Source of the DNA: a virus
Taxonomy: Duplodnaviria; Caudoviricetes
Direction: 5' to 3' (one strand)
IMG/VR virus record: IMGVR_UViG_3300002301_000037
Span: 1 to 38,712 of that record
DNA length: 38,712 bases
The notes below the pieces were generated by a model. It saw only the letters and a program-made list of their open reading frames with translations, was not told the DNA's origin and did no database searches. Every line of letters begins with the position of its first letter. The first letter of the stretch is position 1. A program made the position numbers and the translations under genes. This document shows, piece by piece, positions 1-38,712 of the stretch.

Positions 1-3000
1 CTGCTCCGGGGTCCGCGCGGCCAGTGCATCCGCTTTAGCCTTCTCTGCCGTCTTTGCTTTGACGTCCGCAACGATATCCTGCAGCGTCTGTACACCTTCA
101 GGCTTGACCGTGGGCGCCGGATTACTGACTGGGGTATGTTGCGCTTTAAGAGCCGCCGCGTCTTTGTACTCGTCGTCAGTAAGCGTCTCGCCTCGGAGTA
201 TCTTGCCGAATGCTTCCGGATGCTTCTCGTTCAGATCATTAACGAAGTCGGTCGCACCCTTGCGTCCCATCGTTTTTGCGAGGCTATCCACGAATGTGTC
301 AGCAGGCTTCTGCGCAATGCCGGCCGATCGGTTATTCAGGTCGGACTTGGCGTTCGTCCACATGGTTTGAATGTGTTCCAGTGTCGCGCCTGGAAACTGC
401 TTCAGCATCTCCGCGCCGAAGTCTTTGATGTTACGTAAGCCGCCTTCAATCAGATAAGCGCCATACTCACCTATCTCCGACTTGTTCTCAGAAATGAACT
501 TGGTAAGCGCGCCCGCTTTAGATGCCAGACTACCTTCCGCGCCGGACAGCGGGTTAATATCCGCCATACCCGTAGTCTTGCCGCCGGTGCTGCCCTTAGT
601 GGTCGATCGTGCGAGCGCGTCTTGCCAACTAGCCGCTAACTTTGCCCCTAGCTCATCGCCGCGAGATTTGGCAACCAGTTTGTTGGAAGCGCCGAATTTC
701 TCCGATGTCGGGTCGAGTATTCGATTCGTCGCCGTCCTAACGCTCTTGGTACCTTGCGCTTTCAGTGCGGCATTCTCGGCGTTTACTCGATCGATCTCGG
801 CTTTGTACTGGAGACGTTCCTGATCGACCGCATCCAGCTTAGCTTGCAGCGTTGATGTCTTATCCGCGATGTCCTGTGCAAGCGCCTTCTGAGCATCAGA
901 TAGCGGGTTGCCGTGGTTACGCGCGGTCAGCATACCCTGCACGCTCTCGACGTTGCCGGTGTTTTGGTTCACGAAGAGTTGCCGGATTGAAATACCCCGA
1001 GCTGCTGCCGTGCCGCCTTTCTGCCGTGCGTCGTCGAGGTGTTGCAGCCTGTCATTCGTTTGTGCAAGTTGGCTCCGCAGCGCATCTGCAAGATTTGTGT
1101 CGCCGCTCTTAACCGCTTCCGCGATTTGAGACTCCTGCCTCGTGGCAAGTTGGCGTTCCTGGGTAGCGCGAAAGATAATTGCAGAAGTCTCGTCGTCGTT
1201 TAGCGCCTTGCCGTTCTTGAGTACATCGTTTGACAGACCTTCGGCATATGCGCGGCCGCCGTCTTGTTGCGCGAGTAACTTCTCTCGCACTCGGTTGTAT
1301 GTGTCCTCGTGACCTTTACTTACTTCCTGTTCCAGAGGCGTAAGGTTGTCCTCGGCACGCGTCAAGTTCGCCGCCGCGTTCCTGCCGCCCGTCACCCCTT
1401 CAGGCACATCGTACGTCGTCTTGCCGCTATGGCTCTCGATGATGCGGGAACCGGTCGAATTCGGCGTCGGCTCAGCAGTTACCGGCGTCTGTGTCGCTTG
1501 CGTTGGAGTTTCGGCGGTTTCGGTGCGCGTCCCTTCGCCTGACACACTACCAGGTTGCTGTTCCGATACTGGTACACTCGTCGCAGTTGCTTCAGTCGGT
1601 TTTGTGACACTCGTTTGCTCCGTTGTGGTAGATTGCTCACCTTTCGCCGCCGGTGCGCTCTCCGTGTCTGCGAGCGGCTTCAGTTCCTCCGGGAATAGCG
1701 GTTGCACGAAGTGCGTATAGTGCTCACGGGAGGCTTGCCAGAGGTCGTTGAGGTATGGCGTTATTTTGATGCCGAATGTGTCTATCATCTCCTTAGACCA
1801 GTCGGCAACATCCAGCGCGCCGCGAGCTATCTTGACAGCGCCAACGACGGCCGCGTGATACCAAGCGGCAGGATCGGCAAAGCTGTTGAGTTGACCGGTA
1901 CTCTTTACACCAGCTTCGTAATGCGTTTTTTCGAGAGCGTCGAGTTTGGCGCGGATTGCATCTGTGGTTTTAGGTTCGGTACTGGCAGACTGGGCTACGT
2001 CCGTGGGTGGCCCGTTATACGCAGGATCTACTTGGTTTGAGGTATTGGTTGGCGCGGTTTCGTTGCCTCCGAAGAGGTCCCCGCTAATTCCGCCTTGTGT
2101 CTCTTGTACATCTGGGCGTACGCCGCTGTTTTGATTAGGTTCTGTCGGCTGAGTTCCGGCGTCAGATTTGCCTTCACCGAGGGTATCGCGTATGATTCCT
2201 CCGGACTCGAGTTTGTTGGTAAGTTTCCCGACGACTTCATTTCTGTTCTCTCCCGCGGATATACGATGAACCGCGTCCGTCACAGCGCGGCCCAATGGAC
2301 TAGAACTATGCGCGTTCTTGTCGATGATCTCACCGACCTGAGCCGCCATAGTCGCTTTATCGATCTGTTCCGGCGTCGTTCCGAAGAACGATTGCGCCGT
2401 GTCCTTGCTCATCCCCTTACCGGTCTTGATGAGCTTACCGAAGTGATCCTTAATCGCGGATACAACATCAGCACGGGTATTCATGTCGCCCAAATCGAAA
2501 TCTAATCCGCCCTGCGCTTGTGCCGCCTTAACCGCGGCAATCGCCTTTGCCTTCTCTTCGATCTGGTCGGCAGTTACCTTCTGCCCTTGCTGCATCCTCT
2601 GGTACGCGTCGTTGAACTGTTCCGTTTGCTCCTCTGGCGTATGGAAGTTGTCAGCGATAGCCGCCGCAACATTCTTGAGTTGTGGCATAACATCAGACTT
2701 CGAGTAGACCTCATTAAATACATCCTGCGGCAACTTTGTTAACGATACCGATTGACGCATTAACGCACCGCTGGAGTTGACGCCGTTATCACGCAAGAAC
2801 TGAGCCGCGTCACCTTGTCGCATAGGTGCGTTACGCAGGAAATGCGCTACGTCGAGGCTGTCGTTACGCGGACTATCCATCAGGTTTTCGACCGCGCCCA
2901 TGTGCTTCGCGTCTGCCGCGGTAGGAGCGTCAATGTATCGCACTCGCATCATTGGTACATCGAACTTCTCTGCGTTGACAAACCGATGATGCCCGTTCAC

Positions 3001-4842
3001 GACGTACGTTTGACCAGGTTGACCAATCTCGCCTTGCTTGTCTACCCATACGCTAATCGGGTTCTTAGCTGCCTGTTCGACGTTCCACGACGGGAAATCC
3101 GAAGACGTTCCGCGGCGGAACTGGAAATGCTGATCTGCGCGTTGGATGTCACCACGTGGCACATCCGCAACCGGCGCAGTGGCTTTAGACAACTGATCTA
3201 CGTACGCCTGCTCTTTCGGTGTCAGTGGCTTCGGTGTATTCGTCGGGGTCGGCGCAATCTCCTGCGCTGTTGGCGTTTCTGGAGTACCAGGCGGCAACGC
3301 TTTCTGCCGCGGAGTAGGGGCTACCGGATCCGGTTGGTTCCCGATGTGTTGTGCAATCTGCGCTGATTGATCGTGCATCGAATCCAGAACTTGCGCAGCC
3401 GTCGCCTTATTCACCATCGACTTAACGCCGTCAACGTCCAGCGCAATGTTCGTGCTACCTGGCGCGTTGTTCAATACCTTAATTGTCTGCCCTGAGTTGG
3501 TACGAAACACGCTGCCTTTTGGCAACATCTCAAGCGGATGATCCGGCGGCAACGGCTTAAACGCGGTGTCGGTTGCATTAGGAGGATTCGGCGCGTTGTA
3601 GGTCGTTGCGTCCGGCGCTGACTCCGGTGCTACCTTAGCAGGTCGCAATGCATCCGTCGCCGTCTGTAGACCGTTCTGATACTTCCCGAGACCTGAGTTC
3701 TTAGCCGACGCATCGACGCCCTTATTAACAGCACGATTCGCAAGAGCATCCTTAACGGCAGGTATATTCAACGCGGCATGAAGAATTGGCAGTGCAGCCA
3801 TACCGCCGGCTACCGCTATATTGCCGTAGTACTTCACTGGGTCCGACTTCTGCAAGTCAGTATCTTGGGCCGCATCGTACGCGCCTTTGCCCATGAGTCC
3901 GGAGAATGCCGCCGCAGTCAACTTTTGGATAATCGGGTGAGCAATAGGAAGTGTCGCAATAATTCCCATGTTCATAGGATCGGCGAGCCCCCTGAGAAGT
4001 TCCGCGCCGGTTCCTTGCCATCCTGGAGTTGCTTTGATTGCCTCATTTGCCACATCCGCACCGGCAACGGCATTAATCGGCGACGTGAGCAGGTTCACAT
4101 CTCCGCTCTGCCCATGCGCGGTTGCGTGTGCAGCTACCCTATTGCTCAGTTGCTCGAAGGTCTGTTGGGCTGCCGTGTCACCAGGGTTCGAATACGCTTT
4201 GTTACCTGCTTCGTTCGCGGCTACGATGTCCTGGTTGTGGTAGCGCTGCGCAATCTCCGGTATCGCGCCCGTACCCTTCTGTTTAATTTCGGCCATAATC
4301 TTAGCCGATTCTTCCGGGCTGCGGTTTGCGAATGTCGGTTCCATGTTGGATAGCATATCCTGGTAGGACATTACCTGCTGTTTCGGCTTTACTGCACTTG
4401 CAGTTTCCTGTTGGGCCGAGATGTTATCAGCCGGTGACACGGGCGACGTTATGACAGGGTTCTTGAGTTGTAAGGACGGCGGACCTTTGACCGGTGCCTT
4501 CGGGATAGACGCTCCTACGTCAAACTTCGGCTGTTGTCGAGGCTTGATCGGTTGAGGGTTATTCAACGGCTGAGGGAAGTTGCCGGGAGTCAACTGAACA
4601 CTCGACGCGGGCGATACAGTACCACTCATCTGAGAGGCTACGTCGAAGAGTGGCGCGTGTGTCGCGGAAGTGGCAGGTTGGGCCAGTGGGGCGTTGGGCG
4701 TCATCAGTCCGCCCTGAGTAGGATCTGAGACCATGCCGCGTAGCCGCATCTGATGGCCGATCTGCTGCATATCAGGATCGGCAGTGAACATGCCACGCTT
4801 AACCGCTTCGTTGTACAGACCTTGCAGTTCAATGTCGGACAT
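1..4842 (-). CDS. Giant virion-ejected/polyvalent protein, N-terminal 1614 aa (truncated at window edge), with a ParB/Srx-like domain
   Basis: ATG at 4842 immediately follows the TAG of the upstream gene. The frame reads MSDIELQGLYNEAVKRGM...VKAKTAEKAKADALAARTPEQ with no stop down to base 1, which is why the ORF track omits it. ParB-like segment NPISVWVDKQGEIGQPGQTYVVNGHHRFVNAEKFDVPMMRVRYIDAPTAADAKHMGAVENL lies at about 2870-3065. It follows two ejection-like genes. Confidence 0.88.
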   Translation of the reverse strand, partial: MSDIELQGLYNEAVKRGMFTADPDMQQIGHQMRLRGMVSDPTQGGLMTPNAPLAQPATSATHAPLFDVASQMSGTVSPASSVQLTPGNFPQPLNNPQPIKPRQQPKFDVGASIPKAPVKGPPSLQLKNPVITSPVSPADNISAQQETASAVKPKQQVMSYQDMLSNMEPTFANRSPEESAKIMAEIKQKGTGAIPEIAQRYHNQDIVAANEAGNKAYSNPGDTAAQQTFEQLSNRVAAHATAHGQSGDVNLLTSPINAVAGADVANEAIKATPGWQGTGAELLRGLADPMNMGIIATLPIAHPIIQKLTAAAFSGLMGKGAYDAAQDTDLQKSDPVKYYGNIAVAGGMAALPILHAALNIPAVKDALANRAVNKGVDASAKNSGLGKYQNGLQTATDALRPAKVAPESAPDATTYNAPNPPNATDTAFKPLPPDHPLEMLPKGSVFRTNSGQTIKVLNNAPGSTNIALDVDGVKSMVNKATAAQVLDSMHDQSAQIAQHIGNQPDPVAPTPRQKALPPGTPETPTAQEIAPTPTNTPKPLTPKEQAYVDQLSKATAPVADVPRGDIQRADQHFQFRRGTSSDFPSWNVEQAAKNPISVWVDKQGEIGQPGQTYVVNGHHRFVNAEKFDVPMMRVRYIDAPTAADAKHMGAVENLMDSPRNDSLDVAHFLRNAPMRQGDAAQFLRDNGVNSSGALMRQSVSLTKLPQDVFNEVYSKSDVMPQLKNVAAAIADNFHTPEEQTEQFNDAYQRMQQGQKVTADQIEEKAKAIAAVKAAQAQGGLDFDLGDMNTRADVVSAIKDHFGKLIKTGKGMSKDTAQSFFGTTPEQIDKATMAAQVGEIIDKNAHSSSPLGRAVTDAVHRISAGENRNEVVGKLTNKLESGGIIRDTLGEGKSDAGTQPTEPNQNSGVRPDVQETQGGISGDLFGGNETAPTNTSNQVDPAYNGPPTDVAQSASTEPKTTDAIRAKLDALEKTHYEAGVKSTGQLNSFADPAAWYHAAVVGAVKIARGALDVADWSKEMIDTFGIKITPYLNDLWQASREHYTHFVQPLFPEELKPLADTESAPAAKGEQSTTTEQTSVTKPTEATATSVPVSEQQPGSVSGEGTRTETAETPTQATQTPVTAEPTPNSTGSRIIESHSGKTTYDVPEGVTGGRNAAANLTRAEDNLTPLEQEVSKGHEDTYNRVREKLLAQQDGGRAYAEGLSNDVLKNGKALNDDETSAIIFRATQERQLATRQESQIAEAVKSGDTNLADALRSQLAQTNDRLQHLDDARQKGGTAAARGISIRQLFVNQNTGNVESVQGMLTARNHGNPLSDAQKALAQDIADKTSTLQAKLDAVDQERLQYKAEIDRVNAENAALKAQGTKSVRTATNRILDPTSEKFGASNKLVAKSRGDELGAKLAASWQDALARSTTKGSTGGKTTGMADINPLSGAEGSLASKAGALTKFISENKSEIGEYGAYLIEGGLRNIKDFGAEMLKQFPGATLEHIQTMWTNAKSDLNNRSAGIAQKPADTFVDSLAKTMGRKGATDFVNDLNEKHPEAFGKILRGETLTDDEYKDAAALKAQHTPVSNPAPTVKPEGVQTLQDIVADVKAKTAEKAKADALAARTPEQ

Positions 4843-6660
4843 CTATTTGCCTAACAGCTTGTTAGCCAACGCCTTCTTGAGATCAGCGTCGCTCATATCT
4901 CCGTAGTTCTTCGGCCGAGTTGTTATCCCATTGCGCGTCTGCCCCGGGCCTGGAGGCACAAATGCTCCGGGCGGCTTAGGCATCGGCCTATTCAACTGGC
5001 TATTTGCCGCACCCTGAACCGCCTTAGTCGCACGGGAATCAATCGCGCCTGTCGGGGATTGTATCTGCGTGCCGGCAGTCTTGACACCTAGCGCCGCAAT
5101 AGCCTTAGCGTGGTCACTAATGGCGTTGCTCTGAGATTCAAGGGATTTTCTGCTTGCCTGAAGTTGCGGCAGCAATGCCTGATTGTACTGTAGATTCTGG
5201 TTGAACTTACGTGCCGCCGCATCGTGGATCGGATCGCCCGTCGCCTCGTCCAGCGGCTTTACCCCGCTGGTAGCCGCCGTCAACGTTGCTATCTGGTGAT
5301 CGACCTTCAACGCACTCTGCCGGATCTGATTTTGATACTGAAGCGCCTGCCCGAACTCCTTCTTGGTCAGTTCGGTCTGTAGTGTCCTCGCTTGCCCTTC
5401 CGGCATGTGCAGGATATTGTCAATCTTGACCTTTTCCGCAAGTTCCGCTGTTTTGAACGTCTTGTCGAATGCGAAACGCTCCTGGGCCAGTGATGTAGCA
5501 GCATCTCGGGCCGACATGGTTGATTTCATGTTATCAAGCCGCGCTTGGTCAAGCATTCCGGTAAACTGTGCGGCGGTCTGCAATACGTTGACACGAAGCC
5601 CCTTGATTGTGTTATCAAGAGTTTGACCTTGCAATTTGCCGTCCTGCAATTGATCCGCCAATACATCCAAATGTTTTGATCGCGTCGTGAGCTGGTCGAG
5701 ATGCTGAGTGCGGGCCGCGTCCTCGGCTAACTTCGCGGCGACGCCAGGCAACACCCCATTTGCAGCAGATGCCATAGGGTTGCCCTGAGCGTCTGTCGGC
5801 TGTCCCGCTTGAGGTTGCTGGGCGTTCTGCCCCATTTGCGGCGGTTGCATAATAGGCGCGGGCGCTTGCATGTTGCTGATCTGAGATTGCATGCCGGCAA
5901 CGCTACTGTCTTGCGGAGCGCTAACAGGGGAAGGATTGGAGGCTCCATTCCCCAGCGCCGACACACTCGCAGGGACGGGCTGCGCAGTCGTCTGCTGGCC
6001 CCCCATTATAGGAGGAGCCATAAAGTTATCAGGTGTCACGGGTGACGCAGGTTGCGGGCCAATAGGCGCGGGAGGCGGCATCGCGGTTTGTTGCCCCGAG
6101 TTATCAGGTGCCGCGGGAACTGCAATTGGACCGACGCCCATCGTACTGCCGAGAGTCGGGCCTGATTGCGGACCATTACCCTGAGAAGTAGATCCGCCAT
6201 TGCCGGCATTCTGATCCGGCTTGAACTGATCCGGTTCCATTCCGAATGGTACGTTATGGCCTGCCATTCGAAGATTGTAGTTGGCAAGCGCCTTAGCGTT
6301 CGCCTCGTCCAACGGTACACCCTTCAGTGCGAATATATCGGCCTCTTTGCGAACACCTTCCATATCTTTCTGATTAAGGTTTGCGGATTGCCGCTGAAAC
6401 GCCGCCTTGATTCCGGTCTGCTGACGCGTGTTCTTGTCGGCCTCGTTGGTCGCCATCTGGTCAAGCATGCCTTTTTGATGTGCTTCCGTTGCTTGCTGCG
6501 CGAGGTCCTTAATATGAATGCCCTGCGCGGCCAATGCCTGCTTGCCTTGCTCTATCTGCTGATTGGCATGGTCAAGGAGTGCCTGACGTTGCGCGTTCTG
6601 CGCTTCGTTATAAGCACTGAGGAACTGCCCGCCGAAATCCCAATTTCCTACGTCGCTCAT
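4843..6660 (-). CDS. Putative DNA-ejection (internal virion) protein, about 605 aa
   Basis: Probable start is ATG 6660 (MSDVGNWDFGGQFLSAYNEAQNAQRQ), just after the upstream stop. Gln/Ala-rich helical segments and a Pro/Gln-rich linker; synteny matches P22 gp20-like ejection proteins. Confidence 0.7.
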   Translation of the reverse strand: MSDVGNWDFGGQFLSAYNEAQNAQRQALLDHANQQIEQGKQALAAQGIHIKDLAQQATEAHQKGMLDQMATNEADKNTRQQTGIKAAFQRQSANLNQKDMEGVRKEADIFALKGVPLDEANAKALANYNLRMAGHNVPFGMEPDQFKPDQNAGNGGSTSQGNGPQSGPTLGSTMGVGPIAVPAAPDNSGQQTAMPPPAPIGPQPASPVTPDNFMAPPIMGGQQTTAQPVPASVSALGNGASNPSPVSAPQDSSVAGMQSQISNMQAPAPIMQPPQMGQNAQQPQAGQPTDAQGNPMASAANGVLPGVAAKLAEDAARTQHLDQLTTRSKHLDVLADQLQDGKLQGQTLDNTIKGLRVNVLQTAAQFTGMLDQARLDNMKSTMSARDAATSLAQERFAFDKTFKTAELAEKVKIDNILHMPEGQARTLQTELTKKEFGQALQYQNQIRQSALKVDHQIATLTAATSGVKPLDEATGDPIHDAAARKFNQNLQYNQALLPQLQASRKSLESQSNAISDHAKAIAALGVKTAGTQIQSPTGAIDSRATKAVQGAANSQLNRPMPKPPGAFVPPGPGQTRNGITTRPKNYGDMSDADLKKALANKLLGK

Positions 6661-6662
6661 AG

Positions 6663-7502
6663 TTATGCCACGTCCCCGTATGATGTATCCGTCGCAGGGT
6701 CCGCGCCTGCCCACGGGTTCTGATTGGCATAGAATAATGCAGCCGGGATCGTCAAATTGTTATCAGATGCCGCAGTATCGCCGCCGCCGCTAAACGCACC
6801 GCCTAACGCCGCACCGCCCAACTTAAACACGCCGCCGAGTATGCCACTCGTAATCCCGTCCTGCATCTGCTGCTGCTGCAAGCTGGTCTGTTGCGCCTGG
6901 TTACCGGCCTGCTGAGTTTGCCCCGCAATGTTGCCGACGCCCGATGCCGCACCTTCCTGCATACCATACCCGGCCAGTTGGTTCTGAGTGCCTTGTTGTG
7001 CCTGAGTTGCGCCGAAGTTAAGCAGGTTCTGAGTATTGGCTAATGTACCCTGTCGCGCCTGCTCCATGAAGTTCGCGCTATGGTCATTTGCCATCTGGTT
7101 GTAGCCCTGGTTAATCAGTTCCTGCGCTGCCGCCGTATGGTTCGGGTCGGTAATACCCTGCTGAGCTGCGTGAGCCGTCGAGGCACTAAGCGCGTTCTGC
7201 CGCTGACGGTTAATCAAATCCATCTGAGTATTGAGTTGCGTCTGTTGGGCCGAATTGAGCTGGTAAGGATTGGTAGTCTGAGGCGAATTCGTGTTGATCC
7301 CGGCCGCCGTCTCGTACTGTGGGAGGAGTTGGTTTTCAAGCCCGGAGAACTGCTGTTGTTGCTGCTGCCCGGTGTTAATGATCCCATTGGCGGCAGACGA
7401 CAGATTGTTGTACATCCCCTGCGCATCGTTACGCTGTTGGGATGCCTGCGCGTTATCCTGCTGAGCAACTTGACCGGCCTCAGTACCTGCGCCAAAACTC
7501 AT
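6663..7502 (-). CDS. Putative DNA-ejection/pilot protein, 279 aa
   Basis: Gln/Ala/Gly/Asn-rich with a C-terminal Gly-rich hydrophobic stretch (GITSGILGGVFKLGGAALGG), as in podovirus pilot proteins; first of three ejection-like genes. Confidence 0.7.
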   Translation of the reverse strand: MSFGAGTEAGQVAQQDNAQASQQRNDAQGMYNNLSSAANGIINTGQQQQQQFSGLENQLLPQYETAAGINTNSPQTTNPYQLNSAQQTQLNTQMDLINRQRQNALSASTAHAAQQGITDPNHTAAAQELINQGYNQMANDHSANFMEQARQGTLANTQNLLNFGATQAQQGTQNQLAGYGMQEGAASGVGNIAGQTQQAGNQAQQTSLQQQQMQDGITSGILGGVFKLGGAALGGAFSGGGDTAASDNNLTIPAALFYANQNPWAGADPATDTSYGDVA

Positions 7503-7503
7503 C

Positions 7504-8028
7504 TTACACCTTCCTCATCACGCACTCGATCGGCAATCCCGACTCAATCGCCCGCTGCTGAAAGTGGACCGGCACAATATCCCATACGTCTATGCCGACA
7601 GATTCGCAGATGTGCCCGTAATCAGCACACGCGAGAATTTCGGAACAAGTTGTGCCGCAATCCGCAAACAACGGTAATCTTGGCCTCACGGATAATTGAG
7701 CATACCGAACCGCTTTTCGCGCGCTGTACGGCAGCCCAATATCACGATGCAACTTCGTCAGGTTCCACCGGTATTCCACCGCAAACAAATCAATCCGACC
7801 GCGCCAACACTCACGCATCCGCCAGTAAGGCCGCTTGCAAACACCGTTCGTATAGTCAGCGCACTCGATTACCTGCCATTCGTCCTCTTCGCAGAAGAGA
7901 GCCGCCACATGGGTCCATCGGTCCGGTTCTTGAATATATGACCGTGAGTATCGCCGCGCTTTAGCGAATACATCACGGTCATCCATTGGACTGCCGAGGA
8001 GATACTGTTTCGTCGGGTCAAGCACCAT
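7504..8028 (-). CDS. Permuted papain-like (NlpC/P60, YiiX/YaeF-type) hydrolase
   Basis: His motif WTHVAALF...VIECA precedes IGLPYS and the Cys motif TTCSEIL, the His-before-Cys order of permuted NlpC/P60 enzymes. Confidence 0.72.
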   Translation of the reverse strand: MVLDPTKQYLLGSPMDDRDVFAKARRYSRSYIQEPDRWTHVAALFCEEDEWQVIECADYTNGVCKRPYWRMRECWRGRIDLFAVEYRWNLTKLHRDIGLPYSARKAVRYAQLSVRPRLPLFADCGTTCSEILACADYGHICESVGIDVWDIVPVHFQQRAIESGLPIECVMRKV

Positions 8029-8037
8029 GCGATCTCG

Positions 8038-8304
8038 CTATTTCTTCTTGCCCTTCATCATCTTCTTAGCGCCCGCCCGATCTTCCGCCATGTCCTTGGC
8101 GGTGCCTTCGTATTTCTTCACGGACATGCCGGATTTCTTGGCCCCCGCCTTATCCTGTTTCATATCGACGGATGTCTTTTCGTACGCGTCGAGCGCACTC
8201 TTCATACCGCCCTTTTTCGTCTCCTGGTTGGGCTTCGGCATGGATGTGCCTTCATACTTCAACCGAACCGACTTGCCGCCCATCATGGTCTGTTTGCCTG
8301 CCAC
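8038..8304 (-). CDS. Small Lys/Met-rich basic protein with internal repeats
   Basis: GTG start with GGGG SD. Repeats KYEGTS, AYEKTSVDMKQDKAGAKK and KYEGTAKDMAEDRAGAKK; tightly packed in the operon. Confidence 0.7.
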   Translation of the reverse strand: MAGKQTMMGGKSVRLKYEGTSMPKPNQETKKGGMKSALDAYEKTSVDMKQDKAGAKKSGMSVKKYEGTAKDMAEDRAGAKKMMKGKKK

Positions 8305-8305
8305 A

Positions 8306-8518
8306 TTATCCCCCGTTCTCACCGTCTAAGTCATACCGAATATCGAACGTACGCCGATCCGTAGGGTCTACTTGGTTCCCGAAATCATCGGTCGTAAGCA
8401 GGCCTTCGTATGTCCAGTGGCCATCTATATCATCTTGGGCCTTGCGGCCAAACATCGTACGCCTTCCGGGCCTTGGGTTATTTCGATACGTCGGCCTTGT
8501 GCCCCTGGAGATCGGCAT
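8306..8518 (-). CDS. Small hypothetical virion-module protein, 70 aa
   Basis: GAGG SD before ATG; fills the gap between neighbouring genes on the coding strand. Confidence 0.7.
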   Translation of the reverse strand: MPISRGTRPTYRNNPRPGRRTMFGRKAQDDIDGHWTYEGLLTTDDFGNQVDPTDRRTFDIRYDLDGENGG

Positions 8519-8528
8519 ATCATACCTC

Positions 8529-9149
8529 TTATGAGTGGATCGTCATACCGGTGCCGGACGCTGCCGAGATCGACGTTCCGTTGAGACCGTTGTTCCACAT
8601 CACAGTTATCTGAGATTCCGTCGTACCACTATCGGATGGTGTGTTGGTAATCTGAATCGGTAATGTGTTGGTAGCCGTTACGCCGCCGACGACAGAAGCT
8701 ACCGCCAGTGAGAACGTGAGCGTGTGGCCTCCAGAGGAAGTGGCAATCTGCGCGCCCACTACGGAAGATAGCTGGCCAACCGCCGCCGCGCCAGGAACGC
8801 GCGTTACAGTTAGCAGATAGACGCCGACTCGTGTGCTATCGTAAGTATGGCTGGCACCAGTACACGCAGTGCGCACCAAGAGCAACGCCACGCCAGACAC
8901 CGCGATATTCGGCACATTCACGGTAGCGATTGTCGTCGCAGTCGTGTTAGAGATTCCAGCGACAGGCGGCAGAGCGCCCATAGCCCACCCGGAAGGTGAG
9001 CCAGGCTCTCCGGTAGATACCGTCGTCTCGATGATCGAGTACGCGCCTCCGTTGCCGAATATGGAGCCCGATACGAGGTTAGGGTCAACGGTAGCGGCAT
9101 TGATGCCACCATTCATCACGACCGGGCCATTAAAATGTGTCTTAGACAT
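8529..9149 (-). CDS. Putative capsid-associated decoration/fibre protein, 206 aa
   Basis: Directly after the major capsid gene; N-terminus MSKTHFNGPV resembles the MxxTxFxGPV start of post-capsid proteins in related podoviruses; Thr/Gly/Val-rich beta composition. Confidence 0.6.
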   Translation of the reverse strand: MSKTHFNGPVVMNGGINAATVDPNLVSGSIFGNGGAYSIIETTVSTGEPGSPSGWAMGALPPVAGISNTTATTIATVNVPNIAVSGVALLLVRTACTGASHTYDSTRVGVYLLTVTRVPGAAAVGQLSSVVGAQIATSSGGHTLTFSLAVASVVGGVTATNTLPIQITNTPSDSGTTESQITVMWNNGLNGTSISAASGTGMTIHS

Positions 9150-9184
9150 CTATTTACCTTTCGGGCTACAAGATAGCCAAAACA

Positions 9185-10126
9185 CTACTTGCCCGGACAT
9201 CCTGCCGCGCCGCGCCAGTCTAGGGCCCTCATATTAAATCTCATGGAAGCGCCCATGAGGATGCTAGCCGTAAACAGATCGTAGTCCGTCTTAACGTTGT
9301 AGTCGGTGCGGTCGTAGCTCATCAAATAGTGCTCCTGTCCGAATCCCATGTATGAGTTGTTCGATCCAGTCGCACCACTCGCGGTGAAATACGGCCACTC
9401 TACAATTTGAACGCCCTCTCTTGCGAGGAAGTTCTCGTTGCGGTCCGCCGTGTCCATCTCCCACGCGCCCTCGAACACCTTCATTGCGATGTACTTCTGA
9501 GCCGGGTTCACCAGAACCTTTTTCAGCTTGTTCTCGATGTAGGTACTCCCGTTTGCCGCCAACTGGTTTGCAATGTTGATCGACAGGAACTGCGCCGTCG
9601 CAATCGACAGGTCGGCGGTAATGGACGGCGTGTTGCTAAACGTCGTCGCATTCTGCAACGAGAGCGGGTGAGCGGAGTTACAGATCGAGAGGCCATCCGG
9701 AGTTGAGTTCGTCAATCCGGTCGTCGCCGTGAATGCGTTGTTAATGAGGTAGTTGGCGTGGACCTTTTCCTTCATTGTGCGGAACGCAATCGCCATTGCG
9801 CCGCCCTTGGCTGGTATTAGTCGGTGCATAACGCCGTACTTGTCATCATCCCACGTTTCAGTCGGGATAATGTCGCCAAGGAAATAGGTCTGCATGATCG
9901 TGCGAACGCCGTAAGACTGGTAGTTCGCCCCGACAAGGCCCTGCATACCGGGGTTCTTGAGTCCCGGCATACCGTAGCCCTGCCATAGTTGAACGTCAAC
10001 GAACCGAGCGTCGGTCGTGTCAACGTTGAATATCTGAGCATACTTCTGCGGCTGCTCGTTCAGTTCAATCTCAAGGTGTTGAGATATTCCGGCGGATAGG
10101 GCCGCATAGACATCATTTGTAGGCAC
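9185..10126 (-). CDS. Major capsid protein (HK97 fold, Mu gpT-like family), 313 aa
   Basis: AAGGAG SD and GTG start; motifs IFNVDTT, INNAF...DGLSICNSAHPL, KKVLVNP, DTADRNEN and C-terminal MRFNMRALDWRGAAGCPG; follows portal and scaffold. Confidence 0.88.
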   Translation of the reverse strand: MPTNDVYAALSAGISQHLEIELNEQPQKYAQIFNVDTTDARFVDVQLWQGYGMPGLKNPGMQGLVGANYQSYGVRTIMQTYFLGDIIPTETWDDDKYGVMHRLIPAKGGAMAIAFRTMKEKVHANYLINNAFTATTGLTNSTPDGLSICNSAHPLSLQNATTFSNTPSITADLSIATAQFLSINIANQLAANGSTYIENKLKKVLVNPAQKYIAMKVFEGAWEMDTADRNENFLAREGVQIVEWPYFTASGATGSNNSYMGFGQEHYLMSYDRTDYNVKTDYDLFTASILMGASMRFNMRALDWRGAAGCPGK

Positions 10127-10153
10127 TTGTTTTTCTCCTTGCCCTAACCGCTA

Positions 10154-11176
10154 TTACTGAGCAGTGTACACTACGCCGTTATTGAGCTGGTTGTACGTCG
10201 CGTTGAATTGGAAGAACATCGCGCCCTTGGCTTGGTTGTAAAGCGGATCTTCCGCATCAGGCTCTCCGAATGTGATAATAGCCGCGCCTGCCGCCGGGCT
10301 CGTGTCCAACGTCCACGAAGTCGGGTTCGTACCCGTGAGGATCAACCCGCCCTGCGTGCCGTTCAGCGTGTACGAGGCAGTTGCCGAATTGAGATAGCCG
10401 CGGAAGATGTTTGTTCGGTCCGCCGCGTAGTATTGGATCAACGACTGGTTTGTGCCGCCGCTGTCAATCGGGATGCCTTGCCCCATCGAAGCCAACTGGT
10501 AGGTTATTCCGCCATACTGAGTACCCGTCGCGGCCGCGTTAAACACGCCGGATGCCGATGTAGCGCCGCCATAGGCAGCAACTCCGGCAACACCGGCGAT
10601 TTTGCCGGAGGTGTTTACGGTCGGCGGATTCGCGCCGGTCACTACAAGCGCATTCGATGTACCGTAGCCACCAACCGCAAATCCGTCGTCTACCGATAAC
10701 ACTCCAGACTGAAGGAAGAACGGCGTCGTGGTGCCGACAGCGGATACGTAGGCTTTCCAGCCAATCGCGCCGGCAGGAGGACTTGCGGGAGGAGTCAGCA
10801 ATAGCGCCTGAGTACCACCAGATGTAGTCCCGTTACCTGTCGCAGTACCGGCCGTGGTTTCACCCGTAGCAGATACCCACGTCGCGAGAGCGTAATAAGT
10901 ACCGTTGGCAAGGAAGGGTACGCCGTATGATGTCGCCGTAACTGCGGTAACAGTCAACGCGCCCGGTGCGGTAAGAACTGATACACCACCGTAGAGCGCG
11001 GTCTTGTCAGCCGCCAGCAGGTCTCGGATCGCCGGAACGCTGCTAACGGAAACACCGGAGTACGTCGATAGCGCGAGTACGTCACCGTTGTAGATCGATA
11101 GGGATGTCCCAACCGGCGCTTGCGCCATCGTCGGTTGCCGCCCTTCCAAGCCCTTGGCGAAGGTTATAATAGACAC
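10154..11176 (-). CDS. Putative capsid decoration/cement protein with an inserted Ig/FN3-like domain, 340 aa
   Basis: Immediately upstream of the capsid gene; N-terminal IYNGDVL motif; central beta-rich insert GTYYALATWVSATGET...PPAGAIGWKAYV. Confidence 0.6.
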   Translation of the reverse strand: MSIITFAKGLEGRQPTMAQAPVGTSLSIYNGDVLALSTYSGVSVSSVPAIRDLLAADKTALYGGVSVLTAPGALTVTAVTATSYGVPFLANGTYYALATWVSATGETTAGTATGNGTTSGGTQALLLTPPASPPAGAIGWKAYVSAVGTTTPFFLQSGVLSVDDGFAVGGYGTSNALVVTGANPPTVNTSGKIAGVAGVAAYGGATSASGVFNAAATGTQYGGITYQLASMGQGIPIDSGGTNQSLIQYYAADRTNIFRGYLNSATASYTLNGTQGGLILTGTNPTSWTLDTSPAAGAAIITFGEPDAEDPLYNQAKGAMFFQFNATYNQLNNGVVYTAQ

Positions 11177-11244
11177 TTAATTTTCAACCCTTCCTGCCCA
11201 ACTTGTTACGGGCAAAGCACCGGACGAATCGCCGGAGAATCGAC

Positions 11245-12126
11245 TTAACTCACACCTTTGCGGTCGGCGTATCTACTGCGTTGATCCGCCTGGACCTGCT
11301 CACGAGAGCGGGCAAACAAAGCCCCTGTTATGGCGTGCAGACTGCGGTAGTGGCCGCCGGTCTCCTGTGCGCGGTTGTACTCCTGCACGTACATCACTTC
11401 GGCTTCCGCACGTAAACGCGAATCGATCGGATTGCTGTTCTTAGCGCCGCCTCGACGCGCCTGAATCATCTCCTCGCGAATACGGATCATGCGCTCTTTG
11501 TTGGTGTTACCCTTACTCTCAAACACCTCTTTGTATGGGCGTCCATGCGTAGGAGACAGGAACTGCGCGGCCTCTTCGGCGGCTTTACGCTTGAAGGCGC
11601 TGATCTGGGACCGATCCATGTGAGGCAGCAGTTCGGTATTGATGAAGCCGTCAACGCCGTACGGCACATCCGCTTTCGTGGATTCCTCGTCGCGCATCCG
11701 CTTTTCGTCAGCGAGTTGCCGCTTCTTCATCTCCACTTCGATCGGAATCGCCATCAATACGAGGTCGTCGTTGCAAATCTTGTGCCCCTCGGAGTCGAGA
11801 ACCACACTGCCCTTGTGAGAATGTCGAACCTGCAACGCGCGGTCAATTCGGGAGTGGTCCGGCAACGCATGGTTACCCACCCAGTGGAAGGTGTATCTGT
11901 CGGTATGAGTCTTCAGTTCGCTGTTCCAATACACATCACCGAGAGGTGATCCGTTGGCAAGCTTAGCGCCTTCGACCATCTCGTTTGTAATGCTGAAGTT
12001 GTCGAAACCAGGCACAACGCCCTCGCTGGTCTCGCTCGTCATAATCGGGACGCGATCTTTGAACATCTGAGGGTCAACCGAGGCCGTAATCTTCACCGTA
12101 TCGTTTTTCGTCTGTGTAACCGACAT
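11245..12126 (-). CDS. Head-module hypothetical protein, about 293 aa
   Basis: TAATG coupling with the scaffold gene; YTFHWV...DLVLMAIP segment resembles proteins found between scaffold and capsid genes. Confidence 0.7.
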   Translation of the reverse strand: MSVTQTKNDTVKITASVDPQMFKDRVPIMTSETSEGVVPGFDNFSITNEMVEGAKLANGSPLGDVYWNSELKTHTDRYTFHWVGNHALPDHSRIDRALQVRHSHKGSVVLDSEGHKICNDDLVLMAIPIEVEMKKRQLADEKRMRDEESTKADVPYGVDGFINTELLPHMDRSQISAFKRKAAEEAAQFLSPTHGRPYKEVFESKGNTNKERMIRIREEMIQARRGGAKNSNPIDSRLRAEAEVMYVQEYNRAQETGGHYRSLHAITGALFARSREQVQADQRSRYADRKGVS

Positions 12127-12935
12127 TACCATCGCCCCCTATTAGTGCGAACCTCGTTAGCAACCGCCTTCGCGTGAGCTTTTGAAATCCCGTTCATTGA
12201 GAACATAAGCGCCATACCGTCGCTATCATCCGGCGCGGCAACTTGCCGCCGTGTATTCCCCGTAGCACTCGGACTTGGCATCCGCGCGGCCGGAGGCAGC
12301 GGCTTCGACGCGGGGGCTTTTCTCGACGGCGGGATAGGCGCGGTGGTCTGCCGTGGCGCGGTAGTTCCGGACGTATCCTTTTCGATCAACTTTCCGAACT
12401 TAACAATCTCGTCGAGTCCGCCAGTCTTCCCGATCTCGTTGGACATCGCGTTAATGACTGCCCACTCAGCCTGCCTCTGCGTTTGCTTCACGCCGGCAGG
12501 AGCCGCAGCGAGCGCCGCCCTCATCTGTGGACCGTACTGCGCGTATAGGCTCGGGTACTTGGCCGCCAACGCATTAACCTGAGCATCCGTACCGGCGTTC
12601 AGGACCTGCGATTCGAGCAATCGACTTTCGACTCTCCGGTCGATCTCGTCCAGGATCGCGGTCGGGTCGGTGAGTATGCGCTCTGCAAACGCAGTTCGTT
12701 CCTCCGGTGTCATCTCGTAGCGAGTAACAGGCGGCGGAACATAAGGCGCGGAATGTGTCGAATGTTGAGCTGCCGGAGCCGCAGCCACGATCTCCTCGTC
12801 AACCGATTCTGATTCCGCCTCAATCGGGGCTTCTACTTCCGGTTCAGATGCCTCAATAGGATCGCCCCACTCGTCTAACTCGGGCTCATTAGCGTCAGAT
12901 TGGCCTACTGCCTCGTCCTGAGTATCCTCTTCCAC
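12126..12935 (-). CDS. Putative capsid scaffolding protein, 269 aa
   Basis: Very acidic disordered N-terminus, helical core, Pro-rich linker and basic C-terminus; lies between portal and capsid genes. Confidence 0.7.
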   Translation of the reverse strand: MEEDTQDEAVGQSDANEPELDEWGDPIEASEPEVEAPIEAESESVDEEIVAAAPAAQHSTHSAPYVPPPVTRYEMTPEERTAFAERILTDPTAILDEIDRRVESRLLESQVLNAGTDAQVNALAAKYPSLYAQYGPQMRAALAAAPAGVKQTQRQAEWAVINAMSNEIGKTGGLDEIVKFGKLIEKDTSGTTAPRQTTAPIPPSRKAPASKPLPPAARMPSPSATGNTRRQVAAPDDSDGMALMFSMNGISKAHAKAVANEVRTNRGRW

Positions 12936-13260
12936 TGGTCAGTTCCTTTCGTCTAAGGTCGTCTTCCGCCGCTTCCTGTCGAGCCCGTTCCTCGATCGCT
13001 TCCTGGAATCTCAATCTGGCGGGACTGTCCATCAAGTCCTGAAGCACACTACACACACCCTGGTAAAAGCATCGCTGTTCGTCCGTACCGGCTGCCGAGA
13101 ACTTTCGCAAGCTAACTTGCAGCAGCGCCGAAATCGCCTTGCTGTACTCAGTCGGGGGCAACGGCAACTGCACGGAAATCGCATCTTCGATAGCACTAAG
13201 CCGCGTCAGCAGTTCGTCAGTACCGCAGAGGCGTTGCCACCATTTGCGCAGTCTTTTCAT
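12895..13260 (-). CDS. Small helical protein downstream of portal, 121 aa
   Basis: ATGA overlap with the portal stop; FYQGVCSVLQDL resembles small post-portal proteins. Confidence 0.65.
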   Translation of the reverse strand: MKRLRKWWQRLCGTDELLTRLSAIEDAISVQLPLPPTEYSKAISALLQVSLRKFSAAGTDEQRCFYQGVCSVLQDLMDSPARLRFQEAIEERARQEAAEDDLRRKELTSGRGYSGRGSRPI

Positions 13261-15209
13261 GCCACACCCCCAGGAGGCGCACCGGGGTTCAGCACACCCT
13301 GTGCCGCCGATTGCATATTTACCGCCAGTGCTTGCTGCTGCTGGAACGCCTGTACAGATGCCGCAATTACCTTCGGGTCCGCGCCCTGCGATTGTAATAT
13401 CTGAATGAACGTCTGCATGTTAGGAGCCATTGGCGGCGGCTGTTGCGGTTCCGGACCGATGTAATCCTCCGGCCTGCGCGTGTTGTAATCAAGTAATATC
13501 GCCCGGCTCGCCTGCCACAGATCAGGCCACATGGCAGGGGGCGCAGTATTCATCAGCCCCATGTATCGCGTCTGTTCAGCGGCTCGCGCTTGCGCCAACT
13601 GCAACCTCGCCTGCGGGTTCGCCGTGGTGCTTGTCGCCGTGGCAGTGAATGTGTAGCGACCTTCCATCTGCTGTGATGTAATCTTTGCCGGTCGTCCTCT
13701 GGCGTCTCGAAACGTCTGCTTATCGCCTCCGAAAGTCGCTTCCAGCACCAAAATCCACGGGGCTAAATCACACATTCCCTCTTGGAAAGTCGATAGATAG
13801 AGTTCGAACTTCGCATCCGCCGCGCCGACTACGGCCTGAACTTCCGCGGCCTTGCGAACCTTCTGCTGCATATCTCCGTAACCTTCAGCGGAGATAAGTC
13901 CTTGCGCCCTTGCGTTTGTGTAACCGCTCCTTACGCCGAACTGAGACGGCGGCTGTTGAGTCAACTGCCTGATAGTGCCTGGCACTTCCTCAATCAAGTA
14001 GGTACCGGGGCCTTGCGCCTGCTGGCGCTCTATCATCGCGTAATCAGTCGGTGAGCACACATGCGGAGCGCATACATACAGGTCCATCGCGTCGATGTCT
14101 TGCCGTATGGAGGTCGTATCCTCTTCGTGGAGTTGCGACAGCATCTGGCAAAGTCCGGTCCCGAGGAAGTTGCCTGGCTTGCGCTTTATGTAAAATGGAA
14201 TGTAGGGGCGCTGGTTATAAGGCGACAGCGCGATTTTGAGCACGATGTTACGCACCGGGCAACAAACAATCATCGCATCGCGGCGCAAATACTCTTGTGG
14301 AATATCAAGATCGCTCGGCAGCCTCTGGAACCAGATGAAGCATTCCCAAAACCCGTCTTGAGGCCGCGTAGTGCCGCTCGATACCCCGTTGAAGTCGTCG
14401 TCGCGTTGCCGTAAATCGTCGCCGCCAATACCGGAAAAGTCCGTCGCGCCGGACTGGATCAGATCGTAAACCGCGTTTTCGTCGTAATCGTAGTCACCAA
14501 TGCCGTCAAGTAGCTGTTGTCTGGAGAAGTAGATTCGTTCGCCTACTCCAACTGCTCCGCGTGTCTCCCATTCCTGCACATGCTCCGCATTCGCGGGGTA
14601 CATGTAGAAGTCCATTAACTCCACGGGCCGGAAGTCGCAACCTTCGCGCTCTACGCCTGGGTCCAGTGTGCGAACAGGGTCGTAAGTTTTGCCCTCTTCG
14701 CGATCTTCAGCCTCAACGGGCAACCAATCTTTTTCACCGCGAAGTCGGTACTTTGTCTTCTCCACATATCCGAGGTGTTGTTTCCAGCCGGCATAGAGAA
14801 CGCTCACATCATCTCGAATGGCGTTCCATGCCACATCTTCCAGCACTCGGTTAAGGCGGTACTGCTGCGCTTTGTTGTTCAGAAAGTCTTCATTTGTCCG
14901 CGCGCTGTCATCGTCGTCAGGGTCGTGGGCGTCAACCATCCACTTCGGGTCGCGCTTAATCGCCTGCATAATCTGCGCGTGCAGCGTAATGCCAAGCGAT
15001 AACATCATCGAAGAGTTCAAATCGCACGAGTTACGCCACCGCTTAATCTTGAGCTGAACCTGCCGCATGTACATCTGCTCGTCGTAGGTCAAGCACTGCG
15101 CATTGCGCTGCGAAGAGCCTGAAACGGCGGCGTTGATGTTCGCACACACCTGGAGGCCAATCTCTCCATAGATGTCACGATCCACGTCCAGCGGGGCATA
15201 AGTCGGCAT
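13257..15209 (-). CDS. Portal (head-tail connector) protein, 650 aa
   Basis: Size, position at the head of the capsid operon, motifs RPVELMDFYMYP and RPYIPFYIKRKPGNFLGTGLCQML, and a Pro/Gln-rich C-terminus typical of podovirus portals. Confidence 0.85.
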   Translation of the reverse strand: MPTYAPLDVDRDIYGEIGLQVCANINAAVSGSSQRNAQCLTYDEQMYMRQVQLKIKRWRNSCDLNSSMMLSLGITLHAQIMQAIKRDPKWMVDAHDPDDDDSARTNEDFLNNKAQQYRLNRVLEDVAWNAIRDDVSVLYAGWKQHLGYVEKTKYRLRGEKDWLPVEAEDREEGKTYDPVRTLDPGVEREGCDFRPVELMDFYMYPANAEHVQEWETRGAVGVGERIYFSRQQLLDGIGDYDYDENAVYDLIQSGATDFSGIGGDDLRQRDDDFNGVSSGTTRPQDGFWECFIWFQRLPSDLDIPQEYLRRDAMIVCCPVRNIVLKIALSPYNQRPYIPFYIKRKPGNFLGTGLCQMLSQLHEEDTTSIRQDIDAMDLYVCAPHVCSPTDYAMIERQQAQGPGTYLIEEVPGTIRQLTQQPPSQFGVRSGYTNARAQGLISAEGYGDMQQKVRKAAEVQAVVGAADAKFELYLSTFQEGMCDLAPWILVLEATFGGDKQTFRDARGRPAKITSQQMEGRYTFTATATSTTANPQARLQLAQARAAEQTRYMGLMNTAPPAMWPDLWQASRAILLDYNTRRPEDYIGPEPQQPPPMAPNMQTFIQILQSQGADPKVIAASVQAFQQQQALAVNMQSAAQGVLNPGAPPGGVA

Positions 15210-15327
15210 ATCAACATATTACAAAGCCCTTTTATGAAGCAAACAAAAAGTCTTTTCGTTCTTTTCATCAAATCGGCGGTTAGCATGATAGGAATAGTGC
15301 TAAATCACTCGCAGGGGAGGCGCGAAC
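15210..15327. promoter_or_regulatory. Divergent promoter region between head and tail operons
   Basis: AT-rich gap between oppositely oriented operons. Minus strand has TTGCTT...TG-TAATAT 6 nt before the portal ATG; imperfect inverted repeat about 15231-15272; TTAGCA-N12-TGCTAA at 15280-15303; GGGGAGG SD for the plus-strand gene. Confidence 0.65.
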
Positions 15328-15534
15328 GTGGTAATGCATATGGTGCAAAGCTCGAATGTCGATGCGGTCGGGTATGAGGGAACAACGCTGCGAGTGCAGT
15401 TCAGGAGCGGGGCAACATACGACTATCTGGATGTGCCTGCGAACGTTTATTCGCAACTTGTCGGGGGACAATCGCCTGGTTCATACCTCGCCAGTTTCAT
15501 CAAGCCGAATTTTGAAGCTAAAAGGGTCGATTAG
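15328..15534 (+). CDS. KTSC domain protein
   Basis: VQSSNVDAVGY...TLRVQFRSGATYDYLDVPANVYSQLV...SPGSYL...IK matches the KTSC consensus; strong SD. Confidence 0.9.
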   Translation: MVMHMVQSSNVDAVGYEGTTLRVQFRSGATYDYLDVPANVYSQLVGGQSPGSYLASFIKPNFEAKRVD

Positions 15535-16223
15535 TGGCGCAAAACGTTCTTAATGCGATCCAAGGCACCTCAGTACCGGGCGGAGGCTATGTTTACGATG
15601 AGCAGACGTCACGCCAGATAACCTACGCGCTCAACAACAACACGGCACTCGCGGCGGCGGCGCAGACGGCGGCAGCTACCGCTAACGCCGCGGTTGCGAC
15701 GCTTTCGAGTTCCGTCGATAACACAAATGCGAACAATTATCAGACTATCACGGGGATACAGCAGCAAATCGGGGCATTGCCGACGACGTTTGTAACGAGC
15801 ATCACTCTTAACCCGCCAGGTTTTGACGCTACCGGAGACCTAGCATTTCAGGGCTCAAACGTCATTGAAGATGCCGGAACGCAGTTCAATTTTACAACGT
15901 TCGGGTATCCCACGTTTGTAACACGGCCTGCGGTGCCTAACTGGGGAACTGTTTTCTTTATTGTTTACGATCCATCAGGCGCGGGGCATACGCTCACGCT
16001 GCCATCAGTCGCCAGTCAACAACTCGGCACAACGATCAGGATACACACGGCATCCACAACGGATTCGTTCAACGTCGTCCCGTTCGCAGGCGATGTGTTC
16101 AATTCGAATGGTGGCACATCGTACACGATTAACCCGCTCGGCAGTACAGCATACATCGGTGCAATGTTTACCTGCGTCACTCAGGGCGCTAATACTATTT
16201 GGATCACAGCCGGCTACAATTGA
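15534..16223 (+). CDS. Putative tail/fibre structural protein, 229 aa
   Basis: TAGTG coupling; Ala-rich coiled segment and C-terminal TLTLP...G.TI...W beta module typical of phage fibre proteins. Confidence 0.65.
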   Translation: MAQNVLNAIQGTSVPGGGYVYDEQTSRQITYALNNNTALAAAAQTAAATANAAVATLSSSVDNTNANNYQTITGIQQQIGALPTTFVTSITLNPPGFDATGDLAFQGSNVIEDAGTQFNFTTFGYPTFVTRPAVPNWGTVFFIVYDPSGAGHTLTLPSVASQQLGTTIRIHTASTTDSFNVVPFAGDVFNSNGGTSYTINPLGSTAYIGAMFTCVTQGANTIWITAGYN

Positions 16224-16229
16224 TATTTA

Positions 16230-16360
16230 TTACGGCTGATTCCATATCGTATTATTGAGTATGGGCCTAATTGGGCCGTGGTGTATTTCATAGCAAACGC
16301 GATGAGCGTAAGCAGTCGCATTGCTTCCAAGTTCAGGCTTGATGGCACCATAACCCAACC
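16230..16360 (-). pseudogene. Remnant of an HNH (HNH_3-type) homing endonuclease
   Basis: Reads LGYGAIKPELGSNATAYAHRVCYEIHHGPIRPILNNTIWNQP*. GYG...AHRVxYExxxGPI is the N-terminal half of phage HNH_3 nucleases; the HxCxNxxCxNPxHL half is absent. Confidence 0.7.
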
Positions 16361-16400
16361 TGAACTTACCGCCAGATCGGTCTCTACGGAGTGACTTTGC

Positions 16401-19055
16401 ATGAAACTTAGATACAACCCTACTACCCCCAGTGGAATTGGGATCGGGAGCGTGATTAGCGTCACATCGTACGGGGCAACCGGAAACGGCACCACAGATG
16501 ATACCGCAGCAATCAACGCCGCTATTGCCGTTGCAGTGGCGGCTGGCGGAGGCACCGTATTCTTCCCTGAGCCAAGCAACACGTATCGAGTTTCTTCCAC
16601 TATTAGCGTCACGGGGCCTCACATCACATTACTCGGGCCGGGTAATGGCGGCACACTAGCTAAAATCTGGCTCACAATGGATGCAAGTCAGTACGGCACG
16701 CCGATCTTCAATTGTACGGGGGATAACGTATCGGTAGTCAACCTGTCAGGCCAGTACGGGCCATCCACAACGCTATCAGCGCCTGTAACTGCGGGGGCAT
16801 CCTCCGTCACATTCACAACGATTACCATGCCGGTAGGCGGCAATGTAATACCGGGTGATACATTTCTAATCGGGCAGTACCCGAACATCGAACAGTTTAT
16901 CGTGTTGTCACTCGCCGGGAACGTGGTCAGCCTTGCAGTAAGTAACTCTTTCACTCAAAGCGGCGGCGTTGGCAATCCATATTCATGGGTCGCCGGCACT
17001 GCGGCACAAAACCACTCCGCAGGGGAATGGATCAGACTCAAGGCGCAGGTTGGACTTTCCACTTCGATCAATGGCGGAGTTGGCCTGTATGGAGAGCCCC
17101 AACGCGACAGTACCGGGTTCTTGGTATTTGCAAACGGGAACTATTGCCGGGTAGAAAACTGCGCCGTGGAGGGAATGAATACAGGCGTCAAATGGCAGGG
17201 TGTCTATCCAGGCAATACCAATAACCATCACAACACGACAGATGGCTTTATGGTAGACAACCAGGATCAAGGCATCTTGTCCAAGTGTCAAGACTTCCCC
17301 ACCATGTGCAACGTCCGAGGCACAAACATTTCGTTGTCCCAGGACGGCCATGCAGACGCCACGACCGGCACAACACGAGCGCCGGCACACGTTATCTACA
17401 ATACCGGCACCACATCTCAACTGACAAACTACCTAACGGCTTACAATATCCAAGTGCAGGGCAACCAAGTCGCCGCAGACTGCTCACCGGTCAAATTCAA
17501 GTACTGCAATTACAGCACCATATGGGGCATGGCATTTGAGGCGTGCACGCGGTTCGCTGACATCGAGAACTTTTTCTATAGTACGTTTTCCAACTTCAGT
17601 TGCGGCAAATTGATACTGACTGAAGTTGCGGATAGCCAGGCCGCAGGCATATCGGTCGTAGACGGTCACTACAGCCTCATATGCAATGGCGACGTTACAA
17701 TGTTACAGGCAGATGGCGCGAGCGGCGTTGACATCCCTGCCGTGTATGTCAGATCATCTGACGGATCGGTGCTTAATACGCACTGCACAGTATCCGATGT
17801 GGTTGCCAACACGAACTACAGCACTAACTTCGCGAGCCTCTCAGCGGAGTGTATGAAAGCCGAGGGTGCGACTTACACAACGTTTCGAGACTGCAAAATA
17901 TATGATAGCGGCAGCGCAACAAATTGGTATTATTTCGGATTTGCTTATAATAGCACCTTAAGCGTAGGCTCCGATTACTCCTGCTTGGTTGAGCCAAGAT
18001 GCGTTGGCACGAATGCCAAGGTCGCATATATATCCGCGACGAATACCGGCGTTATATTGTCGGGTGATCCCAACCTACTACCTGCATCATTCACGGTCAC
18101 GGATAGCGGCACAGGCACCGTCAGCAACCTGAGCGGATTAGTTACCCTCACCTTAAATCCGACCAGTACAAGCGCCAATATCATCACCGTAAACGAGCCT
18201 GCTTCCTATCAGGGTTACCTTATGAGGTTCCTTAACAGCGGCAGCGTTACGGAGTTCGCGGTCATCGATAACGCGTCAGGCAACAACGGCCAAACCAATA
18301 TGAACCTGTGGAGTTCAGGCGCGTTCGCTGCATTACTGGTTGCCGGTTACAACAGCACGGCAGGGTATCCGGCATCCGGTGCAACCTACGCTGGATTTGT
18401 GCCGACCCAGAACGGATCTACCGGCGGCACTAGCGGCGCGGGTATCTTGTGGCGATCAGCGGAGCTCCAGAATAGCGGCGCAAAGGGTGTCGATCTTCGA
18501 TTTAACACGGTACTGGCGGGCAGCACAACGCAGCAACTTGTCTGTACGATGTTCAACAATGCGGACATAACGCTTGGGCTGACTGCCCCCGCAACAAATG
18601 CAACCGTTGGATTACCGTATCTACCCGCGATGGCCGGGATACCAACCGGATCGATTGCAGGCCGGTCCGGATTCACGCCGATTGTTTATGATACTACCGA
18701 CAACATTCTATGGGCAAACCGGGGAAGCACGAATTGGTACGCCATCAATGCCCAACAAGTATTCTCTGGGCTTTCCAACAATAGCAATCTAACGCCGAAC
18801 TCTATGTACCGTGCAGGTTCCGCAGACAACGGCAATGCACTGTTCCTACCGAACGCGACCACCTGCAAAGGTTCCTGCGTCACATTCAAGCAGACAAACA
18901 GCGGCGGCAGCTACACCATAACCATCAAGAGTAACGGGGGAACCGTTGAAAACATAGCGGCGGCAACAGGTTACTCATTCGCATCAGTATCCGCGTTCGC
19001 ATCGGTTACGTTCCAGAGCGATGGAACAAACTGGTGGCTCGTCGCCAAGGTATAA
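16401..19055 (+). CDS. Tailspike / beta-helix depolymerase-like receptor-binding protein, 884 aa
   Basis: Pectate-lyase-3-type N-terminus ISVTSYGATGNGTTDDTAAINAAI...GGGTVFFP, Asn/Cys-rich parallel beta-helix body, C-terminal VTFQSDGTNWW module. Confidence 0.85.
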   Translation: MKLRYNPTTPSGIGIGSVISVTSYGATGNGTTDDTAAINAAIAVAVAAGGGTVFFPEPSNTYRVSSTISVTGPHITLLGPGNGGTLAKIWLTMDASQYGTPIFNCTGDNVSVVNLSGQYGPSTTLSAPVTAGASSVTFTTITMPVGGNVIPGDTFLIGQYPNIEQFIVLSLAGNVVSLAVSNSFTQSGGVGNPYSWVAGTAAQNHSAGEWIRLKAQVGLSTSINGGVGLYGEPQRDSTGFLVFANGNYCRVENCAVEGMNTGVKWQGVYPGNTNNHHNTTDGFMVDNQDQGILSKCQDFPTMCNVRGTNISLSQDGHADATTGTTRAPAHVIYNTGTTSQLTNYLTAYNIQVQGNQVAADCSPVKFKYCNYSTIWGMAFEACTRFADIENFFYSTFSNFSCGKLILTEVADSQAAGISVVDGHYSLICNGDVTMLQADGASGVDIPAVYVRSSDGSVLNTHCTVSDVVANTNYSTNFASLSAECMKAEGATYTTFRDCKIYDSGSATNWYYFGFAYNSTLSVGSDYSCLVEPRCVGTNAKVAYISATNTGVILSGDPNLLPASFTVTDSGTGTVSNLSGLVTLTLNPTSTSANIITVNEPASYQGYLMRFLNSGSVTEFAVIDNASGNNGQTNMNLWSSGAFAALLVAGYNSTAGYPASGATYAGFVPTQNGSTGGTSGAGILWRSAELQNSGAKGVDLRFNTVLAGSTTQQLVCTMFNNADITLGLTAPATNATVGLPYLPAMAGIPTGSIAGRSGFTPIVYDTTDNILWANRGSTNWYAINAQQVFSGLSNNSNLTPNSMYRAGSADNGNALFLPNATTCKGSCVTFKQTNSGGSYTITIKSNGGTVENIAAATGYSFASVSAFASVTFQSDGTNWWLVAKV

Positions 19056-19073
19056 GCCAAAAGGATTCACACA

Positions 19074-19478
19074 ATGGCAGTTATCCAGGAACAGTATCCA
19101 AACCATGTAGACTACGATAGCGTGATTGGTGTTACAACATGGGTCGTCCTTGCTACGGACCAGACTGTTTATGCAAATCTTGCATCGCTTGCAGCGGCCG
19201 GTAAAAAGCCGTGGCCTCAGTCGTATACAGGGCAGCACGGCATAGACTATATGTCGGGGCTCGGGCCACTTACCGCACAGTCAGATGCAGGCGGAACGGC
19301 CGGATCAGCATTTTACATTGAGATCAATCAGTCTACCGCTCCGACAAGCGACAATCCCGCTTCTCTTGTTTTAGGGGGAGGAGGCAGTATCACATACAAT
19401 GCTGTCGGGAACCTATGGAACGTGTGGGTGCGCATGACTAACGCAAGCGACAAGTTGCGTCTCTACCTCGCCTATTAA
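19074..19478 (+). CDS. Small beta-rich structural protein, 134 aa
   Basis: AAGGA SD; in the tail operon. Confidence 0.7.
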   Translation: MAVIQEQYPNHVDYDSVIGVTTWVVLATDQTVYANLASLAAAGKKPWPQSYTGQHGIDYMSGLGPLTAQSDAGGTAGSAFYIEINQSTAPTSDNPASLVLGGGGSITYNAVGNLWNVWVRMTNASDKLRLYLAY

Positions 19479-19493
19479 CGGAGCATCAAGACA

Positions 19494-19610
19494 TTGCCAG
19501 AACCGGTAAACCCGCCGAGTATCGTCGTCGAGGATGTCGGCAACCTGTGGAATGTATGGGTCAAGGCTGGTAGTGTTACAGACGTTATCAGGCTTATACT
19601 GAGGTACTAA
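19494..19610 (+). CDS. 38-aa ORF paralogous to the C-terminus of the 134-aa protein
   Basis: TTG start after GGAG; LPEPVNPPSIVVEDVGNLWNVWVKAGSVTDVIRLILRY*; TAATG-coupled to the next gene; shares VGNLWNVWV with the upstream gene. Confidence 0.6.
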   Translation: MPEPVNPPSIVVEDVGNLWNVWVKAGSVTDVIRLILRY

Positions 19611-20971
19611 TGACGACTACCGAGCGTCCAACTGAACAGTCTATCTATGAACAGATGTGGAACATTGATAGCTACCGCAACACCTGTTACGGCGAGGAGT
19701 CCGTACTCCAGTTCCTGCGCCATGCTAACCCTGCAAAGGGATCTTCTGTCATAGACTTCGGTTGTGGCACCGGTCGCGCATCGCTCAAGTTGAAGTCATT
19801 AGGTTTCCAGCCTCACATGCTGGATTTCTCGGATAACTGCCGCGATCAGTCAGTCATAGACGCAGGTATCCCGTTCGCTTGCCACGATCTAACGAAACCG
19901 ATCGACAATGTAGCCGCTTACGGCATCTGTTGCGATGTCATGGAGCATATCCAACCAGACGATGTTGGTAAAGTGCTCGATAATATCCTGTTGGCGTGCC
20001 GGTTCTGTTGGTTCGATATTGCCACACATTCAGATACTTTTGGCGATCTTATCGGGCATTCATTGCATGTGTCGGTACACGACTACGAATGGTGGAGAAC
20101 CCAGTTTACGCAGCGCGAATGCCATATTATCCATTCAGAGGATACAGGCCGTTCCGTGCGGTTCCTAGTGTCAGCATGGGCCGACAATCAAGCACTCGTT
20201 GACGTTGGTGTTCTCAACATAGACGAGAGCCAGATACTCCAGAACATCCGCACTAATATCGGTAACGGATGGAACCAAGTTGTACCATGCCTCACACAAA
20301 ACACGGAGCTTCTCATACTCGGCGGCGGACCTTCATTATCTGATTATGAGAAGGAAATAAAGCGCAAACGCAAGTTAGGCGCGAAGGTAGTCTGTCTCAA
20401 CGGTTCCTATAACTGGTGTTTAGAACATGGCATTACGCCGAGCGCAGTCGTCATCGTGGATGGCAGGCCGTTCAACGCAAGGTTCACACATCCGGTAGTT
20501 GCCGACTGCCGATACCTCATTGCAAGCCAGTGCGATCCAAGTGTATTGGACGGACTACCGAAAGACCGGACGTACCTATGGCACACCACTGCTGATTTCA
20601 TCCGGCCACTGCTGGAGGAAATAGCAGGCGAATGCTACTGCATTCCAGGCGGGTCTACGGTGCTACTGAGAGCGATACCACTCCTGCGTATGATGGGGTA
20701 CTTGAAATACACACTGTATGGCTGTGATAGCTGTCTGTCGGATAGCGAGCACCATGCCTATCAACAGTCGGAAAACAACGATCAATCGGTGTTGCCGGTC
20801 GAGATCGGCGGCAGAGTATTCCAGTGTCACCCGTGGATGGCGGCACAATCGCAGGAATGGATCAGTTTGCTGAAAGTATTGCCGCACGATATGCAGATCC
20901 GAGTTAAAGGCGATGGCTTGCTGTCATTCATCATTGACCATGCGGCCACTATGAAAGGAACGATGGAATGA
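19610..20971 (+). CDS. Class I SAM-dependent methyltransferase fused to a Maf/DUF115 (MptE-like) domain, 453 aa
   Basis: N-terminal VIDFGCGTGR and CCDVMEHI; C-terminal LLILGGGPSL, VVCLNG...GITP...VIVDG, GGSTV and YTLYGCDS motifs of the Maf/DUF115 fold. Confidence 0.82.
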   Translation: MTTTERPTEQSIYEQMWNIDSYRNTCYGEESVLQFLRHANPAKGSSVIDFGCGTGRASLKLKSLGFQPHMLDFSDNCRDQSVIDAGIPFACHDLTKPIDNVAAYGICCDVMEHIQPDDVGKVLDNILLACRFCWFDIATHSDTFGDLIGHSLHVSVHDYEWWRTQFTQRECHIIHSEDTGRSVRFLVSAWADNQALVDVGVLNIDESQILQNIRTNIGNGWNQVVPCLTQNTELLILGGGPSLSDYEKEIKRKRKLGAKVVCLNGSYNWCLEHGITPSAVVIVDGRPFNARFTHPVVADCRYLIASQCDPSVLDGLPKDRTYLWHTTADFIRPLLEEIAGECYCIPGGSTVLLRAIPLLRMMGYLKYTLYGCDSCLSDSEHHAYQQSENNDQSVLPVEIGGRVFQCHPWMAAQSQEWISLLKVLPHDMQIRVKGDGLLSFIIDHAATMKGTME

Positions 20972-21228
20972 TAGTTCAGGATTTCATCAATCAGGCGTCC
21001 AGTGTCCCGAACAGTACCATGTACCTACCGGGCGGAGGCGTCATAGAGAGTGTTGTCATAGATGGCAACGCTGTATTTCTATCACCTCAAGTGGTCATAC
21101 ATCCTGCGGGTCCAGAAGACAAGATCGCGCAGTTAGAGGCGCAGGTAGCGGCACTACAGGCACAACTCGTGGGCAATCACGTTATTACACCGGATGCAGG
21201 CATCGTTAATGCGGAGGGCCAGAACTAA
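20968..21228 (+). CDS. Hypothetical protein with a short coiled coil, 86 aa
   Basis: ATGA overlap; KIAQLEAQVAALQAQL heptads. Confidence 0.7.
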   Translation: MIVQDFINQASSVPNSTMYLPGGGVIESVVIDGNAVFLSPQVVIHPAGPEDKIAQLEAQVAALQAQLVGNHVITPDAGIVNAEGQN

Positions 21229-21701
21229 TGGCAGCAGGAACATGGGGAGTATATACCCGTGCGAAGCGGTACTTAAATACCGGATCAATCACGCTAGGCG
21301 CCGGTGTCTTCAAAATGGTGCTGTATCGTACCAGCGCATCCGCAACGATTACAAAGCAGACTAACGGCGGCATCTCGACCTACGCCAGTGTAGCGGCTGA
21401 AATCAGCGCAACCGGTGGCTATGTCGCAGGCGGTAGGAACATTGCTCCGGCTACCGGAAAATGGACTGTTGGCGCATCCACTAAGCAGATGAAGTTCACG
21501 TACACCACGGCAGGTCTGGTATTTACCGCGAATGGCGGCCCGCTAACCAACGTGAGGTATGCGCTCATCCGAAACAGCACCGGAGCTGGCGCGGGTAAGG
21601 TGCTCTGCTTCGTGGCGCTCAGTACGGCACAGTTCACCGTTGCCACTGGCAACACGCTCACCATTGTACCGAATACTCTCGGTGTGTTTGTTTTGGCATA
21701 A
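21228..21701 (+). CDS. Small phage tail/appendage structural protein, 157 aa
   Basis: TAATG coupling; GSITL...FKMVL...EIS.TGGYVAGG...RYALI...LCFV...GNTLTI pattern of a widespread small virion-protein family. Confidence 0.65.
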   Translation: MAAGTWGVYTRAKRYLNTGSITLGAGVFKMVLYRTSASATITKQTNGGISTYASVAAEISATGGYVAGGRNIAPATGKWTVGASTKQMKFTYTTAGLVFTANGGPLTNVRYALIRNSTGAGAGKVLCFVALSTAQFTVATGNTLTIVPNTLGVFVLA

Positions 21702-21710
21702 GGGGGACAG

Positions 21711-22052
21711 ATGGCAGAGAATACGGACGCTCAGGTTATCGCATGGGCGAATCAGCGGCTCAGGCCGATCGCGAACGAAGTGGAAAAGCTGAAGTATATG
21801 CTCGACGCTTATATCAACGATTATGGCGCACAGACAATCGTTTCACTTATCAATCAGGCAGGTGCGTCGCTCATCATTGCCGACGGCAGCGACAGTGACG
21901 GCAGGCCGCAGGTAACCGGAACGATGGTTATCAATGCCGAGGCTGCATTTCTGCAACTCCAGACGGCGATTAACACAACATTGGTGACTGGCGTGGGGTC
22001 CACGGTGCATACAATCCTAAACGCGATTCAGACGAACAACGGGACTGGCTAA
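21711..22052 (+). CDS. Hypothetical helical protein, 113 aa
   Basis: AAGGGGG SD; operon packing. Confidence 0.7.
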   Translation: MAENTDAQVIAWANQRLRPIANEVEKLKYMLDAYINDYGAQTIVSLINQAGASLIIADGSDSDGRPQVTGTMVINAEAAFLQLQTAINTTLVTGVGSTVHTILNAIQTNNGTG

Positions 22053-22055
22053 TCT

Positions 22056-23786
22056 ATGGCTATCAGCGCATTTGCAATCTGGGAAGTTGAGAGCGGGGGC
22101 AGTGATACCGCCAATGGTGGAGGATTTGACCCCTCGCAGACGGCAGGTATGTTTACCGATGGCGCGGCTACTGTTGCCACCGGAAGCAGCCCCGTATTCA
22201 CGTCCGCGAGCTACAACTTTGTGGCAGGTGACGTTGGTGCGTGGGTTTATATAGGCGCGGGAACAAACTGGATTGCAGGCTGGTATAACATCGCTTCAGT
22301 GGCTTCAAATGCGGCTACATTATCTGCGGCGATCGGGTCGGCTGTTCTGTCTACAGGCGGCAGCACTGCTGTAGTAACCGCACCTTCGACAGCTATAGGA
22401 TGTGCAACAACCGCAAGCCCAACGGGCGCAACGTGGAGCATTGATTACAGCCAACAGTCGGCGGCACAGTTCAGTTATACCGATCTTGCATCAACCGGCA
22501 CCGGGCTAACCGTTAGTTCAGTTGCACACCCATTTGCTAAACAGCAGGTCGGGAACGTACTGGTGGTAGCGTCAGGCACTAACTTTAATGCGGGCAGATA
22601 TGTTATCGCCAGTGTCGCCGCGAGCGTTGCGACCGTCCAGGGTCCAACAAACATCACAACAGGAGTTGGTGCATCCGGCGTTGGTGGCATGGGCGGAGCG
22701 TTGGTTAGTCCAGGAAAAGCAGGATCGTTGATGGCATCTGGGCATGATATATTCCTGAAGTCCAACGGAACGACCCCATACACAGTCACATCGGCATCTA
22801 ACAACGTTGCAAATGGTTGCGTTGCACTGCCTGCGGGATCTTCTGCATCTAATCTGTCACAGTACATTGGATACGGTTCCGTAAGATGTGATGACGGCAC
22901 TTTACCAATAGTGAAAGCTAACGGATCTATATCTAGCTTTAGCCTGTGCACAGCCAACGCTAGCGATGGAAACATAATCCGCAACATCCAGTTCGACGGC
23001 AACAGTGGCACTGCATCTACTGGTGTATCAGTGCAGGGAAACTCCGTGCTTGTCTACAAATGCAATATCCTGAACTGCACGAGCTTTGGTGTTAGAGGTC
23101 AAGGTACGTACCCATCAACAGCGATTTTGTGTAGTTGCACTAACTGTAGCGCATCTGCAATGTATGAGATCAACTGCTACAACTGCGTATCCTACAACCA
23201 CACATCCTCGACGGCTGCATTCTTTGGAGGCCCCAATGCGGCAGTATATGTGAACTGCATAGCATACGGTGGCACGGGTGCAACGGCGTACGGGTTTGCA
23301 TTACAAGGTACTGACACCTGCATCAACTGCACCGCTTACAACAACGCCGGAGACGGATTCAACGTTACCGTAGGCGTCAACACCGTCACTATGATAAACT
23401 GCTACGCAGAGAAGAACGGCGGGTACGGGTTTAATGCGTCCGCCGCGTCCAACAACATCAAGATGATTACATGTGCGGCAGGGTTCGGGTCGGGTGCGAA
23501 CGCGTCAGGTGCATACAACACGTCCAACATTACCATTGGTGAAGTAATCAGCTTTATCAACTGTTCTGTCTCTGGTTCCGCTTTTACCAACGCGGGCGGA
23601 AACGACTTCAGCCTCAATAATCTAGCAGGGCTAGGTGCGGTATTGCGAAGCGCAGGGCTCCCTGGAGTGTCGGGTTATCCTGGAACATCAACCGCAAGCT
23701 ATCCAGATATCGGAGCAGCGCAACACTTAACAGGCATAGGGATACCGCCAATCGTCAATTGTGCAATTTACAACGTGGTTCCGTAG
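22056..23786 (+). CDS. Beta-helix-containing appendage protein, 576 aa
   Basis: Two N-terminal repeats (..GTN...G.Y.IASV) followed by parallel beta-helix turns with NC ladders (INCTAYNNAGDGF, INCYAEKNGGYGF); ends DFSL...DIGAAQ. Confidence 0.75.
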   Translation: MAISAFAIWEVESGGSDTANGGGFDPSQTAGMFTDGAATVATGSSPVFTSASYNFVAGDVGAWVYIGAGTNWIAGWYNIASVASNAATLSAAIGSAVLSTGGSTAVVTAPSTAIGCATTASPTGATWSIDYSQQSAAQFSYTDLASTGTGLTVSSVAHPFAKQQVGNVLVVASGTNFNAGRYVIASVAASVATVQGPTNITTGVGASGVGGMGGALVSPGKAGSLMASGHDIFLKSNGTTPYTVTSASNNVANGCVALPAGSSASNLSQYIGYGSVRCDDGTLPIVKANGSISSFSLCTANASDGNIIRNIQFDGNSGTASTGVSVQGNSVLVYKCNILNCTSFGVRGQGTYPSTAILCSCTNCSASAMYEINCYNCVSYNHTSSTAAFFGGPNAAVYVNCIAYGGTGATAYGFALQGTDTCINCTAYNNAGDGFNVTVGVNTVTMINCYAEKNGGYGFNASAASNNIKMITCAAGFGSGANASGAYNTSNITIGEVISFINCSVSGSAFTNAGGNDFSLNNLAGLGAVLRSAGLPGVSGYPGTSTASYPDIGAAQHLTGIGIPPIVNCAIYNVVP

Positions 23787-23797
23787 GAGTTCTAGTT

Positions 23798-24256
23798 ATG
23801 GCAGATATGATATGCGTGGCAGGTTCGGGCGAGTGCGTACTTGTCGCCAATACTGCCAAGACGATACTGCAAATTAAGGCAGCTACAAACCAGCGCGTTA
23901 AAGTCAGCAAGTTGGAATTGTGGGGCAAACAGCCTGCCGGTGGAACCGATACGCCTGTGAAGATCAGGGTAACTCGATCTACGGCCAACTTCGGAACATT
24001 TACGACCGGAACACCTGGCAAACTCGATCCCTCCAATCCGGAAACAATCCAGACGACAGTAGGGCAGAACGCATCGGTAGAGCCGACGTCGCCAACCGAT
24101 ACAAGCTACTGGATAGAGTTCTCGCCTCAGTCGGGAGTTATCAACCCGCAGGCTTATTCGTTCGAATGGAAGATACCCGGCGGCCAGGCATTGAACATTG
24201 AAGCTACGAGTACCGGCACTCCAACGATCGTATGCGATTTGACCTTTGAGGAATAA
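23798..24256 (+). CDS. Small beta-sandwich structural protein, 152 aa
   Basis: AGGAG SD before ATG 23798 (MADMICVAGSG); ends in TFEE. Confidence 0.7.
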   Translation: MADMICVAGSGECVLVANTAKTILQIKAATNQRVKVSKLELWGKQPAGGTDTPVKIRVTRSTANFGTFTTGTPGKLDPSNPETIQTTVGQNASVEPTSPTDTSYWIEFSPQSGVINPQAYSFEWKIPGGQALNIEATSTGTPTIVCDLTFEE

Positions 24257-24259
24257 ACA

Positions 24260-25381
24260 ATGCCGGTTCCGGTTATACTCGGCGGCCCAAAGAACCGGAA
24301 ACCGTTTGTCGGCGCGCCTTTTGGCTCATCGTCTGGTGCTATCACCATTACGCCCACCCAAGGATCATTAGCATATACCGGACTGTCGCCATTTCTGTCG
24401 TTCGTGCTAACCCCAGTCAATGCGAGTTTGCTGTATACAGGCGAAGCTGCATCAGCGTCGGTCGGTACACCAATCACACCGACAGGTGGAGCATTAGCCT
24501 ACACAGGGAAAAGTTTAACACTCGGTACTGGTATTACTCCAGTTGACGGGACGCTTACATACACTGGCGAAAGTACCGCTGTCAATGTTGGATTTAGCAT
24601 TACACCCATTGACGGAATGCTGGCATATACCGGTGAAAGCTTAGCGCTCAAATCTGGCATCACGCCAGTAGACGGCACGTTAGCCTACACAGGGGAACTA
24701 GCGAACCTAAACACATCAATCACACCCACTGACGCAACACTCACCTATACAGGAGAGTTGGCAAGCGTTGTCAATGGGATTAATGCAATTCCTACCCAGG
24801 GGTCGTTAGCGTACACCGGCGAAAATGTAACGATCAACACCGGCATCTACGTCGGCAGCCGGTCGATCACATACACGGGAGAAAATCCTGGCGTAACCAT
24901 AGGGTTTAGTATTTCACCAACAACCGGGACGTTGTTGTATACCGGCCAATCTCCCATAGTCGGCAAAGTGATTGTTGTCAGTAACGGCACACTCACGATC
25001 ACGGGCGAACAAGTAACAGTTACGGTATCGGGCGGCAGTATCATACCCAGCACCGGTGCGATGGCCTATACCGGTGAATTACCGATTGTCGCGACGGGGG
25101 TACTCACTGGAACCGGGGTTCTCGCATTAGTTGGTTATCAGGCCGGCGTCATTGTCTCACAGCCTTATGTGCCACCGCCAACACCGGTACTGCCGCCGCC
25201 GTTTGTATTCGTGCCGCCACAGCCGTGGACACAATCTCAACCGGCTGTTGCGGTATGGTCAGATACACAGGCAGCTCTCGCAACATGGTCATTGGTCAAC
25301 TCTAACCCGGCAGTATGGGCGTACAGTAGCGCATACGAAGTAGTCCAACCACCAGCGATTACGGAAGGGGTATCGGGTTAA
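24260..25381 (+). CDS. Thr-rich tandem-repeat fibre-like protein, 373 aa
   Basis: About 13 repeats of 20-23 aa with consensus ITPxxGxLxYTGE, followed by a Pro-rich linker and Trp-spaced tail. Confidence 0.8.
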   Translation: MPVPVILGGPKNRKPFVGAPFGSSSGAITITPTQGSLAYTGLSPFLSFVLTPVNASLLYTGEAASASVGTPITPTGGALAYTGKSLTLGTGITPVDGTLTYTGESTAVNVGFSITPIDGMLAYTGESLALKSGITPVDGTLAYTGELANLNTSITPTDATLTYTGELASVVNGINAIPTQGSLAYTGENVTINTGIYVGSRSITYTGENPGVTIGFSISPTTGTLLYTGQSPIVGKVIVVSNGTLTITGEQVTVTVSGGSIIPSTGAMAYTGELPIVATGVLTGTGVLALVGYQAGVIVSQPYVPPPTPVLPPPFVFVPPQPWTQSQPAVAVWSDTQAALATWSLVNSNPAVWAYSSAYEVVQPPAITEGVSG

Positions 25382-25438
25382 ATTCCTATGGCGCCCAACG
25401 GTACGTTGCGAGCTGGATACGCGCGAGGAAGTTAATAG

Positions 25439-26278
25439 ATGGCAAGTCAAACACCGCTTACACTGGGCGAAATGCTGGATCAAATCAGACGTCAAATCCA
25501 GCAGGTTCCGCTCTACGACATCACCGGATCAACCGGCGATATTGGCCTGCCGTCACCATCATTCCCGTGGCCGAACAATAATTTACTCATCCAGTTGGTC
25601 AACGAGTCGATAGACGCCATCAATCGCCAGGTCCGCGCCGGGAAGGTTGTAGTCATCACGGCGGCTGTCACGCGTGCAACTCAGCCAGGTCCGTACGTCG
25701 TTGACTTCAGTGGGTCTGTAACAGACGCTAACAATGTCAGCGAAGCGATGGATATCGGTTGGCAGCCATCTTCACCCGCCAGTTCTCAGGTCACCAGGCT
25801 GGAAAAGTACGAGTACTACGCAGGCGTACGTAATTTCAACCCGTTCGATCCCATGAATCCCGACAACACGCCAACCCAATGGAGCCAGACCGGTACGCAG
25901 ATCCTACTCGTACCACCGCCTAACCAGGCCGGGACACTCTACATTCTCCAGCAGCAGGGGCTAGATTACCTCGTGAACCTGGGCGATACCCTATCGTCGT
26001 ACTTCCCGGTGAACTACCAGTGTGCGGTATGGTACTACGCTACGTATCTGCTCTGTTCCCTGGCGACTTCTGACGTTGAGATGGCTGATAGGGCGCAATC
26101 GTTCTTACTCAAAGCTAATACGGCCATTACGCAGGTTTACGACTGGAAGAACGGGCAAGGTCAGGTGAGCATCCAGGCTCAAAACGATATGATAGAGATG
26201 CTCACGGGTATGACAAAACCGAGGTCCGTCGCTTCGCCGCCGGTACCAACACCGGGTAATCAGCAGGGAGGCAGATAA
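25439..26278 (+). CDS. Head-tail adaptor / tail tubular A-like protein, 279 aa
   Basis: TLGEMLDQIRRQI...LIQLVNESI, PTQW...ILLVPPP and FPVNYQCAVWYYATYLL pattern of podovirus adaptor proteins. Confidence 0.72.
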   Translation: MASQTPLTLGEMLDQIRRQIQQVPLYDITGSTGDIGLPSPSFPWPNNNLLIQLVNESIDAINRQVRAGKVVVITAAVTRATQPGPYVVDFSGSVTDANNVSEAMDIGWQPSSPASSQVTRLEKYEYYAGVRNFNPFDPMNPDNTPTQWSQTGTQILLVPPPNQAGTLYILQQQGLDYLVNLGDTLSSYFPVNYQCAVWYYATYLLCSLATSDVEMADRAQSFLLKANTAITQVYDWKNGQGQVSIQAQNDMIEMLTGMTKPRSVASPPVPTPGNQQGGR

Positions 26279-26281
26279 CAT

Positions 26282-27811
26282 ATGGCTACCGTTGTTTCTT
26301 CTCCCACCACGATAACTCTAGAGTACAACGTTCAAGGCTCTAACTATACTTGGACTACCAACCCTGTCAACAATACAACGTTTACCATACCGTCAGGTGT
26401 CTATGTGTCCGGATTATGGACCATATCCTATGCATGGTCAGGGACTTTCTGCGGCAACACCATAGCGGCAATCCTTCAGGGCAGTAGTGGCGCAACTCCT
26501 TACGACACACTGTACGAAGCCATCCCGCCGCAATTGGCCGATACTGTCGTAAACGTCCCATCCCCAGTTGGCGCAAGCAATTTGGCAGCTATCAATGCGG
26601 CAGCAGGCCATTCGCCAATATGGTGCTATATCGAATCGGCGCAAGGAGCAGCAGGCGGTACAGTTGGGCCGATAACAACCCTAACGCTAACTCTCACAGA
26701 GGCAAGTACCGGCGGCTCCCCAACCCAATACACCGTTACAGGCACGAGCACCGGAGACGGATGCGCCACGATTACCGTCACCATGCTGGACATGAACGGC
26801 AACCTCGCCAACGCGCCTATGGGCGGCCAGGTCTTTACATCGTCCACCACTTGCAGCGGCGCGAATTTCAATCCGTACATTCTCACGATACCGTCAGGCA
26901 GCAGTTCAGGCACAATCACGTACTGCAACCAGAACAGCGGCACCTGCACTATCACCACCTGCCCCGGCGCGGGTCCACTCGTCGCACTTCCATGCGTCAG
27001 TATCCCAATCACCATCAGTGGCGCGCCAACAGATCCGGAAACGGCCGTCTGTCAAATCACACGCCCAATCATGCGTGAGGCTATCAGGCACAAGCTCGGC
27101 ATTGTAACACCGCTCGATAGCGGACTAGGTAACGCTGGAGACGGTCCAAGAGGTCAGGCATGGCCGACGAACGTCGTCATAAATGAAGCCATTGCCGACG
27201 CTATCCGGGATATAAACACACAGGCCAACCTGCATACGTTAGTACAACTCACAACGCCGATTGCAGCATACGCTCCCACGTTCCAAGGTCCGGCGCAAAT
27301 CAGTTTAGCGGGCGATCCGCAATGCCCAACACGTCTATCTATCAACAACATACGACGATGCGTGTATACTGATAACCAGGGGAACATCTATCGATTAAGA
27401 CCATCAACGTACTACGATCACGACAAGAACTACCGGGATTGGGATGTTACGTACGCGGCCAGTTACCCGATGGAGTTTGCCGTCGAGGGCTATCAAGTCC
27501 TCATATGGCCCGCTCCGCTGAACCCAGGCACGCTGTCGTTCTATGCCGGTACGGCGTTTATGAACTTCGCGAGCGATAATGACTGGCTCGATCAACTCCC
27601 TATTGATTACAGCCAGGTAGTCGAAGACCGCGCCGTGATGCGCCTCTGCATGACGCGGCCGAACGAGCCGAACTATGTAGCCATGTACAAGATGTACCAA
27701 GCAGAATCAGTGCGCGGAATTCAGCGCATTATCATGTGGTACGTGACGATCAACCAGACTTTACAGGTCGGGTTATCGGTAGACAAGGGTAGAAGACGAC
27801 GCGTTAGATAA
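26282..27811 (+). CDS. Second adaptor paralogue with N-terminal Ig-like domains, 509 aa
   Basis: C-terminal half (from about 27050) aligns by eye with the 279-aa adaptor; N-terminal half is Thr/Cys-rich beta (ITVTMLDMNGN). Confidence 0.72.
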   Translation: MATVVSSPTTITLEYNVQGSNYTWTTNPVNNTTFTIPSGVYVSGLWTISYAWSGTFCGNTIAAILQGSSGATPYDTLYEAIPPQLADTVVNVPSPVGASNLAAINAAAGHSPIWCYIESAQGAAGGTVGPITTLTLTLTEASTGGSPTQYTVTGTSTGDGCATITVTMLDMNGNLANAPMGGQVFTSSTTCSGANFNPYILTIPSGSSSGTITYCNQNSGTCTITTCPGAGPLVALPCVSIPITISGAPTDPETAVCQITRPIMREAIRHKLGIVTPLDSGLGNAGDGPRGQAWPTNVVINEAIADAIRDINTQANLHTLVQLTTPIAAYAPTFQGPAQISLAGDPQCPTRLSINNIRRCVYTDNQGNIYRLRPSTYYDHDKNYRDWDVTYAASYPMEFAVEGYQVLIWPAPLNPGTLSFYAGTAFMNFASDNDWLDQLPIDYSQVVEDRAVMRLCMTRPNEPNYVAMYKMYQAESVRGIQRIIMWYVTINQTLQVGLSVDKGRRRRVR

Positions 27812-27824
27812 GAAAGGAGCCACC

Positions 27825-28160
27825 ATGACATCAAAGGGCGGATTAAAGCCAATGGGGCCACAGGTAGCAGGTTCACCCAAGCCACCCACAGGCGGTACGG
27901 GGGTCAATTCCAAAATGATGCGCGGAATGCAGCAGGGCGGCGGCAAGCAGATGGCAAACGACGGACCGGATTTCGACGCTCCGAATGCACGCGGCACACA
28001 GGGCAGCTTCGATCAGCCTAACGGTGCAACCAGGGGCGGTATTCCAAGCACCGTCAAGGTCACTATTCACCCGGCTACGCATCCTATAAGGGCAGCGTAC
28101 GCCAAGCGACCTGTACCGACAGGCGCAAGTTCAATGGGCTCGATGCCGGAGATGAAGTAG
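27825..28160 (+). CDS. Gly/Met/Pro-rich low-complexity basic protein, 111 aa
   Basis: AAGGAG SD; operon packing. Confidence 0.7.
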   Translation: MTSKGGLKPMGPQVAGSPKPPTGGTGVNSKMMRGMQQGGGKQMANDGPDFDAPNARGTQGSFDQPNGATRGGIPSTVKVTIHPATHPIRAAYAKRPVPTGASSMGSMPEMK

Positions 28161-28203
28161 GCGGAGACGACCCCGCAATGACACGCGATAGAAAGGCAAT
28201 ATC

Positions 28204-28671
28204 ATGACGGCCTTATCACAAGAGAAAGCGGCGTACGGCGCTGCACGTACTAAAGACGTGCTTTTTGGCATCCAGGCAATAGAGGAAAACGGCAAGATCC
28301 TTTATACAACGTTTAACCCGAGAGGCGCGGATTCTCAGGGTAAATTATGGGATGCTACCGGAAGCGTCGTTACTGTCCTGACTACCTCACACGACGTTTC
28401 TCATTTCCAGGCAAATGTAACAGCTCATGGGTTCTACCGTCAAACAGGCGTCCCGAACATCCCAGTCCAAATCATTGCTGTGATTTCCGTGCCAAAGTCA
28501 GGGCCTCAAACCTTGGAAATACTGGTCGAGAACTTCAACACTCGCGCGGTACTATTTGCCACTACCGCACCAGAGCCAGTACTCGAAGGGTTCATTTACA
28601 TCGATGACGGCGGCCTTATGTCGGACGCACAGACTGTTACACCTGCGCCGGTGAGCACGCCGGTTTCATAG
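28204..28671 (+). CDS. Hypothetical protein, 155 aa
   Basis: AAGG SD; on the coding strand of the operon. Confidence 0.7.
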   Translation: MTALSQEKAAYGAARTKDVLFGIQAIEENGKILYTTFNPRGADSQGKLWDATGSVVTVLTTSHDVSHFQANVTAHGFYRQTGVPNIPVQIIAVISVPKSGPQTLEILVENFNTRAVLFATTAPEPVLEGFIYIDDGGLMSDAQTVTPAPVSTPVS

Positions 28672-28679
28672 GGGGATAG

Positions 28680-28892
28680 ATGAAACTCAAAGCCGCCGAT
28701 CGCAAAAAGATGCCAGCTAGAGAGTTTGCGTTGCCTAAGACCAAGGGTTTCCCTCTAAATGACCCTACCCACGCCCGCATGGCGATTTCAGGCGCAACCA
28801 GGTCTGAGCGCGCCGGGAACATCAGCCCCGCGACTGAAGCGGAGATCAAATCTAAGGCGCGGGCTAAGCTCAAGAGCGGCAAAGGTAAATAG
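28680..28892 (+). CDS. Small basic phage protein (DUF6582-like)
   Basis: RKKMPAREFALPKTKGFPLNDPTHARMAIS matches the L...FA.P....YP..D..HAR.A pattern. Confidence 0.72.
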   Translation: MKLKAADRKKMPAREFALPKTKGFPLNDPTHARMAISGATRSERAGNISPATEAEIKSKARAKLKSGKGK

Positions 28893-29092
28893 TGCGCATC
28901 ATCAGTGACACACAAATCTATCTTGCCTCCGGCGACGTTATCCCCGTAAAGTGTAAACAATGCGGGGATATTTACCAACCTGAGGCAGATAGCGAATGTT
29001 CAGATTGCCCAAAATGCGGGGCGCTTAATCACCACAAGCATGTTGGTGAATGGTTGAGGTCTAATCAAACAGATCGAGAGACATCGTCGTGA
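28892..29092 (+). CDS. Zinc-ribbon protein, 66 aa
   Basis: TAGTG coupling; CKQCG...CPKCG. Confidence 0.7.
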   Translation: MRIISDTQIYLASGDVIPVKCKQCGDIYQPEADSECSDCPKCGALNHHKHVGEWLRSNQTDRETSS

Positions 29093-29795
29093 AATTCTCG
29101 GTTGGTGTATTTCGGAAGTCTATAACTCTAACATGCGCTTTCCATGAATTGCACATACGACACAGGACTTGCAGGTTATCGACTTCATTTGTTCCGCCGC
29201 GCGCCAATGGCTTTATGTGATCAATACACAACTTCTCGGTTGATCCGCACCTTAGACATTTGTGACCGTCACGAGCGAAAACCAACCGTATCTCGGCAGC
29301 TTTTAGTGTACCGCCAGCGTTTAGCACCTTAGCGCGACGATCGTAGTTGTATTGGCGCAACTTGTCAGGGTTTCGCTTCAACCAATCTTTGCGCCTCTGG
29401 AGAAGAATCGACTTGTCACGCGACGCATCGTATATTTTCTGCTTTGCTTTGAACTCTGGAGTTCCATAGCCTTTAGGTTTCTTGCCGGACCCACGTTTTT
29501 TAATCGAGTAGACAGTACAGCATAGCCTGCAAGTACTATTCAAGTGATCAGCCCTGCACAACGACTTAGAAAAAGCCGACACCAACTTAACTTCTCCACA
29601 TTTAGGGCATCTCTTTGTGCCATCAGGATGTAATACAGTTGGAATAGGATAGGACGGCTTAAAACGAGGACGCAACTTCTGGCATGATTTGCAGTAACAA
29701 CACATACCATCGCCGGTCTGTTTAGATTTGTGAAAGCTAGAATGAGGCTGTTCTGTTTTACACTTGGGGCATCTCTTGAGGTAAACTTCGGACAC
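29061..29795 (-). CDS. HNH endonuclease with two N-terminal Zn-finger repeats (free-standing homing endonuclease-like)
   Basis: Two KRCPKC...F.KS....D.....C..C repeats; C-terminal RDGHKCLRCG...IDHIKPLARGGTNEVDNLQVLCRMCN; antisense to the surrounding operon. Confidence 0.92.
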   Translation of the reverse strand: MSEVYLKRCPKCKTEQPHSSFHKSKQTGDGMCCYCKSCQKLRPRFKPSYPIPTVLHPDGTKRCPKCGEVKLVSAFSKSLCRADHLNSTCRLCCTVYSIKKRGSGKKPKGYGTPEFKAKQKIYDASRDKSILLQRRKDWLKRNPDKLRQYNYDRRAKVLNAGGTLKAAEIRLVFARDGHKCLRCGSTEKLCIDHIKPLARGGTNEVDNLQVLCRMCNSWKAHVRVIDFRNTPTENFTTMSLDLFD

Positions 29796-29805
29796 GGCTT
29801 TTCAT

Positions 29806-29899
29806 CTCCTTTACAGATGGATCGCTTAGGTTCCGTGCGGTGTTTGCAGCACTTCACGGAACTGCCTATATTATACCTTTTTGAGATAGAAAGTGGCGA
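29806..29899 (-). promoter_or_regulatory. Promoter, 5' hairpin and SD of the HNH gene
   Basis: TATAAT at 29875-29870, hairpin GTTCCGTG-AA-GTG-CTGCAAA-CAC-CG-CACGGAAC at 29862-29830, AAGGAG at 29811-29806. Confidence 0.65.
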
Positions 29900-29902
29900 C
29901 GC

Positions 29903-32338
29903 ATGGCTAGACTAAGCCGCGATGTGATTGAAGGCGCGATAGGGTTCGACTCAACGTCCGATCGGGCTGACCTCGATCCTAAATACGCGCAGATGATTGT
30001 CAACATGCTTCCGGACCGTTCAGGCATCATTCGCGGTAACGTCTCGCTATCTCCACTCACTCAAACGTTCGCAGCTCAGATCGATGGGCTCGGTTGGTTC
30101 TACCAGGCACCCACATCCGTTCCGAAACTCCTCGTTGTTCAGAACACGACCGTAGGTTACTATCCATTAGTCAATAGCGGCGGACTACCGACCACGTACC
30201 CACCGACGTTCACCGGCCCTTCTGTTACAGCAGGCGTATTCCTCGCGGGTGAGCGCGTCCGGATGCTAGGCTTCGGAACCGAAGTATACGGCACCCAAGA
30301 GAACAACACAAATACGAACTTCCGTCTGACGTACGGCGGCTCCGTGTTTCCAATGGGCATTCCTACTCCGACGCTCATATTAGGCACTGGAGGCGTCACA
30401 ACCCAGTCAGCGCCGCTCACGGCAGGCACCGCGTTTAATGGCACTGTGACCTCTGGCGATGCGCCGTTTACGATTACTGGGGCGACGAATGCAAATCCGA
30501 TCATCATCACAACCTCAGTAGATCACGGGTACCAACCAGGCGATAGGGTATGGGTAGCAAGTGTCGGCGGCAACACGGCGGCGAATGGGTTTGCCTACGT
30601 CGGCGTCACGACTCATAACACATTCGGGCTCTTTACAACGGGTGTACCGCCGAACTACCAATTCCAATTTACCGGCGCAACGATCGTGGTCACTACCGGC
30701 GTGCCTGCGGGTTACAATCTCACGGCCGTGGGCGCGTTCACGAAATATATTTTCACCGCTGGCGACGAGGTTTCGCTGATCTCCGGAACTAACGTCAACG
30801 TGGGATCTTACGCGATCATCGGCAAGCTGAGTAACGACACGATTCAGCTCGGTACAAATCCCGTCGCGAGCGGTACGACAGCTTTTAACGTCGCAGGTCA
30901 ACCGGTCGGCAGCGGCAAAGCAGGCAGCGGCGGCTACACGAGCGGCGGCACAGTCGTCCGTTACAACAAATTCGGCGTCGTTCAGTACTCCATGACGTTT
31001 GTTGACGGCTTAGGACGCGAAAGTGACCTTTCAACGCCCGTTTCAGTCAATTTTAGCTCAACCGCGGAAGATGCGCTCATCACAGCCACCGGGCTAGCGT
31101 CCGCCGGCGCCAACGGATCGGTAGTATCCGCCAACATCTACGCCACGGCCGGCAACGGCATAGTTTTTTACCTCATTGGCAACCTCGCATGGGCGTTTTC
31201 AGACCCGTACATGGAGGATAACCTCACAGACGCCGAGGTAGACAACTCCCAGAACCAGATATCCGCCAACTTCGGGGAGAATGCGCCGCCTCTACCAGCC
31301 ACGAACCTTGCAAGCGACAACGGGCGGATCTACTTGGATGCTACGGCGTACCCAGGCGTACTCCAGATCAGTAATCAGAACAGCGCAACGCAGTTTGCAG
31401 GCACTCCGATCCAACAAACGGACGGCGAAACCATCTCCATTACCACCGATCAGGGCAATAGTCTTAACGGCTTCGCTACGTTCGGCAGTATGTTCGCTAT
31501 CTTGCTCCGGCGCGGCATGTATGTGCTCCAGGGCACCGACTACACGACGTGGTACCTAACTCGAATACACGACAGGGGCAGCATCTCGAAAGACAGCGTT
31601 GTAAGGGCCGATAATCACGTCGTATGGCTGTCAGATGACGGGGTTTATGTTGGATCGTACATTTATAGATTCCAGCTTGAGAAGATCAGCAAGCCGATCG
31701 AGAGCATCATTTACAACTACAACAGCACCGTTGCAGGTCGCGCGGCAATGGAAACCTCATGCGCGGCGTTCATGGATAACACGTACTATATCGCCATCGG
31801 CAACACGATCTACGGGTACAACTTCGATACGACCGGATGGTTCACCCTGCAGCTCAGTGGATCTGCTACCGTCACGAGCATGACGGCGATCCAGCAGCAA
31901 GGCAGCCCCGGTTTGATTTACGTCGGGCTATCGGATAATACGACACGGCAACTCGATATCTACACGCAGAACCAAAATGTGAGTGGCCAGGTTTTCCGCA
32001 CTCGCTTAGTACAACCCGATCAATCAGACCAATCGTCGCACGGTAACGCAGTGGAGACGCTGCGAGCACGAACGAAGCGTGTCCGCGTCTACGGATCCGG
32101 GCAGCTATCCAGCGGCTGCACCATCACAATGACCTGCGATAGCCGTACCGAGACGTTTGCAATACCGGCATACGGCACGACGGGGTATCCGCCGATCCCT
32201 GAAGGTGTGTACGATACTATTTGTTACCAGGAATTTACCCCGTTGTCATACGGCTACAGCCGAGACGTAACCCTATCGCTAAACGGAACGGGGATTACAA
32301 TCCAATCAATCGTCGTGGAGTCGGAAGTTATCGGCTAG
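29903..32338 (+). CDS. Tail nozzle / packaged-DNA stabilisation protein (P22 gp10 / tail tubular B-like) with inserted domains, 811 aa
   Basis: N-terminal GFD....L....AQ...NM motif; beta-propeller-like C-terminal half (GSISKDSVV...VVWLSDDGVY...KISKPI...YNFDTTGW); inserted ITGATNANPIIIT...HG...GDRV...GYTSGG module. Confidence 0.8.
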   Translation: MARLSRDVIEGAIGFDSTSDRADLDPKYAQMIVNMLPDRSGIIRGNVSLSPLTQTFAAQIDGLGWFYQAPTSVPKLLVVQNTTVGYYPLVNSGGLPTTYPPTFTGPSVTAGVFLAGERVRMLGFGTEVYGTQENNTNTNFRLTYGGSVFPMGIPTPTLILGTGGVTTQSAPLTAGTAFNGTVTSGDAPFTITGATNANPIIITTSVDHGYQPGDRVWVASVGGNTAANGFAYVGVTTHNTFGLFTTGVPPNYQFQFTGATIVVTTGVPAGYNLTAVGAFTKYIFTAGDEVSLISGTNVNVGSYAIIGKLSNDTIQLGTNPVASGTTAFNVAGQPVGSGKAGSGGYTSGGTVVRYNKFGVVQYSMTFVDGLGRESDLSTPVSVNFSSTAEDALITATGLASAGANGSVVSANIYATAGNGIVFYLIGNLAWAFSDPYMEDNLTDAEVDNSQNQISANFGENAPPLPATNLASDNGRIYLDATAYPGVLQISNQNSATQFAGTPIQQTDGETISITTDQGNSLNGFATFGSMFAILLRRGMYVLQGTDYTTWYLTRIHDRGSISKDSVVRADNHVVWLSDDGVYVGSYIYRFQLEKISKPIESIIYNYNSTVAGRAAMETSCAAFMDNTYYIAIGNTIYGYNFDTTGWFTLQLSGSATVTSMTAIQQQGSPGLIYVGLSDNTTRQLDIYTQNQNVSGQVFRTRLVQPDQSDQSSHGNAVETLRARTKRVRVYGSGQLSSGCTITMTCDSRTETFAIPAYGTTGYPPIPEGVYDTICYQEFTPLSYGYSRDVTLSLNGTGITIQSIVVESEVIG

Positions 32339-32355
32339 CTCACCAACAAATCGGC

Positions 32356-32380
32356 CCGACTTCATAGCGATATGAGTCGG
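32356..32380. terminator. Stem-loop downstream of the nozzle gene
   Basis: CCGACTTCATA-GCGA-TATGAGTCGG (one bulge; GNRA loop on plus strand); followed by TTTGTT on the minus strand. Confidence 0.5.
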
Positions 32381-32400
32381 ACCGTTCGCCGTGCCAATCA

Positions 32401-32510
32401 AGAACCGGGCGCTCTTACCGCTAAGCTACTCCCGATCTATATCCCTGATGGGCTTATGGATTGCTCCAGGATCGCGAGGCAAGATTTGAACTTGCGCCTC
32501 CCAGCTTATG
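32401..32510 (-). ncRNA. Circularly permuted tRNA-like element (3' half, 35-nt spacer, 5' half)
   Basis: 3' half 32510-32471: CATAAGCTGGGAGGC-GCAAG-TTCAAAT-CTTGC-CTCGCGA-T. 5' half 32435-32403: TCGGGAG-TA-GCTT-AGCGGTAA-GAGC-G-CCCGG-TT. Acceptor and anticodon stems pair between the halves. Confidence 0.72.
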
Positions 32511-32539
32511 TGTACACACTCAACTATACCCCAAACACC

Positions 32540-32575
32540 ACAATGCCTCGCCGTTCTTAGCCGGCGAGGCATTGT
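32540..32575. repeat. Perfect 14-bp inverted repeat with 8-nt spacer
   Basis: ACAATGCCTCGCCG-TTCTTAGC-CGGCGAGGCATTGT. Confidence 0.95.
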
Positions 32576-32592
32576 AGGAGCAGAGACCAGAC

Positions 32593-32853
32593 ATGAGAAC
32601 CAACGAACAGGTAAACTATACCACACATCGACCAGAAAGGCATCAGATGGACGCAACAACTGACGAACCTCGTAGGATTAAGCACAACCGCGCGAAGTGC
32701 CTGGTATGCGGCGACACGATCGAAAGCAAGTCTCGCCACGACTACGTAACGTGCACTTGTGGAAATATCTCGGTAGACGGCGGCAGAGCGTACCTTGCAC
32801 GAATGGCAACTGACCTTCAGAAGTTTGAGGAGTTATCGGAATATGAATCCTGA
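32593..32853 (+). CDS. Small Cys-rich phage protein (DUF7695-like Zn-binding)
   Basis: NRAKCLVCGDTIESKSRHDYVTCTCGNISVDGG pattern; AGGAG upstream. Confidence 0.78.
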   Translation: MRTNEQVNYTTHRPERHQMDATTDEPRRIKHNRAKCLVCGDTIESKSRHDYVTCTCGNISVDGGRAYLARMATDLQKFEELSEYES

Positions 32854-33166
32854 AATGGCGCACACAGAGAACGGCACAATAGCCCACGGCACGAACGCCG
32901 TAGAGATAGACCCGGCAACCTACGTTCATATCAGTCGCGAAGAGATGCGGAACAACCTCCCAGATCCACTGAAGCTCAGAAACGAGCTAATACGGCTACG
33001 GAAGCACCTGGTACTGTCGAACGCGGCGTCCGGCTTAGATCCAAGGCTGATAGCGCACGCAGCACGCATAGCGGAATTGAAACAACTCTCGGGCGGTGAA
33101 TTGATGAACCCTGAAAGCGCGATGAATAGGATACGGGATATCGAGGAGAAGCTGAAGGACAGGTGA
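32843..33166 (+). CDS. Hypothetical helical protein, about 107 aa
   Basis: GAGGAG SD before ATG 32843; overlaps the upstream stop; converges with the minus-strand block. Confidence 0.65.
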   Translation: MNPEMAHTENGTIAHGTNAVEIDPATYVHISREEMRNNLPDPLKLRNELIRLRKHLVLSNAASGLDPRLIAHAARIAELKQLSGGELMNPESAMNRIRDIEEKLKDR

Positions 33167-33172
33167 CCGCAC

Positions 33173-33451
33173 TCACTCTTTCATATCCGGATGCGACGAC
33201 CTCACGTTCTGGCAAAACGATAAGTGCACGTGTAATATCACGTGTACGATGGCTAAATCGGCATAATGAAACGGGTAATGATTCTGGTCAACTTTGAACC
33301 GATCGTAGTCCCGTCCACGTTCGAGCAACCCCATATCACGCCACTTAGATAGTTCGCGACGCCACGCCTGCGCCTCATATACACGTCCGACCGGGTACCG
33401 GCGGCTCAGTTCCTTTGCAGTGTAGTATTCACGTCCGCCGACGATCAGCAT
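33173..33451 (-). CDS. Putative DNA-binding (winged HTH-like) protein, 92 aa
   Basis: REYYTAKELSRRY...LSKWRDMGLL resembles excisionase/MerR-type HTH proteins; GGAGGA SD. Confidence 0.55.
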   Translation of the reverse strand: MLIVGGREYYTAKELSRRYPVGRVYEAQAWRRELSKWRDMGLLERGRDYDRFKVDQNHYPFHYADLAIVHVILHVHLSFCQNVRSSHPDMKE

Positions 33452-33886
33452 TTACCGCGATTCCTCCGAACCTCTACCCTGGCACTGCTCACATAAGGAC
33501 CATTGAGTATCAAACCCCGACCCGCCGCACCTACTGCACAGGTTATACCCCATTGCGGCGATGCTCAGGAAATTGTCTATGATCTGGGGCCGCTTAGCTC
33601 GCCCGCGATCGGTTTTGACAGCTACGAATCGTCGCTTCGTCTCCAAATACTCTTGCATAGCCTCCATGGCAGGTGTTTCGTCGATGCACCCCCAAGAATG
33701 AATGTTACTCGGCGTGTTATTTTTCCCGCACTCAGCCTCAATGGTTCGATGCAATCGATACTCGGCGTTCTGCCAGCGCAACATAGCCACAAATACCTCT
33801 GTAGGGCGATTAGACAGCAGTTCATCGGCCATATGCGCAGCCTCTCGGATCAGTTCCTCTTTTGTTCGTGGGGCGCTCACTATCAA
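33452..33886 (-). CDS. Hypothetical protein with C-terminal CxxCxGxG zinc finger, 144 aa
   Basis: CSRCGGSG...CEQCQGRG; TTGA overlap with the upstream stop. Confidence 0.7.
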   Translation of the reverse strand: MIVSAPRTKEELIREAAHMADELLSNRPTEVFVAMLRWQNAEYRLHRTIEAECGKNNTPSNIHSWGCIDETPAMEAMQEYLETKRRFVAVKTDRGRAKRPQIIDNFLSIAAMGYNLCSRCGGSGFDTQWSLCEQCQGRGSEESR

Positions 33887-34083
33887 ACACCCTTCCTGTC
33901 GGCGTATTTGCGACGCAAATCCTCCTGAACTTGGGCGCGCGTGCGGCCAAAACCGGCGTCAATTCCGGCGGAAGACGTTTTAACTCTATCGAAATTGTCG
34001 TGCCCAATCATTTGTTCCACCGCGCGATCTATTGCATCGCTTACCAACTTAACCGCGTTGATCTTTTTTTGAGTTAATGCCAT
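33883..34083 (-). CDS. Hypothetical protein, 66 aa
   Basis: ATG 34083 (MALTQKKINAVK) directly after the upstream stop. Confidence 0.65.
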   Translation of the reverse strand: MALTQKKINAVKLVSDAIDRAVEQMIGHDNFDRVKTSSAGIDAGFGRTRAQVQEDLRRKYADRKGV

Positions 34084-34084
34084 T

Positions 34085-34465
34085 TTACTTCTTACTCCAT
34101 ACCGGACTATCAATCTCAGACGCCCGCTTCAACGGCGGAGCGTCGCTGAACTCCATCATGGCCCAGCGCGTTTTGTCAAGGATCACAACTTCCGCCGAAG
34201 TGTTCCTGCGTTTCGACAACACTTGCAACACGTCCATCGTCAACCGTATCGCAGTGGCAAAATTGGGATGATTCGGGTCAAACGTGTGACCGTCCCGTGC
34301 CGCTAATTCGGTCAGGATCGACACCGTCATCGCGCGCCGCTCCGTCTCCTCATCAGACGTGAATCTGCTCCGACGCTCGATCGCTTTGATCTGGTCAAGC
34401 GCCTCGTTGGCGCAGTGGTAGCAACCTTGGCCGCCGCATTGGCTACATGGGAGAATTGAGGGCAT
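34085..34465 (-). CDS. Hypothetical protein with N-terminal Zn motif, 126 aa
   Basis: CSQCGGQGCYHC; TAATG coupling. Confidence 0.7.
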   Translation of the reverse strand: MPSILPCSQCGGQGCYHCANEALDQIKAIERRSRFTSDEETERRAMTVSILTELAARDGHTFDPNHPNFATAIRLTMDVLQVLSKRRNTSAEVVILDKTRWAMMEFSDAPPLKRASEIDSPVWSKK

Positions 34466-34920
34466 TAATCCGACTCGTCCATCATCTCAGTAACAATCCG
34501 ATTGATAGTTCCAATCACATTACCGCGCATGCCGTACTCGATCATGCCCGCACAACCGATTACATGGCAGTGTATCGTGCCGATCGGTCTGGTTACGGGC
34601 TCATAACCACACACGTTGCAATGCCATTTCTGCTCCGGCTCAGGGTAGCGGAACTCGGTCGAGTACTTCTCCGGATTATTGAACCCGCGCTGGAATGCAG
34701 CCTGAATCTGTGGTAACTGATCGATGACGCTCACGTGTCGGCGCATCCTCCTGGCACTGCACATCAGCACACTGAGCCCGCCCCAACAATCGAGATAGAC
34801 TTCGCGCTCATTGATCCATTCGCCAGCGGATCTGCGCGGGGGCTTACCGCCGATCAGATACCGGGGGAATTGCCACTCGCCGTCAACGAGCTCGCCCCAG
34901 TCGTATTTGCTACCGCACAT
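34465..34920 (-). CDS. Hypothetical Cys/Trp-rich protein, 151 aa
   Basis: GGAAGGA SD; CNVCG...CHVIGCAG. Confidence 0.65.
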   Translation of the reverse strand: MCGSKYDWGELVDGEWQFPRYLIGGKPPRRSAGEWINEREVYLDCWGGLSVLMCSARRMRRHVSVIDQLPQIQAAFQRGFNNPEKYSTEFRYPEPEQKWHCNVCGYEPVTRPIGTIHCHVIGCAGMIEYGMRGNVIGTINRIVTEMMDESD

Positions 34921-35137
34921 CGGGCAGTTCCTTCCTGTTATTGATAGAGTGCCAGAACGCGCTTACTTTTTGCCAATACTCAGTCTCCGACACATCGCCC
35001 ATCGTTGTGTATTTGTCGTACTCTTGCTTGGTTATCGGTATCGGATCTGCGTCTACCAGATACCTACACCAATACTGCAACGGCTCGCGCAGCGTGCGCC
35101 TGAATACTCCTACTCTACGATGGTTCTCATCGCTCAT
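34910..35137 (-). CDS. Hypothetical protein, 75 aa
   Basis: GAGGAG SD; operon packing. Confidence 0.65.
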   Translation of the reverse strand: MSDENHRRVGVFRRTLREPLQYWCRYLVDADPIPITKQEYDKYTTMGDVSETEYWQKVSAFWHSINNRKELPDVR

Positions 35138-35335
35138 CTATCTACTCCTCGTAACTCTCGGCGATTGCTCAGGCATCTCCGGCGCGACATAATCAGGATC
35201 GTCGTCGTCATGCGGGCATAGCCGTGCCCACCGACGCTTGATTGCTGAATCGGCCAGTTCGGCCCGCGTCGGCTCTACTACCTCTTCGAATTTGCCGAGG
35301 GCTTTTAGGAGGCTGTCGCGGATGTCGTCAGGCAT
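35138..35335 (-). CDS. Hypothetical protein, about 65 aa
   Basis: TAATG-coupled start MPDDIRDSLLKAL with GGAG SD. Confidence 0.6.
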   Translation of the reverse strand: MPDDIRDSLLKALGKFEEVVEPTRAELADSAIKRRWARLCPHDDDDPDYVAPEMPEQSPRVTRSR

Positions 35336-35607
35336 TAGTGCGATAGCTCCACGCAATCAAATTCGTTGGTCGCGTCATTGGATGGCCTAATGCTAAATAT
35401 ATGCGCGTATCTCGGCAGTTCTACCTCCAACAACGAGGCGATGTAACCAGCAATACCTGGACTGAATATCCTCATGATTTTGCGTTGGTTAATTTGGAGC
35501 CTCCGCGCCCGGCTCAGATATCTACCCCACTGTCGCGCCTTACGTTCCCGTCTCGGCTGCAACAGGTTACGCATCCTACTCTTGCGGCTCATTTGTTGGC
35601 GGGTCAT
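35335..35607 (-). CDS. Arg-rich hypothetical protein, 90 aa
   Basis: ATGA overlap with the upstream gene. Confidence 0.6.
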   Translation of the reverse strand: MTRQQMSRKSRMRNLLQPRRERKARQWGRYLSRARRLQINQRKIMRIFSPGIAGYIASLLEVELPRYAHIFSIRPSNDATNEFDCVELSH

Positions 35608-35876
35608 TGGTCTCTACCTGGCGGCTCGATTGGTGGATTAGCATCCACGCTAATTTCTGCTGAAGCATCCCAACGGCCCCATATCAGTGTGCTTTGATTT
35701 GACTTCTGCATTGACAAAAGCCTTGCTCTCACTTCGTTCTCATCCGACGGCCGGCACGGCACTTGCTCAGGATCGTCGTATCTTGTGATCGATTGCCAGG
35801 AACGGCGCTCCGCTAGCTCACCATAGCACGCGCCGAGAATGAACATCGCGATGCCGACGAAGATTGTTAGTGCCAT
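35604..35876 (-). CDS. Small protein with N-terminal hydrophobic helix, 90 aa
   Basis: MALTIFVGIAMFILGACYG; GGAGGGG SD; TAATG coupling. Confidence 0.7.
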   Translation of the reverse strand: MALTIFVGIAMFILGACYGELAERRSWQSITRYDDPEQVPCRPSDENEVRARLLSMQKSNQSTLIWGRWDASAEISVDANPPIEPPGRDQ

Positions 35877-36130
35877 TATCCCCTCCTATCTGGATACAGC
35901 GCCATCACGCGCGCCATAAACTGGCGTGTTATCGGTAACTGACGGCTCTGGTACTGTCGGTACACGCACGGCGCCATGTTGAGCCTGTACGCCATGCCCT
36001 GGATCGTGGTGCCTATCTCATGTTGCACTGCCAACATAACAGCCGCAGCGGCCTCCTGCTCATCTAACAACGCCTCGTCAGTGGCGCTGCAGCACCCTTT
36101 ATATCGGCTTATCAGTTGATCGGTTGCCAT
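35876..36130 (-). CDS. Possible HTH (XRE-like) protein, 84 aa
   Basis: GTTIQGMAYRLNMAPCVYRQYQSRQLPIT resembles an XRE helix-turn-helix. Confidence 0.55.
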   Translation of the reverse strand: MATDQLISRYKGCCSATDEALLDEQEAAAAVMLAVQHEIGTTIQGMAYRLNMAPCVYRQYQSRQLPITRQFMARVMALYPDRRG

Positions 36131-36290
36131 GATTGCAATTACCTACAGAGTACTGGCATGGGTGATATGAAGGGTCGTAGTAGAAGCGCATCGACGCCCA
36201 GTAGCGCCTGCCACAGATAGCGCATCGAACGCGCTGACGGCCGGGAATATCACGAGAAAGGGCGCGCCGCTTATAGTCCGGTAGATCCAC
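36099..36290 (-). CDS. Hypothetical Cys-containing protein, 63 aa
   Basis: GAGGA SD before GTG; CAICG motif. Confidence 0.55.
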   Translation of the reverse strand: MDLPDYKRRALSRDIPGRQRVRCAICGRRYWASMRFYYDPSYHPCQYSVGNCNHGNRSTDKPI

Positions 36291-36429
36291 GGCCTATCCT
36301 CGTAATCGCGGGCAACATCTGGTTAATCATGTGCAGGATGAGATTGTCCGATTTGCCTTGCATCCAGTCGGGGCCTAGAACCGATTCGTAGTAGCTGACC
36401 ACGAGGCTTACTTTAGCGTTGACGTTCAT
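36271..36429 (-). CDS. Hypothetical protein, 52 aa (below ORF-track cut-off)
   Basis: GGAGG SD; MNVNAKVSLVVSYYESVLGPDWMQGKSDNLILHMINQMLPAITRIGRGSTGL*; fills the gap after the terminase. Confidence 0.6.
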   Translation of the reverse strand: MNVNAKVSLVVSYYESVLGPDWMQGKSDNLILHMINQMLPAITRIGRGSTGL

Positions 36430-36467
36430 GCTTTAACCTCCATCGACAGTGTTCCATTGGTCTTCAG

Positions 36468-38243
36468 TCATCTTCTCCCCATCCCGTCAAAGCTCGTCCG
36501 TGGCGGCATCGGGCGAAGCGTTTTGCGCTTCATCGACCTGCGCAACCTGAGATTGAGCAGTACCGCGATCAGTGCCAGCGCACTAACAAGATCGTCATGG
36601 CATCCGCTCTCGGCTCCGGCGTCACCGCCTGGAAGTTTGACAAACGATAGCAACTCTCTCACAGTTGCCTTATCGTAGATAATCATACCCGGTTTTGCAT
36701 CCAATGCCTCGTTCAGCGTGTCCAACATGTAGAGTTTACTCTGTTTGTTTTCAGGATAACCTCCCTCTCGACGGATCGGCGCATGAGGCGCGTGAGTCGC
36801 CTTGATGTGCTTCGGATCGAATGTGTAGACGCCTGTGCACTCCTCACCCAACTGGAGCGCGATACCAAAACTTCCGTCGGGTTGCGGCGTGTGGTGAGTG
36901 AGCTGGAGCAATACTGCATGGCCGTGATTGTTTCGATGCACTCCTATAAGAGCGTCGTTATAGTAGTCCGCTAGCTCGGCGCATATATCGGCCGCGCGGC
37001 CTGGCGTATAAAGCCCATGCACCACAGCGCATTGCTCCCACGTCTGCACGCAAAACACGTGGATGCCCGTTTTGTCGTGATCGCCCTGGCCATCTATGCC
37101 CTGGGACGGGTCGCACGCTATCACGTAGTCGTAATCATCATGAGGCAGTCGCCAGATGCGCATCTCGCCATCGGGGTACATAGATCGCAATATCGGATGA
37201 TGCTGGATGTTGAAAACAAGCCCTTGTATCGGGTCGTAGACTGGTTTCGCCAGCTCGTCGAGCAACAGGGCGAGCCGCTCCTGGTTAAAATATGGGTTGC
37301 CTGAGTGCAAAAAGGCCACGCTTTCCGTGATCGGGTACTCCTGGTCGAATTTGGGCTTCTTATCCTCTTTGTTCAGTTCCACTTTTTTGTTCCGTATCCA
37401 CATCAACTGCCCGTCTGTGAGCCCGTGCATCGCCGCGAATGCCTCTTCGTCGGGCGATCGGCGGAAGTCGTCGGGTACCGGTTCGGTATACTCGCGATGG
37501 TGTTTGAAGCTGAAAAATCGAGGCCGAAACGCCGACTTCGGCGGGTCCGCCCATTCTTTATCACGCTCGATTTTGTACTCGTTGTAACCGTTCGCAGTCG
37601 TTTCTTTCCAGATGTTGCCGTTCTTTGGGACCGACTGGAGTAGCCCCGTTTCGATGTAATCGCCATTAACCCAGAACGCGCGCTCGGACTCCAGCAGGTT
37701 CTGTATCGTGCCTCCACGCCCTACATTATCCGTCCCGGCAGTGCCTACGCTGATAATCGAGCCTATCTCCTCAAACTCGATTTGTTGTTTAGTCGAGTAC
37801 TTCTTCTTGCGCTTTAACTCGTTAGGCAGCTGATCCCAAAACCGATGGATGATGTTAAACAGCATCTCGGAGCGTTTGCCGTTATCGGTCATGATCACCG
37901 ATTGGGTATGCGGTACGTTGATCGTATCGAGAAATATCAGCGCCAGTACGATAGTGGAGAACCCCATCTGGCGGCCTTTGAGGATGTCCTCCCGAACGCC
38001 TGATATCCTGTACTGCCCATCGCGCCAGTCGAACCCCGCATAATCCTGCGACAGCATATCGAGATACCAGGTTTGCGTAACATTAGGCTCCAGCGGTATA
38101 AGCTCGCGCTCTTTAGTCGTGATTTTGAGATCGTCAAACGTCACATGGTGTTTGATATCAGGATCCAGCCGCGCGCGCAAACGCTCATACATCGCCTCGC
38201 GCGCTGATTGGCCTGGTTTGACTAGCTGTACTCTGTTTGCCAT
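36468..38243 (-). CDS. terL: Terminase large subunit, 591 aa
   Basis: Walker A ILKGRQMGFST, Walker B-like LLESERAFW, coupling motif ETTANG, FDQEYP, nuclease VIACDPSQG and HDDLV. Confidence 0.95.
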   Translation of the reverse strand: MANRVQLVKPGQSAREAMYERLRARLDPDIKHHVTFDDLKITTKERELIPLEPNVTQTWYLDMLSQDYAGFDWRDGQYRISGVREDILKGRQMGFSTIVLALIFLDTINVPHTQSVIMTDNGKRSEMLFNIIHRFWDQLPNELKRKKKYSTKQQIEFEEIGSIISVGTAGTDNVGRGGTIQNLLESERAFWVNGDYIETGLLQSVPKNGNIWKETTANGYNEYKIERDKEWADPPKSAFRPRFFSFKHHREYTEPVPDDFRRSPDEEAFAAMHGLTDGQLMWIRNKKVELNKEDKKPKFDQEYPITESVAFLHSGNPYFNQERLALLLDELAKPVYDPIQGLVFNIQHHPILRSMYPDGEMRIWRLPHDDYDYVIACDPSQGIDGQGDHDKTGIHVFCVQTWEQCAVVHGLYTPGRAADICAELADYYNDALIGVHRNNHGHAVLLQLTHHTPQPDGSFGIALQLGEECTGVYTFDPKHIKATHAPHAPIRREGGYPENKQSKLYMLDTLNEALDAKPGMIIYDKATVRELLSFVKLPGGDAGAESGCHDDLVSALALIAVLLNLRLRRSMKRKTLRPMPPRTSFDGMGRR

Positions 38244-38262
38244 TGTCGTTTAGATATAATAA

Positions 38263-38294
38263 GAGCGTACCCAATCACGCGATTAGATACGCTC
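38263..38294 (-). terminator. Stem-loop between the DUF2158 gene and terL
   Basis: GAGCGTATCTAATC-GCGT-GATTGGGTACGCTC (14 bp with two G-U pairs) followed by TTATTAT. Confidence 0.55.
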
Positions 38295-38317
38295 GATAGT
38301 TGCGAGTAATCCAGCGA

Positions 38318-38638
38318 TTAAACCGGGTTGCCGCCGGCATCGCGGAACAGCGGGTTGCGGGTTGGTATCGGTACATCAATCTCCGCACTTGACATTACGT
38401 TGCGAGGCATCGCAAATGTTTTAACTGGCGGTTGCGGCAGGTCCTCGCCGAGTGGTGGTATGCGCGACTCTATGGTGATGCAGGCTAGCGGCACGTTAAC
38501 GGCGTCTACAATGTCGTCGCGGGCCGCGCTGTACCAGGATAGCGTACAGTATTCATCCTCCTCCTCGATGTAGGTAATCACCATTTCCGGGCCTCCGCTT
38601 TTGAGACTCACCACGTCGCCAACGTTAAGCGATCTCAT
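38318..38638 (-). CDS. YodC/DUF2158-like small protein, 106 aa
   Basis: LNVGDVVSLKSGGPEMVI...C.LSW matches the family signature. Confidence 0.8.
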   Translation of the reverse strand: MRSLNVGDVVSLKSGGPEMVITYIEEEDEYCTLSWYSAARDDIVDAVNVPLACITIESRIPPLGEDLPQPPVKTFAMPRNVMSSAEIDVPIPTRNPLFRDAGGNPV

Positions 38639-38712
38639 CTCATGGCCTCATGGCCTCGTGATAGTTATCCCCAGGACTCGGCGGCGCCGGCGGCAGCGGG
38701 TACGTCGCGCCT

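What the first reader, a model, noticed from the sequence alone, without database searches (positions are those of the whole stretch)
32401..32510. Circularly permuted tRNA-like gene broken at the anticodon loop
Seen: on the minus strand a tRNA 3' half comes first (32510-32471; perfect T-arm GCAAG-TTCAAAT-CTTGC), then a 35-nt spacer, then a tRNA 5' half (32435-32403; T8, A9, D-stem GCTT/GAGC, A14, G15, GG in the D-loop). The halves look cognate: GATCGGGAG pairs with CTCGCGATC (8 of 9, one G-G mismatch), CCCGGTT pairs with AGCTGGG (7 of 7, two G-U), and G15-C48 is present. The spacer holds two mini-hairpins (TGGA-GCAA-TCCA with a GNRA loop; CCC-ATCA-GGG). CCA is not encoded, and a TATAGT -10-like box lies upstream at 32528-32523. 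Established: permuted tRNA genes are known from red and green algae and a crenarchaeon, and permuted two-piece tmRNAs from bacteria; I do not know of a phage example. Inference: the transcript folds into a tRNA L-shape with an open anticodon end. It could be an anticodon-less tRNA mimic or decoy against anticodon-nuclease defences, an RNase P processing signal, or a substrate for ligation. The anticodon is ambiguous (CAT from the 3' half or CTT from the 5' half). Alternative: a fragment spanning two tandem paralogous tRNA genes, or a recombination scar.
Basis: partly seen in the sequence, partly recalled or inferred. Interest (0 to 1): 0.85.

Follow-up and report, generated by a model that had tools for sequence, protein, structure and literature searches.

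The report
Back-to-front tRNA born by duplication
A freshwater phage carries a tRNA look-alike whose two halves lie in swapped order, broken just before the anticodon; faint tRNA traces on both sides suggest it likely arose from a duplicated tRNA gene, and it is predicted to act as a tRNA-shaped decoy rather than to read codons.

Summary
A 3' tRNA half (32510-32471), a 35-nt spacer and a cognate 5' half (32435-32403) lie on the minus strand between two genes of a podovirus-like phage. All core tRNA invariants are kept. The break falls at 33|34: one half ends U32-U33, the other starts with CAU-A37-A38. New here: both missing outer halves seem to survive as decayed remnants (anchored tests p about 0.001-0.007; unanchored alignments not significant). 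The T-acceptor-D order is that of YrlA Y RNAs, already known from phages. However, YrlA membership fails: no Rfam match, no 5' Ro60 motif, and no TROVE gene in a record only 55% complete. There is no bulge-helix-bulge and no RtcB, so religation into a decoding tRNA is unlikely. Best reading: a stand-alone, pre-opened tRNA mimic or decoy (0.4). No orthologue was found, so there is no covariation and no expression evidence. This scan has noted permuted tRNA-like phage RNAs on other DNA many times; no note on outer-half remnants came up.

The parts
32471..32510 (-). Intact tRNA 3' half, positions 34-73: CAU-A37-A38, anticodon-stem 3' strand, variable loop, T-arm, acceptor 3' strand, U73
   Evidence: Sequence; 22.9 bits on a generic 3'-half matrix, the top score in the window; C34 lies 15 nt before G49, the canonical distance
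32436..32470 (-). 35-nt spacer closing the acceptor stem: 2-bp extension (73 and 74 with -1 and -2), C74-C75-U76, a 4-bp GNRA hairpin and a 3-bp hairpin
   Evidence: first hairpin pairing probability 0.93
32403..32435 (-). Intact tRNA 5' half, positions 1-33: acceptor 5' strand, U8, A9, D-arm with A14, G15, G18, G19, G26, anticodon-stem 5' strand, U32-U33
   Evidence: top 5'-matrix score in the window, 12.4 bits; this D-arm type belongs to CAT tRNAs in 7 of 10 other metagenome hits
32370..32402 (-). Likely decayed outer 3' half in exact register after U33 (CTT at 34-36, C48, G53, U54, C56, G57, A58, U60, C61 kept; T-stem and acceptor pairing lost); overlaps the downstream hairpin
   Evidence: 4.3 bits; 52-60 of 77,356 window positions and 6 of 5000 shuffles score as high; 13 of 27 identical in register to the inner 3' half; unanchored alignment not significant
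32511..32533 (-). Likely decayed outer 5' half (U8, A9, Y11, A14, G15 kept, about 10 nt lost); holds the -10-like hexamer at 32528-32523
   Evidence: 10.1 bits; 9 of 77,356 positions, 24 of 5000 shuffles and 1 of 91 real tRNA upstream regions score as high; unanchored alignment not significant
32340..32392 (-). Stable hairpin with a U-rich tail, likely the terminator of the RNA, convergent with the tail gene; its 5' arm holds a GNCGAAN0-1G match at 32390-32383
   Evidence: z -4.61 for 32400-32335; inverted repeat I11; not called by the terminator scan; the motif occurs 46 times in the window
32540..32575 (-). Perfect 14-bp hairpin upstream, likely a terminator or insulator
   Evidence: Repeat I1; z -4.24 for 32612-32530; a related strain changes one A-U pair to G.U on the minus strand
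32614..32625 (-). Extended -10-like 12-mer, 11 of 12 identical to 32533-32522; candidate promoter
   Evidence: Repeat D9; function inferred
29903..32338 (+). Convergent neighbour: 811-aa tail or virion protein gene
   Evidence: PHROG tail and virion matches; 2 full-length relatives at 59% and 52%
32647..32853 (+). Divergent neighbour: DUF7695 gene (68 aa); it fixes the intergenic region as 32339-32646
   Evidence: Pfam PF24749 at 1.9e-25; 14 synonymous and 5 other codon changes in this frame (32500-32949) in a related strain

Best explanation
This is a circularly permuted tRNA body, opened between positions 33 and 34, that likely arose from a tandem duplication of a CAU-type tRNA gene and is predicted to work as a non-decoding tRNA mimic, most likely a decoy for host proteins that grip or cut tRNA. 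Shown: the anatomy, the cognate pairing of the inner halves, the intergenic position between two hairpins, and the absence of a splicing motif. Inferred, step 1: two tRNA copies lay in tandem, the outer halves decayed and were absorbed into promoter-like and terminator sequence, and the inner halves were kept as a pair. Step 2: a short RNA is made from a promoter near 32528 or 32620 and ends at the hairpin below 32390. Step 3: after 3' trimming it folds into the L-shape, with its two ends forming a 7-bp helix in place of the anticodon arm. Step 4: host RNase P and CCA-adding enzyme may open the acceptor end to give a two-piece RNA, as shown for M. smegmatis YrlA; the paired -1/73 and -2/74 bases may hinder this. 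Step 5: with no closed anticodon loop it cannot decode and offers nothing for an anticodon nuclease to cut, so it could occupy such an enzyme or another tRNA-binding protein.
For: All core tRNA invariants lie in the inner halves, and inner-inner pairing is 6/7, 4/4, 5/5 and 5/5. The outer flanks keep tRNA-like residues but have lost their stems; such one-sided decay is not expected of two copies decaying at random. Nine other permuted elements show no such remnants (in-register downstream scores -15 to -48 against +4.3; upstream at most 6.9 against 10.1). Duplication with loss of outer segments is the published model for permuted tRNA and tmRNA genes (PMC3978253, passages). Six of 52 other terminase-clade records hold an intact tRNA-CAT at the match, three of them near-identical. 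The same topology is recognised by TruB, DusA, RNase P and the CCA enzyme in YrlA (PMC4201824). tRNA-cutting defences, and phage tRNAs that counter them, are established (PMC12445682 and PMC13096335, abstracts). That PrrC cuts 5' of the wobble base is recalled, not from a call.
Against: No orthologue was found, so there is no covariation. With the downstream trailer attached, a rival fold wins narrowly (cloverleaf -67.1 against -68.1 kcal/mol; acceptor pairing probability 0.09). The remnant tests are post hoc, and unanchored alignments of the copies are not significant (113 and 175 of 1000 shuffles). Published counter-defence works through intact replacement tRNAs; the passages read do not mention decoys (0 occurrences in PMC11555353). 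No target or partner is identified. Body sequence does not fix the isotype. The promoter and terminator scans call neither site.
Confidence: 0.4

Rival explanations
1. A non-functional relic: two tandem tRNA copies are decaying, or a once-selected permuted RNA is now lapsing, and nothing useful is made.
For: Tandem origin is supported. No orthologue in any scan. One acceptor mismatch, a +1/-1 indel pair around the anticodon stem, and a competing fold with the trailer.
Against: Stem-breaking and invariant-breaking changes fall almost wholly in the outer halves (by inspection; matrix scores 22.9 against 4.3). The region is flanked by two strong hairpins. In a related strain only 1 of the 20 listed differences in contig 32520-32850 falls below 32632 (4 further differences are not listed, and the contig does not reach the element).
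Confidence: 0.27
2. A divergent Y RNA: the tRNA-like domain is bound by a Ro60/Rsr protein encoded in the unsequenced part of the phage or by the host, with the downstream hairpin as the Ro-binding module placed 3' instead of 5'.
For: Same helix order as YrlA. A GNCGAAN0-1G match opens the downstream long hairpin, and YrlB-type partners are long hairpins. Three of the other permuted phage elements lie beside TROVE genes. The record is only 55% complete.
Against: No RF02553 or RF02565 match. No motif 5' of the T-arm. No TROVE in the record, although YrlA lies within 4 kb of Ro60 as a rule. TROVE is in 0 of 33 terminase-clade records, 3 of them rated complete. The motif occurs 46 times in the window.
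Confidence: 0.18
3. The permuted body is one domain of a longer RNA (about 270 nt, 32608-32340), or the remains of a two-headed tRNA in which the outer halves formed a second tRNA body.
For: The order 5' half, 3' half, spacer, 5' half, 3' half is that of two-headed RNAs noted earlier in this scan. The 278-nt stretch folds at z -4.3. An extended -10-like box lies at 32625-32614. Weak signs of a third repeat unit with period 92-98 nt (56 and 97 of 2000 shuffles).
Against: The outer halves do not pair with each other (at most 4 of 7 acceptor pairs by inspection; outer T-stem 1 of 5). The fold energy is largely due to the two local hairpins. In the long RNA the cloverleaf helices are not favoured.
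Confidence: 0.09
4. A true permuted tRNA gene: the ends are ligated at the anticodon loop and the spacer is cut out, giving a decoding tRNA-CAU (or one with an 8-nt loop).
For: U32-U33 and CAU-A37-A38 are both kept at canonical positions. The rejoined halves pass ARAGORN. C74-C75 are present.
Against: No bulge-helix-bulge on the anticodon stem (central helix 1-2 of 4 pairs in the four registers that keep the stem), and all known permuted tRNAs depend on one (PMC3978253). No RtcB in the record. The 33|34 join gives an 8-nt loop with a 5-bp stem, or a 7-nt loop with only 3 of 5 pairs. U73 and the acceptor pairs do not match usual Met or Ile identity (recalled).
Confidence: 0.06

Closest known systems
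YrlA (Y RNA-like A; Rfam RF02553; Chen et al. 2014, PMC4201824, parts 1-3 of 5 read)
   Same: T-arm, then closed acceptor stem, then D-arm; Levitt pair; RNA ends pair where the anticodon arm would be; occurs in phages; a 7-bp acceptor as in the RNase P-cleaved M. smegmatis YrlA.
   Different: No covariance-model match; no 5' GNCGAAN0-1G; no long Ro60-binding stem; no TROVE gene in the record; keeps the anticodon-loop residues at both ends; flanked by remnants of the outer tRNA halves; branched 35-nt spacer.
Circularly permuted tRNA genes of unicellular algae and Thermofilum pendens (Soma 2014, PMC3978253, passages read)
   Same: 3' half before 5' half with a spacer at the acceptor end; the proposed origin by duplication and loss of outer segments fits this locus.
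   Different: Those form a bulge-helix-bulge at their termini, are circularised by the splicing machinery and end as normal tRNAs. This one has no such motif and sits in a tailed phage.
Two-piece (permuted) tmRNA (PMC3978253 passages; Rfam RF04321)
   Same: Permuted gene in a bacterial setting, not religated, same proposed origin.
   Different: No tag reading frame or pseudoknot domain, and no Rfam match; this element has a full D-arm and an anticodon-side helix.
Other phage permuted tRNA-like elements found here (L081, L082, L098 beside TROVE; L084, L097; L088, L090; L095; L107)
   Same: Same helix order, 20-35 nt spacers, scores 20-24 on the descriptor.
   Different: They lack YU/CAU-AA in register and lack outer-half remnants. 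Five of the nine give weak YrlA matches over the element itself. None is an orthologue.

Membership tests
YrlA Y RNA | T-arm, acceptor-like stem-loop and D-arm in that order, with tRNA tertiary bases | tested here: met
   definition from PMC4201824
YrlA Y RNA | GNCGAAN0-1G motif near the 5' end | tested here: not met
   None upstream of the T-arm; the nearest match is 3' of the module at 32390-32383, and the window holds 46 matches
YrlA Y RNA | Ro60/TROVE gene within about 4 kb on the same strand | tested here: not met
   PF05731 absent from the record, which extends more than 6 kb on both sides; record 55% complete
YrlA Y RNA | Match to Rfam RF02553 | tested here: not met
   0 candidates; no match at E up to 10 in a 311-nt scan
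YrlA Y RNA | Bound by Rsr; pseudouridine 55 and dihydrouridine; RNase P cleavage in some | not testable with these tools
   Needs RNA experiments
Permuted tRNA gene (algae, archaea) | 3' half upstream of a cognate 5' half that rebuilds a cloverleaf | tested here: met
Permuted tRNA gene (algae, archaea) | Bulge-helix-bulge at the junction of the termini | tested here: not met
   Central helix 1-2 of 4 pairs in the four registers that keep the anticodon stem
Permuted tRNA gene (algae, archaea) | Religation through a circular intermediate to an aminoacylated tRNA | not testable with these tools
   Needs RNA data; no RtcB in the record
Ordinary tandem tRNA pair | Each copy has its own D-arm, T-arm and acceptor stem | tested here: not met
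   ARAGORN finds no gene; the outer halves are remnants without stems
Two-piece tmRNA | Tag-coding piece and match to tmRNA models | tested here: not met

The most novel reading that the evidence does not exclude
A phage gene caught in the act of permutation: a tandem tRNA-CAU duplication whose outer halves are still visible and whose inner halves make a stand-alone tRNA already opened at 33|34. Host RNase P and CCA-adding enzyme mature it into a two-piece tRNA that anticodon nucleases cannot destroy and that inhibits them like a product, with no Ro60 partner. It would be a new type of RNA counter-defence and a direct record of how YrlA-like and two-headed phage RNAs arise.
Probability: 0.25. 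Interest if true: 0.8.

Novelty: new variant of a known kind. Interest (0 to 1): 0.52.

Why it matters
[quoted passage not shown] The review passages I read name only one partial intermediate, an extra 5' half in Ostreococcus. This locus appears to keep traces of both outer halves, in a phage. It also gives a minimal, roughly 120-nt natural construct for asking whether a tRNA already opened at the wobble position can blunt tRNA-cutting defences, and whether YrlA-shaped RNAs can work without Ro60. Its weight is limited: it is a single sequence without orthologues or expression data, and this topology is known from YrlA and has been noted often in this scan.

Tried and rejected
Orthologue searches all failed. 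blastn against 50,697 phage records gave only 5 short, weak matches. Exact T-arm and D-arm patterns gave 0 hits in viral contigs. A degenerate pattern gave 32 viral loci (9 permuted-type of other families, the rest tandem or intron-bearing tRNAs) and 11 metagenome loci (1 the window itself, 0 of the other 10 permuted). Patterns that keep CAT-AA gave 4 viral loci (0 permuted at the match) and 4 genome loci (1 YrlA-like, 1 tRNA with a long insertion in the anticodon arm, 1 tRNA-like pair, 1 chance). Protein-led scans of viral contigs found no relative for the terminase alone, for P0122 or for the tail alignment. The terminase alignment gave 80 distant loci (26-40% identity) with no credible permuted tRNA. 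A model of 9 permuted elements searched over 53 records (the window's own plus 52 of the 80) found only the window's copy as permuted; I inspected 11 of the 16 loci returned. No RNA holder was listed among sequencing runs. The related strain in run X6 has no contig over the element. Isotype assignment by body sequence was inconclusive: best single match a CAT tRNA, 6 of the top 20 CAT against 28 of 194, tRNA-Pro highest on average, and the set is biased by my patterns. A third repeat unit at 32625-32534 is only weakly supported (827 of 7696 window positions score as well against the rejoined halves; pieces at p 0.02-0.05), and Tandem Repeats Finder gives nothing. The minus-strand ORF 32678-32929 was rejected as a gene. 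Two ESM Atlas look-ups of neighbouring ORFs gave no usable hit. NCBIfam names none of 30 small ORFs. The host could not be inferred (best named phages 24-27% identical by terminase). A low-threshold ARAGORN call across the upstream hairpin is spurious.

Full report
Setting. The window is a whole virus record, linear and rated 55% complete. Portal, SU10-type adaptor, tail-spike and terminase matches mark it as a podovirus-like tailed phage. The two runs that hold at least half of the stretch are freshwater metagenomes. The element lies on the minus strand in an intergenic gap, 32339-32646. On one side is a convergent 811-aa tail gene. On the other is a divergent DUF7695 gene at 32647-32853, whose frame is confirmed by synonymous changes in a related strain (14 synonymous, 5 other). 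The host is unknown.

Observation. All stated features are present. The inner halves keep U8, Y11, A14, G15, G18, G19, A21, R24, Y25, Y32, U33, R37, Y48, G53, U54, U55, C56, R57, A58, Y60 and C61. Pairing is 6 of 7 in the acceptor (plus 2 extra pairs), 4 of 4 in the D-stem, 5 of 5 in the T-stem and 5 of 5 in the anticodon stem (extended to 7). A post hoc descriptor finds this one site at 23 of 24 points, and 0 of 100 simulated windows exceed 20. Rejoined halves pass ARAGORN with a 7-nt loop. Two runs other than the possible source span it without differences. Rfam has no match.

The break. Counted from the D-arm, the 5' half ends in U32-U33. Counted from the T-arm, the 3' half begins exactly at 34 with CAU, A37 and A38. 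So the opening is at 33|34. The 5-bp stem forms one base out of register, which would leave an 8-nt loop and a 4-nt variable loop if the ends were joined. A CAU-type parent is likely: this D-arm type belongs to CAT tRNAs in 7 of 10 other metagenome hits, two of them near-identical, and six of 52 other terminase-clade records carry an intact tRNA-CAT at the model match, three near-identical. Against this, whole-body similarity does not fix the isotype, and those relatives are distant and not clearly syntenic.

Outer halves. The 33 nt that follow U33 score 4.3 bits on a matrix of 181 tRNA 3' halves, in exact register. Only 52-60 of 77,356 window positions and 6 of 5000 shuffles do as well, and the result holds when CAT, CTT, TAT and GAT tRNAs are left out (4.1 bits, 83 positions). 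The 16-mer starting at 32533 scores 10.1 bits as a tRNA 5' end; 9 of 77,356 positions, 24 of 5000 shuffles and 1 of 91 real tRNA upstream regions do as well. Nine other permuted elements show neither signal. The limits are real: the tests are post hoc, free local alignments of the copies are not significant (113 and 175 of 1000 shuffles), and the upstream remnant may partly be a promoter, since a near-identical 12-mer lies at 32625-32614 and scores 5.1 bits. I put a tandem origin at about 0.7. A third unit further upstream is only hinted at. Duplication with loss of the outer segments is the published model for permuted RNA genes (PMC3978253, passages). Segmental amplification of a phage tRNA gene under pressure from a tRNA-cutting defence has been shown for T6 through a homing endonuclease (PMC13096335, abstract); an HNH nuclease ORF lies at 29061-29795 here, but no link is shown.

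Selected or decaying. The outer halves have lost their stems (downstream T-stem 1 of 5 pairs; upstream D-loop GG and about 10 nt gone), while the inner pair has one mismatch and one compensated indel pair. This asymmetry is the main argument for selection on the permuted form, in place of covariation that I could not obtain. Strong hairpins flank it (z -4.2 and -4.6). In the short RNA the T, acceptor and anticodon-side helices have probabilities of 0.92-0.99. With the trailer attached a rival fold is 1 kcal/mol better and the acceptor falls to 0.09, with tertiary contacts not counted, so 3' trimming or co-transcriptional folding would matter.

How it likely works. Religation is unlikely: known permuted tRNAs need a bulge-helix-bulge and splicing enzymes (PMC4238349, passages), the four registers that keep the anticodon stem have only 1-2 of 4 central pairs, and no RtcB is in the record. 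The nearest working model is YrlA, whose permuted tRNA domain is modified by TruB and DusA and, when the acceptor has 7 pairs, is cut by RNase P and given CCA (PMC4201824, parts 1-3 of 5). Here C74-C75 are encoded and a 7-position acceptor is present, though pairs at -1/73 and -2/74 may shift or hinder cleavage (recalled). Either uncut or two-piece, the RNA would show a tRNA elbow and acceptor helix with no closed anticodon loop. I commit to a mimic or decoy role against tRNA-binding host proteins, most likely tRNA-cutting defences (0.4). Such defences and phage tRNA counter-measures are established (PMC12445682, abstract; PMC11555353, listing and passages; PMC10264068, listing only), but through intact tRNAs. 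That PrrC cuts at 33|34 is recalled. Rivals are a relic (0.27), a divergent Y RNA with an unseen Ro60 (0.18), a domain of a longer or two-headed RNA (0.09) and a ligated decoding tRNA (0.06).

Membership. It works like the tRNA domain of YrlA but is not a YrlA: no RF02553 match, no 5' GNCGAAN0-1G, no TROVE in the record or in 0 of 33 terminase-clade records. It is not a permuted tRNA gene of the algal or archaeal kind, nor an ordinary tandem pair, nor a tmRNA. A broader pattern scan found 9 permuted-type elements among 32 viral loci, three of them beside TROVE genes; none is an orthologue.

Novelty. Seven paper searches returned no description of a stand-alone permuted tRNA in a phage other than YrlA; the library lacks most subscription journals, and the YrlA supplements were not read. 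PMC4090602 (passages) added nothing. This scan holds 126 notes with the words permuted, tRNA, phage, anticodon and YrlA. None resembles this stretch by sequence, there are none on this genome, and none came up for duplication remnants or for a stand-alone CAT form. Verdict: a real feature and a new variant of a known kind. Its special value is the open 33|34 junction and the apparent traces of its origin. It is limited by having no orthologue, no expression data and no identified partner. Interest 0.52.

Noticed in passing
window 32647-32853 (+) and 32846-33166 (+): A two-gene plus-strand island (DUF7695 and an unknown 106-aa ORF) inside the minus-strand block of small genes. A related strain confirms the DUF7695 frame; the overlapping minus ORF 32678-32929 is not a gene.
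   Followed up: yes
window 32625-32534 (-): A possible third, more decayed repeat unit (period 92-98 nt) with a CT-CAT loop at 32597-32593 and a hairpin end resembling the downstream hairpin; support is weak (p 0.02-0.1).
   Followed up: partly
L081, L082, L098 (about 1680-2290, minus strand): Clusters of two or three permuted tRNA-like RNAs with weak YrlA scores (30-42 bits, cut-off 69) directly beside a divergent TROVE gene; long closing stems and a hairpin in the acceptor loop.
   Followed up: partly
L084 2001-2067 (-) and L097 2001-2066 (+): Related permuted elements with an initiator-tRNA-like body, encoded CCA and an unstructured spacer of about 20 nt, next to an intact tRNA; no TROVE in the partial records.
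   Followed up: partly
L088 and L090, 2001-2071: A permuted tRNA-like element with a perfect 10-bp hairpin in the spacer, an int-alpA RNA match 1.4 kb away, and no TROVE match in a record rated complete.
   Followed up: no
L095 (978-1045 and 1973-2088) and L107 (1930-2350): Jumbo-phage tRNA arrays with several permuted or nested tRNA-like elements between ordinary tRNAs; no TROVE match in either complete record.
   Followed up: no
L150, about 1915-2200 (Hyella patelloides): Two tRNA-ordered RNAs in tandem whose anticodon arms are replaced by long insertions holding a GNCGAA-type motif.
   Followed up: no
L152 2010-2087 (Amycolatopsis): A YrlA-like RNA (39 bits) with an 18-nt acceptor loop and the same seven bases at positions 32-38 as the window's element; it was found by a pattern that required them.
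   Followed up: partly
L153 1969-2130 (Rhizomicrobium MAG): Two tandem tRNA-like genes with abnormal anticodon loops (no U33; one with a 6-nt loop).
   Followed up: no
L140, about 1470-1545 (G049): A tRNA-like gene with a CAT loop, a weak anticodon stem and a T-arm close to the window's, missed by ARAGORN, in a terminase-related phage.
   Followed up: no
window 19610-20971 (+): A methyltransferase fused to an MptE-like domain inside the tail gene block.
   Followed up: no
window 29061-29795 (-): An HNH endonuclease ORF on the strand opposite to the tail genes, 2.6 kb from the element.
   Followed up: no
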